A DNA stretch of 64,000 nt from Vulcanimicrobiota bacterium (GCA_963714015.1 OY970223.1:3264001-3328000); one strand, 5' to 3'. Positions 1-64,000 are shown, counted from the first letter of the stretch. The notes: a model not told the origin generated them from the letters alone. A program made the numbers and translations.

Positions 1-1
1 G

Positions 2-670
2 ATGCCGTCAACCGAAGCCGAACGGCTGGTGGGTTCACTCAGGCGAATTTACGTTCAACGCGATCAGGTGCTCGTGCGGCCCGGTGAACTCATGCCGTAT
101 CTCCACTTTCCCATCGACGCATTTGCTTGGACCTGGACGGAAACGACGAAGACCGAGCGGCCGACGGCCGTCTTCAGTGTCGGGCATCGAGGTGTCATCG
201 AGTGGAATCGCGTGCTGGGCTCGGTACGGGGAGAAACGTGCGCGACGATCATTTCAGGCGGTTCGGTGTGGCGCCTTCCAATCGATATCTTCGAACAACT
301 TCAACCAGGCTTGAGCTCACCGCTGCGTCGCTTGATGCTTCGCTTTGCGAATTCGCTCGTCCTGAATGCCGCTTGCCGTCTGGCTTGTAATTCGGAACAC
401 AACATGGGCGAACGGCTTGCGCGGTGGCTGCTCTGGGTTGCCGATGAATCGGCGCGCTCCGAGTTTTCCATCACGCATCAGCAGATTGCGGACATCGCCG
501 CCATCCGGCGGCCGTCGGTGTCGCTTGCGCTCTCGCAATTTCAGCGCCAAGGGATCGTGCGCTCGCACCACGGTCGTCTGCACATACTCGATCGCGTGCG
601 CCTGGAGCAGATGGTCTGCCCGTGTTACTGGATTATGCGGCACAACGCGGAATTGGTCTTCAACGAATAG
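2..670 (+). CDS. Crp/Fnr family transcriptional regulator (start may lie upstream of window)
   Basis: cNMP-like N-terminal region; C-terminal HTH 'ERLARWLL...ITHQQIADIAAIRRPSVSLALSQFQRQGIV...GRLHILD' and terminal CxCY. Confidence 0.9.
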   Translation: MPSTEAERLVGSLRRIYVQRDQVLVRPGELMPYLHFPIDAFAWTWTETTKTERPTAVFSVGHRGVIEWNRVLGSVRGETCATIISGGSVWRLPIDIFEQLQPGLSSPLRRLMLRFANSLVLNAACRLACNSEHNMGERLARWLLWVADESARSEFSITHQQIADIAAIRRPSVSLALSQFQRQGIVRSHHGRLHILDRVRLEQMVCPCYWIMRHNAELVFNE

Positions 671-680
671 GGCTCTAATT

Positions 681-712
681 AAAACAGCGCCCCCGGTAGG
701 GAGCGCCGTTTT
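681..712. terminator. Bidirectional intrinsic terminator
   Basis: AAAACAGCGC-CCC..GGG-AGCGCCGTTTT hairpin with A/T tails between convergent genes. Confidence 0.7.
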
Positions 713-726
713 CGCACGCCGCGCTC

Positions 727-1263
727 TTACTCTTCTTGGCTGAATCCCAAATCGCGGCTTTGTTCGCGAATCGAATTATTCGCCGTTTCGCGCGCGGCCT
801 CGATCGTTTCTTTGATGACCTCGCCGCTGCGGCGAACGACTTCGCTGCGCGCCTGTCGCATGCGATCCTTCATATCGTCCGCTACCGGACCTAACCGCTG
901 GGATTCCAGTCGCGTTACGGGGAGAACCATGCCGATAAGGAAGCCCAGCGCAACGCCTGCCAGCAACATCGCCATGGGATTATCGCCAGGATTGAGCTGA
1001 ATGTTGCGAGTCATGCCTTGAACGCGCTCTTGCAGCGCATCTCTGGCGCCGGCGACGCGGTCGCGCATGTCACCGGCGCGATCCCGCATATCGCTCGTGC
1101 GGTCGGAGACGGTTCCTTTGGCGTCGTCGATTCGGCCTTGGATGTTTTCCTTGGCACGGTCGACGACATTCGCGTTGTGGGCCACCGATCGAACGTCCTG
1201 CGCGACGCGCCGGCGGGCTTCTTCTACTTCTACTTCGCGGACTTCGCTCCGCTCTTGATCCAT
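727..1263 (-). CDS. Stress-associated helical membrane-anchored protein (DUF3618/DUF883-like)
   Basis: Charged helical 'DMRDRAGDMRDRVAG' segment plus 'NPMAMLLAGVALGFLIGMVLP' TM motif; overlaps the holin-X-type gene. Confidence 0.6.
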   Translation of the reverse strand: MDQERSEVREVEVEEARRRVAQDVRSVAHNANVVDRAKENIQGRIDDAKGTVSDRTSDMRDRAGDMRDRVAGARDALQERVQGMTRNIQLNPGDNPMAMLLAGVALGFLIGMVLPVTRLESQRLGPVADDMKDRMRQARSEVVRRSGEVIKETIEAARETANNSIREQSRDLGFSQEE

Positions 1264-1643
1264 GCTATGTCCTCCTTCACGCTACGCGCGGTTTTGTCGA
1301 ATTCTATAGGAAGCGCGGATTGAAGTTTGATCCATCCGGCAGCGGCGAGTGAGGCCGCCGCAAAGCCCCAAGCAATGGTAATGATAAGTGCCGCAAGCCA
1401 AGGTGTGACCACAGTTGAAAGCACGATGACTGCAAAGGCGGTGAATGCGCCTAACGCCAACAATCCCATCAGTGCGCCGGCGCCGAGCCACACGCCCGCG
1501 GCTGCCAGTCCGGCGAGTTCTTGCCGTGCTTCTTTCTTGAAAAGGTCGAGCTCGGCGTGGAAGAGCGTTCCCAGATCGTGACCGAGATTCGAAACGGATT
1601 CCTTGATCGACGCCGTGTCGACTATCGGTCCCCGTTCGCTCAT
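1230..1643 (-). CDS. Holin-X/YqjE-like membrane protein
   Basis: 'DLGTLFHAELDLFKKE', two TM segments, 'PWLAALII', 'KTARSVKEDIAWIK'. Confidence 0.8.
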   Translation of the reverse strand: MSERGPIVDTASIKESVSNLGHDLGTLFHAELDLFKKEARQELAGLAAAGVWLGAGALMGLLALGAFTAFAVIVLSTVVTPWLAALIITIAWGFAAASLAAAGWIKLQSALPIEFDKTARSVKEDIAWIKSGAKSAK

Positions 1644-2058
1644 TTTCGGTACCCTTGCGGCTGCGAATACGAGTCGACGAACGGAGGGTTTTCAAAGTCC
1701 GACGACTCGCTCGCGGCTCGGACCGTTCGTGCCGCAGGCTAAACCGCCGACGAAGCCGATGCCCGCAAGCAACCACGTCTTGTCGCGCGAAAATGTTTGC
1801 GCGTCGCTCCAAATCTGGGAACCGTCGTTGTTTCGCAGATATCGCGCCACTTGCGTGCCCTGCTGTGCCAGAAGTCTGTACGGCGTCTGCGGCCTGCGGT
1901 TCATTTCTCTCGCGCAGAACGTCACCCACTTCGCGCGCCAGATTCAGATAATGCTCGACGCGGTCCGCCAGCATTGTCGTGCCGCGGTCGACCGCCTGAT
2001 TGATAATCGATTGAGATTTTCGCAGCAGATCGCCGGTCTGTTCCAAAGTTACCGCCAT
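1640..2058 (-). CDS. DUF883-like protein, split by two apparent indels
   Basis: Joins MAVTLEQ...ADAVQT / LAQQGTQVARYLRNNDGSQIWSDAQTFSRDKTWLLAGIGFVGGLA / AARTVRAASE...GYRK*; stop overlaps next ATG (ATGA); shifts near 1870 and 1737. Confidence 0.6.
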
Positions 2059-2138
2059 ATTTCTAATCCTTAAATCTCCGTGTGGCGTGCGTGCTGATTA
2101 CAGCTCCTTCATACCCAGGGCGTCGACAGGCGCGGCGC

Positions 2139-3308
2139 TTAAGCGGTCACTACCTCGCCCTTTGCCACGGCAGTCGTCCGCCCAGCAGGCAGCAGCTCCA
2201 CTTTGAGCCAGCCGTCCTGGTGTGTATCGAATGCCTTGTACGCGTCGATCGCCTTCTCGAACGGTTCCCTCTGCGAAAGAATACGCGAAGGCCGCAGTTC
2301 GCCTGCGGCGACGAAACGGATCAGCTGCGGCAGGTAACGGCGGTGCGGACAATCTCCCATACGAATCGTCAGATTCTTTCCGAACGCTTTGCCGAAATCG
2401 AGGCCCTTGAACCCCGGCGGATAAACGCCAATCACGGAAATCGTGCCGGCCTTGGCGACCATCTCGACTGCGCCTTGCAGCGGCATCTCCGGCGCGCTGC
2501 CTTTGGACCATTGCTTCTTGGAGTGGCGCCCCTCGTCCGCATCGATTCCGACGGCGTCGATCACGCTGTCCGGCCCCACTCCGCCGGTAAGTTGTTTGAT
2601 CACTTCGATCGGATCTTCGCGCACGTAATCGACGACTTCCGCGCCCTGATTTCGAGCGGCCTCGAGACGCGTGGATTCCGCGTCCACTGCAAAGACTCGC
2701 CCGGCGCCCATCAGTTTGGCGCTCGCTATGGCCATCTCTCCGACCGGTCCGCATCCCAAGACGGCCACAGTGTGACCGCGTTTGATGTTCGCCATGTCGG
2801 CGCCGAAATATGCAGTCGGCATGATGTCCGAGAGCAGAATCGCATCGTCGTCCGTGACTTCGTCCGGTAGTTTCACTGCGTTGATCGGTGCGAACGGAAT
2901 GCGCGCGTATTCCGCCTGCAGTCCGTCGAATGGTCCGGACTGCTTGGGTCCGCCGTAAAATGCCGTATTCTCCGGGCCTTCCGGATTTGCGTTATCGCAT
3001 TTGGAAAAGTACCCCGCGCGGCAGTAGGAACAGTATCCGCAAGCAATCGTCGAGCCGACGACTACGCGGTCCCCCGGCTTGAGGTTGCGAACGCCCTTTC
3101 CAACCTGCCGTACAACGCCGACGCCCTCATGTCCAAGAATCTTGCCCTTCTCCAGCGGAGGCATCGAACCGCGAATGAAATGTAAATCGGTGCCGCAGAT
3201 GGCACTCGACGTCAGTTGAATAATCGCATCCTGATCGTCCAGAATTTTCGGCTCCGGAACGTCGTCCAGCCGAATGTCGGCTACGCCGTGAAAAACAACT
3301 GCCTTCAT
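2139..3308 (-). CDS. Zn-dependent alcohol/formaldehyde dehydrogenase (MDR family)
   Basis: ICGTDLH, GHEGVG, CGYCSYC..C structural Zn site, GCGPVG Rossmann motif. Confidence 0.92.
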   Translation of the reverse strand: MKAVVFHGVADIRLDDVPEPKILDDQDAIIQLTSSAICGTDLHFIRGSMPPLEKGKILGHEGVGVVRQVGKGVRNLKPGDRVVVGSTIACGYCSYCRAGYFSKCDNANPEGPENTAFYGGPKQSGPFDGLQAEYARIPFAPINAVKLPDEVTDDDAILLSDIMPTAYFGADMANIKRGHTVAVLGCGPVGEMAIASAKLMGAGRVFAVDAESTRLEAARNQGAEVVDYVREDPIEVIKQLTGGVGPDSVIDAVGIDADEGRHSKKQWSKGSAPEMPLQGAVEMVAKAGTISVIGVYPPGFKGLDFGKAFGKNLTIRMGDCPHRRYLPQLIRFVAAGELRPSRILSQREPFEKAIDAYKAFDTHQDGWLKVELLPAGRTTAVAKGEVVTA

Positions 3309-3381
3309 GATCCCCTACTCCTGAGGGCATCCCGCCCACAAGCCGGTGTTTCCCACGCCGCACGGAACCAACCCCGGAAGA

Positions 3382-4023
3382 ATGATTTTTCAAGACCGCG
3401 CGGATGCGGGCAAGCAACTGGCCGCAAAACTTTCAGCGTATGCCGGTCCGCAAACGCGCGTGCTCGCGCTTCCCCGCGGCGGTCTCCCGATAGGCTATGA
3501 AGTATCGCGCGGGCTGCGCGCGCCGCTCGACGTTTTCGTCGTGCGCAAAATCGGAGCACCGGGACGCGAAGAGCTGGCTCTGGGCGCAATCGCCTCGGGT
3601 GGCGTGCGGGTGCTGAACGAAGAGACGATAGCGGCGCTCGGTGTCGACGACGCAACCCTCGATACCGTTGCGTTGCGGGAACAAGCCGAGCTCGAGCGGC
3701 GCGAAGCGGCTTATCGCGTTGATGCGGCGCCCCACGACGTCGCCGGACGGACCGTGATCCTCGTCGACGACGGGCTTGCGACGGGAGCCAGCATGTCCGC
3801 CGCCGTGCTAGCAGTGCGCACGCTCAAACCCAAAGAGATCGTCGTCGCCGTTCCCGTTGCACCGGCCGACACGGTAGAGGCCCTTTCTGCCGAAGTCGAC
3901 GACATCGTTTGTCTTGCCGTGCCGCGTCCGTTTCGCGGCGTCGGCGCATGGTATGCGGATTTTCGTCAAGTAACCGACGAGGAGGTAAGAACATTCTTGC
4001 GAGCGGCCAATGAACGCGCGTAG
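3382..4023 (+). CDS. Phosphoribosyltransferase family protein
   Basis: 'FQDRADAG', 'LPRGG', 'VRKIGAP', PRPP motif 'VILVDDGLATGASM'. Confidence 0.9.
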   Translation: MIFQDRADAGKQLAAKLSAYAGPQTRVLALPRGGLPIGYEVSRGLRAPLDVFVVRKIGAPGREELALGAIASGGVRVLNEETIAALGVDDATLDTVALREQAELERREAAYRVDAAPHDVAGRTVILVDDGLATGASMSAAVLAVRTLKPKEIVVAVPVAPADTVEALSAEVDDIVCLAVPRPFRGVGAWYADFRQVTDEEVRTFLRAANERA

Positions 4024-4957
4024 ATTGCGCACCGACAACATTCCCGCAGACGGTGATGCAGCGACGATTGAAGTCGAGGGCAAACGCGTCGGCCTGAGCA
4101 ACCTGAACAAAGTGTTCTGGCCCGAACTCGGATTGACCAAACGGGATTTGCTGGCATATTACGATCGAATGGCGCCGCTCATCCTGCCGCACGTCCGCGA
4201 CAAGGCCATGGTGATGAAACGCTATCCCAACGGCATCAGCGGCGACTTCTTCTTCATGAAGCGCACGCCGGCGGTACGGCCCGACTGGATTCAAACGTGC
4301 GCGATCACGCACGGATCCGGCAACGTCATCAACTTCCCGATGGTTCAGGATAGGCCGACGCTGCTGTGGCTCATCAACCTGGGCTGCATCGATCTGAATC
4401 CTTGGTATGCGCCGTGCGAAACCTTTACGCAGCCCGATTATCTGCATTTCGATCTCGACCCGCATTCAGCGCCGTTCGAGATGGTGCGCGAAGCGGCCCT
4501 GATCGTTCGCGACGCGCTACACGTCCTGAAGATGAAGCCTCTTGCCAAGACTTCCGGCGGGCACGGCATGCATGTCTACGTCGCGATAAAACACGGGCCC
4601 GACCAGCACACGGTGTGGAGCACCGCCAAGCAAATTTCACACGAACTGGCCAAAGGGCATGCGGACATCCTGACCGCCGTCTACAAAGTCGAAAAACGCC
4701 CGAAGAATCGCGTGCTGCTGGACTACAACCAAAATCGCTTCGGCGCTACGCTGGCATCGATTTACTCCGTCCGCCCGAACGCCTATGCGGGCGTCTCGAC
4801 GCCGGTCACGTGGGAGGAAGTCGAGGGCGGCTGCGTCCCCGAGGACTTCACAATCGCCAACGTCCCGAATCGCGTCGGCCAACTCGGCGATCTGTGGAAG
4901 CCGCTCACACAGCAGCGCGGGCGCTACGATCTTCAGGCGTTGCTGGGGAGCTCGTAA
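4010..4957 (+). CDS. Stand-alone LigD-type primase-polymerase domain
   Basis: 'LSNLNKVFWP..TKRDLLAYY', 'KRYPNG..FFMK', 'FDLDP', 'KTSGGHGMHVY', 'DYNQN..TLASIYSVRP'. Confidence 0.92.
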   Translation: MNARRLRTDNIPADGDAATIEVEGKRVGLSNLNKVFWPELGLTKRDLLAYYDRMAPLILPHVRDKAMVMKRYPNGISGDFFFMKRTPAVRPDWIQTCAITHGSGNVINFPMVQDRPTLLWLINLGCIDLNPWYAPCETFTQPDYLHFDLDPHSAPFEMVREAALIVRDALHVLKMKPLAKTSGGHGMHVYVAIKHGPDQHTVWSTAKQISHELAKGHADILTAVYKVEKRPKNRVLLDYNQNRFGATLASIYSVRPNAYAGVSTPVTWEEVEGGCVPEDFTIANVPNRVGQLGDLWKPLTQQRGRYDLQALLGSS

Positions 4958-4963
4958 CGCGCT

Positions 4964-5998
4964 ATGCTCGATAATCTTCCCCTCAAACCGCCGATCGAGC
5001 CGATGGAGGCAAGGGCATCGACGACGATCCCGAAAGGCGAGGGCTGGCTATACGAGCCCAAGTGGGACGGATTTCGGTGTATCGCGTTTCGCGACGGTGA
5101 CGAGGTGGCGATGCAGTCGAAGGCGGGACAACCGCTGGAGCGCTATTTTCCGGAAATCGTCGATGCGCTGACGGCCCTGACCAGCAAACGTTTCGTGCTG
5201 GACGGAGAGATTTTCATCGAACAGAATGAAACGCTCGATTTCGATGCGTTATTGCAGCGCATCCATCCGGCTGCGTCGCGCATTCGAAAGCTCTCCGTCG
5301 AAACGCCCGCTACGCTCGCAATCTTCGACCTGCTTGCCGGCGAGGGAAAAGCATTGTTCGAGCGGCCGCTTCGCGAGCGACGCGACGCACTGGAAGAGTT
5401 CGCAGAGAAGCACTTCAAAAAAAAGCGCCGTATCGGTCTTTCGCCGGCATCGACCGATCTTGTCAAAGCTCGCGGATGGCTCAACGGCGAGCTTGCGCGC
5501 TTTGACGGCGCGATGGCCAAGAGGCTCGACCGGCCTTACCGTTTCGGCGAGCGTGACGCGGTCGTCAAAGTAAAGCGCGTCTATACCGCCGATTGCGTCG
5601 TCGGAGGATTTCGTCTCGCAAAAGACGGTAAAACAATCGGCTCGTTGCTGCTCGGCCTCTATGACGACGAGGGTCTGCTGCATTTGGTGGGTTTCATCGG
5701 CAGCCTTACCGCTGCTGAGCGTGCTCGTGCCGGCGCGCTCCTCAAACCCATCGTTCAGGAACCCGGGTTCACTGGAGCGCGGCCCGGCGGGACCAGCCGA
5801 TGGGGATCGCGCGAAACCAAGTGGCATCCCGTCGCTGCAAAGATCGTCGTCGAGGTGCGCTTCGATCATGTTACCGCGCACCGGTTTAGGCATGGAGCGC
5901 GCTTCGTTCGGTGGCGGCCCGACAAGCCGCCGCGACAGTGCACGATGGAACAGCTCTATAGCCGGGTAAATGTTGCAGATGAAACGCTTGGGTCGTAA
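4964..5998 (+). CDS. ligC: ATP-dependent DNA ligase (LigC-type)
   Basis: Motif I 'YEPKWDGFR', 'LDGEI', 'FDLL', 'VKVK', 'SLLLGLYD', 'RFRHGARFVRWRPDK'. Confidence 0.9.
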   Translation: MLDNLPLKPPIEPMEARASTTIPKGEGWLYEPKWDGFRCIAFRDGDEVAMQSKAGQPLERYFPEIVDALTALTSKRFVLDGEIFIEQNETLDFDALLQRIHPAASRIRKLSVETPATLAIFDLLAGEGKALFERPLRERRDALEEFAEKHFKKKRRIGLSPASTDLVKARGWLNGELARFDGAMAKRLDRPYRFGERDAVVKVKRVYTADCVVGGFRLAKDGKTIGSLLLGLYDDEGLLHLVGFIGSLTAAERARAGALLKPIVQEPGFTGARPGGTSRWGSRETKWHPVAAKIVVEVRFDHVTAHRFRHGARFVRWRPDKPPRQCTMEQLYSRVNVADETLGS

Positions 5999-6257
5999 AA
6001 CATTGCAGTCGTCGAATCGCCGCCGTGCTGCCGAAGCGGGGCAACAGGACAATGTCGTTCCCGGACGCCGCACTGCCGAACGCGGCGTCATCGACGCAGA
6101 ATCCGGCGAGGAAGTATACGGCGTATTGCTTTCGGAGCGCCGGCGCATGGGCGAGAGCAACCCGTCCGTGCCCGCCGAGAAAACTCAGAATACTAGAAGC
6201 ACCGAGCCGAAAAGCGTGCCGAAAACCGGCATTGCGAAAGATCGGAAGTCAAAATGA
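5979..6257 (+). CDS. Hypothetical basic protein
   Basis: ORF overlapping the ligase end and coupled (ATGA) to the next gene; no recognisable domain. Confidence 0.4.
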   Translation: MKRLGRKTLQSSNRRRAAEAGQQDNVVPGRRTAERGVIDAESGEEVYGVLLSERRRMGESNPSVPAEKTQNTRSTEPKSVPKTGIAKDRKSK

Positions 6258-6469
6258 GCGCGTACGGGGTCGAACCGTACGATCGCGCCCATGCCCACAT
6301 CGATCTTCGGATGGACGCCGCTGCGGCGAACCGCATTTTGCTCGCGATCGAACACCTGGATCAGGCGTCCGGCGTCGATCCGGCACTCGACGATCTGCGC
6401 CGGCTGCTGAAAGCGGCGCTGGTCAAGAAATCTTCGGGCGACGTGGACAGTGAGCCGAGCACCGAGTAA
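6254..6469 (+). CDS. Hypothetical protein
   Basis: 71-aa helical ORF in operon position. Confidence 0.5.
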   Translation: MSAYGVEPYDRAHAHIDLRMDAAAANRILLAIEHLDQASGVDPALDDLRRLLKAALVKKSSGDVDSEPSTE

Positions 6470-6475
6470 ACGTGC

Positions 6476-6501
6476 GTTTCCCGTTTTCAGGATACGGGTA
6501 A
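6476..6501 (+). promoter_or_regulatory. Putative SigB/SigF-type stress promoter
   Basis: GTTT-N16-GGGTAA about 30 nt upstream of GGAGG + GTG start at 6534. Confidence 0.55.
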
Positions 6502-6533
6502 CGAAAAACAACTACGAAATTGGAGGTTCCTAA

Positions 6534-7352
6534 GTGGCTACAGCAACGCGCACGAACGATCGCGACGAAATCCGCCGCTGGGTCGAAAGCCGCGACGGCC
6601 GTCCGGCGATCGTTAAAGGAACGGGCGGCGTACTGCGCATCGACTTCGGAGAACCGGAGGAAGAACTCGAACGCGTGAGTTGGGATCGCTTCTTCGACGT
6701 ATTCGACTCCAGCAACCTCGACTTTCTGTACGATCCGCGCGGCCATATGGTCAAATTCGTGAGCCGCGAATCCAACGGAGGAACGAGCATGGCAAGACGA
6801 AAGAGCAGCGGCCGTAAAAAATCCAGCGGGCGCAAAAAGAGCAGTAACGGGCGCAAGAAGAGCACCGGCGGACGCAAGAAGAGCACCGGCGGACGCAAGA
6901 AGAGCACCAGCGGACGCAAGAAGAGCACCGGCGGACGCAAGAAGAGCACCAGCGGGCGCAAGAAGAGCACCGGCGGACGCAAGAAGAGCACCGGCGGACG
7001 CAAGAAGAGCACCGGCGGACGCAAGAAGAGCACCAGCGGACGCAAGAAGAGCACCGGCGGACGCAAGAAGAGCACCAGCGGGCGCAAGAAGAGCACCGGC
7101 GGACGCAAGAAGAGCACCGGCGGACGCAAGAAGAGCACCGGCGGACGGAAATACGGCGCGAAGGCTGGACGCAAGGTCGAGCGTTCGATGCACGAGATGA
7201 AGCGCGGCGAGCTCAAATCGGGACGCAGCGGGAAGAAGGTCAAGAGCCGCAAGCAAGCCATCGCGATCGGTCTATCGGAGGCCAGGCGCAGCGGTGGAAA
7301 AGTTCCACCGAATCCCAACCGCAAAGGCGGTCGCCGGAAGAAATCCCGGTAG
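6534..7352 (+). CDS. Basic histone-like repeat protein: small N-terminal domain + (RKKST[G/S]G)14 + DUF6496-like C-terminus; internal start at 6789
   Basis: N-domain 'EIRRWVESRDGRPA..LRIDF..VSWDRFF'; GGAGGA RBS before ATG 6789; C-terminal 'KVERSMHEMKRGELKSGRSGKKVKSRKQAIAIGLSEARR'. Confidence 0.8.
   Translation: MATATRTNDRDEIRRWVESRDGRPAIVKGTGGVLRIDFGEPEEELERVSWDRFFDVFDSSNLDFLYDPRGHMVKFVSRESNGGTSMARRKSSGRKKSSGRKKSSNGRKKSTGGRKKSTGGRKKSTSGRKKSTGGRKKSTSGRKKSTGGRKKSTGGRKKSTGGRKKSTSGRKKSTGGRKKSTSGRKKSTGGRKKSTGGRKKSTGGRKYGAKAGRKVERSMHEMKRGELKSGRSGKKVKSRKQAIAIGLSEARRSGGKVPPNPNRKGGRRKKSR
6852..7145 (+). repeat. Coding tandem repeat, 14 x 21 bp (CGCAAGAAGAGCACC[G/A]GCGG[A/G])
   Basis: Counted directly; variant units at positions 3, 5, 9 and 11 give a 126-bp higher-order period. 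Confidence 0.97.
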
Positions 7353-7361
7353 CGGCCGGCG

Positions 7362-7727
7362 ATGAATAACGATATTCCGCGTCTGGGGCCGCACCAATTG
7401 GATACGGCGACCATGCCGATCATCGATGCGCGCACTCATCAAGGAAAAGAGCAGATCCGCGGCGCCGTGCGCTACGATCCCAAGCGTTTATTGGCCGAGG
7501 AACACCTGACGCTGCCGATGGCGCACGACGAATCGATCGTCGTCTACGCCGAGGACGAAAAGCATGCGCTCGCAGTGGCCGAACATCTGCGCCGCCAGGG
7601 CTACGAAAACGCCGCAGTGCTCGCCGGCGGCTTAGACGCGTATCGTGACGCGGGACTCCCGCTCGAGCAGGCGACGCAAGAGCAGCCCATTCCCGGTCAA
7701 GAGGGCGCCGGAATTCCGCGTGGTTGA
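7362..7727 (+). CDS. Rhodanese-like domain protein (no catalytic Cys seen)
   Basis: 'IIDAR..IRGAV', 'IVVYAED', 'LRRQGY..AAVLAGGLDAY'. Confidence 0.8.
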   Translation: MNNDIPRLGPHQLDTATMPIIDARTHQGKEQIRGAVRYDPKRLLAEEHLTLPMAHDESIVVYAEDEKHALAVAEHLRRQGYENAAVLAGGLDAYRDAGLPLEQATQEQPIPGQEGAGIPRG

Positions 7728-7736
7728 AATGCGCGC

Positions 7737-8261
7737 CTAGTCGCTGAGGCGAGGCGGCGAGATCTGCAGCAAATTGAGCACGTGCGAGAGCCGTGTGGCG
7801 TAACCTTCTTGACCGCTGCGCAGCAGTTCGTCGCGCATCTGCCGCAATTCGTCGACGGCACGGCTGACGTTGGGGCGGTTCATCTCGCGAAACATTTCAC
7901 GAGCTCGATTGAACCGGCTTTCGTCATCCTCGGCGCCGACGGCGCGACGCTCGAACGAAGGCAGTTCTTCGGAGTGTCCCAAGACGATGTCGCCGACGAT
8001 TTCGATAATGGCGTCGGCGTGGACTCGGGCATTGGTCGCCGCCAGGTCCACGTAGCGTTCTTCACGGTCTCGCGCAGAGATCGCAATCAAATTTGCCTCG
8101 ACGCAGAGTTCGATCAGGCCGCCCACCAGCGGTACCGCATCGGAAGCGGCCTCGAGGTAAGCCTCATAGACCTCGTCCTCGTCTTCGTCAGTGGCATCAA
8201 GGTAATCGTTCCAGGCGCGGCGCGCGTCGAGGATTGCGCGAAAGACCTCTGAGTCAGGCAT
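7737..8261 (-). CDS. Hypothetical acidic helical protein
   Basis: 174-aa ORF with plausible composition; no motif recognised. Confidence 0.65.
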   Translation of the reverse strand: MPDSEVFRAILDARRAWNDYLDATDEDEDEVYEAYLEAASDAVPLVGGLIELCVEANLIAISARDREERYVDLAATNARVHADAIIEIVGDIVLGHSEELPSFERRAVGAEDDESRFNRAREMFREMNRPNVSRAVDELRQMRDELLRSGQEGYATRLSHVLNLLQISPPRLSD

Positions 8262-8453
8262 GGCTGCGGTCTTTCGCCGCGGGACGCGTGAGTTACTCGC
8301 GTCGTAAAGCGGGATGCCGTTCGCTCAATGGGGAGGTATTGAGTGAGCGGCATTCCCAGGTTTGTGAGTTACGAAAAGCGAGTCCGGACGCATCGATGCT
8401 CGCCAAAATATCGATGGGGCGTTCCCGCATTGTGCTGTTACCCCAAATCGGCA

Positions 8454-9356
8454 TCAGCTACGCAATAGGAAGCCGAGCAGCACGTCATTGGTCGAGACGA
8501 CCGCTCGATCGTGACCCGCCCTTTCCATGACGGCCGCAAGGACGATAAGCCCGGCGGGCAAGATGTCGGCTCGTTGCGGATTCATGCCCGGAAGCGTCTT
8601 TCGCCGGACCAAGTCGATGGAGCACAGCATTTGCAGTGTCCCTTCCACATCGTCGCCGGAAAGCTGCGAGTAAGTAAACGGCTCCCGGTTGCCTTGCAGC
8701 AATGAAATCGTCGTCGTCGCAGTACCGCCCACGAACAGCAGCTGATCGACCGGCTCGAACGTTGCGATTGGCTCGGTAGCAGCGAGCGCCAAGCGACGTC
8801 CCCGTTCCAACGAGTCTTGCAATACGGCACCGTCGCGGCCGCAGAGGCCGGTAATCAATTCCGTTAGACGAACCGCTCCAATCTCACAGGAGATCTCGCG
8901 GTCCGGGCTAGAGCGTTTGCTGCCGGCAGCATACTCGGTGCTTCCGCCGCCCACATCCGCGACTGCGAATCGCTCGTGCGCGCCGTTCGGCAACCCGCTT
9001 AGCGCACCGGCATAAGAACATCGGGCCTCGTCCTCGCCGGAGATGATTTGCAACTGCGCGCCGGTCAGCCCGCGAACTTTACGCGCAAATTCGTCGGCGT
9101 TATCCGCCCGGCGTACGGCACTGGTTGCAATCACGCCGATATGCGACGTATACGGTTTGATGAGTTCCAGATGCTCGTGTATGGCTTCCAGCGTGCGCCG
9201 CATGGGCTGCTCACCGATGTGACCACGCTCCTTGAGGCCCTCTCCGATCCGCGTGCCGATGGACCGCTGCGCGAGAGGATATCCGGATCCGTCGTGAATG
9301 TCCGCGACGAGCGCGCGGGTAGAGTTGGTGCCTACGGAGATGAGGGCCTTGATCAC
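8454..9356 (-). CDS. ppx: Ppx/GppA exopolyphosphatase family
   Basis: 'SVGTNSTR', 'ATSAVRRADN', 'ISGEDEA', 'DVGGGSTE', 'RADILPAG'. Confidence 0.9.
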   Translation of the reverse strand: MIKALISVGTNSTRALVADIHDGSGYPLAQRSIGTRIGEGLKERGHIGEQPMRRTLEAIHEHLELIKPYTSHIGVIATSAVRRADNADEFARKVRGLTGAQLQIISGEDEARCSYAGALSGLPNGAHERFAVADVGGGSTEYAAGSKRSSPDREISCEIGAVRLTELITGLCGRDGAVLQDSLERGRRLALAATEPIATFEPVDQLLFVGGTATTTISLLQGNREPFTYSQLSGDDVEGTLQMLCSIDLVRRKTLPGMNPQRADILPAGLIVLAAVMERAGHDRAVVSTNDVLLGFLLRS

Positions 9357-9715
9357 CGTTCGTCGGAATGACGAGATTCAAAAAGCGCCGCGCGCTTCTT
9401 CTTCTGTAAAAAGTGGCGCTCGTGCGCGGGCGGCAAGTCGGGTTTCTCCCACTCAGCCGTCATCTTGAGATAGTTCGCGATCTGCTCTTCGAAGTGTTCG
9501 TCGCGTATTTGCGGCGCCAGCATCAGCATGGGATGCCGCCCCGAAGACTGCACCACGAACTCCAGGGCCTTTCGCCGGCTGAAAGCTCGGTCGTAGGCGG
9601 CGCGGTTCTTCTCCAAATCGAGGAGCGGAACGCTGGCCAAACGCCCGTCTTCGAGACGCACGGTAGCGCCGAACGCATTCACGTTGATGACGGTGCCCCG
9701 CTGCGTATCGCTCAC
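9353..9715 (-). CDS. S1 RNA-binding domain protein (YabR-like)
   Basis: 'GTVINVNAFGATVRLEDGRLA', 'FEEQIANYLK'; lies between ftsB-like gene and ppx. Confidence 0.65.
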   Translation of the reverse strand: MSDTQRGTVINVNAFGATVRLEDGRLASVPLLDLEKNRAAYDRAFSRRKALEFVVQSSGRHPMLMLAPQIRDEHFEEQIANYLKMTAEWEKPDLPPAHERHFLQKKKRAALFESRHSDER

Positions 9716-10029
9716 GGCGCCGGCGCGTGGGCCGCTTTCACGTAGATGATCGCTTCGTTGGAGCGCACGAGATGCAGCCGGTCGTGGATTTCAGGAACCG
9801 CGCCCTGCGGATCCAGCAGCCGCCGTATCTGACGCACTTCGCGGCGGTTGTGGCCCTTGAGCGAGGCGACGTCGCGTTCTACGGAAGATAGTGAATGCGC
9901 CATCGCAATGTTTTCGTTCGCGATGCGGACGAACTGGATCGAGACGAGTGTGGCGACGACGGCGGCGAGAAGCCCGACGAGCAGACGGCCTACGAGGCGG
10001 AGGATGCCGGCCGTTCTCGTGCGTTTCAT
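9712..10029 (-). CDS. ftsB: Septum formation initiator FtsB/DivIC family
   Basis: Single TM, coiled coil, 'LLDPQG..EIHDRLHLVRSNEAII'. Confidence 0.7.
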   Translation of the reverse strand: MKRTRTAGILRLVGRLLVGLLAAVVATLVSIQFVRIANENIAMAHSLSSVERDVASLKGHNRREVRQIRRLLDPQGAVPEIHDRLHLVRSNEAIIYVKAAHAPAP

Positions 10030-11006
10030 GAAGCCGAGTGAACTGCTTCCAGGCGCTCACTCTGCCAAGCGCCGATCCGTCGATACTTTTGATAACGCGT
10101 CTCGCGTAGCCGATCTTGCGGGAGCGCGCCCAAGTGCGTTAAAGCCAACTCGATAGCTTTCATCACGCGCTGAATTGTTCCCGCTGCGTCGCGATGCGCG
10201 CCGCCAATGGGTTCCGGCACGATTTCGTCGACGATACCAAAGCCTTTGAGATCCTGTGCCGTCAGCTTCAGATGGGACGCAGCCTCTTCGGCTTTCCCGG
10301 CGTCACTCCAAAGGATTGCGGCGCATCCTTCGGGGCTGGCCACGGAGTAATAGCTGTGCTCGAGGATGATCAACCTGTCGGCGATGCTCAGGGCAAGCGC
10401 ACCACCGCTTCCGCCTTCACCGATCACCGTTGCAACGATGGGCACCGGCGCAATCGTGAATTCGTACAGGCATGCGGCTATAGCTTCGGATTGCGCGCGC
10501 TCTTCGGACGTGATTCCGGGATCGGCGCCTTTCGTGTCGACGAACGTAACGATTGGTACGCCCATACGGCCGGCGAGATGCGCCAGACGCTGAACTTTGC
10601 GATACCCCTCCGGCGAGGGCATTCCGAAGTTGCGCTTCAGATTCTCTTTGGTGTCCCGGCCGCGTTGCTGGCCGATTGCCATGACTGCTCGATCCCCCAA
10701 ACGCGCGAGGCCCGCGATGATGGCCTGATCGTCTCGTGAATGGCGGTCGCCGTGAAGCTCGTCGAACTGCGTGAAGTAAGAGATGTAATCCGCGGCCGTG
10801 GGACGACTGGGATGGCGCGCCATGTGCACTTTTTCCCACGGTGTCATCGAACCGAAGATCTCTTGCTGGATCTGCGCGTACTTTTGCTCGAGCGCGCGAA
10901 TCTCCGCCGACATGTCCACACGCTGCTGGGTGTTGGAGGCGCGCAGTTCTTCGAGCGTCTTCTCGAGAACCGACAGCTCTTTCTCGCGATCGACGATGAT
11001 GTTCAT
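10026..11006 (-). CDS. accA: Acetyl-CoA carboxylase carboxyltransferase alpha
   Basis: 'ARHPSRP', 'ELHGDR', 'RNFGMPSPEGYRK', 'GEGGSGGALA', 'EPIGGAHRD'. Confidence 0.97.
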   Translation of the reverse strand: MNIIVDREKELSVLEKTLEELRASNTQQRVDMSAEIRALEQKYAQIQQEIFGSMTPWEKVHMARHPSRPTAADYISYFTQFDELHGDRHSRDDQAIIAGLARLGDRAVMAIGQQRGRDTKENLKRNFGMPSPEGYRKVQRLAHLAGRMGVPIVTFVDTKGADPGITSEERAQSEAIAACLYEFTIAPVPIVATVIGEGGSGGALALSIADRLIILEHSYYSVASPEGCAAILWSDAGKAEEAASHLKLTAQDLKGFGIVDEIVPEPIGGAHRDAAGTIQRVMKAIELALTHLGALPQDRLRETRYQKYRRIGAWQSERLEAVHSAS

Positions 11007-11866
11007 ACGGCAACGCGCTCCTTGCTGCGTTTACCCTGTCCGACGTCCTCGAGTAATCGCGTCAAGGTTGCCTTCACGTCGTGGCGATCGACGACCAGGT
11101 CGATGTGGCCTTTGTCCAGCAGAAACTCGGCCGTCTGAAACTGATCCGGTAGTTTTTGGCGGATCGTCTGCTCGATAACGCGTCGTCCCGCGAAGCCAAT
11201 CATGGCTTTGGGCTCGGCAAGTATCAGATCCGATTGGAATGCAAACGAGGCCGACACGCCGCCGGTGGTCGGATCGGTGAGCACCGTGATGAAGATGTTG
11301 CCCGCCTCCATGAAGCGGCTGACGGCTGAAGTGGTCTTTGCCATCTGCATCAGCGCGAGCATGCCTTCTTCCATACGGGCTCCGCCGCTCGCGGTAAAAA
11401 TGATGCAGGGAATCCGGCGCTCCAGCGCGCCTTCGAGCAGCAGCGTGATGCGTTCGCCGACGACCGTACCCATCGTGCCGCCGCGGAAATGAAAGTCCAT
11501 CACGCCCAAGGCGACGTCGTGCCCTCCGATCGTTCCGAATCCGCAAACGACACCCTCGGTGAGCTGCGATTTCTCGCGATCGCCGGCGAGCTTTGCCGCA
11601 TAACTCTTACGATCGACCCATTGCAGCGGATCTCCGGGCAGCACGTCTGCACCGATCTCGACAAAATCCGCGTCGACCAGGGAATTGATGCGGTCGAAGG
11701 CAGTCATGCGGAAGTGGTGGCCGCAGCGCGGGCAAACCCATAGATTGGCAACGAGGTCTCGCCGGTAGAGCACCTCGCTGCAGCTCGGGCATTTACTCCA
11801 AAGCGCGGCGTCCTCTTGCTCTTGCGATTTGCTGCGCCGCGTGCGCAGCCAGTCGGGCATGGGCAT
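11003..11866 (-). CDS. accD: Acetyl-CoA carboxylase carboxyltransferase beta
   Basis: CPSC..CPRC Zn finger, 'SGGARMEEG..LMQMAKT', 'PTTGGVSASFA', 'IGFAGRRVIEQT'. Confidence 0.97.
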   Translation of the reverse strand: MPMPDWLRTRRSKSQEQEDAALWSKCPSCSEVLYRRDLVANLWVCPRCGHHFRMTAFDRINSLVDADFVEIGADVLPGDPLQWVDRKSYAAKLAGDREKSQLTEGVVCGFGTIGGHDVALGVMDFHFRGGTMGTVVGERITLLLEGALERRIPCIIFTASGGARMEEGMLALMQMAKTTSAVSRFMEAGNIFITVLTDPTTGGVSASFAFQSDLILAEPKAMIGFAGRRVIEQTIRQKLPDQFQTAEFLLDKGHIDLVVDRHDVKATLTRLLEDVGQGKRSKERVAV

Positions 11867-12594
11867 CAGCTGCTCTGCACTTTCTGCGCACCGGGGAAGA
11901 TCCGCGCCGCGTACAATTTGCGCAGCTGCTTGAGATAATTGAAGATCTCTTTTTCGTTCAACTTAGACTGGCCTTCCACGCGATCGGTGAAGACGTACGG
12001 CACCTCGAGCGCTTTGCCGTAGTGCGCCTTGGCGATTACCTCGAGACCGATCTTGAAACCGATCGGATCGAGCCGCACGCCTTCGAGCGCCTCGCGCTTG
12101 ACCAGAAAATATCCGCTCGTGATGTCTTTGATTCGGGTGAGCGGCTGCGCCAGCATGCACGCGACCTTTGAGGTTACGATCCGCCGCATCGGCCAATTCG
12201 TGATTCCCCCGCCGCTCACGTAGCGACTGCCGACGGCAAGTCCGTAGCCGTTCTCGAGCGCCTTCACCATCGCCGGCAAAATGTTAATGTCGTGACTGAA
12301 GTCGGCGTCCATTGCGCCGAGCGCCTCAGAGTCGGCGCGCGCGAATTTCCAACCGTCGATAACCCCGCTGGAGAGTCCCAGCTTACCCGGCCGATGCAGA
12401 CAACGCACCGGAAACTGCGCGGAGAGCCGATCCACAATTGCTCCCGTGCCGTCCGGCGAATTGTCGTCGACGACGATAAGCTCTCCGTCCAGCTGGCCGG
12501 CGGCGAAAACTCCCGCGAGTGCGCCTATCAGACGCTCGATGCCGCCGGCTTCATTGTACGTCGGGATAACGATCGAAAACTTCAAATGCCCCAT
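11866..12594 (-). CDS. Polyprenol monophosphomannose synthase (GT2)
   Basis: 'SIVIPTYNE', 'VVDDNSPDGT', 'MDADFSH', 'GSRYV.GG'; start taken at MGHLKF. Confidence 0.9.
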   Translation of the reverse strand: MGHLKFSIVIPTYNEAGGIERLIGALAGVFAAGQLDGELIVVDDNSPDGTGAIVDRLSAQFPVRCLHRPGKLGLSSGVIDGWKFARADSEALGAMDADFSHDINILPAMVKALENGYGLAVGSRYVSGGGITNWPMRRIVTSKVACMLAQPLTRIKDITSGYFLVKREALEGVRLDPIGFKIGLEVIAKAHYGKALEVPYVFTDRVEGQSKLNEKEIFNYLKQLRKLYAARIFPGAQKVQSS

Positions 12595-12641
12595 GCGATC
12601 CTGACGTATACGACGTACCGCACGGTTCTTCCGGTAGGGCC

Positions 12642-12917
12642 TTACAAGCGGTGGAGCTGGGGGTTTGCCGAGGGATCGAACGCGGGCAGTTCGGGATACG
12701 ACGTACAACGCAACTCCACGCCGCCGTCGGCCGCGATGCTCAAAACTTCGTCTGCGCCGATGAGCGTCTCTTCCTCACGGCCGGTCCAATAGACCAGCAG
12801 AAATTCCGCTCCCCGCGCTTGGCCCGAACCATAAACGGCGCGCACCTCGCCCGCATTTGCGCCGTCCGAAGTGCGGACCGGCGTGCCGGGCCGCAGCTCT
12901 TCCAACAACCTTGACAT
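12642..12917 (-). CDS. Small PRC-barrel-like protein
   Basis: 'GTPVRTSDGANAGEVRAV' pattern. Confidence 0.5.
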   Translation of the reverse strand: MSRLLEELRPGTPVRTSDGANAGEVRAVYGSGQARGAEFLLVYWTGREEETLIGADEVLSIAADGGVELRCTSYPELPAFDPSANPQLHRL

Positions 12918-12925
12918 CGGCAGCG

Positions 12926-13657
12926 TTATACCCCGCTCGCGTAAGAAAGAATGCTGACGGCTACGAGCGCCGCAGTCTCGGTCCGAAGAACGCGCGGCCC
13001 CAATGAGATGGCGAGCGCCCCCGCGGCTTGAGCCGCTTCGGCTTCCGCGTTCGAAAAGCCACCCTCCGGTCCTATTACTACCAAAATGCGGCGGGCACCG
13101 GCCAGCAGCGCAGGCAACCGTTGGCGCAGCGGCTCTGCGGTCGCGCCTTCCCAGGCAAACAGCACCAAATCGTACTTAGCGAAAACAACGCAGAGATCCG
13201 GGAGCGAGCACGGGGACGCGATCTGCGGCAGGCCGGTTCGACCGCATTGCTCGGCGGCCGATTTTGCCAGGCGGCGCCATCGCTCGAGTTTGTTCGTACT
13301 CGCATCGGCAGCTATCGCGCGTTCCGAGCGCAGCGGAATGATGGCCCGCGCACCAAGCTCGGTCAGCTTTTCGACGACGAAATCCATCTTCTGGCCTTTG
13401 GGTATTCCTTGTGCGACCGTTATCTCGAGCGCATCCTGCGGCGGCTCCCCGGTAATCTCCAGCAATTCCGCTCGGACATTGCGGCCCTCGACCTGCAACT
13501 GCGCCCGATATTGCTGGGCGGCCGAATCGAAGACCTCGATTTCCTCTCCGCTGCCCATGCGCAAAACGGCGAGGATCTTGTGCGCGTCGCTGCCGTCCAA
13601 TGCTATCGTTTCGCCGGGCGCGTGCGTCCCCTCGACGAAAAACCGCCGCCTACTCAG
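12926..13657 (-). CDS. rsmE: 16S rRNA m3U1498 methyltransferase
   Basis: 'HKILAVLRM', 'KLTELGA', 'AAEQCGR', 'IGPEGGFS', '[11 protein letters not shown]'; frame extends to 'RRFFV' with a probable CTG start overlapping the dnaJ stop. Confidence 0.93.
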
Positions 13658-14777
13658 GTTTGAACGCGTCCTTGACCTTGTCGAAGAACGAGCGTTCGTG
13701 ATCTCCCACGGATTCGGCGTATTCTTCGAGTAACTCGCGCTGGCGTTTGTTCACCTTGGTCGGGACCATTAAGTGAACCGTTACCACGTGATCTCCGCGG
13801 CTTGTTCCGCGAACGGCCGGCATACCGCGTCCGCGCATGCGGAAGGTCGTGCCGGGCTGCGTGCCGGCGTGAACGCTCAACGGCAACTCGCCTTCGAGCG
13901 ACGGCACACTGATCTGCGCGCCCAGGACAGCTTGGGGAAATGTGATCGGCACGTCAACGAACGTGTCGGTACCTTCGCGCCGAAAGAGGGCGTGGTTCGC
14001 GACGTTGAGATAGACGTATAGATCGCCTGCAGGGCCGCCGTGAATTCCGGCCTCGCCGTTCCCGGTAATTCGTATGCGGCTGCCGTCGTCTACTCCGGCC
14101 GGAACCTTTACGGTGAGCTTTCGCTCCACCTCGCGCCGTCCGCGCCCATGGCATGTCGGGCACGGCGTCTGGACGACCTGTCCGTCGCCGTTGCATTTGC
14201 TGCACGTCGATTGCGTGACGAATTGTCCGAGCGGCGTCTGCCGAACCATCCGCATTACGCCGGTGCCGCTGCAGCGATCGCACGGCACGACGAGCGTACC
14301 GGGTGCGGCACCCGAACCCACGCACGTCTCGCATTGAGCGAGGTGATTGAACTGGATCTCGCGCGTCGTACCGGTGAACGCTTCCTCCAGCGTAATCTCA
14401 AGATCGTAGCGCAGATCGGAGCCGCGAGCGGGTCCCGCCCGCCGCGTCTGCGCCTGCTGCGCACCCATTCGATCGCCGAAAAAGATGTCGAAGATGTCGC
14501 CGAATCCGCTTCCGCCAAAGCCTCCGAAATCACCGAATCCCGCGCTGCTCGCACCGTTTCCGACGGTCCCGTAGCGATCGTACTGCGCGCGCTTTTGCGG
14601 ATCGGAGAGCACTTCGTAAGCTTCGTTGATCTCTTTGAAGCGGTGCTCGGCCTCGGCTTTGTTTTCCGCAACGTCGGGATGATGCTTGCGCGCCAGGGCA
14701 CGATAGGCACGCTTGATGTCTTCGACGCCGGCGTTGCGGTTGACGCCCAGCACGTCATAAAAGTCTTTGGTCGGCAC
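13650..14777 (-). CDS. dnaJ: Chaperone DnaJ
   Basis: HPD J-domain, G/F region, four CxxCxGxG motifs. Confidence 0.97.
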
Positions 14778-14783
14778 GAAAAG

Positions 14784-15854
14784 CTATTTTATCTCGACGT
14801 CGGCAAGCTGTTGGGAAAGAGTCTCCGCCGTGCCCGATGCGAGCGCCATGAGGCGGCCGTACGGCATGCGGCGCGGGCCCAGAATCGAGAGCATACCGAT
14901 GGCATGTTGCCCAAACCGGTACGGAACAGTCACGATGCTGAAGTCCGTCATCTCCTCGACGCCGAGCTCGTGACCGATCTTGACGCTGGCGGCATCGACA
15001 TTCATCGAGTCGGCGACCAGGTCGTAGAGCGTCTTCTGTTCTTCCACGATTCGCAGGATCGACCGAAGCTTGCGCAAGTCGTGGAATTCGGGCTGGTCCA
15101 GAAGATTTTGTGCGCCCGAGGCCGTGAGCGTGGGCTGTTCCTCGGAGCGAGCATTACGCAGCGCCGCCGTCACCGCATTGCGCAGGTCATCGCGGGCGCC
15201 GATGTCGGCTGCCGCAGCTGCTATCTCACTATCGCGAATCTCGCGCAGGAGCCGGTTGCCGAATTTCGAGTTGAGCGCATTGGAGAGGCGCGTGAGATCG
15301 TCCGGTGTGACGTCCTCACGCAGTTCGAAAAGGCTCTGGCCCGACACGCCAATGGACGTCACCACGATGGCAACGCCGGTTCTGGGCGAGAGCCAAATCA
15401 TCTGGATGTGCCGGAAAGTAGCGCTTTCGTTGCTGGGCTTGGTGACGAACGCCAAGTTTTTCGAGAGTCTTCCGAGCAAGCGCGTGGCATTCTCGATCAT
15501 TTCATCGAGCTCGCGGCTCGCGTCGAGAAGTTCGTCGCGGATGCGCCGGCGGTCGTCAGGAGCCAGGCTCTCCGGCTGCATCAACTGATCGACGTATTTG
15601 CGGTAACCCGCGTCCGACGGCACGCGGCCGGCGGAAGTATGGGGCTGCACGAGGTAGCCCCCGGCCTCCAGTTCGGCCAGCTCGTTCCGAACAGTAGCCG
15701 AGCTGACCCCCAGGTTATACTTCTGCGTTAACGATTGCGAGGCGACAGGCTCGGCCGTGGCGATATATTCGTACACCACTGTGGCCAGGATGTACGACTT
15801 CCGCTTGTCGAGCTGCCCCGAGGGCGCTTCGCCCGGAGGCGCGCCGCTATTCAT
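14784..15854 (-). CDS. hrcA: Heat-inducible repressor HrcA
   Basis: 'EYIATAEPVAS', 'SSATVRNEL', 'QPHTSAGRVPSDAGYRKYVD', 'GPRRMPY'. Confidence 0.96.
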   Translation of the reverse strand: MNSGAPPGEAPSGQLDKRKSYILATVVYEYIATAEPVASQSLTQKYNLGVSSATVRNELAELEAGGYLVQPHTSAGRVPSDAGYRKYVDQLMQPESLAPDDRRRIRDELLDASRELDEMIENATRLLGRLSKNLAFVTKPSNESATFRHIQMIWLSPRTGVAIVVTSIGVSGQSLFELREDVTPDDLTRLSNALNSKFGNRLLREIRDSEIAAAAADIGARDDLRNAVTAALRNARSEEQPTLTASGAQNLLDQPEFHDLRKLRSILRIVEEQKTLYDLVADSMNVDAASVKIGHELGVEEMTDFSIVTVPYRFGQHAIGMLSILGPRRMPYGRLMALASGTAETLSQQLADVEIK

Positions 15855-15863
15855 CGTCCTATC

Positions 15864-15890
15864 TTAGCAATCTCGGCCTAGGACTGCCAA
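15864..15890. promoter_or_regulatory. CIRCE element (HrcA operator)
   Basis: TTAGCAATC-N9-GACTGCCAA versus consensus TTAGCACTC-N9-GAGTGCTAA, 10 bp upstream of hrcA. Confidence 0.88.
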
Positions 15891-15893
15891 GAC

Positions 15894-16392
15894 TTAAGGG
15901 CTAGGCTCGGGCGCCGGCGGAGCGGCCAAGGCGCGCTCGACGGCCGTTCGTAGTTCGTTCCACGACAGGCCGCCCAGCGTGACATAGGTCACGACCCCCT
16001 CCGGATCGAGCACCACGGTGTCCGGCACCTCGCTAAGCGAGTAGGCCGCGTAAATCTTGCTCTGGCGATCCTCGATAACGGGCAGGTCGAAACCATGTGC
16101 CTTCAGATATGCCTGCGCGACGCCTTGCGGTTCGTTCCAATCGATCGTCACGAGCCGAATGCGGTCGCCGTACGTGCTGCGCAATCGAGCGAAATACGGG
16201 AGCTCGTTCGTGCACGGCGGACACCAGGTCGCCCAAAAGTTGATGACGACCGGACGGCCGCGCAATTCGGAGAGCGGCTGATCGCCGTTCGCTGTAGGGA
16301 CCGAAAAATCGGGCGGAGGCTGACCGTAGTGAACAGTTGCAAGTCCCGTTCCGGTCAGCGTTGCCAAAATCAAGGCGGCGAGGGAGCTTCAC
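15894..16392 (-). CDS. TlpA-family thiol-disulfide oxidoreductase
   Basis: 'INFWATWCPPC..ELP'; likely true start GTG 16392 (MKLLAALIL) with one extra C near 16383. Confidence 0.88.
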
Positions 16393-16441
16393 ATCGGCAA
16401 TTTCGGCAGGCATGCATGCTTGTTCCCGGTAAAACGAGCGC

Positions 16442-18404
16442 ATGAATACGGCCGAATCGATCGAGGCGCTTTCATCAGAGAGCCGCCGTTTTGCGCCATC
16501 TCCCGAATTTGCCGCTCGCGCGAACGCCCAGCCGGGAATCTATGAAGAAGCCGAGCGCGATTACGAGACATATTGGGCATCGTGGGCGCGTAAACTCGAG
16601 TGGAGCAAACCGTTCACCAGGATCCTGGAATGGAACGAGCCGTTTGCACGCTGGTTCTCCGACGGGGAGCTCAACGTCTCGGTCAATTGTCTGGATAGGC
16701 ACGTGCGAGCGGGGTACGGGCAAAAAATTGCCTATTACTATGAAGGCGAGCCCGGCGACCGCCGGACCATAACGTACCAAGAACTGCTCGACCACGTCTG
16801 CCGGTTCGCGAACGGATTGCGTTCGCTAGGCATCAAGAGGGGCGATCGGGTCGCCATTTACATGCCGATGATCCCGGAGCTTCCGGTGGCCATGCTGGCG
16901 TGCGCACGCATCGGCGCCGCACATTCGGTGATATTCGGCGGATTTTCGCCCGACTCAATCGTCGACCGCGTCAACGATGCGAAGTGCGTCGCTTTGATTA
17001 CCGCCGATCAAGGATGGCGGCGCGGCAAGCACGTTGCGCTCAAGGACAACTGCGACGAAGCGATGCAGCACACGCCCAGCATCAAACACTGCATCGTCGC
17101 TAAACGCGTTGGAGTCTCCCGTCAGGATGCGCGAGGGCCGCGATCGTTGGTGGGACGACGTGACGAGCGGACAGAGCACCGTGTGCGAACCGGAAGCGAT
17201 GAACGCCGAGGATCTGCTTTTTCTGCTCTACACGAGCGGCACGACCGCGAAGCCCAAAGGCATCATTCACACGACGGGCGGTTACCTGACGCACGTGACC
17301 GCTACGCACAGTTTAGTCTTCGATCTCAAGCCCGGCGAAGACGTCTATTGGTGCGCCGCGGACATCGGTTGGGTTACGGGACACTCGTACATCGTGTACG
17401 GCCCGCTCGCGAACGGCGCTACGAGCGTCCTCTATGAGGGCACGCCGGATTTTCCCGACAAGGATCGCCTTTGGGAGATCGCCGCGCGCTACGGCGTAAC
17501 GATCCTTTACACGGCGCCCACCGCAATTCGCACGTTCATGAAGTGGGGTCCGCAGTATCCGCAAAAACACGACCTGTCGGCGCTCCGCGTGCTCGGATCA
17601 GTCGGTGAGCCGATCAATCCGGAAGCCTGGATGTGGTACCGCGAGCACATCGGCGGAAACCGGTGTCCCGTCGTGGACACGTGGTGGCAAACGGAAACGG
17701 GCGGCATCATGATTTCGCCGTTGCCGGGAATCAGCGAAACGCCGCCCGGCAGTGCGACGCGCCCGTTGCCTGGGATCGGCGCCGACATCGTGAACGATCG
17801 AGGCGAATCGGTGCCCCTGGGCGGGGGCGGATACATCGTGCTCACTCGTCCATGGCCCGGAATGCTTCGGGGCATTTACGGCGATGACGAACGTTACGTT
17901 CAGACGTACTGGTCCAAGTTTCCACACCGGTATTTGGCGGGCGACGGATGCCGGCGTGACATGGACGGCAATTACTGGTTCATGGGCCGAATCGACGACG
18001 TGATGAACGTGAGCGGCCACCGCATCTCCACAACGGAGATTGAGAGCGCGCTCGTCGACGATCCCCGCGTTGCGGAAGCCGCTGTATGCGGTAAACTCGA
18101 CGACGTCACCGGTCAGGCGATCTATGCATTCGTCTCGCTGCGCGGCGGCGACATCGGCAGCCCCGGTCTGGCGGACGAACTGCGGGACCATGTCGCCGAG
18201 AAGCTCGGCAAGTTCACTCGGCCCAAGTACATCACGTTTACTCAAGAGCTGCCCAAGACCCGCAGCGGGAAGATCATGCGGCGGCTCCTGCGAGACGTTG
18301 CCGAAGGCCGCCAACTGGGGGACACGACGACGCTCGCGGACTCCTCCGTCGTGGATATCCTAAAAGAGCGAGCCGCCGCTGAGATCTCGACGAGCGAAGA
18401 GTAA
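16442..18404 (+). CDS. acs: Acetyl-CoA synthetase (frameshift near 17115)
   Basis: 'NCLDRH', '[13 protein letters not shown]' in frame 1; '[11 protein letters not shown]', '[11 protein letters not shown]', 'DTWWQTETG', '[12 protein letters not shown]' in frame 2. Confidence 0.95.
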
Positions 18405-18408
18405 ACCG

Positions 18409-18609
18409 TTAAGGCTTGGCTGTGGGCCGCGCCATGTGTTTTTTCATCATGGCGTGGCCTTTCATCGTTGAGTGACTCTTCATCATCGAGTGCGCCTTCA
18501 TCGAATGGCTGCTCATCATGCTGTGACTGCTCATCATTTTGTGAGCGTGCATGGCGCTCGGGGTTGGGGTCGCGAGGGCGGCGACGAAAATCAGGGCGAT
18601 TAGATTCAC
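18409..18609 (-). CDS. Small secreted Met/His-rich peptide
   Basis: AAGGAG RBS + GTG; signal-like 'MNLIALIFVAALA' then 'MHAHKMMSSHSMMSSHSMKAHSMMKSHSTMKGHAMMKKHM'. Confidence 0.75.
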   Translation of the reverse strand: MNLIALIFVAALATPTPSAMHAHKMMSSHSMMSSHSMKAHSMMKSHSTMKGHAMMKKHMARPTAKP

Positions 18610-18672
18610 GAAAATACTCCTTGCAAAAAAAAAGCGATTCGTCCTCAAGTACGCTTCAGAGAACCGTTCGGA

Positions 18673-19686
18673 TTAGTCGCTGCTTTGGGGCCAAGGAGCC
18701 TTCCCGGAGAGCACGTCCTGTACGCGTACAGCCGGATATCCCACGCCGGCGTAAGCGCTGTCTTGCCACGCCCAAACTGCGAGATCCCGCATCTCCATAG
18801 CGCCCGCTGCGAGACGTTCTGCCGCAAAAGTTCGTGCCTCGGCCGAACCGCCGGCGAAACCGCCGCGCTTTTCAATTTGGTAGAGCTGCGGCACGGTGCG
18901 GTCCGACGTCTCGAGGTACGACATGATCGCACGCATGACGCTCGTTTGCGGGAGCAGATCCTGCGGCACGGCGAGTTGTGACTGCAGCGACACCAGGCGT
19001 TCGACCTGCGCTTCGCCGACGAACCGGTCGACGAATGCGCTCTCGAACATCGAGTGCGTCTTGTGCGACTGCGTAAACCCGCCGGGATTCGGGAAATCGC
19101 CCCATCCGTTGAAGTGCACGGTAACGTGCAGCGGCTGGCTTCCATCGCCGACGAAGTGGCCCCACACGCCCAGGTCCTGCGCGATAACGCGTTGCATCAC
19201 ATCCCGCATGTGCGCCGCCGAAGGGTCGCGTCCGGCAGCGAAATCGTCGACACGCCAATATGCGAAATCTTGCCGCAACTGCTCCCAGCCGTCGAGAATC
19301 GCGTACGGAAGATAGCCTTGCCGATATTGATCGGTCTTGGCCGCGCGCAGTGCCGTATCGTACGCTTCACGATCCTTCGGCATGGCGGAGGCGTTGACGA
19401 CGCCGGCTACGGTGCCGTCGTCCAACAGGTCCACGTAATGCGCGGGATCCTCGTCGTCGTCCCATGACGACCCGGAACCCTTGATCCGGTCCATCTCCGG
19501 GCCTAAGTACGCAATTTCGAAAACGTCGGATTGCGAGCTGATGAAGGCAGGCATGCGTCCCGCGAATCCCAGCGCGGCAAGATGATTGATGATCGTATGC
19601 CCTTTACTGCCCCAGGCCCAAGCCGGCTGGGCGCACAAACCCGCGGCAAGGACGACTGCAGTGATAAAAAGATGAAGCGATTTCAT
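18673..19686 (-). CDS. Secreted S1/P1 nuclease family
   Basis: Signal peptide ending AWA then 'WGSKGH', 'HYVD', 'GHFVGDGSQPLH', 'H..FES'. Confidence 0.88.
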   Translation of the reverse strand: MKSLHLFITAVVLAAGLCAQPAWAWGSKGHTIINHLAALGFAGRMPAFISSQSDVFEIAYLGPEMDRIKGSGSSWDDDEDPAHYVDLLDDGTVAGVVNASAMPKDREAYDTALRAAKTDQYRQGYLPYAILDGWEQLRQDFAYWRVDDFAAGRDPSAAHMRDVMQRVIAQDLGVWGHFVGDGSQPLHVTVHFNGWGDFPNPGGFTQSHKTHSMFESAFVDRFVGEAQVERLVSLQSQLAVPQDLLPQTSVMRAIMSYLETSDRTVPQLYQIEKRGGFAGGSAEARTFAAERLAAGAMEMRDLAVWAWQDSAYAGVGYPAVRVQDVLSGKAPWPQSSD

Positions 19687-19787
19687 GCCGCGCCGCTTCG
19701 AGGAGAATGGGCGAACCCTTGCCAAGAGCCCTCGTCGGCGCCGTCAAAATCGTCCAAGGGCCGGCGAGGCGAATTGTGGAGGGAAGT

Positions 19788-20726
19788 ATGCTTCGGTTGT
19801 GCGCGCTTGTTTTAGCGGCGATCTTGCTTGGCGCCGGCGCTGCGCAAGAATCTTTTCCCGTGGTCAACGTCATGCCGGCGTTCTGGCAAGCCTGGGACTC
19901 GACGCAAGGACAACCGGTTCAAGAGCGCGTCGCCAAGTTCAAGGCGCTGGTCATCCGCCCGAACATGGAGGTGTACGGATTCGACGAGTTTGCAAACATC
20001 GTCAGCAACGATAATCGCCTGGCGCGATACTTGGACCTGCTGGAACCGCACATTAGCCAAATGCGCCAAATAAGCCAAAATCTTCCCGATCAGATCGACG
20101 ACGCGGAAGCATCCTTCGCAAAACAGCTGCCCGACTTCGATTCGAGCCGGATCAAAGTGTATTTCATGCCGTCCTTTGGGATATTCAATGGTCAGACGCA
20201 CGATATCGGGCAAAAGGTCGGCGTTCTTTTCGGAGTCGACGAAATTGCAGCGAACGGCGGCCAAGAAAACATCGGCGTCGACGTTGCGCACGAGTTGTTT
20301 CACGTTTATCAATACGAAGCCCATCCGGGCGTGCGCAGCGATCAGGCGCGGCTATGGCAAGCGGTGTGGATTGAAGGGTCGGCAGCATGGGCGAGTCAGC
20401 AGCTCACGCCGGGCGCGACGGAAGCGCAGGCGTTAGGCGACGTTTTTACTCAGACGAATCCGGACGAGCGTAAGCAGCTCGCTTGCGATCTGCTCGACGA
20501 TTGGGATTCGCACAACCCAAGCATAATGGCGACCTACTTGCAAGCAGGCGTCGGCGAACGTTCCTTGCCGGCACGCGGCGGCTATCTTATCGGATACCTG
20601 GTCGCGCACCAACTGGCGAACGATAATCCATACAGCATCAGTCAAATCGGCAAGCTTCCATTCGACCGAGTCGAGCCGCGCATGCATGACGACGTGCGGA
20701 AAATCTGCGCCGGCAAACCAGTTTAA
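19788..20726 (+). CDS. Secreted putative Zn metallopeptidase (DUF2268-like)
   Basis: Signal peptide; 'AHELFH', 'WIEGSA', 'RGGYLIGY'. Confidence 0.75.
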   Translation: MLRLCALVLAAILLGAGAAQESFPVVNVMPAFWQAWDSTQGQPVQERVAKFKALVIRPNMEVYGFDEFANIVSNDNRLARYLDLLEPHISQMRQISQNLPDQIDDAEASFAKQLPDFDSSRIKVYFMPSFGIFNGQTHDIGQKVGVLFGVDEIAANGGQENIGVDVAHELFHVYQYEAHPGVRSDQARLWQAVWIEGSAAWASQQLTPGATEAQALGDVFTQTNPDERKQLACDLLDDWDSHNPSIMATYLQAGVGERSLPARGGYLIGYLVAHQLANDNPYSISQIGKLPFDRVEPRMHDDVRKICAGKPV

Positions 20727-21511
20727 TCCAGGGGGTTCGAATCGTCGCGAACTCCGGCGGCGCGCATCTCGAGACGGTGAAAGAACGTGCGGATGGGCGA
20801 AAGCTGTGGAGTGCAGCCCCATCCGTCGTACTTTCCGCCGTATTCAGCACCAATTTGCATTAATCTGCTGCGCACTGCGCCGAGTTCGTTCAACTCGATA
20901 GGCATAGTTCGCGTAACTTGTGCAGACGGAATTTCCGGGTAAATCGTCACTCGTCCGATGGCGGCCAACGCGTCGGCTGCATTGTTTGCATCTTCGGCTC
21001 GCTCGAAGTCGACGACAAAGTGCACTTCGCGGGGACGCTTTGGATTGTCGCCCAACTTCCCTAGTTGATAAAGCAGTTTAGAATCGGCGGAGAAGCCAAG
21101 CTGCTCTTCAGAGGGCAACATGGTGTCGTATTCTGACCAATTGGAGTGAACATTCCCTCCGATCTTCAGGTTCAGACCCGTCGCTTTGCCCAGCTTCTCT
21201 AGTTCGACGCTGATGCGCGCGCCCTCCGGAAGATAGGCCGCATAGGAGGCCGTAACGGCATCGACGCCCGTAAGTACTAGTGCGCCGCCGTGTTTAGCCG
21301 CTAGCTTTGAAAAATCGTCCTCAAACGGATACAGCGAACGGCTGAAGGCACTTTTCGAAGGAAAACCGCGAGCATCGACGTCAAAACCTTTAAGCCACGC
21401 GATGACCAGCTCTGGAAGATTAGCGCGTTCGTTTGAGTTCTGATATGCAAGGTCGATTTTTATGGCAATGGGGCGGCCATCACATCGCGCGATATAATTG
21501 ATCCAGTTCAA
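20723..21511 (-). CDS. DUF695/RraB-like protein
   Basis: 'W.NY....DGRP', 'GFPS', 'LGKLGDNPKRPREVHF', 'YGGKYDGWGC'. Confidence 0.65.
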   Translation of the reverse strand: MNWINYIARCDGRPIAIKIDLAYQNSNERANLPELVIAWLKGFDVDARGFPSKSAFSRSLYPFEDDFSKLAAKHGGALVLTGVDAVTASYAAYLPEGARISVELEKLGKATGLNLKIGGNVHSNWSEYDTMLPSEEQLGFSADSKLLYQLGKLGDNPKRPREVHFVVDFERAEDANNAADALAAIGRVTIYPEIPSAQVTRTMPIELNELGAVRSRLMQIGAEYGGKYDGWGCTPQLSPIRTFFHRLEMRAAGVRDDSNPLD

Positions 21512-22656
21512 CGACGTATTGCCTTCTGCATGCGGTCGACGGCCTCTTGAATGATTGCCGTGGACGTCGCAAAATTGAAGCGAGCAAAACCGGCGCCTTC
21601 CCGTCCGAAAAGCGGCCCCGGATGCAACGCCACTTTTCCGCGTCGAAGAAACTCACGCGCGGGATCGTCGCCCAGACCGAGCTCGCGGCAGTCGAGCCAT
21701 GCGAGAAATCCCGCTTCGGGCGGCGCGTACTTTATGGCCTGAAGTCCGGCCGCATCTAGAATCTGCCGTAACGCCCAGCGTTGACGATCGAGATGCCGGA
21801 TCACCCGATCGAGGAACGGAATTCCCTCGCTGAAAGCGGCGACGGTCGCCATCACGCCCAAATGTCCGCTGCGTTCGGTCATCGCTTTCGGTAATGCGTC
21901 GAGCGTGGCGCGTCCCCAATCGTCGCAGGCGACCGCCGCCGCGCACTTCAAACCCGCAATGTTCCAGCCTTTCGAGGCTGAGGTCAGCGTTATCGAATTC
22001 ACGCCGAATTCCGGAGCGACCGCCGCAAACGGAACGAATGTGGTTCCAGGAAGCGTAAGGGGCGCATGGATTTCGTCGCTGAGGACAATCGTTCCATATT
22101 TCCGCGCGAGTTCGGCAATGCGTTCGAGTTCGTTGCCGCCGTAGACCCGACCGACCGGATTGTGCGGATTACAAAGCAGAAAGACACTCGCGCCTTGCGC
22201 CATGGCGCGCTCGAGCGCGTCAAAGTCGAGATCGTAGCGTCCGTCCTTCTCGCTCAGCGGCGCTTCGATGACGCTGCAGCCGACCTCGCGGATGGTGCTG
22301 AAGAACGGCGGGTACACGGGCGGATTGATGACGACCGTATCGCCGGGCTTGCATAAGACGCGAAGAATTTCCGCCACGCCGACCATCACCTCGGGGATGA
22401 CGTGCACGTCTCGCGCGTCCACCGTCAACCCGTAGCGCGCAGCGGCAAACGAAGCGTACGCTTTACCGAGATCGGACGTCAGCGCGTAACCGAGATCGCC
22501 CTCGTCGATTGCCGCGCGAAGACGCTCCGCCACGACTTCCGGAACCGGAAAATCCGTTTCAGCGACAAATACGGGCAAGACGTCGGCGGGGTAGTGACGC
22601 CATTTTTCGCTCGTCCGTCTGCGCAGCGAGTTGAGGTCGATTTCGGCATCCATCAT
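21508..22656 (-). CDS. MalY/PatB PLP-dependent C-S lyase/aminotransferase
   Basis: 'SEKW', 'VAETDF', 'LCNPHNPVG', 'SDEIH', 'SASKGWNIAGLK'. Confidence 0.92.
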   Translation of the reverse strand: MMDAEIDLNSLRRRTSEKWRHYPADVLPVFVAETDFPVPEVVAERLRAAIDEGDLGYALTSDLGKAYASFAAARYGLTVDARDVHVIPEVMVGVAEILRVLCKPGDTVVINPPVYPPFFSTIREVGCSVIEAPLSEKDGRYDLDFDALERAMAQGASVFLLCNPHNPVGRVYGGNELERIAELARKYGTIVLSDEIHAPLTLPGTTFVPFAAVAPEFGVNSITLTSASKGWNIAGLKCAAAVACDDWGRATLDALPKAMTERSGHLGVMATVAAFSEGIPFLDRVIRHLDRQRWALRQILDAAGLQAIKYAPPEAGFLAWLDCRELGLGDDPAREFLRRGKVALHPGPLFGREGAGFARFNFATSTAIIQEAVDRMQKAIRR

Positions 22657-24564
22657 TGCGCGAAGAAGTCGGTCAGCTCGTCCAGATGCGTCAGGCGCTT
22701 TGCCGGAGGAAGCGCTCCGAGGATCGTGGCGCCGTAGCGCGAGGATGCGGCGCGGCCGTCCAGCAGCGCGACAAGTCCGCGATCGCTTTTACTGCGGATA
22801 AGACGGCCGAAACCTTGCTTCAATCGCACAATCGCCGAAGGAATCATGTAATGGTCGAAGCCGCTCTGGCCGCGCGCTTCAATGGATTCCACGCGGGCCT
22901 GCACCAGCGGATCTGCCGGGGACGGGAACGGCAGGCGATCGATGATGACGCACGAGAGCTGCTCGCCCACAACGTCGATGCCTTCCCAAAACGTTCCGGT
23001 TGCAAAGAGCACGGCGTTTGGCGTCGTGCGGAACCATTCCAGCAAACGCGTGCGGGGCAATTCGCCCTGCAGCCGAATCGGAAACGGTATCCGCTCGCGC
23101 ACAAGCGCGTAGACTTCGCGTAGACGCGCGTACGAGGTGAACAGCACGAAGGCACGGCCGCGGCTGCGATCCAGGCACTCCTCGACCACGGGCGCGGCGC
23201 GATGGGCGAAATCGGCAGACTTTGGATTGAGCTGCGGCGGCGCAAGATATAAGCGGGCTTGAACCGGATAATTGAACGGCGAAGGCGCAATCGAGCTCTT
23301 GCGCCTCGGGCACGCCGAGCGAGCGTTTGAGAAAGTCGAATGCGCCGCCTGCAACTGTTTTTGCGTTTGCGATAGTCGCGCTCGTGAGCACGACACTGGG
23401 AGTGCGCGCAAAAAGCGCCGCTTGTAAGAAGTCCGCAACGTCGAAGGGTGCGCTGTTGACTTCGTAGCGCGAGTCGTTTTCACCGCGTTCGACCCAGGCG
23501 ATAGCCGTCTCGGCGGGCTGCTGGGCGCGTTCGATCGTTGCCTGATGCGCCAGTATCGATCGCATCGCCAAATCCCGGCGGCGCTCGGCCTCGGCGTCAT
23601 TCTGCGGACGCCGTTTCAGGCCATCGTGCCAGTTCGCGTAAAGCCAGTTCTCCAAACGGTAGAACGAACTACGCAGCGACTCCAAAGCAGGCGATGCGTC
23701 TTCGTTTGCGTGAAGCGGGTAACGGTCACCCGGCACGCGCGCCAGCGCCGACTCCAAGCCGCGCATCCCGGCCTCGAGTTCCGTGTCGAAGTTCCCCGGC
23801 AGATTGTAAGAACGGTGCAGTTTGCGCAGCATACGCCCAACTGTTGACCGCGAAAGTGTAGCGGTGAGTGCTGCGGTCGCCCAGCGTTCGCATTGATGCG
23901 CTTCGTCCAATATGGCGAAATCGTACGGCGGCAGCAATCCGCCGCCCATCGCCAAATCGAGAAAGAACAGCGCGTGATTGACCACGACGACGTCGGCGAA
24001 CTTTGCTTCGTCGCGCTTGCGGAAGAAAAAGCAGTCGCGAAAATGCTCGCAGAACTCGCCGACGCAATCGTCGGCATCGGCATCGAGCTGCTCCCATTCC
24101 TCGCCCGGCGGCGAGAACGGGAGTTCTGCACGGTCTCCGGTTTCCGTACGCGCACCCCACTCCCAGAGCTGCTGCATGGTGCGCGAGGAGGCCAGTAAAC
24201 GCTCGGACTGCAAACGCTGCAGCTTCTGCTTGCAGAGGTAGTGACTTCGCCCTTTGAGCAGCGTAACACGCGCATTGACGTTCAGCGCCCGAGTCACGAG
24301 CGGGATGTCTTTTAAGAAGAGCTGCTCCTGCAGCGCAATCGTACCGGTGGAGAGTACGACTTTTTTGCCGCTGCGCAGCGCCGGGACGAGGTACGCAAGG
24401 GATTTGCCGACGCCCGTTCCGGCTTCGACGATCGTATGCATTCCTTCGAGGAAGCCGCGCTCGATGAGCTGCGCCATCTGCACTTGACCGGGACGCGCCT
24501 CAAATCCGTCCAGCGCGCGTTCGATCGGCCCGCCGGCCGCAAAAACGTCGTCAATTGCGATCAT
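22653..24564 (-). CDS. dinG: DinG/YoaA-family ATP-dependent helicase (frameshift near 23290)
   Basis: 'EAGTGVGKS', Fe-S Cys, 'DEAH', 'LTSAT'; then 'SPFNY', 'LFTSY', 'FWEGID', 'LPFPSP', 'QGFGRLIR'. Confidence 0.92.
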
Positions 24565-25198
24565 CGGGCGTTTCGAGATGAGATTCGTATTGCGCGCCGC
24601 TCGACGGATCGTAGACTTGAGCGTAGACCGGCTTGGGCGGAAAGTACACGAGATACGTAGCAATGAATCCCGCAATCAACCCACCGACATGGGCTTGCCA
24701 CGAGATGCCCGGAACTTCGAAACTAAAGACGAGGTTGACGACCAATATCCCGATATTCGCGCGCACGAGCTCCATGCCGCGTTTGCCGAGTTTAAATCCG
24801 ATCGCGAAGAGCGCACCGAATAAGCCGAAGATCGCGCCGCTCGCTCCGAGCGTGGCCACGTCCGGCGGTGAAAAATACACGACGCAAAAACCGCTGATCA
24901 CCATCGCTATGACGTACACAAACAGCATTCGGCCGGCGCCCATCGCCATTTCGATGAATCTGCCGAGCATCAGCAGCGAGAACATATTCACGCCGATGTG
25001 CAGAATACTGCCGTGGAGAAACGCGCACGTGACGATGCGGTAGTACTGGTGCCCCTGCAGGACGTATACCGGAACCAGCAAGCCTTGATCGATTGCCGTC
25101 CCGTTCGGAATGTTGCCGGTAAAAACGCCCATGCCGCCCACGCGCATCTCCCATAAGAAGCCCAGGACGTTGAGCGCGATCAGAATTCGAGTGATCAC
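24551..25198 (-). CDS. Rhomboid intramembrane serine protease
   Basis: 'YRIVTCAFLHGSILHIGVNM', 'GASGAIFG', 'AHVGG'. Confidence 0.93.
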   Translation of the reverse strand: MITRILIALNVLGFLWEMRVGGMGVFTGNIPNGTAIDQGLLVPVYVLQGHQYYRIVTCAFLHGSILHIGVNMFSLLMLGRFIEMAMGAGRMLFVYVIAMVISGFCVVYFSPPDVATLGASGAIFGLFGALFAIGFKLGKRGMELVRANIGILVVNLVFSFEVPGISWQAHVGGLIAGFIATYLVYFPPKPVYAQVYDPSSGAQYESHLETPDDRN

Positions 25199-25860
25199 TC
25201 GGTGACGAGGACCATGCGCGCGAGTTCGAGCGAGATGGCGTGACGCTGCTTCTCGACTTCCACCGTCATCGGACCGCCGAGCGGCGCTTTCGCATGCACG
25301 CGCACGGCGGCGCCCGGCCGCAAGCCGACGTCGCCGAGATAACGCAGCATCTCCGGGACTTCTTGCGTGACGCCTTGTACGACGGCGTCGCTCCCGATCT
25401 CCATCTGCGCGAGTGGAACGCCCGAGCGCCCGGGATCGCTGAGATCTTTGGGCGGAATCGGCAGGCCGTGGGGACATTCTTTGGGATCCCCCAGAACGTT
25501 AATCAAGCGCCCCTCTACGTTCTCGGAGATCGCATGCTCGAGCATGCACGCTTCTTGCTGAACTTCATCCCACGGCATGCCCAAAATCTGCGTCAGAAAA
25601 CACTCTGCAAGACGGTGCCTGCGAACCACGCGCACGCCGACCTCCAAACCTTTTTTGGTGAGCTTGACTTCCCCGCGCGCGACCTGTTCGAGATATCCGT
25701 CGGCGGCCAGCTTCTTCAACATCCCTGAGACCGATGCGGGCGCCACACCCAGTTCCGAAGCGAGGCCCGACGTGGAAACGCCTGGACCTTCCCGCTCTAG
25801 GCGATAGACGGCCTCGAGATACTCCTCCGTGGACTCGGCAAAATGGCTGTGGCCCGACAT
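25195..25860 (-). CDS. DtxR/MntR metal-dependent regulator with FeoA domain
   Basis: 'EEYLEAVY', 'RRHRLAECFL', 'EACMLEH', 'CPHGLPIP'. Confidence 0.93.
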   Translation of the reverse strand: MSGHSHFAESTEEYLEAVYRLEREGPGVSTSGLASELGVAPASVSGMLKKLAADGYLEQVARGEVKLTKKGLEVGVRVVRRHRLAECFLTQILGMPWDEVQQEACMLEHAISENVEGRLINVLGDPKECPHGLPIPPKDLSDPGRSGVPLAQMEIGSDAVVQGVTQEVPEMLRYLGDVGLRPGAAVRVHAKAPLGGPMTVEVEKQRHAISLELARMVLVTE

Positions 25861-25865
25861 GCTCC

Positions 25866-26927
25866 CTAGGACGTTCGACGTCGGCCCTGCGGTTCCAAGC
25901 CGGCGGCATCGATTGCCGCGTGCAATGCCGTTTTGCGCTCTTGCGGCGCAAAACCGGCATCGACGGCGTTGTGCGCAAATCGCAGCACGGCACCGCGGCC
26001 GGCGTGTTCTTCTACGTAAGCGTATTCACGCGTGATGCTCGTGCGGAAAAGGGCCGGATCGTCCGCGTCGATCACAATAGTGCACCCCGCGCGATCCAAC
26101 GCAACGAAGGGGTGCGGCCGGTCCCGAGAGGCGGCGCCGGTCAGGAAGTTCGAGGTTGGGCAGATCTCGAGGGGAATGCCCGAAGTGGACAGCAACTCAA
26201 CGACTTGCGGATCTTCCAATGCACGCACACCATGTCCGACGCGCTCAGCTCCAAGAATCTCGATTGCTGCGCGAACGCTCTGCGCTCCCGCAGCTTCTCC
26301 TGCATGCGCAACGCAGTGCAGCCCGTGCTTTCGCGCAAGTTCGAAGGGTTCCGCAAAAAGCTCGGCCGGGAAACGGGCTTCGTCGCCGCCCAAGCCGATG
26401 CCGATAACGCCCAGGCCTTGAAGATCAACTGCCAGCCGCGACGTGCGCATCGCGCTTTCCAAACCGAAATTCCGAGTAAGATCCGCGATGAACCGGACTT
26501 CGATCTGATTGCGATACGATTCGAAATGCTCGCGCATAGCCGCGATGCACGCAGCGACATCGATCGCCGGGTGAAAGAACCGCCAGACCGACGGCGAGAT
26601 GAACAATTCTGCGTAGTGCACGCTGTTTTCGAGTGCGTCCTCGACGTACTCGGCGGCAAGGCGGCCGTAGTCCTCAGGGTTGGCAAGCGAGCGGCTCACT
26701 GCCGCAAAGGTCATAAGGAACGCTCGAAAGTCGGAAAAGTCGTACACTGTTGCGGGATCCACCTCGTCGAGAGAGGCAGCAGGCAATGCCTCATCGCCCG
26801 GCGCGTAGGTCAGCGCAACCCCATGCCGGCGTGCCAGGTCCAGGAAGGTGTTCGGCCGCAGCGTCCCCTCCAGATGACAATGCAGCTGGACTTTGGGAAG
26901 GCGGCGCAGGAATTCATCGGTCGTCAT
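25866..26927 (-). CDS. add: Adenosine deaminase
   Basis: 'LPKVQLHCHLEG', 'HAGE', 'RVGHG', 'ICPTSN', 'ADDP'. Confidence 0.93.
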   Translation of the reverse strand: MTTDEFLRRLPKVQLHCHLEGTLRPNTFLDLARRHGVALTYAPGDEALPAASLDEVDPATVYDFSDFRAFLMTFAAVSRSLANPEDYGRLAAEYVEDALENSVHYAELFISPSVWRFFHPAIDVAACIAAMREHFESYRNQIEVRFIADLTRNFGLESAMRTSRLAVDLQGLGVIGIGLGGDEARFPAELFAEPFELARKHGLHCVAHAGEAAGAQSVRAAIEILGAERVGHGVRALEDPQVVELLSTSGIPLEICPTSNFLTGAASRDRPHPFVALDRAGCTIVIDADDPALFRTSITREYAYVEEHAGRGAVLRFAHNAVDAGFAPQERKTALHAAIDAAGLEPQGRRRTS

Positions 26928-26948
26928 CACGTATAACACGATTCGCGC

Positions 26949-27022
<74 letters not shown>

Positions 27023-27028
27023 CGACTC

Positions 27029-27064
27029 AATCCCCTTGTGGCCATTCACGAGGGGATTTTATTT
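27029..27064 (+). terminator. Intrinsic terminator after tRNA
   Basis: AATCCCCTTGTG-loop-CACGAGGGGATT followed by TTATTT. Confidence 0.8.
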
Positions 27065-27258
27065 AGAAAACCCTTGTCTCGAATGGGCCGGCCGCTATAC
27101 ATCGCGTTGTGGGCAGCCGCCTTCGCCTGCCGCGCACTCACCGCATGGTTTCCCGTCGCCGCGACGGCCATGGCTCGGTTTAGCGCGTGCTCACGCTCGC
27201 TCTTCTGGCCTGAGTGTTCGGAAGCGTAACGATGATCAGGCTTACGTGAGCACGGCTT

Positions 27259-27849
27259 TTACACATCCCAATAGCACTTGCGTGGCGCTACACCCATGAA
27301 ATTGTCGTTATGCCAGGGCGTCGGAACACGCTCCCGCGCGTATGCGGCGCGCGTGAAGTGCCCGATACAGCTGAAGTCTACATCTCCCGCCACAACCGCC
27401 ATGAGATGGCCCGTCGGTAAAGGCCCATCCTTATTCACGTAGGGCGCATAGGATAGGTTTGAACTGCCCAAGACCCAATACGATGTGCATATTGGAGCAT
27501 TATTTTGACAAGGCCCCTGCTGAAGTTCTTGATAGTAGAGCAGTAGCACACCCTCGTACTTCGTATACATCAACATCCGCCGCTTGACGGACAAACTCGC
27601 TTTAGCAACGCTCTTTACAACTCGCGCTTCTGCGGGAGACAGATGAACGCACTGGGTACGGTCGAAATTCGACGAATGACATGACGGCTCAGGCGGACCT
27701 TGAACGCAACGAGCGCGGTCGTAGTTCAAAGACGGGCATGACTGCTCAGGTAAGCCTTGAACGGCGTTCGATGGTTTTGGCATGCTCTGACCAACCGTAA
27801 TGACGGCGGTCAGCGCTAGAAGCGAAAATGCCGCAACGAAAAACTTCAT
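27259..27849 (-). CDS. Secreted Cys-rich hypothetical protein with 2 x 19-aa repeat
   Basis: Signal peptide MKFFVAAFSLLALTA; VQGLPEQSCPSLNYDRARC / VQGPPEPSCHSSNFDRTQC; lower GC. Confidence 0.7.
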   Translation of the reverse strand: MKFFVAAFSLLALTAVITVGQSMPKPSNAVQGLPEQSCPSLNYDRARCVQGPPEPSCHSSNFDRTQCVHLSPAEARVVKSVAKASLSVKRRMLMYTKYEGVLLLYYQELQQGPCQNNAPICTSYWVLGSSNLSYAPYVNKDGPLPTGHLMAVVAGDVDFSCIGHFTRAAYARERVPTPWHNDNFMGVAPRKCYWDV

Positions 27850-28349
27850 GCGCTGGAATTGTTCAAACGGTGCCCGTTGTTACCTTCGATAACGGAGTAC
27901 ACTCGCCGCGGGAGGGTATGCCGCGCACGACGTGTAGAAATCAGACACGGCAGAAAATTCTCCCCCGGAGCGGAACCAGAGTGACGAGAGCGATGGGGTA
28001 ATTGCGAGTGCCGCTAGAACATCTATGCTGCCAAATTGCGGTATTCGTATGCTGTGCATATGCGGTGTCGTTTACGCATACCACTCGCAAGGGTGACTCG
28101 CCCTCGTATCTGGCGGGACTGCGCTCTTATCTGATCGGCACGTGCAGATCGCATTCCGTGCCGACGGCACCGGGCAATGGGCAGGCCAACTCATATAGGT
28201 TCACACTTCCAACTTTTTGATGGAGGCCGATTAATTGCAACTGGCCGCCTTACGGGAGGCCCTTTTGACCACGAGATGGTGCTTCAGCGCGGTGCTCGGA
28301 GTGGGATGGAACGACGCGGCGGCAGACGTCGAGCACGGCGCCCGCAGAA

Positions 28350-28446
28350 GAGAAGCCTCCCAAGTCGGCACGTACGTTATGTCGGCAACCCAGAGCTGGT
28401 CCGGAGCGGCGCAGTCGACTGTTGCAGCCAGGAAACGCAATCGCAC
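28350..28446 (-). pseudogene. IS3-family transposase fragment
   Basis: 'APDQLWVADITYVPTWE' is the rve N2 motif; the rest of the transposase is absent. Confidence 0.75.
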
Positions 28447-28507
28447 CTATCGAGTATGCAACATTTGAGGCCATTCGCATCTCTTTCTGTTAGGATGGAG
28501 CCTTTCG

Positions 28508-29071
28508 TTGAATACTAGTCCGGCAATTGGGCCAGAGCTTATCGAACGCGCGTTAGCGGGTGGCAATGCCGACGTCGACCGTTTGATAGCAGCGGTTTGG
28601 CCGCACGCGTACCGGATTGCCTATGCAGTTCTGCGCGAGCGCAGTCTCGCTGAAGACGCCGCACAAGAATCGTGCGCAATTCTGATTGAGAAAATCGCGA
28701 CTTTGCGCAAGGCCGCATCGTTCGACGCCTGGTTTTACCGCATCGTTTACCGCGAAGCGCTCCGCCTTCACGGCCGGCACAACTCTCAGCTGAGGGGGCA
28801 CGCATTGGAGACTAACGCCGATGGTCCGGAGCGATCGCTCATGCGTATGGACGTATCCTACGCGCTCTCACAGCTGACGCCGGTTCAGCGCACGGCCATC
28901 GCGCTGAATGTCTATGCCGGCATGACCACTGCAGAAATTAGTCACATTCTCGGGCTGCCGCATTCGACAGTACGATCGCATATATTCCGAGGCAAGCAGA
29001 AGCTGGAAGAGATCCTGCGCGGCTACGGACCGACGACCCGCGCGATGAGGGAGGCTATTGCCGGTGCTTAA
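28508..29071 (+). CDS. ECF sigma-70 factor
   Basis: 'AYRIAYAVL..AEDAAQE', 'FDAWFYRI', region 4 'TAEISHILGLPHSTVRSHIFRG'. Confidence 0.9.
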   Translation: MNTSPAIGPELIERALAGGNADVDRLIAAVWPHAYRIAYAVLRERSLAEDAAQESCAILIEKIATLRKAASFDAWFYRIVYREALRLHGRHNSQLRGHALETNADGPERSLMRMDVSYALSQLTPVQRTAIALNVYAGMTTAEISHILGLPHSTVRSHIFRGKQKLEEILRGYGPTTRAMREAIAGA

Positions 29072-29432
29072 TGACATCGACTCGCGACTGCGGGAAGGAC
29101 TGGTTGTTCCTGTGCCGCGGCCTGAAATCTCCGCGATTCGACGCCGCGCCGACCGCCGCGCGTTTGAACGGTTGGCGCTGCGGCGATTGGCGACCCGCAT
29201 GTGTTGCGCGATCGCGATCGTAGCGTTTTCCGGCGGCGGATATGCGCACTTCATTCGACCGCGAACAAGCGTTGCACCAATCGCTGCCTCATCGGTGGCA
29301 TTCGCGCCGCCTCACACTGCGCCGCCGATTCTTGCAGGTCTGCAAGCAGTCACTATCCCCTCGGCATCCGGGACAAAAATCTCGCCCGCGCTCTTGACGC
29401 TTCCCGCGGCGTTGAATAGGAGCTTGCCATGA
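29058..29432 (+). CDS. Putative membrane anti-sigma factor
   Basis: Overlaps the ECF gene, GGAGG RBS, single TM 'MCCAIAIVAFSGGGY'. Confidence 0.5.
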   Translation: MPVLNDIDSRLREGLVVPVPRPEISAIRRRADRRAFERLALRRLATRMCCAIAIVAFSGGGYAHFIRPRTSVAPIAASSVAFAPPHTAPPILAGLQAVTIPSASGTKISPALLTLPAALNRSLP

Positions 29433-30325
29433 CGGTTCGGCGCTCCACTACGGTTTGCGCGATTCTCGCCGCAGCGCTCGCCTCATGCGGGGGCGCCGCT
29501 GACCCGGTCATCGCAACCGTCAACGGGCAAAGCATTACGCGCGCGCAGCTCGACCGCCGGATTGAATCGACCCCTGCTGCCCGTGGCGCCGCGCAACAAA
29601 TCGTCTTGAACGATCTTCTTGAACAGTACGCCGCCTCTCATCGCATTTTCGTCACTCCGAGTGACATCGAGAGCTGGAAGATCGCTACAAAGCGCAATAT
29701 TCCGGCGATCAATGGAATGAGATGCTGAAAGGCCGGGGCTTGACGGAAGCCGACGTGCGCGAATCGTTGCGCGAACAAGTCATTGTCGACAAGGCACTGA
29801 GTTCGAAGATCGCTCCGATTTCGCCAAAGCAAGTATCCGCCTACTTTGCCGCAAACCGCGCGCAATTCGATCGTCCCGCCGAGGTGCGGTCCCGTCACAT
29901 TCTCGTGCCCGACCTCCAGACCGCACGCAGTGTCTTGGCACAGACTGAAGGGCGGCGCCGATTTCGCGGCGCTCGCCAAAAAGTATTCGACTGACCCGGG
30001 CAGCCGCGATAAGGGCGGCGAGCTGGGATGGTTTCGCAAGGGCGGCCTCACCGCCGCATTTGAAGCCTACGCGTTTGCGGCGCCAATCGGAAAAACTAGT
30101 CCACCAATTCGCTCGCCGTTCGGCTACCACATCATTCAAGTGGAAGAACGCAAACCCGCACGGCGCGCCACCCTTGCGGAAGTGCGAGCGCAAATCGTGC
30201 AGGCACTACGCGAGCAGAGTGAAGGACCGTTAGCGCAGCCGTTTCTCGCGAGCCTGCAGCGTAGCGCAAAAATTGAAGTCAGTGACGCGCGCTTCGCCGA
30301 TCTGTTCTCGGCGACTTCGCGTTGA
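29429..30325 (+). CDS. PrsA/parvulin PPIase lipoprotein (two apparent frameshifts, ~29680 and ~29942)
   Basis: Lipobox 'LASC', 'IATVNGQSIT', 'VRSRHILV', 'FAALAKKYSTDPGS..GGELGWF', 'SPFGYHIIQV'. Confidence 0.85.
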
Positions 30326-30447
30326 TTGTCATCCGGCGCGCCATGGGCAAAGCTGTGGATAACTAACGTGTAAACGAGGACGCCGGTAAATCTCCATAGA
30401 AGGCCTTTGCGCCGGGATTGCTGCATACGTGTGGAGATTCGACGAGG

Positions 30448-33241
30448 GTGCGAAGATTTTTACTTTCGGTCGCTGCCGCGTTTTCAATTCTTTTTGCCTG
30501 CGGCTTATCCGCGCCGGCGTTTGCTCAGGGTACCGCTACTGTTGCGGGAACAACCGCTGATGAATCCGGCGCCCCAATTGCAAACGTTACGGTCGTTTTA
30601 AAAGGACCTTCGACGCTCACCACGACGAGCACGGCGAACGGTTCGTTCAGCTTTTCGAACGTGACGCCGGGGATTTATATCCTGTCGGCAGCTAAGCCCG
30701 GCTACACCACTGCCGTGCAAAACGACATCACCGTGTTGTCGGGACAAACCACGAATCTCGCGATCCGCATGGGCGCAGCGACGTTTTCGTCGTTGCGTAC
30801 CATTGCGAGCGTTCGGACAACAGGCGCCGGCCTGAACACCAACGCGGCTTCGATAAACGTCGTCAACACCCAAACGTTCGTCGATCAAGCGCAGCCGCAA
30901 GTCACGCGCGTACTCAGCCAAGTGCCGGGCTTGCAAATTTCTTTCCCATCGACATCTACGAACGCAGCCTCGCCCGGCTCAATCACCGTGCCGAATATTC
31001 GTGCTGCCACGTCATACGAGACCGCCTCGCTGATCGACGGACATCCCATATCGGTCGGACAGTACGGCGACAACGTAACGACGTTCCTCAATGCTTTCAT
31101 GTTCGGAAGCGTGGAGGTCATAAAGGGGCCCGGCGCCGACGCACCCGAGGTCAACAACGCCATCGGCGGCACGACGAACTTCCGCACGAAGGATCCGACT
31201 CTTACACCGGCGGCGCAAATGCTGTTCGGCGTGGACAACCGCGGCGGAACGCTCAGCAATTTCAGTTTCTCCGATACGATCGGGCGCTTGGGCTTCGTCG
31301 TCGACGTCGCGACCGACAACAATCCGTCGGCACTAAGCGGAAAGCAAGTGTACTTCGATCCGAGCGGCGGCTTCCTGAGCGGCGGCAAACTGCAAGGCAA
31401 CGAGACGAGCTCGAACGTCGGAGGCACGAGCAGCAACATCACGACCGGATACCCACTCGTCGCGTGCTGCGTCACGCTATACGGAAATCTCGATCAGACG
31501 GCCGAACTGGTGAAGCTGCGCTATAAAGTCTCGCCGGTAACGTCGATGACGGTGAGCTGACCTCGGCGGTCAGTCGTGGAGCGACCAGAACGGCAACACC
31601 TCCGACTTCACGAACGCACAGTTTACACCGGGTTCCGGCTACGCCGGTTCGCTCCCGGCGGGCCCAATTCAAGTCGCGAGCGTCGTTGCGGGAGCGTTCA
31701 GCGGCGAATTCAACAACGAGCCGATCTTCCAGGCGGAAGCTTCGTCAACGCTAGGGGCCGGCTCCGTACTTGCGCGCTACTATCAAGCGACGATTAGCCG
31801 GTATCAATTTCAAGGCGGCAATGCCAGCGGATACGACAACAACGTCATCACCCTCTACGGCACTTCGTCGAGTCCCGGAGTGAATCAAACGTTCAACGGA
31901 ATCCGCACTTCGACCGCATTTGCCGACTACTATCAGGAGCCCGAACTCGACAAGCTGTCCGGCGAGTCGTTCGAATATCAGCATCCGCTCGGAACGAACG
32001 ACCTGCTGACGTTCTCGGCCGAGGGAACGTCCGCCCAGAGCACCGACTATTCGATCTTCTCGGGAAACTCCTATTCGTTCAATCTGCCGCCGGGCACGAC
32101 GCAGCAGCTCTGGACCTATCTCCTTCGCGGACACTTTTACTTCGGATCGAAGCTCGAGACGACCGTAAGCAACTACTTCAACACCTACCGCAGCACGTAT
32201 CCGATCAACTGCGTCGGAGGCAACTGCAACACGCAGGCGGCTTCCCAGTTCGGCACCGGTGTGGTATTCGATACCACGAACAACACGCACGACGATCCGC
32301 GCCTTGCCTTCGTGTACCGCCCGAATCCTTCGTCTTCATTGCGTTTCTCGCTGGGGAGTTCGATTGCGCCGCCGTTTTTGGGTCTGCTCAATCAGATCAC
32401 CTCGACGCCGAGTTACGATGCGAGCAATCACGTCGCAACCGAAGGGCAGAGCAACGGTAATTTGAAGCCTGAGACGGGCTTTGGCTACGACTTGGGCGCC
32501 GACGTTCGCGTGCACGATCCGGTCACGATTGCCTCCGGCGACGTCTATCTCACGAATCTGTACAACCGCTTCTTCGCACAGACCATCGATACGGGGCTGG
32601 TTTGCGGCGCTGCAAACCCCTGCAGCGGCGGCGCGCCTGCCGGAACCCCGATCCTCAATCAGACCAATGATAACATCAGCAACGCGCGGTTCGAAGGTAT
32701 CGAACTCTCCCTGCGCCGCACGCCGGAGTTCGGGTTCGGCTTCAATCTCTCGGGCGCGCTGCAAAAAGGCTACTACTACAATCTGCCGCCCTACTTCTAT
32801 TGCGCCGTTCCGGGACCGGGATGCACGCCGGATCAAAACTTGAACATCATTGCCGGACAAAATACGAACGGCGACGGCATCGGGGTCGGCGGCCTTTCCT
32901 ACAACGGCAACATGCGGATTCCGTATTCGCAGGGCAATGCGGAATTCTCTTATACGTTCCGGAACGGCGCGTTTGCCCAGTTCGGCGATACGTATTACGG
33001 GTTCAACAACTCGCTGAACGAACCGGCTTTCGGCATCGCGTATGCGACGCTGCGCTACCCTATTACCACGATGCTGCAGCTGCAGATCTCCGGTGACAAC
33101 ATCTTCAATGCATATCCCGGATATCTGCCGATCTACGGCGGCGGCGTAGCCATTCCGCTGTACGGTGGACAGACCGCGGCGACCGTGGCGAACGTGCTCG
33201 GGCCGGCCACGTGGAGAATCGTTCTTTCGACGCGGCCCTAA
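30448..33241 (+). CDS. TonB-dependent receptor with carboxypeptidase-regulatory N-domain (+1 indel at ~31559)
   Basis: Signal peptide, 'GAPIANVTVVL', plug 'LIDGHPI..VEVIKGPG..AIGGTTNFRT', 'NLKPETG..DLGAD'; removing one base (AGCTGACCTC to AGCTACCTC) gives a continuous frame into the 31880 ORF. Confidence 0.88.
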
Positions 33242-33606
33242 CGAACGCTCAAGAGATCCGCGGCAACGAGCGCACCGATTGCCGCGACGAGCGCGGCGCC
33301 CACGTACGCCACGTTGGGCCGCAGCGAAGACACGCGCCCTTCCCGAAGCGCTTTTTCGGCTGCCGCGTAACGGAGCGCGCCGACAACGGCCACCATTGCT
33401 CCCAATATTGCCATTGCCGTGCCGAAAATTCCCGAGTCGCCCGCACGCGGTACGCGAATGTGCGTCACCGCGGCGATTTCGCGTGAGAATAACGCAAAGC
33501 GGGCAATCACGAATCCGAACGCAACGAAAGCCAGCGCGGTGCGGACGTATGCCAGATACGTTCGCTCGTTGGCAAGAACGTCCGTGGCCTTCAGCTGCTC
33601 GGTCAC
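33238..33606 (-). CDS. YidH/DUF202 membrane protein
   Basis: 'LANERTYLAYVRTALAFVAFGFVIARF'. Confidence 0.88.
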   Translation of the reverse strand: MTEQLKATDVLANERTYLAYVRTALAFVAFGFVIARFALFSREIAAVTHIRVPRAGDSGIFGTAMAILGAMVAVVGALRYAAAEKALREGRVSSLRPNVAYVGAALVAAIGALVAADLLSVR

Positions 33607-34517
33607 GGAGTCGACTGGGCGCAGAGCGTTTGCTGCGATTTCATCGCGCTGGAATCCGCCTTCTCGCTGGACGGATGCATATACATCAGCATGTACAAGC
33701 CCGCAGTACCTTGCGTCGCCGCTATGTGCATGTCGAGCGGCATCGACGGTACGTTCATGTGCATCGTGACAAAGAGCGCGGGCCGGCCGCAAAGCGATCC
33801 TCGCTTTTGCTCGCTTATGCTCAGGACCGAATGCGCGACGGTGACTTGGCCGGGCGGTTTGGCAGCCGCGAGCGCCTGCTGCAGTGACGCGGTCTTGGGA
33901 CCTTCCATCAGAACCATCATCTGCATCGGCTGCAATCCCAGCCAAACTCCACGCTGCTCGAACCCGTTTGCCGGCGAGCTTTTCCAATTCGGCGGAATCG
34001 GCAGTGCCGCAATCTGACCGTTCTTTCCCGGACAGAATCCCGACATCACGTTTTCGATCGCGGAATCGGCAGGCGAGTCTTCCGGGCGCGAGTACACGAG
34101 CATGTACGTGTAGCCGTCGCGACTACCTTGCTCCGTTTCGATAGTCGACGTTTTTCCCGCAATAGTCGCATGCATCGATATACGGCTCGCAGGCAACCCG
34201 CAGAGCACGATTTTCTTAGTAGCGGCCGCTGCGGAAGTATTGGGCATACTCGGAATCGGAAGCTCGATCTCCGAAAATGACTCCGTTTTATTTCCCGGCG
34301 CGGATCGCGTCCACGAATTTTTCACCTGCGTTCGCAGTGCTGCCGGCATTTGAGTCCAGCCGGCGGGCGGCGTGAAAGGCAGCGGTTCGGCCGGCGCCGC
34401 CGGTGTTGCCGAAACAACAGGCGCCGCCGAAACAGCCGGAGCCGGTGAAACGGCCGGAGAAGGTGTCGCTGAAGGCACCGCCGTCGCAGCCGCTAGCGCA
34501 AGCGCAAATAACGTCAT
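33603..34517 (-). CDS. Secreted protein with two tandem PsbP/DcrB-like domains
   Basis: Signal + Pro/Ala linker; duplicated 'PxxW..LCGxPA..YMLxY..P..ADS..C' units. Confidence 0.65.
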   Translation of the reverse strand: MTLFALALAAATAVPSATPSPAVSPAPAVSAAPVVSATPAAPAEPLPFTPPAGWTQMPAALRTQVKNSWTRSAPGNKTESFSEIELPIPSMPNTSAAAATKKIVLCGLPASRISMHATIAGKTSTIETEQGSRDGYTYMLVYSRPEDSPADSAIENVMSGFCPGKNGQIAALPIPPNWKSSPANGFEQRGVWLGLQPMQMMVLMEGPKTASLQQALAAAKPPGQVTVAHSVLSISEQKRGSLCGRPALFVTMHMNVPSMPLDMHIAATQGTAGLYMLMYMHPSSEKADSSAMKSQQTLCAQSTP

Positions 34518-35719
34518 CGTGCAACTCCCTCGAGCAGACCCACTTCCTTGCCGACCGTTTCAAAGGCGGAAAGCGCGCGGTCCATCTCTGCTTTCGTCAG
34601 TTTGGCGCTGATCTGCACGCGAATGCGCGCCGTGCCTTCCGGAACGACCGGAAAGCCGAAGCCCGTTACGAAGATCCCGCGCTCCAGCAACTTGTTGCTC
34701 ATCGAAATGGCGAAGGCCGTATCGCCTACGATAATCGGCACGATCGCGCTCTCGCCCTCGAGCGGCTTGAAACCCAGCCGCTTCAGGCCTTCGCGGAAAT
34801 ATGCGACGTTCTCGCGCAGTTGCTCAGCAAGTTCCGGATGCTCGTCCAGATAGTCGATCGCAGCGAGTGCACTCGCCGCTACCGTCGCCGGCAGCGCGTT
34901 CGAAAATAACTGAGGGCGCGATTTTTGAATCAGCGTGTCGATAAGCGCGTGGCTGCCCGCAACAAAGCCGCCCGCCGCTCCGCCGAGCGCTTTGCCCAGC
35001 GTGCCGGTGATGATGTCGATTTGGCCGTCCAGATCGAAGTACTCGATGGTACCCCGCCCGGTCTTGCCCATGACGCCGGTCCCATGCGAGTCGTCGACGA
35101 CGGTAACCGCTCCGTACTTCTTAGCGAGTTCCGCGATTTGCGGAAGCTTGGCAAGGCTGCCTTCCATCGAAAAGACGCCGTCGGTGACGATCACGATCGG
35201 CGCGCTGCCCTGCACGGCCTTGAGTTTCTCCTCGAGATCGCGCATGTCGCCGTGCTTATAGCGTTCGCGTCGCGACTTCGAGGCCAAACGGCAGCCGTCG
35301 ATGATGGAGGCATGGTTCAGCTCGTCGGAGACGATCGCCGACCCGTCCTCGCAAATCACGGGAAAGAGTCCGGTGTTCGCGTTCCAGCACGAGACGTACG
35401 TAAGCGAAGCTTCCGTGCGCAGGAATTGCGCTATGCGATCTTCCAGCGTGCGGTGGATGTCGAACGTACCGCAGATGAACCGCACGGATGCGGTCCCGGC
35501 GCCGTACTTGTCCAACGCGCGCTTACCGGCTTCGATGACCGAAGGTTCGTCCGAGAGCCCCAGATAGTTGTTGCTCGAGAGCACCAGCACGTCGCCCGCT
35601 TCTTCCATATGAACTTCGGGCGCCATCGGCGTCGTGAGATGCCGCAGCGACTTGTACGTTCCGGCCGCCTTGAGTTTTTCGATGTCCGCTTGCAGTTTCT
35701 GTTCGAACGTGGAGTTCAC
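34514..35719 (-). CDS. kbl: Glycine C-acetyltransferase
   Basis: 'SSNNYLGL', 'SVRFICGT', 'DELNHASIIDG', 'TDGVFSMEG', 'GTLGKALGGA'; next to tdh. Confidence 0.95.
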   Translation of the reverse strand: MNSTFEQKLQADIEKLKAAGTYKSLRHLTTPMAPEVHMEEAGDVLVLSSNNYLGLSDEPSVIEAGKRALDKYGAGTASVRFICGTFDIHRTLEDRIAQFLRTEASLTYVSCWNANTGLFPVICEDGSAIVSDELNHASIIDGCRLASKSRRERYKHGDMRDLEEKLKAVQGSAPIVIVTDGVFSMEGSLAKLPQIAELAKKYGAVTVVDDSHGTGVMGKTGRGTIEYFDLDGQIDIITGTLGKALGGAAGGFVAGSHALIDTLIQKSRPQLFSNALPATVAASALAAIDYLDEHPELAEQLRENVAYFREGLKRLGFKPLEGESAIVPIIVGDTAFAISMSNKLLERGIFVTGFGFPVVPEGTARIRVQISAKLTKAEMDRALSAFETVGKEVGLLEGVAR

Positions 35720-36759
35720 GCAAGATCCCCTTTCAAGTCCAGCACGATCTTCGCGGCATCGCCGCCGTGCATCAATTCGAATGCGCGATCGAATTCTTCG
35801 AAAGGAAGCACGTGAGTGATAATCGGTCGTAAATCGACGCGACCGCTGCGCACGAGCGCCTGCGTTTGATACCAAGTCTCGAACATGCGGCGGCCGTTGA
35901 TTCCGAGCACGGTCAGTCCTTTGAAGATGATGCGTTCGGCTAAATTGATGTTCACGTTGTCGCTCGGAATGCCGAGCAGCGCGGCGCGTCCGCCGTTGCG
36001 CACCATGCGTAAGCCGTTGTCGATTGCCGCTCCGCTGCCGGACATCTCCAGCAGAACGTCGACGCCGTCACCGCCGGTGCGCTCGACAATCTCGCCGACG
36101 TGATTCGGATCCAAAGCGGAGAAGGTTTCATCCGCGCCGAGCTTCTTGGCGAGCTTCAACTTCGCGGGGTTGACGTCGACGGCATACACGGCCGAAGCTC
36201 CGGCTGCGCGCGCTACCGGAATCGCCATGAGCCCGATCGATCCGACGCCGGTTATGACGACCGACTTCGCGCTCACGCCGGCTGCCATCACCGTGTGCAC
36301 CGCATTGCCGAGCGGATCGAAGATTGCAGCAAACTCGTCGGGGATTGCCGGGTCGAGTTTCCAAACGTTCTGCTGCGGCATCACGATGTAATCGGCGAAG
36401 GCACCGTCCCGATCGACGCCGATGATCTCGACTTTCTCGCAGATATGCTCCTCGCCGATGCGGCACAGGTAACACGTGCCGTCCGCGATGTGGCCTTCAG
36501 CCGAAACGCGGTCGCCCACCTTGTAGATCGCAACTGCGGAACCGACGGCGGCAACCGTTCCCATGAACTCGTGCCCGATGGTCAGCGCAGGATGAATCCG
36601 GTTCTGCGCCCACTTGTCCCACTCGTAAATATGCGCGTCGGTTCCGCAGACGCCGGCTTTTTCGACGCGGATCAGCACGTCGGAGGGGCCAACTGCGGGA
36701 ACCGGCACTTCCGCCAGTACAAAGCCGGGTTGCGGCTTCGTCTTGCGAAGCGCTCGCAT
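35716..36759 (-). CDS. tdh: L-threonine 3-dehydrogenase
   Basis: 'CGTDAHIYEWDKWA', 'GHEFMG', 'VSAEGHI', 'DPLGNAVHT', 'GRRMFETWY'. Confidence 0.95.
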   Translation of the reverse strand: MRALRKTKPQPGFVLAEVPVPAVGPSDVLIRVEKAGVCGTDAHIYEWDKWAQNRIHPALTIGHEFMGTVAAVGSAVAIYKVGDRVSAEGHIADGTCYLCRIGEEHICEKVEIIGVDRDGAFADYIVMPQQNVWKLDPAIPDEFAAIFDPLGNAVHTVMAAGVSAKSVVITGVGSIGLMAIPVARAAGASAVYAVDVNPAKLKLAKKLGADETFSALDPNHVGEIVERTGGDGVDVLLEMSGSGAAIDNGLRMVRNGGRAALLGIPSDNVNINLAERIIFKGLTVLGINGRRMFETWYQTQALVRSGRVDLRPIITHVLPFEEFDRAFELMHGGDAAKIVLDLKGDLA

Positions 36760-36869
36760 GGTCGAGGGGAGTTCCGCTAACATAACGGGCCGGTCTATTC
36801 GCGACGGGCCCGTCATGCTCATGCGCCCCCGGGCCGGCTCGGGACGCCAGTTAGGATGCTGAGTTCGCG

Positions 36870-37673
36870 CTATCCGAAGCGTCCCGTGATGTAGTCTTCG
36901 GTGCGTTTGTCTCGCGGCTTCAAAAAGATGTCGCTCGTATCTCCGATCTCGATGAGCTCGCCCATCAAGAAGAATGCCGTGTGATCCGAAATGCGCGCCG
37001 CTTGCTGCATCGAGTGCGTCACGATGACGACGGTGTACTGGGCCTTGAGCATCGAGATCAGATCTTCAATTTTGCTCGTAGCGATCGGATCGAGTGCCGA
37101 TGCCGGCTCGTCCATCAGGATCACTTCGGGTTCGACCGCAAGCACGCGCGCGATGCAGAGCCGCTGCTGCTGACCGCCGGAGAGTTCCAGTGCGGAGCTG
37201 CCCAGGCGATCCTTTACCTCGTCCCAAAGCGCCGCGCTGCGCAAGCTGCGTTCTCCGATCTCCATCAGCTTCGCGCGGTTGCGCTCGCCGTGGATCCGCG
37301 GTCCGTAGACGACGTTTTCAAAGATCGACTTCGGGAAGGGGTTTGGACGCTGGAATACCATGCCGACGCGATGGCGGATCGCAGTGGGATCTATTGCCGG
37401 CGCGTAAATGTCCTCACCGTCGAGCGTAACTTTACCTTCGACTCGCACGCCGGGCGTAAGATCGTGCATGCGATTCAGCGCTCTAAGAAACGTCGACTTG
37501 CCGCATCCCGACGGACCAATCAGCGCCATGACCAGGTTTTGCGGAACCTGAAGCGACGCGTTTTTAATTGCATGGAAATTGCCGTAATAGACGTTCAGAT
37601 CGTCGATGCAGACTTTGACGACAGGATCGGGTTGAGCAGCTGCATCCACAGGCGCGGACATCATGACGTCCAT
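36870..37673 (-). CDS. pstB: Phosphate ABC transporter ATPase
   Basis: '[19 protein letters not shown]', '[12 protein letters not shown]', '[13 protein letters not shown]', '[10 protein letters not shown]'. Confidence 0.96.
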
Positions 37674-37712
37674 TTTCCCTGATTTTTGGCGCCCGGCGGA
37701 CCCGCCCTGCGA

Positions 37713-37731
37713 TAGATTAAGGAACATTAAG
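37713..37731 (-). promoter_or_regulatory. Pho-box-like direct repeat
   Basis: Minus strand CTTAATGT-TC-CTTAATCT between phoR and pstB (10-bp period). Confidence 0.45.
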
Positions 37732-37740
37732 TTCAACTCC

Positions 37741-38940
37741 TCACGGTTCTACCGCGATCATCGGGATGCGCACGGTAAATTGCGTTCCGGCGCCGAGCGT
37801 GGATTCGACGCTCGCGTCGCCGTGATGTGCTTCGGCGATCTCCTTGACGATGGAAAGTCCCAGCCCGGCGCCGCCGAACCCGCGCGCCCGCGAACGATCG
37901 ACGACGTAGAAGCGCTCGAAAACGTAGGGGATGTCTTTGTACGGGATGCCGATTCCCGTGTCGGCGACGCGGATAAGCGCATAGCCGCCCTCGACGTCGA
38001 GCGTGGCCGTCACGGTGCCGCCTTCCGGCGTGTAACGCAGCGCGTTGTCGATCAGGTTCACAAAGATCTGTGCGAGGCGATGCTGGTCGGCTTCGACGAT
38101 GGCGGGACGGAGCGGTCGCAGTTCCAAATGGACGCTCTTGGCTGCGGCTTGCGGTTCGAACGACTGAACGATCGGGCGCGCGATCTCTTCGAGATCGATC
38201 TCACGTATGTCCAGGACCATCTTGCCCGACTCTACGCGCGCCTGCTCCAAGAGCCGTTGCACCAGCGTCGCCAGGCGATCGACTTGCGCGAGCGCTTGCG
38301 GAAGAAAGAGCCCTTGCGCCTCGTCATCGCCGGACTCCACCACGGTCTCGAGCATCAATTTGATCGACGAGAGCGGCGTGCGCAGTTCGTGCGAAACGTT
38401 GGTCAGAAACTCTTGCCTGGCGCGCTCCAGCGCCAAAAGCTCGGTCTGATCCTCTGCAAGCACCAGCACGCCGGAGATGCTCGCGTTTTCGCTCTCTTCC
38501 AGGCCGACGCTGCGAGCCAGCGGATATACCGACACGGCGTAGCTGCGATTGACGCTCTTGCCGCTGATGATCATGGGCGTGCCGAAACGCTCGCCGCGCA
38601 ATGCTGCTGCAGCGCGCGCTTCCAGCTCGATCAGCGGCGCGGCGACGATGATGTGTTTGCCGCGGATCCGCGATCGCTCGAAGCCGAAGATCGCCGCCGC
38701 GGCGCGGTTGGCAAACCGCACGCGCAGCGTCGCATCCAGCATGATGACGCCGAGCGGCAGCGCGCGAACCAGCGCGTCGAAACGTTCGTCGGAGGGGCGT
38801 TCGCGCTCGTGTTCGGGCTGATCGCGTTCGGCCGGACTAGTGCCGCTGCGGGCGGCCCGCGATGCAAAGCGCGCGCGCAGCGCAAAACCTGCGGCGGCGC
38901 CTCCGGCAAACGTGCACAGCGCGACGATCTCCGGATTCAT
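37741..38940 (-). CDS. phoR: PAS sensor histidine kinase (PhoR-like)
   Basis: One N-terminal TM, PAS, '[13 protein letters not shown]', '[10 protein letters not shown]', '[23 protein letters not shown]'. Confidence 0.85.
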
Positions 38941-38952
38941 GGAGCGTCACGG

Positions 38953-39690
38953 CTACTCTTTGAACATATAGCCGCGGCTTCGGACGGTGATGATGTGCCG
39001 CGGATTGCGCGAATCTTCTTCGATTTTTTCACGCAGCCAGCGGATGTGCACGCTGACCGTCTGTTGCTCGCCTTCGAAATCGTATCCCCACACTTTGTCG
39101 AGCAGCGTTTGCCGTGTCACGACGCGCCCGCAATTTTCCATGAGCACCCGCAGCAGCGCAAACTCTTTTGGAGCCAGCGAGACGTCTTTGCCGCGCACCG
39201 TCAAATGCTGGCGCGACGGATCGAGCACGATTCCGCCGAGCGAGAGTGCCTGATTGCGATCCGGCGCTGTCAGCGGCGCGGGCCGGCGCAGACGCGCTTT
39301 CACGCGGGCAAGAAATTCGTGCAGCGCAAACGGCTTGGTCACGTAGTCGTCGGCGCCGAGTTCGAGCGCAAGAACCTTGTCGATCTCCTGATCCTTAGCG
39401 GTGAGCATGATGATCGGTACCGAGCTGTTCTTGCGGATTTCCTTACATGCTTCGACGCCGTCCAGCACCGGAAGCATGATATCCAGGATCACCAAATCGG
39501 GCTGCTCTCGTGCCGCCATCGCCACCGCGCTGCGTCCGTCGCCGGCCGTCACGACCGTGTAGCCGCTGCGCTCCAGGTTATAGCGCAGCGTCTGCAAGAT
39601 CGCCGCCTCGTCGTCGACGACGAGGATCTTCTTGTTGAAGTCGGGGTGTTTGTTGAAGCTCCCCCGTTTAGTCTCCAGCGACGTGCTCAT
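38953..39690 (-). CDS. OmpR-family response regulator (PhoB/PhoP-like)
   Basis: 'ILVVDDE', 'LDIMLP', 'GADDYVTKPF', 'VWGYDF..TVSVHIRWLREKIE'. Confidence 0.9.
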   Translation of the reverse strand: MSTSLETKRGSFNKHPDFNKKILVVDDEAAILQTLRYNLERSGYTVVTAGDGRSAVAMAAREQPDLVILDIMLPVLDGVEACKEIRKNSSVPIIMLTAKDQEIDKVLALELGADDYVTKPFALHEFLARVKARLRRPAPLTAPDRNQALSLGGIVLDPSRQHLTVRGKDVSLAPKEFALLRVLMENCGRVVTRQTLLDKVWGYDFEGEQQTVSVHIRWLREKIEEDSRNPRHIITVRSRGYMFKE

Positions 39691-40552
39691 AGAACTTCGC
39701 GACGGCGCTATAGTCCAGCGCTCCGTCGCCTTCTGCGGATCTGAGTGTGTAAAGTTGGTACGCAAATGCGGATGCCGGCATAGGCATCTTCATTTCGCGG
39801 GCAGCGTCCAACGCCGCTGCCAAGTCCTTTCGCAGTAGGTCCAGCGCGAAGCCTCCTTCATACGTCCCGGCAAACCATGTTTTGGGCAGCCACTGCTCGA
39901 GCAGGTAATTCGACGCCGTTGCGGTGGACAAGACCTTACGAACTGCTTCGACGTCCGCTCCGGCCTTCTTCGCGAACGTCAACGCCTCCACGTCTGCTAT
40001 CATGACGCTCGAAATGATCAGTTGATTCACCAGCTTCACGGTCTCGCCGAGGCCAACAGGTCCCAGGTGATGCGGCGTCCCCATCGCTTCGAGCACCGGC
40101 TTTGCGTCCTCGAAATCTTGCGCAGATGCGCCCGCCATAATCGTCAGCGTGCCGCTTTGCGCCCGTACGGGGCCGCCGCTCACCGGCGCGTCGACAAAGC
40201 GCAGTCCCTTCTCGTTCAGGCGCTGCGCGAACCGGCGCGATGCCACCGGCGAAATCGTCGACATGTCGATGAACAGCGTGCCCGGGGCCGCTCCCAGGGA
40301 GGCGCCGTCGGGGCCGAAGAGCGCTTCTTCCACCTGAGGGGAGTCCGGGACGCAGGTAATAAGGATGTCGCTCTGCTCGGCGACCGCGCGCGGACCCGCC
40401 GCTTCGCTCACGCCCTCAGAAAGCACGCGCTCGAGCCGCTCCCGATTGCGGTGTGCGGTCGCCGTCACGGCGAAGCCGGCGCGACGCAGGGAAAGAATCA
40501 TCGGCTCCCCCATGGCGCCGACTCCGACAAATCCGATACGAGGGGAGGTCAC
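39668..40552 (-). CDS. NAD(P)-dependent beta-hydroxyacid dehydrogenase
   Basis: 'IGFVGVGAMG', 'DMSTISP', 'DAPVSGG', 'KLVNQ', 'KDL'. Confidence 0.9.
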   Translation of the reverse strand: MTSPRIGFVGVGAMGEPMILSLRRAGFAVTATAHRNRERLERVLSEGVSEAAGPRAVAEQSDILITCVPDSPQVEEALFGPDGASLGAAPGTLFIDMSTISPVASRRFAQRLNEKGLRFVDAPVSGGPVRAQSGTLTIMAGASAQDFEDAKPVLEAMGTPHHLGPVGLGETVKLVNQLIISSVMIADVEALTFAKKAGADVEAVRKVLSTATASNYLLEQWLPKTWFAGTYEGGFALDLLRKDLAAALDAAREMKMPMPASAFAYQLYTLRSAEGDGALDYSAVAKFYEHVAGD

Positions 40553-40633
40553 GGGCGCGTCCTTATCCGCAAGGAGCCCGCGCCCCTCGGAGTGTCAGCT
40601 TCGCCGGACACCCCACACGAGGAGACTGATACG

Positions 40634-41542
40634 ATGTTAGCAGCGGTTCGCCGGCCGACGTTCGACGACATGAACCTGTCCACGGGCAAGCGGGTTCGCT
40701 TGCATCGCCTGATGTACGAGCACGGCCCGGCAAACGGAACGCTGATGCTGCTTCCGATCGATCAGGGTCTGGAACACGGTCCGGTCGACTTTTTCGCCAA
40801 CCCCGAATCGATCGATACCGATTGGATCTACCGCCTTGCGGTCGAAGGCAACTTCTCCGGGATCGCGCTCCATATCGGGCTGGCGGAAAAATATCACAAG
40901 AACTATGCCGGCAAAGTTCCGCTGGTGCTCAAGGTAAACGGCAAGACGAACGTGCCGAACGACGATGAGTCGTTCAGCTCGCTCACATCGTCGGTCGAGG
41001 ATGCGGTACGACTCGGGGCGGACGCGGTCGGCTATACGCTGTACGTTGGAAGCCCTGCGCAAGACGTCGACATCGCACAATGCAACGAGGTGCGGCACGA
41101 ATGCGAAAAGGCGGGAATGCCGATGATCGTGTGGGCGTATCCACGCGGCACCGCCATCAAGGCCAAGGGCGGCATCGACTCACTCTACGCGATCGACTAT
41201 GCGGCGCGGGTTGCCTGCGAGATGGGCACCGACATCATCAAGCTCAACGTGCCCAAGTGGGACGCTGCAAGCGCAGACAAGATGCCGAAACCTTACAACA
41301 CGCTCGAGCTGTCTGAGCTCGATGGACTGCGCAAAGTCGTCAAATCCGCCGGCCGCTCGCTGGTCCTGGTCTCGGGCGGAAGCAAGATCAGCGACGACGA
41401 CACGCTTCATAAAGCGAAAATCGCCATGGAAGCGGGCTGCGTGGGGCTCATCTTCGGCCGTAACATGTGGCAGCGCGAATGGAACGATGCGGTGTCGGTG
41501 GCAAGTCGAATGCACGAAGTCATGAAGGACTATGGACAGTAG
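40634..41542 (+). CDS. fbaB: Class I fructose-bisphosphate aldolase (DhnA/FbaB type)
   Basis: 'LPIDQGLEHGP', 'VGYTLYVGS', 'WAYPRG', 'DIIK', 'SGG', 'GRNMWQR'; GGAG RBS. Confidence 0.9.
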   Translation: MLAAVRRPTFDDMNLSTGKRVRLHRLMYEHGPANGTLMLLPIDQGLEHGPVDFFANPESIDTDWIYRLAVEGNFSGIALHIGLAEKYHKNYAGKVPLVLKVNGKTNVPNDDESFSSLTSSVEDAVRLGADAVGYTLYVGSPAQDVDIAQCNEVRHECEKAGMPMIVWAYPRGTAIKAKGGIDSLYAIDYAARVACEMGTDIIKLNVPKWDAASADKMPKPYNTLELSELDGLRKVVKSAGRSLVLVSGGSKISDDDTLHKAKIAMEAGCVGLIFGRNMWQREWNDAVSVASRMHEVMKDYGQ

Positions 41543-41765
41543 CACAATCGAAGATCGCGTGAACGCCGCGCTGGACAAGGTTCGCCCGGGCATTCAAATG
41601 GACGGCGGCGAAGTTTGGCTTCTCAAAGTCGAGAACGGCACGGCGTTCGTGCAGATGCTGGGCGCGTGCGGCGGCTGCCCGGCTTCGAATATGACGCTCA
41701 AAGGCGCGATCGAACAAGTCGTCTGCGCCGACGTTCCCGAGATCAAAGAAGTCGTCCAAGTCTAA
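41532..41765 (+). CDS. NifU-like Fe-S carrier
   Basis: 'VRPGIQMDGG', 'GACGGCP.S.MTLK'. Confidence 0.92.
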   Translation: MDSSTIEDRVNAALDKVRPGIQMDGGEVWLLKVENGTAFVQMLGACGGCPASNMTLKGAIEQVVCADVPEIKEVVQV

Positions 41766-41819
41766 CTCGCTAACAAAACGGCGCCCGCTTACGTTTCCGG
41801 CACAATGAGGTACGGAGTT

Positions 41820-42257
41820 ATGAAGAAGTATCTGGTCGCCGCCGCCGTCGTTGCGGCCTTCGGCTTGGGAGCATTGACCGTCAAGGCCCAGGATCAAGCG
41901 CCCGCCGCCGTCAGCGCAGGGCAGGCTTTCTCGCAAATTCAGCCCGACATGCAGGGCATGGTCACGCAGCCGATCACGCATTCGGCTGCCGGCGACGTGC
42001 TGGCCGCGTACATCGGTCACGCGCCGCGTCAGGTCTACCACAAACAGGACGAACTGATCTACGTGATCAGCGGAAACGGTACGGCCGCCGTCGGCTATCC
42101 CTCGTATCCGATCGGCCCAGGTTCGGTGCTCTCGATTCCGCGCAGCACGTCATTCGAAATCACGGCCGCCGGCCGCTCCCCGATCAAAGCGATCGTCATT
42201 GCATCCCCTCAAAACGATCCATCGGACAAACAAATCCTCGACCAACCCGCTCAGTAA
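41820..42257 (+). CDS. Secreted cupin-domain protein
   Basis: Signal peptide; 'YHKQDELIYVISGNG', 'GSVLSIPR'. Confidence 0.75.
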   Translation: MKKYLVAAAVVAAFGLGALTVKAQDQAPAAVSAGQAFSQIQPDMQGMVTQPITHSAAGDVLAAYIGHAPRQVYHKQDELIYVISGNGTAAVGYPSYPIGPGSVLSIPRSTSFEITAAGRSPIKAIVIASPQNDPSDKQILDQPAQ

Positions 42258-42604
42258 TTTTCCGCTTCGTCATCCCGGCAACGCGAAGCTTAGTACGTCA
42301 TCGCTTTCGGCGTCGCTTTGCGTACGAACAACCGAGATCCGTTGATTCGTCGACATCTCGGTGTCTGTGGTTCGCGGAACGTCAAGCGGCAACGTGGCAG
42401 CGCATCTGCCGACACAAGACCATCACGCTTGCTCAAGGCAACGCCGCATAATATATTGCGCACAGGACTACGCTGCTCCGAGAATTTCCCCGAAAATCGG
42501 CGCGAGCTCGACGACCGTCATCGAGAACGGCTTGCTTCACTCACTTGCGAGCCGCATGTCGGGCTAAATCGGAACTGCCGACCCAACCGGATCATCTGCA
42601 GAAT

Positions 42605-42994
42605 TCACCGCCGCAGCGCGGACACAACGAAGCATCCGCGATAATTTTCCGTGGTTCTACCCATGTAGCGGAGAACTAAGTCGACGTAGTGAGTGCCCCG
42701 GGACAGCTTAGGAACCCTTAAACTGAAGCCTTCCATGCGGGAAATCCCTTTGAAGGAGAATTCAATCGGTCGCCGATCGTCAAGTTGAAATGCCAATAAC
42801 AAACCATCGGTGCCTCGATCGATGGATGCCCATCTCGCGTTCGGTGTGTCAAACGCGATCACACCAACCCAGTCTCTTGCAACGACACGCGACTTAAGAT
42901 TGAATTGTGGAACGTCTGAAGTGTTAAAAGTATGTACGATGCTACAGTCTGATGCCGTCACTGCGGTTTTGCATACGGCTTCGGAAAGAAGCAT
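42605..42994 (-). CDS. Hypothetical protein in low-GC island
   Basis: 129-aa ORF, frame open further upstream; no motif recognised. Confidence 0.45.
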   Translation of the reverse strand: MLLSEAVCKTAVTASDCSIVHTFNTSDVPQFNLKSRVVARDWVGVIAFDTPNARWASIDRGTDGLLLAFQLDDRRPIEFSFKGISRMEGFSLRVPKLSRGTHYVDLVLRYMGRTTENYRGCFVVSALRR

Positions 42995-43394
42995 TAAAGC
43001 AACGGCGCAGGTCTTCCTAAGGAGTGCCCGTCCAGGGACGGGTAGCCTCTCCTTGAATATGTTATGTCGAGCATCAGCATTGGTAATTGGTTGAAAAAGC
43101 TTGTTTCAAACACAAACTTGCGGCTTTTAAAGGGCATCGTGTGAGCCAATCACGATCGACGCTGACCGAGCAAGAGATCAACCGGCGTCCGGGACTCGCT
43201 TTTCTCTGGTTGGCCATTTAGTTGGTGGGCCGTACCGAAGGTAATTTCGTGGGATTAAGCATTGTTATGTCGCCTTGGTTGTCATTGATCTAGCCCCATT
43301 CGCTAGGCCGCTTCAAATTGTGGCGTAGTGTTTTGGGTCGAAAAAATGGACTTGACCCATTCGTTAGGCCAGCGGCCGTTGTGAGATTCACCGC

Positions 43395-44236
43395 CTAGCT
43401 CGCTATTTTCGCCGACAGGGCATAGGCTTTCGGCGTTTGGTTGGCCAGCGATCGATGCGGACGAATCTCGTTGTACTCGCGTCGCCACGCTCGCGCGGCT
43501 CTCCGAGCGTCTTCTAGGGTATCAAACCACGACGTGTTGAGCAACTCTTTGCGTACGCTCGCATTGAACGACTCCACGAACGCGTTGTCCGTCGGTTTTC
43601 CGGGTCGGGAGAAATCGAGTTCGATGCCGATTGTTGTACGCCCACTGATCGAGCGCTTCGGCGGTGAATTCCGTGCCTTGATCGCAGCGGATCGCCGTTG
43701 GAGCGCCGCGCTTGACGACGATGCGATCCAGTATCCGTACGACGTCGGCAGCTTTAAAGCCAGGAGCGACCTCGATGCGCGAGGCATTCGCGCGTGAAGA
43801 TGTCGACGACGTTGAGCAAGCGGAATTTGCGCCGTTGTTCGCCTTTGAGCGTGTCATGCATGAAATCCATGCTCCATACTTGATTTGGTACCGTTGGCGA
43901 CAAGACGAATGCGCTGCGCCGCCGACCGCCGCCGGCGTTTCGGTCCTTTGGCGCGTAAATTCAGGCCTTCCTGCGTGTACAGGCGTGCGACGCGCTTGGC
44001 GTTGACCTTCCAGCCTTCGCGTCGCAAGAACACATGAATGCGCCGATACCCGTACCGAACGCGCGCGGCGGCAATCTCTTTGATGCGTTCGCGCAGCACC
44101 TCGTTCAGCGCATTGCGTTTGGGCGGTATTGCAGCGATGCGCGATTGAATCGTAGCGCCGCGCTGACGCGCCGCTGGCTCACGCCAAACTGTTCTTGCAC
44201 TTCGCCGGCGAGCTCGCGCTGCTTGGCCGGCTTCAG
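43395..44236 (-). pseudogene. IS3 transposase OrfB (several frameshifts)
   Basis: 'RYGYRRIHVFLRREGW.VN.KRV.RLY', 'IRCDQGTEF', 'PGKPTDNAFVESFN', 'YNEIRPHRSL' spread over three frames. Confidence 0.88.
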
Positions 44237-44499
44237 AGTTTTTTTGAGAGCACGTCCTGCAACATCGCCTTGTCGAGCGAGAGATCGGCGACCAGGCGTT
44301 TGAGCCGCGTATTTTCATCGCGCAGTTCGTTCATCTCGCGAATCTCGCTCGTGCCGAACTGACCGTATTTTTTCTTCCAGAGGTGAATCGTGTTCTCGTG
44401 CACACCGGCTTGGCGCGCGAGCTGCGCTATCGGAATGCCGGATTCGGCCTTACGCAAGACCGCGGCGATCGATTCGGGCGAGTGGCGTTTGCGTGCCAT
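44233..44499 (-). CDS. IS3 transposase OrfA
   Basis: HTH 'GVHENTIHLWKKKYG', 'LRDENTRLKRLVADLSLD'; A7C slippery site at 44238-44245. Confidence 0.92.
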   Translation of the reverse strand: MARKRHSPESIAAVLRKAESGIPIAQLARQAGVHENTIHLWKKKYGQFGTSEIREMNELRDENTRLKRLVADLSLDKAMLQDVLSKKL

Positions 44500-44754
44500 G
44501 GGGACCTCCGTTCGGCGAGCCGATTAGCCGGCTCGAAATTGTGGTCCCGCTGGCCTAGTTTTTGGGGAGCCCACCATGAGGGCGTCATGCGGCAACGCGG
44601 AACTCTTCGTCGGCAGTCTACCAAACGAATCGTTCTACCGGATGAGGTGTGGACATCGGCCCGCGCACGACGGGATGGTCGTGTAAGCGCTCACATAGTT
44701 CAAAATGGTACGCCGTATCAAACGTCTTGAGAGGCTCCGCGGGCGCCACGTCGG

Positions 44755-45463
44755 TTATAACCCCTGCGAATTTCGCTGCGGAAGCGGCTCTAGAAAAAGA
44801 AGCAGTCTACTCAACTGCGCCTCAAGCTGCTCGACGGGATCCCAGTCAGAAGGCGGCTCCGTGTCAATGTACCAAGGGCAGCCGTTATTGATCCATTCCT
44901 CGCGGTATAATGAAAACGTATATCCAAAAAGAACATCGGTCACCCCAAATTCGAAACCGCAGCCTGGGGCATAATTCTTCGGAGCCTCGCGCACCGTTGT
45001 ACGGCGGAAGCCTGAGCCCTTTGTAGTGGCAAACGGGGCATACATAAGAGGTACCAGCACTGTCAAACGTCCGCTTAGCCGCCGGCGCCTGGGTTTGTTC
45101 GCGCGTTCTATACCTTTGTAGGCTCTCACGCGACCTTGGCCCCAGAAACTGCGCTAGTTCCATAGATCGATATTCATCGATGTCTTCCAAGGGCTCGATC
45201 ATTTCTATCTCGATGAGATCCCGAATGTTGTCGTCGCCCTTAGCTAACGCTTTTTCCACCACACCGAATATGCGACTAGTTACATCGACATTTTCCGCTT
45301 TCCACGACTCTGCTGCAAAGGCAAGCAATCTTGGGACAAGGCTATACCCTTGAGCCGTCATGCCCCACTTGCCTATATGTGCCCGAAACGTATCGCCAAA
45401 CTCGGGAATCTGAGATGCAATTAGCTGCCGAAGCTGAACCGGGCCTATTTCATCGTCGTTCAT
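44755..45463 (-). CDS. Fused immunity-like protein: helical domain + CPxC...CPxC Zn-ribbon domain (indel ~44967)
   Basis: 'IFGVVEKALAKGDDNIRDLIEIEMIE..LGPRS' then 'YVCPVCHY..PPY..EELCP/GCGFEFG..WINNG.PW..PPSDWDPVEQL'. Confidence 0.6.
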
Positions 45464-45557
45464 TTTATATCACGTTTTAAAGGTTCGAATTATTTCGTTG
45501 AAACGTGCTACTTGCAAATCGTGGCATCAATGATCACGAATTGCCTGCCTTAGGTCC

Positions 45558-45968
45558 CTATAGTGACGCCGATCCGATTTGGTGCAGATTTACAGCCACG
45601 ATCTCGTCAGCACCCAAAAGTGGCCCCGACGTTGAATAGAAGGCGCAAGGATGAGTGGCCTTCCCGGCGATGCAATCCGGACCTTCCCAGTACAGAACGG
45701 CCACACGCGTTTTTCCCGGGACAAACGTCGGTGGGAACGTGTCGCACATACGCTCGCTCGATACGGCCGGAGCGAACATCGTCGGCACGTCCTTGTACGT
45801 ACTCGCCGAACTGCTATCACATTGGAACGGTACACCGTTTACCGTAGTCCTATCGGACAGAAAATAATAGGCTCGCTTTCCAGTCGATGGATCTAGCAGA
45901 GTAGCGCTCAAAAATCCCCGTAGCGACCGAAATGTCCGCGAATTGGCAGGTCGTCGCGTAATAAACAC
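45558..45968 (-). CDS. Hypothetical protein
   Basis: 136-aa ORF with four Cys; lower GC. Confidence 0.4.
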   Translation of the reverse strand: MFITRRPANSRTFRSLRGFLSATLLDPSTGKRAYYFLSDRTTVNGVPFQCDSSSASTYKDVPTMFAPAVSSERMCDTFPPTFVPGKTRVAVLYWEGPDCIAGKATHPCAFYSTSGPLLGADEIVAVNLHQIGSASL

Positions 45969-46025
45969 ATCGACACTCGGTGATGCCTGCGTTCTAATCG
46001 ACGCATGTTGGCTTTCGTGTAGGGA

Positions 46026-46859
46026 CTACAATAACGGTGGTGCCGAGTGAAGCCAGGCTCTGTCTCCGCGTTCGGCGGCCAGGCGCTGACGGACGGCGGC
46101 AATTAATGGCAAACCTTTCAGCTGGGCGCGAGCGCTCGCAAGCGCTTCTGCCTGGCCGGCGTCTCCGCCGCTCCAGACCTCTTGCGCGAGTTGCGGCCAC
46201 AGACAGACGCTGCCGGAGATGCAGCCGGCGAATCCGTGCGTGCGCGCCGTCAGCAGATGCTCTTCCGATCCGGGATAGATCGCGAGCGACGGAAAGCGAT
46301 CGTGTAGAGCAATCTCGAAATCCGCATCGTTCGAACTGTCTTTGACGCCCGCAATCTCGTTCGGAAACTCCGATACGAGGCGGTCGATCAGATCGATCGT
46401 AAACGTGATGCCGCTCATGCGAGGGAAATTGTAGAGCAGCAAGCTGTTCGCGGGTGGACGAACTGCGTCGATGAGCGCCGCGAAAAAACGAACGATTCCG
46501 CTGTCCGTCGCGTCGCGATAATAAAACGGCGGAATGATCAGCGCTCCGGCAAAGCCCAGATCGAATGCCGCTCGTGTAAGACGAGTCACGTCGCCCAGCG
46601 CGCAGGCGCCCGTGCCGACGATAAGGCGTTCGCCGGGGATGCCGCTCTGGCCCAAGGCTTGCATGAATGCAAGCCGATCGTCCAGACCGATAGAAACGCC
46701 CTCGCCGGTCGTACCCAGCAGGTTCAAGCCGTCGCAGCCGCTCTCCAAGAGCTCGCGGTAGTACGGAATCGCACGCGCTGCGTCGGGTCGCCCGGCTCGG
46801 TCGAACGGCGTAATCGTCGCAGGCACGACGCCCCGAATCGCAAACGCCTTCGTAATCAT
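46026..46859 (-). CDS. DHDPS/NAL-family aldolase
   Basis: 'LGTTGEG', 'PPFYY', 'LYNFP', Schiff-base 'GVKDSS'. Confidence 0.9.
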   Translation of the reverse strand: MITKAFAIRGVVPATITPFDRAGRPDAARAIPYYRELLESGCDGLNLLGTTGEGVSIGLDDRLAFMQALGQSGIPGERLIVGTGACALGDVTRLTRAAFDLGFAGALIIPPFYYRDATDSGIVRFFAALIDAVRPPANSLLLYNFPRMSGITFTIDLIDRLVSEFPNEIAGVKDSSNDADFEIALHDRFPSLAIYPGSEEHLLTARTHGFAGCISGSVCLWPQLAQEVWSGGDAGQAEALASARAQLKGLPLIAAVRQRLAAERGDRAWLHSAPPLL

Positions 46860-47808
46860 CGCGAGAAAGCGCCCTTCAGCACGAATGCAAGATTCGCGGG
46901 ACGCTCCGCCAAACGGCGCATCAAATACGGAAACCAATAGTCGCCGAACGGAATGGCGAGCCGCACGCGATAGCCGCGTTCGACCAAATCGCGCGCTTGC
47001 GGTGCGGCGATTCCGTACAACATCTGAAACTCGAACCGCCCGCGCAGCGGAAGCGCGCGTTCCTTCGCAAACGCGCAAATCGCCGCAATAATCGCGGGGT
47101 CGTGCGTCGCCACGGCAACATAGCAGCCGCCGTCCAGCGCTTCTTGCACCATCCGCACGTAATTGGCGTCCACGTCGCTCTTGCGCGAATACGCGATGGC
47201 CGGCGGCTCCAAGTATGCGCCCTTCACGATGCGCAAATTCGGGCGCAAGGGCAGCAGCGCGCGCAAATCATCCAGCTTCGGAACAAATACGCCTGAAGCA
47301 CGCACCCGGCCGCGTCGGTCTGTTCGCGCAGCCGGCGGTAAATCGAGAGCGTCGCGTCGACATAGCGCGCCTGCTCCATGTCCAAGCGCATCGTATTTCC
47401 CAGCCGCTCGGCCGTCTGCGCCACTTCCAGCGCGTTCCGAAACGCTAGATCGCGCTCTATGTCCAGCCCCAAGTGCGTGAGTTTGAACGCAACGTTTGCG
47501 TCGATTCCGTCCCTGGCGAATGTTTCCAACAGATCGCAATAACGCCGGGCCGCCGCGGCGGCGCCCGCGGGATCGTCAACGCCTTCGCCTAGGATACCCG
47601 CTGCGACGGCAAACCCTCGAGCATTGGCCGCTTTCGCGGCGGTGAGAAAATCCTCGAGCGTATCTCCGGCGACAAAGCGCTTTGCGCCGAGGCGATCGCC
47701 GTAACGCTTCACCGCGCGTTGCACAATCGTGCTTTCGGCGGCGGCCAAAATCGCCGCGCGCAGCGGCTTGTCCAGAACGTTCAGTGGGAGCAGCGGGCGC
47801 AGTACCAC
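46856..47808 (-). CDS. Monofunctional proline dehydrogenase (frameshift ~47282)
   Basis: 'RFVAG', 'KLTHLGL', 'RLDME', 'LQAYL' then 'RIVKGAYLEP', 'ATHD', 'EFQMLYG', 'YLMRRLAERPAN'. Confidence 0.92.
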
Positions 47809-48008
47809 ACGACCGCGCCTTCATGCGTGACCGGCACCATGTGCTCGCGATTGCCGCGCCGGCCGCAGCTCGCGCAGGAGTACGTTTTTCCGAATGCCCC
47901 TTGCGCCGGTGCCGGTTGGCGCAACGTGTAGTACGCGACGACAACGATGACGATGAGCACCGTGAGCGGCGCCCACGCGAAGAAGAGTGTGATGATCTCG
48001 CCAGTCAT
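47781..48008 (-). CDS. Small membrane-anchored Zn-ribbon protein
   Basis: GGAGG upstream; TM segment then CASC...CARC. Confidence 0.65.
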   Translation of the reverse strand: MTGEIITLFFAWAPLTVLIVIVVVAYYTLRQPAPAQGAFGKTYSCASCGRRGNREHMVPVTHEGAVVWYCARCSH

Positions 48009-48071
48009 GCGGATAGCATTGGCCTCCCCGGCGCACCGGTCCTGGAAGCAGCCTGCCGCCCGCGCGCAGTC

Positions 48072-48947
48072 CTACCGCATGCGGCGGTAGATCGGGAACA
48101 CCTCGTCGACTTTGCGGAACGCGCCTTCGTGAGGCGTAGCGTGCAGCGACTCGGCGGACGAGAGGCACAGAAAGCCGAACCGGCTCAGACTCTGCAGCAG
48201 CAGATTGTGGACCCGGTACTGAAGCGTCTTGTTGAACTGCGTCAGCACGCCGCGCGCAATGATGCATTGAAATTCGTTGAGCGACGCGTCGGTCGCCAGG
48301 CTGTGGCTCGAAAAAATGATCTGCCGCTGCACCGAAGGAGCGAACCGCGCTGCGCCGTCGCTGTATTCGCAGATGTCCGCTAAGGTCGAGCGTCCGCCGC
48401 TGAGCCGGTAGTCGTTGGCGAACTCTTCGAGCGCTCCCACGTGGAATAGACCGTTGCGAGCCTGCGCGAGCGCGATGTCGCTCAGATCCGTCGCATAGAT
48501 CATGCAGCGCTCCAGCATGCCCTCTTCCTGCAGAATTGCGGCCACGCTGAAGACGTCCTCGCCCGTCGCGCATCCCGGCACCCAGATGCGCACGAACGAG
48601 TACGTGCGCAAGAAGGGAATCACGCGCTCGCGGAATGCTTTGAAGTACTCGGGCGCTCGAAACAGACGATTCGCCGTATGCGACATTGCAAAGACGAACC
48701 GTCGCAACGCATCGCCGTCGTGCAAAATCCGCTCCTGCAGCCCGGAGATCGTTTCGACGCCTTCGGCGCGCATACGGTCGATCACGCGCCGTTTGAGCAG
48801 ACCCGGCGCGTAGTCGCGAAAGTCGTAGCCGCCCCAGCGCAGCAGCGCTTCGAGCAGCAACGAGAGTTCGACCGACGAACGTTCGTCACCGCGTTCGGGT
48901 GGAGAAACCGCCGGGGCCGGCGCTTCGCCGATTATCGATTCAACCAT
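48072..48947 (-). CDS. CheR-type methyltransferase (divergent)
   Basis: 'GYDFRDY..LKRRV', 'LFR', '[12 protein letters not shown]', 'IYATDLS', 'GFLCL..ESL'. Confidence 0.88.
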
Positions 48948-51900
48948 ACACGCAACAGCGAGATTAAATGGTCCGTATCGACGGGTTTGCTGATGTATTC
49001 GGAAGCGCCCGCCGCGATACAGCCTTCGCGATCGCCCTTCATGGCCTTGGCCGTGAGCGCGATGATGGGCAAATCGCGGAATGCCGGATTGGCGCGGATG
49101 CGGCGAATCGTCTCGTAGCCGTCCATTTCCGGCATCATGATGTCCATGAGAACCAGGTCGATCTCCGGGTCGCTCTCCAGGCGGTCGATCCCGTCCTTGC
49201 CGCTTTCGGCCGAAACCACGCGCAGGTGATGGTTCTCCAGGGCAGCGGAAAGGGCAAAGATGTTGCGCGAGTCGTCGTCGACGATCAGGACCTTGCGCCC
49301 GTCCAGCGACGCCGTCCCGAGTGGCGGGATTTCGGAAGCGCGCTTGGCCGCCGGCAGCCTCGATTCGACCTGGTGCAAGAAGAACCGGGTTTCGTCGAGC
49401 AAGCGTTCCGGCGACATCGCATCCTTGATGATGACCGCTTCGCTCAATTTGTTGATCTTCGCCTCCTCCGTGCGATCCAGTTCGCGGCCGGTGTAGACGA
49501 TGATCGGCGTGCGCGCGTGTTCGCGGTGCGACCGGATGCGCGAGATGAGTTCGTCTCCGGCGAGATCGGGCAAGCCCAAATCCACGACGATACAATCGAA
49601 CTTGCCGCCGTCGAGTGCCTCGAGCGCTTCGGCGGCGCTGCGAACGGCGGTAATCGCCACCTCACCGCTGCCGATGAGGCCGACCATCGCATTGAGTTGC
49701 GTAAGATCGTCTTCGATGACGAGCACGCTCTTGGTGCGAGGCTCGGCGAACCCGAGCAAATTGTCGAACGTCTGCGTGAGCGTCTCTTCCGTGACGGGCT
49801 TGCGCAGATGCGCTATGGCGCCCGCGTCCAATGCGCGCTGCCACTGTTCCTCGCCCGAGATGACGTGGATCGGAATATTGCCGGTATTCGGATCTTCTTT
49901 CAATTCGGCGAGCAGACTCCAGCCGTCGGTATCCGGCAAGCCGATATCGAGCGTAATGGCATCGGGCAAGTGTTTGCGAGCCAGATCGATGCCTTCCGCG
50001 CCGCTCCTGGCGACGATGCCTTTGAATCCGCGGTCGCGCGCCAGTCCCAGGAGAATGCGCGCGAAGATCGGATCGTCTTCGATGATCAAAAGGACGCGAT
50101 CGGTACTCTCGATGCCTTGCCGGTCGTCGCGCACGACTTCGTAGCCCGCGGGCATCGAAACTTCGCGCGTGAGTGCCGGGCGGCTCGCCCGGGCCTTCAA
50201 GATGTCGGCCGCAGCCGACGACCGCACTATCGAAGACGGCGCGTTGCGTTCAAGCGGATGGAATAACGTGAACGTGCTGCCCTCGCCGAGCGTCGACTCG
50301 ACGCCGATCTCGCCGCCGAGCAGTCCCGCAATTTCGCGGCTGATTGCCAGACCAAGGCCGGTGCCGCCGAATTTACGCGACGTTCCCATGTCCGCCTGTT
50401 GGAACGCTTCAAAGATGACGTTGAACTTGTCGGGCGGGATGCCGATACCGGTGTCCTGCACCGAGAACGCGATCGCCGGACCTTGTATCGACGACAAATG
50501 GTGCTCTCGCATCAACGAGACGTCAAGCGTTACGCATCCGTCGATCGTAAACTTGAACGCGTTCGAGAGCAGGTTCTTGAGGATCTGCTGCAGGCGGGTC
50601 GGGTCGGTAGCAAGGTTTTCCGGGACGTCGTCGTGGCGCCGAATCACGAACTCGAGGTTCTTGTCCTTCGCGATTTGATCGAACGTGCGGATAACGTCGT
50701 CCTCGATCGCGTCGAAGCTCACTTCTTGCAGATCGATGGACGTGGTCCCCGATTCGATCTTCGAAAGGTCCAGAATGTCATTGATCAGCGTCAGCAGGTC
50801 GCTTCCGGCAGCGCGAATCGTCTGCGCGAATTCCACCTGCTTGGACGACATGTTGCCTTCGGGATTATCGGCCAGCGACTTGGAGAGAATCAGCAGCGAG
50901 TTGAGCGGCGTGCGCAACTCGTGCGACATGTTGGCCAAGAACTGCGATTTGTATTTGGACGTAAGCGCCAGCTGCTCGGCCTTCTTCTCCAGTTCCTGAC
51001 GCGCTTCGTCGATCTCGCGCGTGCGGCGCTCGATCTCTTCGTTGCGTTCCTGCAGCAGGCGGGCTTTCTCTTCGAGCTCGTCGTTCGTCTGCTGCAGCTC
51101 CATCTGCTGGCTCTGCAGTTCCGACGTCAGCGACTGCGACTGCTTGAGCAGTTCTTCGGTGCGCATCGACGCGGCGATGGTGTTCAGAATGACGCCGATG
51201 GACTCGGTCAGCTGTTCGAAGAACTGAAGTTGGATCTCGCTGAAGCGATCGACCGAAGCCAGCTCGATCACGGCCTTGACGTCGCCCTCGAAGAGCACCG
51301 GCAGCACGATCAGCGAGAGCGGAGGCGTTTCTCCCAGTCCCGAGTTGATCGTCATGTAGTCGCCCGGCACTTCGGTCAGCAGCACGCGCTGCTTCTCCAG
51401 CAGCACCTGACCGACGAGTCCCTCGCCTTCGCGAATCGTGCGCTGGGCGAACTTCTTGCGGTTGAGCGCGTAGCTCGCCACCAGACGCAGCATCTCCTGA
51501 TTGCCGATGGGCTCGTTCAGATAGAAGGCGCCCGCGTGAGCATTCACCAGCGGCGCGATCTCCGACATGATCAACCGGCTGACCGTCCGGATGTCGCGCT
51601 GTCCTTGAAGCATGGCCGTGAAGCGCGCCAGATTCGTCTTCAGCCAGTCTTGTTCGGTGTTCTTTCGCGTCGTGTCGCGCAGGTTCTGAATCATCTCGTT
51701 GACGTTGCGCGTCAGTTCCGCAACTTCACCGCGGGCTTCGACCTCGACCGCGCGCGAGAGGTCACCCTTGGTGACGGCGGTGGCGACTTCGCCGATTGCG
51801 CGAATCTGCGACGTAAGCTGCTCGGCCAGCTGGTTGACGGAATCCGTGAGATCTTTCCACAGACCGGCCGCGCCGGGAACCTGGGCTTGTCCGCCGAGTT

Positions 51901-54694
51901 TGCCTTCGAATCCGACTTCGCGTGCAACGGTCGTTACCTGGTCGGCAAACGTCGCCAGCGTGTCGATCATGAAATTGATCGTGTCGGCGAGCTGCGCGAT
52001 TTCGCCCTTCGCATCGACCGTCAGTTTGCGCTTCAGGTCGCCGTTGGCGACGCTGGTGACGACCTGCGCGATGCCGCGAACCTGGTTCGTGAGGTTTGCG
52101 GCCATGAAGTTCACGTTGTCCGTAAGGTCTTTCCACGTGCCCGACACGCCCGGCACCTGTGCCTGGCCGCCGAGTTTACCTTCGGAACCCACTTCGCGCG
52201 CGACGCGGGTGACTTCCGATGCGAAGCCGTTCAGCTGATCGACCATCGTGTTGATGGTGTCTTTCAACTCGAGAATCTCGCCGCGAACGTCGACGGTGAT
52301 CTTCTTCGAAAGATCGCCGAGGGCGACCGCCGTGGTAACCTTCGCGATGTTGCGGACCTGCGAGGTCAGGTTCGAGGCCATGGTGTTAACGGAGTCGGTG
52401 AGGTCTTTCCACGTTCCGCCGACGCCGCGCACGAATGCCTGACCGCCCAGACGCCCTTCGGAACCGACTTCGCGCGCCACGCGCGTGACCTCGGATGCGA
52501 AGGCGTTCAGCTGGTCGACCATCGTGTTGATCGTGTTCTTGAGCTCGAGGATTTCGCCGCGAACGTCGACCGTGATCTTCTTGGAGAGATCCCCGTTTGC
52601 GACGGCGGTCGTGACGTCGGCAATGTTGCGGACCTGATTCGTCAGGTTCGACGCCATCGTGTTGACGGAGTCGGTCAGGTCGCGCCACGTGCCGGAGACG
52701 CCCGTAACCTCCGCCTGGCCGCCGAGTTTACCTTCGGAACCGACTTCGCGGGCGACGCGCGTGACCTCGCCGGCGAACGAGTTCAGCTGGTCGACCATCG
52801 TGTTGATCGTGTTCTTCAGCTCGAGGATTTCGCCGCGAACGTCGACGGTGATCTTCTTGGAGAGGTCGCCCTTGGCGACGGCGGTCGTCACTTCCGCGAT
52901 GTTGCGAACCTGCGAGGTCAGGTTCGAGGCCATGAAGTTCACTGATTCGGTGAGGTCGCGCCACGTGCCCGAGACGCCGGCCACCTGCGCCTGACCGCCG
53001 AGTCTTCCTTCCGAGCCGACTTCGCGCGCGACGCGCGTAACTTCACCGGCGAACGAGTTGAGCTGGTCGACCATCGTGTTGATCGTGTTTTTCGACTCCA
53101 AGATTTCGCCGCGAACGTCGACGGTGATCTTGCGCGAGAGATCGCCCTTTGCGACGGCAGTCGTAACGTCGGCGATGTTACGCACCTGAGAGGTCAGGTT
53201 CGAGGCCATGGTGTTGACCGAGTCGGTCAAGTCTTTCCACGTGCCCGAAACGCCGGCGACCTCTGCTTGACCGCCCAGTTTACCTTCGGATCCGACTTCG
53301 CGCGCGACACGCGTCACCTCGCCGGCGAACGAGTTGAGCTGATCGACCATGGTATTGATCGTGTTCTTCAACTCGAGGATCTCGCCGCGCACGTTGACGG
53401 TGATCTTCTTCGAGAGGTCGCCCTTTGCAACGGCGGTGGTGACGTCTGCGATGTTGCGAACCTGCGAGGTCAGGTTCGAGGCCATGAAGTTCACCGACTC
53501 GGTGAGGTCTTTCCACGTACCGGAGACGCCGGTGACCTGCGCTTGTCCGCCCAAGATGCCTTCCGAACCCACTTCGCGCGCGACGCGCGTGACTTCGCCG
53601 GCGAACGAGTTGAGCTGGTCGACCATCGTGTTGATCGTGTTTTTGAGTTCGAGAATCTCGCCTTTGACGTCGACGGTGATCTTCTTGGAGAGGTCGCCCT
53701 TCGCAACGGCCGTCGTGACGTCCGCGATGTTGCGAACCTGCGAGGTCAGGTTCGACGCCATGAAGTTCACCGACTCGGTGAGGTCTTTCCACGTGCCGGC
53801 AACGCCTTGCACCTCGGCTTGACCGCCCAGCTTACCTTCGGATCCGACTTCGCGAGCAACGCGCGTAACTTCCGATGCGAAAGCGTTCAGCTGATCGACC
53901 ATCGTGTTGATGGTGTTCTTCAGCTCGAGAATCTCGCCGCGCGCTTCGACGGTGATCTTGCGTGAGAGATCGCCTTTTGCGACCGCGGTCGTGACGTCCG
54001 CAACGTTGCGAACTTGGTTCGTCAGGTTGCCGGCCATCGTGTTGACGGAGTCCGTCAGCTCTTTCCACATGCCCGCGACGCCTTTGACCTGCGCCTGGCC
54101 GCCGAGTTTGCCTTCGGATCCGACTTCGCGAGCGACGCGCGTAACTTCCGATGCGAAGGCGTTCAGCTGATCCACCATCGTGTTGATGACGCGCGCCGAT
54201 CGCAGGAAGTCGCCGCGAATCGGACGCCCGTCGATCTCCAGCACGGTGCGCTGCGAGAGGTCGCCTTGCGCAACCGCACCGATGACGCGGTTCGTTTCCG
54301 CCATAGGCGCGGCGACCGATTCGATCAGCTCGTTGAAGACGTCGATGTGCTCCTGCCATCCTCCGGACGCGCCCTCGAGTACGGCGCGGTTCGAAAGGCG
54401 CCCGTCGCGCGCGATCGTGCGGCTGACGCGACGCACCTCGTTGAGCATCCGCGTCTTCATCTCGAGGCAATCGTTGAAAGCGGCGGCTATTTCGGCCTCG
54501 ATGCCGTCTCCCGACACCGAAAGGCGTACGCCGAACTCGCCGCGTCGGAAGGCGTGCAGCGCTTGGAGGAGCCGTCGTTCTTGCGCGGTGCCCTCGTGCT
54601 GCCTGGAATGGGAGCCGCCGTTTGCGGAGCCGTTCCCGCCCGAAATCGAATACTTATTAGCGGAACGCTTACGCGTTGCCGTTGCTGAAGGCAT
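48932..54694 (-). CDS. Soluble poly-HAMP hybrid histidine kinase (OsaA/group III-like): HAMP array-GAF-HisKA-HATPase-3xREC
   Basis: 92-aa HAMP repeats, '[15 protein letters not shown]', '[10 protein letters not shown]', '[11 protein letters not shown]', three receiver domains; no TM seen. Confidence 0.95.
51701..54184 (-). repeat. Coding tandem repeat, 276-bp unit (8 near-identical + 1 diverged)
   Basis: NTMVDQLN...ELKNTI unit recurs every 276 bp from 54184; ninth unit starts at 51976. Confidence 0.93.
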
Positions 54695-54730
54695 AAAACA
54701 AGACTCCCTGCAGGCAGTTACCGAATAATC

Positions 54731-54756
54731 ATATCCAAATCGCACAAGCGCCAAAC
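54731..54756 (-). promoter_or_regulatory. Putative SigB/SigF-type promoter of the kinase
   Basis: Minus strand GTTT-N16-GGATAT about 37 nt upstream of ATG 54694. Confidence 0.4.
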
Positions 54757-54806
54757 TATGGCTCGCCAGGTTTAGCAAGCTGGCTCCAAGGGGGAGAACG
54801 TAGTAA

Positions 54807-56343
54807 ATGCCCACCGGTGTCTCTGCAAAACCGGATGCCCTTGATTTGCTGGCCGAAGCTAATGCCCGGCTGGCGTCGTCGTTCGATTTGTCAGTAACCT
54901 TACCGCAAGTCGCGGATCTCTGCGTTTCGAAATTCGCGGATTATTGCGCCGTTTACGCGACGCACGGCGACGGCGGCACCTTCGCGTTCGAGGCCTCGCG
55001 CGAAGAGGGCTTTCACGTCGAGATTCAAGACGCCGAGAATCTTCGCGACGTCCTGACGGCATTCGGGTTCGAAACCATTGTCGTCACGCCGCTTGCCGGC
55101 CGCCAGGACACGGCGGGAACCTTCGTCGTGGCGTCCCGGCATCGGTCCGCGTTCAACGGTCAGACGCAGAAACTCGCGCGCGTTCTCGCCCTGCAGATTT
55201 CCAATGCGCTCGACCAGTCGATGCTGTTCGAACGAACCTACCGCGTGGCCGACCGCCTGCAGCGAGCGTTGCTGCCGGATACCTTCCCGCGCGTCCCCGG
55301 CGCGATATTCCATGCGGCCTACCGCCCGGCAAGCGACGAGGCGGAGGTCGGCGGCGATTGGTACGACGCCTTCGCGCTGCCCGACGGGCGCGTAGCCATC
55401 TCCATGGGCGACGTAGCCGGGCATGGCTTGGAAGCCGCGACCGTAATGGGCGAAATCCGCCAAGCGATGCGCACGACGGCCCTCGGTGAAAGCTCGCCCT
55501 CGGCGCTGCTCGAACATATCAATTCCGTGATCAATTTGCGTAAAGGCATCGGCATGGTCACGGCAATCTTTGCGTACTACGAGCCCAAGCGCCGCGAATT
55601 GACGTACGCGGTCGCCGGACACCCGCCGCCGATTCTGACCATCGACGGCGGCGGCTTCAACGGCTTTCTGCCGGGCGGCGGCGTTCCGCTGGGCGTCGAA
55701 TCGCAAGTCCGCGCGCGAGATTGCACGATCGCGCTTGCCGCCGCGCAGCTGCGTGATCTTCTATACGGACGGAATGACCGAGTACTCACGCGACGTTTTG
55801 GCGGGTGAAGAACGCCTGCTGCAAGCCTGCGCGCGCGCCTTTCACGCGGACCCGGAGAATCCGGCAATCGCACTTCAGGAGCGCGTTTTCGATGCAACGA
55901 TCAACCGTGACGACGCCGCAACGCTCACGCTCTCTTGCGAAGACGGCAGCATCCCCGCCGGCATGACCTTCTCGGCCGTGCCGCTCGCAGCGCCCATCGT
56001 GCGATCGATGCTGCACCGGTTCTGCGACGAGAACGGGCTTTCGAGCGGGCAGCGCTTTTCGATCGTCACGGCGGTCGGCGAAGCCGTGGCAAACGCGGTG
56101 GAGCACGCGTACCGGGGCGAAGAACCGGGACTCTTACGTTTGCGCGTTTCCTGCGAGGGCGACGCGATCGCGATCGACGTCGAGGACTACGGCCGCTGGA
56201 GACCGTTCCAACGAAGGGACGAACGCGGACGCGGACTCGTGCTGATGCACGAACTGATGGACAGCGTGCGGATTACGTCCGAGCAGACGCGCACCGTGAT
56301 CTCGCTCTTACTCAAGCGCTCCGCAGAGCGCTTTACGATTTGA
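54807..56343 (+). CDS. GAF-PP2C (SpoIIE) phosphatase fused to RsbW-like HATPase (frameshift ~55740)
   Basis: 'LQRALLP', 'VGGDWYD', 'GDVAGHG', 'AGHPPP', 'YTDGMTE', 'DDAA', then '[11 protein letters not shown]', 'DYGRW', 'RGRGLVLM'. Confidence 0.9.
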
Positions 56344-56575
56344 AATATTCGGCGTTGATGGCGGTGAAGTTTTCCCACTTCGCCGGGACGTCGGAGTCGG
56401 CAAAGATCGCTTCGACCGGACAAGCCGAGACGCACGCGCCGCAATCGATGCACACTTCGGGGTCGATGTAGAGCATCTCGTCCTCGTCTTTTCCGTGGAT
56501 GCAGTCGACCGGACACACGTCGACGCACGACTTGTCCTTGGTGCCAATGCACGGTTCGGTGATGACGTAGGCCAT
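56333..56575 (-). CDS. fdxA: Dicluster (7Fe-type) ferredoxin
   Basis: 'CIGTKDKSCVDVCPVDCI', 'CIDCGACVSACP'. Confidence 0.95.
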   Translation of the reverse strand: MAYVITEPCIGTKDKSCVDVCPVDCIHGKDEDEMLYIDPEVCIDCGACVSACPVEAIFADSDVPAKWENFTAINAEYFKS

Positions 56576-56663
56576 GGTTTCGAGCTCAATCCTTTACTGC
56601 GGACGGATTAGTGCGGGAAAGCGTCAGTTATACGCACTGCGGCTGCTCACGCCTCTCCGGCCG

Positions 56664-56924
56664 CTATGTGTAGGTTCGGCGCCCCGTCAAGGCCCGCAGG
56701 ATCAACAGTAGCACGACCGCCCCGATTAGCGCGTAGAGAAAACTCCAAAGCGGCGTCAGTCCGCCGTGGCCAAACTGCCGGTAGAGCCAGCCGCCGATCA
56801 GCGCGCCGATGATGCCGACGACGATGTCGGTCAATATTCCGCCCGGAACCGCGCCGGGGACCAGCCACCGGGCGATGAGCCCGACGATAAGCCCGAAGAT
56901 GATGATGCCGATAATCGTCCACAT
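56664..56924 (-). CDS. GlsB/YeaQ/YmgE stress membrane protein
   Basis: 'GLIVGLIARWLVPG', 'IVVGIIGALIGG', 'ALIGAVVLL'. Confidence 0.9.
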   Translation of the reverse strand: MWTIIGIIIFGLIVGLIARWLVPGAVPGGILTDIVVGIIGALIGGWLYRQFGHGGLTPLWSFLYALIGAVVLLLILRALTGRRTYT

Positions 56925-56944
56925 GCCAGCCCTTTACCCCAAAG

Positions 56945-57202
56945 CTAGGGCGAGATTGTCCTGCGTCCGGCTATCGACCGGCTGAAGATAATCAAGACCA
57001 GCGCGCCTGCAGCCGCCGCAATCACGCTCCAGGCGTCGAACTGATCGAGGCTCAGGCGGTGGCCGAAGAGCTTGAAGATGAAGCCCGCTGTTCCGCCGCC
57101 GACGATACCGAGCAGGGTATCCGGGCCCATACCGCGCGAGTCCGGGACGAAGAAGCGCGCCACCGCCCCGACCAAAAACCCGGCGAGACATTCCACCGCC
57201 AT
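56945..57202 (-). CDS. Second, divergent GlsB/YeaQ/YmgE protein
   Basis: 'GFLVGAVARFFVP', 'LLGIVGG', 'AAAGALVLI'. Confidence 0.75.
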   Translation of the reverse strand: MAVECLAGFLVGAVARFFVPDSRGMGPDTLLGIVGGGTAGFIFKLFGHRLSLDQFDAWSVIAAAAGALVLIIFSRSIAGRRTISP

Positions 57203-57236
57203 AACGGATTTTTTCCCCGAAAGCGAATCGCTACGC

Positions 57237-57926
57237 ATGCGCATCTTCATGGCTCTGCTGATCCTCGTTTGCCCGGCACTTCCGGCTGCGGCCGCGACGA
57301 CCGAAATCGTCGTTTCCGGGCAAGGCACCGCGAGCGCCGCGCCCGACATGGCGACGATCTCGTTCACCATCAACACCTATGCCGCGTCCGCGCAGAACGC
57401 CATCTCGGCAAACAACGCCCGCTATCAGCGGCTCGATTCGGCGATGCACGCGTTGGGAGTGCCGGCCGCGGACGTTCAGACCACGAGCTTTACGCTCGAC
57501 TACAATCCGGCGCCCAAGCCGCCGGAAGCTCCCTCGCCCGGCGAGCGGTACGGCTTCAACGCAGCCCGCTCGGTGGACGTCATCGTCCATCAGCTTTCGC
57601 TCGTCGGCAAGAGCATCGATGCGGCCGCTGCGGCCGGCGTGACCGACGTGGGGGGCGTGCAGTTCGCCGTCTCGGATACGTCCGCGCAAAATGTGGCGGC
57701 ACTGAAATCTGCAGTGCTCGATGCTCGAGCGCAAGCGGACGCGTTAGCCGAGGCGGCGGGACTGCGGATCATCGGCATTCGGAGCATCCGGCAAGGCGGC
57801 GGCATCTTCCAACCACAGCCGGCCGCCAACGTGAGCACGATGATGGCGGCGCGCGTTCCGACGGTCATCCGGCCCAGCGCCGTTCAAACCAGTACCACGG
57901 TCAGCATCATCTTCATCGCCCAGTAG
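57237..57926 (+). CDS. SIMPL/DUF541 periplasmic protein
   Basis: Signal peptide; 'IVVSGQG..APDMATI', '[17 protein letters not shown]'. Confidence 0.9.
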
Positions 57927-57966
57927 AAACGAAACCGGAGGCGGCGCCGGGTGGTAGCATTGTACG

Positions 57967-59910
57967 ATGACGACCACGTGCGAACTCTGCGGCCGTGAGC
58001 CGGCGCCTTTGACCGAAGGCGGAAAGCGGCTCTGCGCGCAGTGCGCCGCCCGGCAGGCTGCGACCAAGGCGGCCCTTCCCTTACTAGGCGCGGCGCTGAC
58101 TGCCGCGGCTTTGGTCGCCGGCGGTGCGTACGTGATCGAGAAGCTCAACGAGCAGCAATCGGGCGGACGCGCTCCAAATCCGCTCGAGGATTTGACCCGC
58201 CGTTTTCGCAGCGCGACGCCGACGCTCGCTGCCTTCTCGCGCGACCTGACGGACCTCGCCCGCAACAACAAGCTGGATCCGGTAATCGGCCGCGCGACCG
58301 AAGTTGAGCGCGTCGTCTCGATCTTGGCGCGTCGCAGCAAGAATAATCCGGTGCTGGTCGGCGAGCCCGGAGTCGGGAAAACGGCGATCGTCGAAGGCCT
58401 TGCCCAGCGAATCGTCGCGGGCGACGTTCCCGGAGCGCTGCGTGACAAACGCGTGCTCGCGCTTTCACTGGGCCCGCTCGTCGCCGGAACCAAGTACCGC
58501 GGCGAGTTTGAATCGCGCGTAAAGCGCATTCTGGACGAAGTGCGCAAAGCGTCGCGCGACGTCGTTCTCTTTATCGACGAACTGCACACGCTGGTCGGCG
58601 CCGGAGCAGCCGAAGGATCGCTGGACTTGAGTTCAATGATCAAACCGGAACTCGCGCGCGGCGATTTGCAATGCATCGGCGCTACGACGTTCGACGAATA
58701 TCGAAAGTACATCGAATCGGACGCGGCGTTGGAACGGCGTTTTCAGCCGGTGATGGTCGAGGAACCCTCGATCGACCAAACGGTCGAGATTTTGCGCGGC
58801 CTGCGCGCGCGCTACAGCGATCACCATAACGTCCAAATCGAGGACGAAGCGGTTCGGGCGGCGGCGGCGCTCGGCGCTCGTTACATCGCGGACCGCTTTC
58901 TTCCGGACAAAGCGATCGATCTCATGGACGAGGCCGCAGCCTCGGTCGCCCTTGCAAATCGCGGCGCGGTGCCCCGTCCGCGCGTTACGGCCGAACATGT
59001 CGCCGCCGTCGTGACCAAATGGACCGGAATTCCGCAAGACACGCTCTCGGAATCGCAAGCGAACAATCTCCTCTCGCTCGAACAGACGCTCGCGAAGCGC
59101 GTCATCGGACAGCAGCAGGCGATTTCAGCAGTGAGCGAAGCGATTCGCCGCGCGCGCGCCGGCTTGCACGATCCGCGAAGACCGCTGGGCAGCTTTCTGT
59201 TCATGGGATCGAGCGGCGTCGGCAAAACGGAACTGGCCAAAGCGCTGGCCGAGGCGCTCTTCGGCACGGAAGAGGCGCTCGTGCGCGTCGATCTTTCGGA
59301 GTATACCGAGGCGCACACGATCTCACGTCTCTTGGGCGCTCCTCCGGGATATCAGGGCCATGAAGAAGCGGGGCAGCTCACCGAACCGGTTCGACGCCGT
59401 CCCTACTGCGTGGTGCTCTTCGACGAACTTGAAAAAGCGCACCCCGATGTTGCCGCCGTGCTTTTACAGATTCTCGACGACGGCCGCGTCACCGATGCCA
59501 AAGGGCGCACGATCGATTTTCGTCATGCACTCATCATCATGACGACCAACCTGAGCGACGACGAGCTGTCCGATGCGTTCCGCCCGGAATTTCTGAATCG
59601 CATCGACGACGTCGTGCACTTCAACGATTTGGGGCTGGCCGGCATCGAGCAGATCGTCGCGATTCACGTCGAAGCGCTGGGCGCGCGGCTGGGCGCGCGG
59701 AACGTTCGCCTGGTTTTAGCCGAAGGCGCGCGTCAGTTTCTGGCGAGCGAAGCGATGAATGCCGGCAGCGGCGCCCGTTACGTGCACCGCACGGTTGCGC
59801 GCCACGTCAGCACACCGCTCTCCACTGCAATTCTGCGCGGCGAATTGCCGCAAGGTTCTTGTGCCGAGGTTCGGCTGCAAGACGGTGCGCTGGTAGTCCG
59901 CGCCGCTTAG
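57967..59910 (+). CDS. Two-NBD Clp/Hsp100 ATPase with N-terminal CxxC-CxxC and TM segment
   Basis: 'LDPVIGR', 'GEPGVGKT', 'GTKYRGEF', 'FIDELH', '[10 protein letters not shown]', 'GSSGVGKT', 'DELEKAHP', '[10 protein letters not shown]'. Confidence 0.92.
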
Positions 59911-60086
59911 GGAGCCCGCTCCCCGTCTTCCGCACAAAGAGCGAAGCGCTCGCGAAACCACTTGGCAAAGAACGCTTTGCCCTGAAGGGTGCAGTCGATG
60001 AATCCTCGCGGCGGAAGCCCGTCGAAGGCGCCGTCCAACATTGCCTGCTCGATCTTGCGCTCCGCAACAAACGCGACGATGTCCAT
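59907..60086 (-). CDS. Small DUF1992-like protein (59 aa, not in ORF track)
   Basis: Own translation MDIVAFVAERKIEQAMLDGAFDGLPPRGFIDC...; matches the 'AE.KI.EA...G.FD.LP' pattern. Confidence 0.7.
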   Translation of the reverse strand: MDIVAFVAERKIEQAMLDGAFDGLPPRGFIDCTLQGKAFFAKWFRERFALCAEDGERAP

Positions 60087-60241
60087 GCCACATCAACGTA
60101 ACGGGCGCGCCGGCCGTGACCTCCGCAAGAAACGACATTCCCTACGAAACAGGCGAGCGGCACTCGGTGCAGTTTCGGCGACAAGATCGTTATCGATGGC
60201 CGGGGATGGGGGATTTTCCGCCTGCGGCGTAAGAAGGCGCC

Positions 60242-61216
60242 ATGCGTCGCCGCGCAAAGCAGCAGAACTCGCTTCGACTCGGCATTTTCGCGGTCAGCGC
60301 GATTGCGCTACTTTATGTCTTCGTTTTGGTCTTCATGCATTTTCAAGGCGTCCGCGGCTACCGGATCGGCGTGCGCTTTGCGACGGTCTCCGGATTGTCG
60401 CCGGGAGCGCCTGTGTACGTGAGCGGCGTCCAGATCGGAGCGGTGGAGAAGATTGAGGTCCTGCCCGACAACAGCGTTGAAGTGATCCTCGCCATCACCC
60501 GTGACATCGATCTGCCGACGACCTCGCGCATTACAATCCATTCGCCGCTTACCGGCTCGCCGGACGTTACGATTATACCGCCGATAACGCGCGTCGCGGC
60601 CGGATCCATTCCGGCGCCGCTGCCGCCGAACCTGATCATCCCCAAGCGCGTTTTGCCGCTCGACGAACAACCCATCGGAAGACCGCCGATAAGTCCGAAA
60701 GAATTGATCGCGCAGTCTCAGGAGCTCTTGGACCAGTCAGGGCACATCGTCGGAATGTTCCTAGGCCGGCGGCGCACGCTGCTTGCGCAGGTGGACAGCA
60801 TTCGCGACAATTCCGCGGGGCTGGCGACGGACTTACGCTCGCTGCCTCAGACGCTACGCGCTAACCTTGCCGGAACGTTGAACGACGCGAAAGCGGAGGT
60901 CAGCCGGACGCAAGCGCTGGTCATGAACAGTCGGAACCAGGCGGTCTTGGCGCAGCTTTCGGCATCGCTTAACGCCGCCTCCGCGTCGCTGGAACAGACG
61001 AGCAATGCATTGAACGGCGTGCGGACCGATCGCGCCACGCTCGCGAATACCGCTGCGGCGATGAACAACGTCAAACAAGCATCCGCGACGATGCACGCGG
61101 CACGTATTGATTTTCAGACGATCGGCGCCAATCCCCAGACTCGCGCGGAACTCCTCGACGCCGGCGTGCAGCTGCGCGCTTCCGTTGAGAGGTTACGATC
61201 CTTGATTATCCCGTAA
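60242..61216 (+). CDS. MlaD/MCE-domain protein with long helical C-terminus
   Basis: N-terminal TM; 'FATVSGLSPGAPVYVSGVQIGAVEKI'. Confidence 0.88.
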   Translation: MRRRAKQQNSLRLGIFAVSAIALLYVFVLVFMHFQGVRGYRIGVRFATVSGLSPGAPVYVSGVQIGAVEKIEVLPDNSVEVILAITRDIDLPTTSRITIHSPLTGSPDVTIIPPITRVAAGSIPAPLPPNLIIPKRVLPLDEQPIGRPPISPKELIAQSQELLDQSGHIVGMFLGRRRTLLAQVDSIRDNSAGLATDLRSLPQTLRANLAGTLNDAKAEVSRTQALVMNSRNQAVLAQLSASLNAASASLEQTSNALNGVRTDRATLANTAAAMNNVKQASATMHAARIDFQTIGANPQTRAELLDAGVQLRASVERLRSLIIP

Positions 61217-61338
61217 TCGCTCCAAGCGCTTAGAAATGGCCTCAACTCGTAGGACCTTGGATGGCCGAAGGGGCCATTCAGGTAGGGACGCAAAGGAAAA
61301 GCGGCAGAATTTCATGCGCAAGAAATCGCCTAAATAAC

Positions 61339-61605
61339 ATGGTGTGGGCTCGTGGTGAACCCATTCTCGGGGCCGTTATCGCTGTGGCGGGAGCGGCTTT
61401 CATAGCCTATGCCGGGCCGTATGCCACCTGGGTCGTATCGTTGCCTCAGCCGCTGAGATGGCTACTGAGTCTAGGGCGGAGCTTTGATAAAAGCCGGGAA
61501 CAAATTCGAATCAATGTCATTGTTTTTGGCGTTGGCTGCCTTGTGATCGGGGGAGGACTACTCGTCGCTATGGCCGCGGGATTGCCTATCACGTGGATTC
61601 ACTAG
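61339..61605 (+). CDS. Small membrane hypothetical protein
   Basis: Two hydrophobic segments; lower GC. Confidence 0.45.
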   Translation: MVWARGEPILGAVIAVAGAAFIAYAGPYATWVVSLPQPLRWLLSLGRSFDKSREQIRINVIVFGVGCLVIGGGLLVAMAAGLPITWIH

Positions 61606-61738
61606 CTAACTCTTTCCGTTAGCGTCGGGGTGCGCTGATCGGCTTTCATGGATCATTTCGGCTTGGGCGCTTGATACGCGAGCGCAAGAATCAAAGCGCG
61701 AGTAGGGTTTCCCCCACCGTGCAAACGGCCCCAACGCG

Positions 61739-64000
61739 CTACACTGGACGCATGGAGATGGAATCGTTCCGGCGATGAAAATGGGTTGCGAGCTGCGCCC
61801 GCGACGAGATCGCCAGCTTTCCGTAGATCGAACTCAAATGCTTCTCCACGGCCTTGACCGTAATCGAAAGCTTTTGCGCCACGGCGGAGTTGCTCGCTCC
61901 CGACGCTACGAGCTCCGCTACCTCGCGTTCACGCGGCGAGAGCGCCTCGGCTGCCGCGCGCACCGGGGAAGGCGGGCCGCCGGTCTGCCGCACCAATGCG
62001 TTTCGTAACGGAAGAACGGCGCCGATGCGGCGATAGATTGCTGCAGCGCGATCGACGTCGCCCTGTAGTTCCAACGCCTGCGCTTCCCACAGTGGAAAGG
62101 CGAGGATTCTGAAATGCTCTGCCGCCGCGGCTGCGTGCACTGCGCTTTCCGCGAAATTGCCGCATCCGGCAGCGACGAGGGCGTCGAACAGGGGCAGCGC
62201 TGCACGGAAGATGCGGTCGTGCGGGCGAACGGCAAGGCCGGCAAGAGATGCTCGCGCCTTCGCCTGCACGGCACTATCGCCGACTTGAGCGGCCGTAAGA
62301 TGAAGGATGAATAACGCCCTAGAGCCTTCATCAGCACTGAGCGCCTCCGAGACAAGCGCCGAGGCTTCAGCCTGGCGTCCTAAATCGTGCAGACGCAAGG
62401 CGGTAGCCGCAACCAAGTGCGGCGGAGGCGACGGCATATCGAGCTGCGGCGTAAAGTAGCGGTCGCACATCGACGCGTCATCCAGGAGCCGGCCGACGAA
62501 CAAGCCCCATCCGGAAATCAGCGCGCGTAGATCGGCACTCTCGGCGACCTCACGCGCGCATTGCTCGATCATCGAGCGCGCATCCGGCAGCGCTCCGCAC
62601 AGCACCGTGCGCGCGATCTCGGTCAGCTGCAGAAACTTTGATACGACGGTAAGATTTCTTCGGCTTACCATCGCTTGCGCTTCGCGCGAGATTTCCGCGG
62701 CCTCGTCCAGATATGCGAGCAGCGTCAATCCAGACGCAAGATTGGACAGGATCATCGCGGGCTCCGAGGTGAGCCCACCCTCGCGCGCAGCGTCGATTGC
62801 GCAACGCATCGCCTCGATGTACTTGGGCACATCGCCGTCTCGCTGCGCAAGCATGCCGCGCATCGCGTGGTACGTTACCACGGTGCGCAGCTCGTCGAGC
62901 GCGGGATCGATGCGCATGCCCGCGAGCATCTGCGCACCGCGCGCAAAATCTCCTCGCAAAAGGTAGATTTGCGCAAGCGCAACGTCGGCACGCCGGCGCA
63001 GTCGCGCATTGGTCAGGCGCGGCCGCACGTCCAGAATCGGTTGTTCCGGTTCCCGTTCGCCCAGTATGAACCGCGCCGCAGCCAGCTCGATCGCCGCCTC
63101 ACATTCGCCGGCGAGATCGCCGGCAAGAGCATACGCCGCCTTTGCCTGCGCTATCGCCTCGTGCGCGAGCTTCTTCAGGCCCAGCCGGCCGTAAGCCAAT
63201 CCCATCTTCATCAGCGGGCCTGCGGCGCGTTCGGATGTTTTGTCGACGTAGGCAAAAGCGTAGGAGTACGCGAGCGTCGCTTCCTCGTACGCAAAGAGCG
63301 CCATCGCTTCGTCCCCGGCTTGCACGCCGTACGTGAATGCGCGCTCCGCATCGCGCGCCGCCCACCAGTGGTAGGCCAAGTCGTGAATGTTTCGCGCGTC
63401 CGTCGACTCGAGCGCGAGTGCCGCCCGGCGATGCAGTTCCGTCGCCTGCGCCTCGAGCAGGGTGGCGCGCACGGCTTCGCGCGTTAGCGCGTGTGCGAAA
63501 GCAAATGTGCCGGCGTCTTCTTCCACAATCAGATGCAGATCGCGCGCCGCCCGCAGCGAGCGCAGCAGCTCCTCGCGCGAGAGATGCAGAATGCCGGCGA
63601 GCATCTCCAATGAAAAGCGCCGGCCCAGAATCGAAGCCTGCGCCAAGACCTCGCGGTCGGCGGGCGGCAAGGCATGAAACCGTTCTTGCAGCAGCGCGCG
63701 AACCGCGAACGGCAGATGCGCGGATCGGTTGACGGCCTGCCGCTCCATCGCCGCGTTCCGCAGCAGCTCTTCGGCGAAAAACGGATTGCCTTCACACAGA
63801 CGTACGATCCGGCGGCGCACGTCGAGCGGAACGTTCTCGGCCGCATCTTGAAGCAGTTCGCCGACAACCGCGTCGGAGAGCGGCTCCAAAATGATGTGCG
63901 TGGTTTGCGTAAGACGATGCAGCCGCACCAACGCTTTGAACGCCGGCGAGTCTTCGTCGGGATCGCCCGACCGATGCGTCGCCACGACGAGCAGCCGCAT
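61739..64000 (-). CDS. LuxR-family (LAL/MalT-like) regulator, AAA + TPR + HTH; 5' part outside window
   Basis: 'EGNPFFAEELL', 'FAHALTREAV', 'LAYHW', 'LSPREREVAELVASGASNSAVAQKLSITVKAVEKHLSSIYGKL'. Confidence 0.92.
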   Translation of the reverse strand: MRLLVVATHRSGDPDEDSPAFKALVRLHRLTQTTHIILEPLSDAVVGELLQDAAENVPLDVRRRIVRLCEGNPFFAEELLRNAAMERQAVNRSAHLPFAVRALLQERFHALPPADREVLAQASILGRRFSLEMLAGILHLSREELLRSLRAARDLHLIVEEDAGTFAFAHALTREAVRATLLEAQATELHRRAALALESTDARNIHDLAYHWWAARDAERAFTYGVQAGDEAMALFAYEEATLAYSYAFAYVDKTSERAAGPLMKMGLAYGRLGLKKLAHEAIAQAKAAYALAGDLAGECEAAIELAAARFILGEREPEQPILDVRPRLTNARLRRRADVALAQIYLLRGDFARGAQMLAGMRIDPALDELRTVVTYHAMRGMLAQRDGDVPKYIEAMRCAIDAAREGGLTSEPAMILSNLASGLTLLAYLDEAAEISREAQAMVSRRNLTVVSKFLQLTEIARTVLCGALPDARSMIEQCAREVAESADLRALISGWGLFVGRLLDDASMCDRYFTPQLDMPSPPPHLVAATALRLHDLGRQAEASALVSEALSADEGSRALFILHLTAAQVGDSAVQAKARASLAGLAVRPHDRIFRAALPLFDALVAAGCGNFAESAVHAAAAAEHFRILAFPLWEAQALELQGDVDRAAAIYRRIGAVLPLRNALVRQTGGPPSPVRAAAEALSPREREVAELVASGASNSAVAQKLSITVKAVEKHLSSIYGKLAISSRAQLATHFHRRNDSISMRPV

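Follow-up and report, generated by a model that had tools for sequence, protein, structure and literature searches.

The analysed window comprises 64,000 nucleotides of a Vulcanimicrobiota bacterium (OY970223.1:3264001-3328000) whose genome is assembled as a single 3.56-Mb contig. Close to its beginning, genes for a phosphoribosyltransferase (PRTase), a primase-polymerase (Prim-Pol), a LigC-type ligase, two small proteins (orf95 and orf71), a polycationic repeat protein and a rhodanese-like protein follow each other on the same strand with gaps of -14 to 64 nt, and thus form an operon-like row (3346-7727). The features of the locus are as follows.

727-1643, minus strand: apolipoprotein-like helical repeat protein (weak match, 18.6 bits), overlapping a Holin-X (PF07332) membrane protein
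3346-4023, plus strand: PRTase, first gene of the operon-like row
4010-4957, plus strand: LigD-type primase-polymerase (Prim-PolC-like), its start overlapping the upstream PRTase gene
4964-5998, plus strand: ATP-dependent DNA ligase of LigC type (NCBIfam NF006078 equivalog, 433.7 bits against a cut-off of 296)
5970-6257, plus strand: small basic ORF of up to 95 aa, its stop overlapping the start of orf71 (ATGA)
6254-6469, plus strand: orf71 (71 aa), conserved small gene directly upstream of the repeat-protein gene
6522-6526, plus strand: Shine-Dalgarno sequence GGAGG, 7 nt before the GTG start, read directly
6534-7352, plus strand: repeat-protein gene, 272 aa in three parts, pI 11.9, net charge about +68
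6534-6788, plus strand: N-domain (aa 1-85), acidic
6777-6791, plus strand: internal GGAGGA, 6 nt and in-frame ATG (Met86) at the fusion seam, possible internal start
6789-7142, plus strand: polycationic repeat region (aa 86-203), 14 RKKST[G/S]G units and two degenerate ones
6868-6993 and 6994-7119, plus strand: two identical 126-nt blocks of six units each, from the unit listing
7149-7310, plus strand: DUF6496 core (aa 206-259, Pfam), followed by a basic tail running to 7349
7362-7727, plus strand: single-domain rhodanese-like protein (Pfam, 39.7 bits), 9 nt downstream of the repeat-protein gene, last gene of the row
7737-8261, minus strand: orf174, acidic, between the rhodanese gene and a Ppx/GppA gene

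The position of the repeat-protein gene three genes after the LigC-type ligase, as given in the initial annotation, was confirmed, two small ORFs (5970-6257 and 6254-6469) lying in between. The first of these contains a peptide, EEV[YF]GVLLSERRR, which is conserved in two relatives (L039 and L142); a truncated match is present in L046 and a weak one, without this peptide, in L073. A conserved 24-nt stretch upstream of orf71 was considered as a regulatory motif; the genome contains it a single time, and it more likely belongs to the coding sequence of the same ORF. The second, orf71, is found directly upstream of the repeat/DUF6496 gene, with or without the N-domain, in 11 loci belonging to six genera among 100 loci of the order, a set that comprises one locus per genome taken from the matches reaching the DUF6496 part and is not a random sample. 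The rhodanese-like protein, whose adjacency to the repeat gene recurs in 10 loci of seven genera, has no cysteine at all and therefore cannot be a catalytic sulfurtransferase. On the other side of it, orf174 is retained in the same block in related genera with 75-92% identity; neither orf71 nor orf174 matches a Pfam, NCBIfam or PHROG model. Elsewhere in the genome a Ku gene lies beside a second LigD Prim-Pol, so that the Prim-Pol/LigC pair of the window represents the LigC-type set and not the sole set of this organism. This second Prim-Pol (G000:C1:819539-820991) matches in two pieces (profile positions 1-177 and 173-254) located in different open frames and may be frameshifted.

The repeat-protein ORF is intact from its GTG start, and its closest named homologue originates from a Candidatus Baltobacteraceae metagenome-assembled genome (Eremiobacterota). 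Charge is unevenly distributed along the protein, with -4.4 for the N-domain, +50.5 for the repeat and +20.8 for the C-terminal part. The sole Pfam family recognised is DUF6496 (PF20106), which scores 79.1 bits against a cut-off of 24 over positions 1-56 of the 58 of the profile; at E ≤ 10, the whole protein matches no other Pfam family, including histone, histone-fold, HC2 and linker-histone families. Together with the conservation of residues 1-85 and their confidently predicted fold, this score bears out the earlier description of a small globular N-domain and a DUF6496-like C-domain on either side of the repeat. A scan for sigma-70-type promoters found none upstream of the gene. The internal GGAGGA preceding Met86 suggests that a shorter isoform, composed of the repeat and DUF6496, could possibly be produced from the same gene.

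Tandem Repeats Finder delineates the array at 6826-7147, with a 21-nt period, 15.3 copies, 93% matches, no indels and a score of 553, which is far beyond chance. At the protein level, MARRKSSG, RKKSSG and RKKSSNG are followed by 14 units, counted as 10 RKKSTGG and four RKKSTSG in agreement with the number initially annotated, and then by RKYG, which opens the DUF6496 domain. Lysine and arginine account for 44% of the region, serine and threonine for 32% and glycine for 23%. As the blocks 6868-6993 and 6994-7119 are identical over 126 nt, the array was enlarged very recently. Only short fragments of three public sequencing runs, all from one study, match the array and no contig spans it, so that the copy number is that of the assembly; one run contained 22% of the sampled words. 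The array itself is real but unstable. Among 29 three-part homologues (P0001-P0029), the repeat region varies from 33 to 124 aa and contains 1-16 [RK]KK[ST] units. The pentamer KSTGG, present 10 times in the window protein, occurs 0-6 times in each of these homologues and is missing from 14 of them, and more distant homologues use RKKTT or AKKSS units. The conserved features of the repeat are its charge and its richness in serine and threonine, and not the H3-like pentamer.

Frame changes were observed within the arrays of two relatives (L042 and L043) and within the N-domain of L046, which belongs to the same genus as the window organism; they could reflect sequencing errors in repeats, or else a phase-like variation or genuine inactivation. 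The genome of the window organism contains another polycationic repeat gene, 56 kb upstream of the window (G000:C1, approximately 3207767-3208300; L222:968-1500, plus strand). It encodes about 140 aa of GGRKK(A/G/S/T)T units, including RKKATGG and RKKGTGG, without DUF6496 and without N-domain, shows one frame change in the middle of its array, and is followed after the stop codon by a hairpin and a T-run. Matches restricted to the repeat (query aa 79-204) are numerous in other genomes of the order. The occurrence of alanine and glycine at the serine position in this same-genome paralogue weakens the idea that serine is essential to the repeat.

The N-domain belongs to a family of stand-alone proteins of about 88 aa, with members named from Mesorhizobium and Rhizobium: among 64 short candidates of 30-148 aa, 62 align with residues 1-85 at E ≤ 1e-3, showing 45-78% identity, and T7, I13, W16, G22, P24, L34, R35, D37, F38 and F57 are conserved. 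Using tblastn, it was also retrieved on 172 plasmid records, mostly of Sinorhizobium and Rhizobium. No Pfam, NCBIfam or PHROG model describes the domain, and none of the 62 short relatives has a Pfam domain. The model predicted from 54 sequences (pLDDT 85.5, pTM 0.74) displays a beta-alpha-beta-beta arrangement occurring twice. Structural comparisons gave a best E of 0.21 with Foldseek against the PDB, nothing at E ≤ 10 by PDB profile search, a best Z of 3.7 with VIA-align wide (no chain at Z ≥ 5 among 48,161), a best E of 0.14 in BFVD and a best score of 0.84, without named family, in the ESM Atlas. Within these searches the predicted fold has no solved or viral-predicted look-alike, which does not by itself make it a new fold. 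On two rhizobial plasmids examined, the stand-alone gene neighbours sugar-catabolism genes (one plasmid) or an ECF-type sigma factor, treZ and glgA (the other), with neither a repair gene nor DUF6496 nearby. Self-association, binding of a protein partner and masking of the basic part are candidate roles for this acidic domain.

Repeat and DUF6496 genes were matched in 133 of the 151 genomes of the order; this tally counts the genome studied here, matches confined to the repeat, and three genomes that are unpublished (G146, G100 and G129) and on which no other result depends. The N-domain adjoins DUF6496 in 15 of the 100 loci, distributed over nine genera. In 10 of these both are encoded by one ORF (L046, frameshifted in its N-domain, among them), two change frame inside the array, one retains an N-domain remnant only, and two (L041 and L071, both from the largest genus) carry separate adjacent genes, the N-domain gene ending in a stop codon and a distinct gene starting with M-P-[SR]-R-K 150-200 nt later. 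Because the two halves are separate in L041 and L071, and because GGAGGA, 6 nt and the ATG of Met86 are located exactly at the seam, the window protein is a gene fusion; relatives also have a methionine at this seam. The three-part protein is a lineage-specific fusion, within a Baltobacteraceae subclade, of an N-domain that was formerly a separate upstream gene. The repeat itself probably derives from a basic N-terminal leader of the DUF6496 protein that slippage or unequal recombination has lengthened to (RKKSTGG)n.

DUF6496 is distributed far beyond this order. With the C-terminal 77 residues as query, 2,960 representative clusters are retrieved at E ≤ 1e-3, the best 150 of which are proteins of 63-217 aa, most of them about 90-110 aa; short basic KKS or RKK tails are often seen at either end in 36 members examined. 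A phage family, phrog_2423, also weakly matches the C-domain (E 3.5e-4). The model predicted from 67 sequences (pLDDT 83.7) consists of two helices joined by a short hairpin, for which nothing significant was retrieved by PDB profile search (best E 1.7), VIA (best Z 4.1) or Foldseek (best E 2.1). Neither this domain nor the N-domain has a solved or named DNA-binding relative in the structure and profile searches, and full-text literature searches on DUF6496 or PF20106 returned no paper.

The link with DNA repair proposed in the initial annotation proved real and wider than first noticed, as it involves gene fusions, recurrent adjacency and co-occurrence with Ku. Among nine DUF6496 proteins of at least 477 aa, five are full LigD proteins (ligase and Prim-Pol, four of them also with the phosphoesterase) in which DUF6496 follows the Prim-Pol domain; the remaining four are three FAD oxidoreductases and one PLP decarboxylase. 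Shorter fusions associate DUF6496 with a stand-alone Prim-Pol (P0088) or Ku (P0065), or, through an RKKT repeat, with uracil-DNA glycosylase (UDG; P0049 and a 301-aa ORF in L098). Precomputed Pfam labels indicate further fusions with DUF72, isochorismatase and hemerythrin, and some of the fusions may correspond to gene-calling read-through of adjacent genes.

Gene neighbourhoods were annotated with Pfam for 100 of 200 extracted ORFs and 17 more. In the order, Prim-Pol and/or LigC are encoded within 10 kb of the gene in 19 of the 100 loci (5 of 28 genera), following two layouts. The first is that of the window (Prim-Pol, LigC, orf71, the gene, rhodanese); in the second, shared by the 11 loci of one genus without exception and also present in another genus, the gene is followed by ExoIII on the opposite strand and then by Prim-Pol and LigC. 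No Prim-Pol or LigC was found within 10 kb in the other 81 loci (23 genera). In the largest genus, five loci were examined and four of them have the DUF6496 gene between rpoC and a GAF-SpoIIE phosphatase gene. Outside it, five loci from four other genera were examined in which a three-part gene follows glycosyltransferase genes; three of these loci, belonging to two of the genera, additionally contain a gene for a NodS-like methyltransferase. More generally, most three-part genes outside the genus of the window organism adjoin glycosyltransferase and methyltransferase genes.

In a collection of species genomes yielding 80 loci, 65 of which come from other phyla according to their record titles, Ku, Prim-Pol or ATP ligase was encoded within 8 kb in at least nine of these 65, against about 0.4 expected; nine is a lower bound since the queries were the window's own proteins at E ≤ 1e-5, and the expectation derives from five of the nine genomes, with 1-4 Prim-Pol genes per 3.3-9 Mb. 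These nine loci are of Acidobacteriota type (three), Bacteroidota type (three), Myxococcales, Gammaproteobacteria and Binataceae (one each), and in two of the genomes the neighbour is the only Prim-Pol copy. In 200 genomes of another phylum, Ku was found in 6 of 10 genomes with DUF6496 and in 15 of 190 without it (odds ratio 17.5, Fisher p = 1e-4, centre genome excluded), a p value that ignores kinship and a shared soil lifestyle; as related genomes are not independent, the enrichment statistics are overstated. The recurrence of fusion and adjacency across lineages, expected of an accessory factor of NHEJ or LigC repair (a category proposed here, with no established family behind it), was thus found. 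DUF6496 tracks Ku, LigD and LigC, which is a more valuable lead than the repeat protein itself.

The reading we favour, with a probability of roughly 55%, is that the protein is a disordered polycationic DNA binder of the DUF6496 family that assists stationary-phase repair. The net charge of +68, the Gly/Ser/Thr-rich repeat and the small basic helical core make a polyanion partner very likely, and the fusion partners of DUF6496 are the reason for reading this polyanion as DNA at sites of end-joining or excision repair. Electrostatic binding to DNA, without sequence preference, would involve both the repeat, with its charge of about +50, and the helix-hairpin-helix of DUF6496, at about +21, and would coat or compact DNA, or keep ends and gapped duplexes close to stationary-phase repair enzymes. 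The enzymes served would be those of LigD/Ku end-joining and those of gap repair (Prim-PolC, LigC, ExoIII and UDG) that are fused or co-located with DUF6496, and the repeat number would set reach and valency. In mycobacteria, LigC and Prim-PolC are reported, in the available part of the study, to peak in early stationary phase and to act in base excision repair with ExoIII-type nucleases (PMC5663958); by analogy with them, the repeat protein may be expressed in dormancy. The product of the window gene is therefore read as a free-standing, extendable DNA-tethering or compacting partner of repair enzymes, which would bind DNA and might stimulate ligation. Of the initial interpretation, the repair link and the convergence caveat are supported; induction by stress, condensation of DNA or bridging of its ends, and tuning by phosphorylation or acetylation would be further putative properties of the protein.

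A broader proposal, which we consider doubtful, is that repair by Ku/LigD and by Prim-PolC/LigC has a third component which has gone unrecognised, namely DUF6496, a small DNA-tethering module that would directly stimulate end-joining or gap sealing and would be deployed free, fused to LigD, Ku or UDG, or equipped with a tunable (RKKSTGG)n arm and an acidic cap. Phosphorylation of the serines and threonines of the arm would then switch DNA affinity, and the cysteine-less rhodanese-homology protein would be a possible partner.

Several other explanations were weighed against the DNA-binding reading. One possibility is that the disordered basic repeats bind RNA and not DNA, the protein being associated with RNA or the ribosome, for instance as a factor of translation or hibernation. 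The proximity of rpoC in the largest genus and the DUF6496 fusions without a link to DNA are consistent with this explanation, and a disordered region of a bacterial H1-like protein is reported, in the available excerpt, as an RNA-binding translation activator (PMC12818456). However, DUF6496 is fused with LigD, Ku, Prim-Pol and UDG and both neighbours and co-occurs with NHEJ genes, which indicates a function in DNA transactions, and the ribosomal proteins and RMF found among the weak structural matches were not significant; we therefore regard a role on RNA as unlikely.

A general role as a hydrophilic protectant against stress or desiccation, or as a filler, without a specific nucleic-acid partner, would reduce the repair neighbours to members of a shared stationary-phase regulon. 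Partner-switching stress regulators (SpoIIE, STAS, HATPase_c_2 and a sigma factor) are often present in the neighbourhoods, and the window contains the apolipoprotein-like and Holin-X-type genes (727-1643), which we assume to be possibly stress-related. Co-regulation alone hardly explains, however, a covalent fusion to LigD in five distinct proteins, and the overall charge makes an anionic polymer partner very likely, so that this explanation appears more unlikely still.

That the anionic polymer could be polyphosphate is suggested by AlgP, an H1-like protein of Pseudomonas whose lysine-rich repeats are reported to space polyphosphate granules, according to the accessible part of the study (PMC9239181). 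The repeats would in this case belong to a granule protein, and a Ppx/GppA phosphatase gene is located about 1.1 kb away in a block conserved in several genera. This phosphatase gene lies on the opposite strand, past another gene, and is therefore not operonic with the repeat gene; moreover, a non-systematic look at the loci screened disclosed no tie of DUF6496 to ppk or ppx, and there seems to be only a small chance that polyphosphate is the ligand.

An assembly artefact, in which the array or its length would result from a misassembled short repeat, is very improbable: the missing spanning contigs and the frame changes in three relatives, two of them inside arrays, speak for it, but the frame is intact between two conserved domains on a single contig and comparable arrays exist in 29 independently assembled homologues, so that the copy number could be affected and not the existence of the array. 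The least probable of all is a mimic of the histone H3 tail with K9/S10/T11-like sites read or written by chromatin-type enzymes, which the 10 KSTGG pentamers could evoke, considering that this pentamer is missing from 14 of the 29 three-part homologues, that ARKST is absent from the window protein, that no histone-fold or other histone family was matched at E ≤ 10, that the same-genome paralogue uses RKKATGG and RKKGTGG and that the organism lives freely in soil, as far as the record names of its relatives indicate.

Rather than mimicking histone H3, the protein thus probably serves as a DNA-coating helper of repair in the dormant state. The H3 tail reads ARKSTGGK (K9, S10, T11) and has in common with the window protein the KSTGG pentamer and basic flanks. 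The window protein differs from H3 by the absence of a histone fold and by a motif that is not conserved among homologues, which makes the likeness compositional; the low-complexity convergence that the initial annotation had allowed for is therefore retained, given the 14 three-part homologues in which the pentamer is missing.

End-joining in bacteria is generally presented as the work of two proteins, Ku and LigD, and it is only lately that repair by LigC and Prim-PolC has been assigned to excision repair. DUF6496, a widespread family without a paper found on it and with repeated fusions to LigD, Ku, Prim-Pol and UDG, represents a concrete candidate for an accessory factor that binds DNA in the repair of dormant cells, and one that could be tested cheaply. 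The repeat protein, for its part, illustrates how bacteria of an uncultured phylum that has been little studied construct polycations resembling histone H1 or protamine, through gene fusion and the rapid expansion of repeats.

The nearest parallels are found among bacterial polycationic low-complexity proteins associated with DNA, to which the window protein appears to belong while being built on an uncharacterised family. With regard to DUF6496 proteins, which are small and basic and include the phage family phrog_2423, its C-domain is a clear member, and it differs from the typical short members by the addition of a 118-aa repeat and an 85-aa N-domain. The lysine-rich low-complexity tails of Ku and Hlp/HupB (PAKKA repeats) of Mycobacterium smegmatis are reported to contact DNA and promote end-joining, and the authors propose a repeated evolution of such tails (PMC3553676, available part). 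What they share with the window protein is a basic low-complexity repeat and an association with the machinery of bacterial end-joining. Unlike them, the window unit, RKKSTGG, known here from sequence alone, is rich in serine, threonine and glycine with neither proline nor alanine, and its carrier is neither Ku nor HU but a distinct protein that combines a DUF6496 core with an acidic N-domain.

In Chlamydia trachomatis, the H1-like Hc2 (hctB) is likewise described as a DNA-binding protein whose size varies with the number of lysine-rich repeats (PMC2848022, in the excerpt available). It shares with the window protein a variable number of basic repeats and is itself tied to a dormant, compacted cell state. 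The repeat unit, the flanking domains and the phylum are different, and neither the window protein nor its repeat matches HC2 (PF07382) at E ≤ 10, a label that is precomputed on only two relatives (P0028 and P0053).

Finally, the excision-repair complex of mycobacteria includes a LigC/Prim-PolC pair, to which the Prim-Pol/LigC neighbours of the window correspond, and the ExoIII gene that separates Prim-Pol from the DUF6496 gene in a genus of the order matches the base excision repair partners reported there. The accessible text of that study (PMC5663958) describes no DUF6496-like or polycationic accessory protein.
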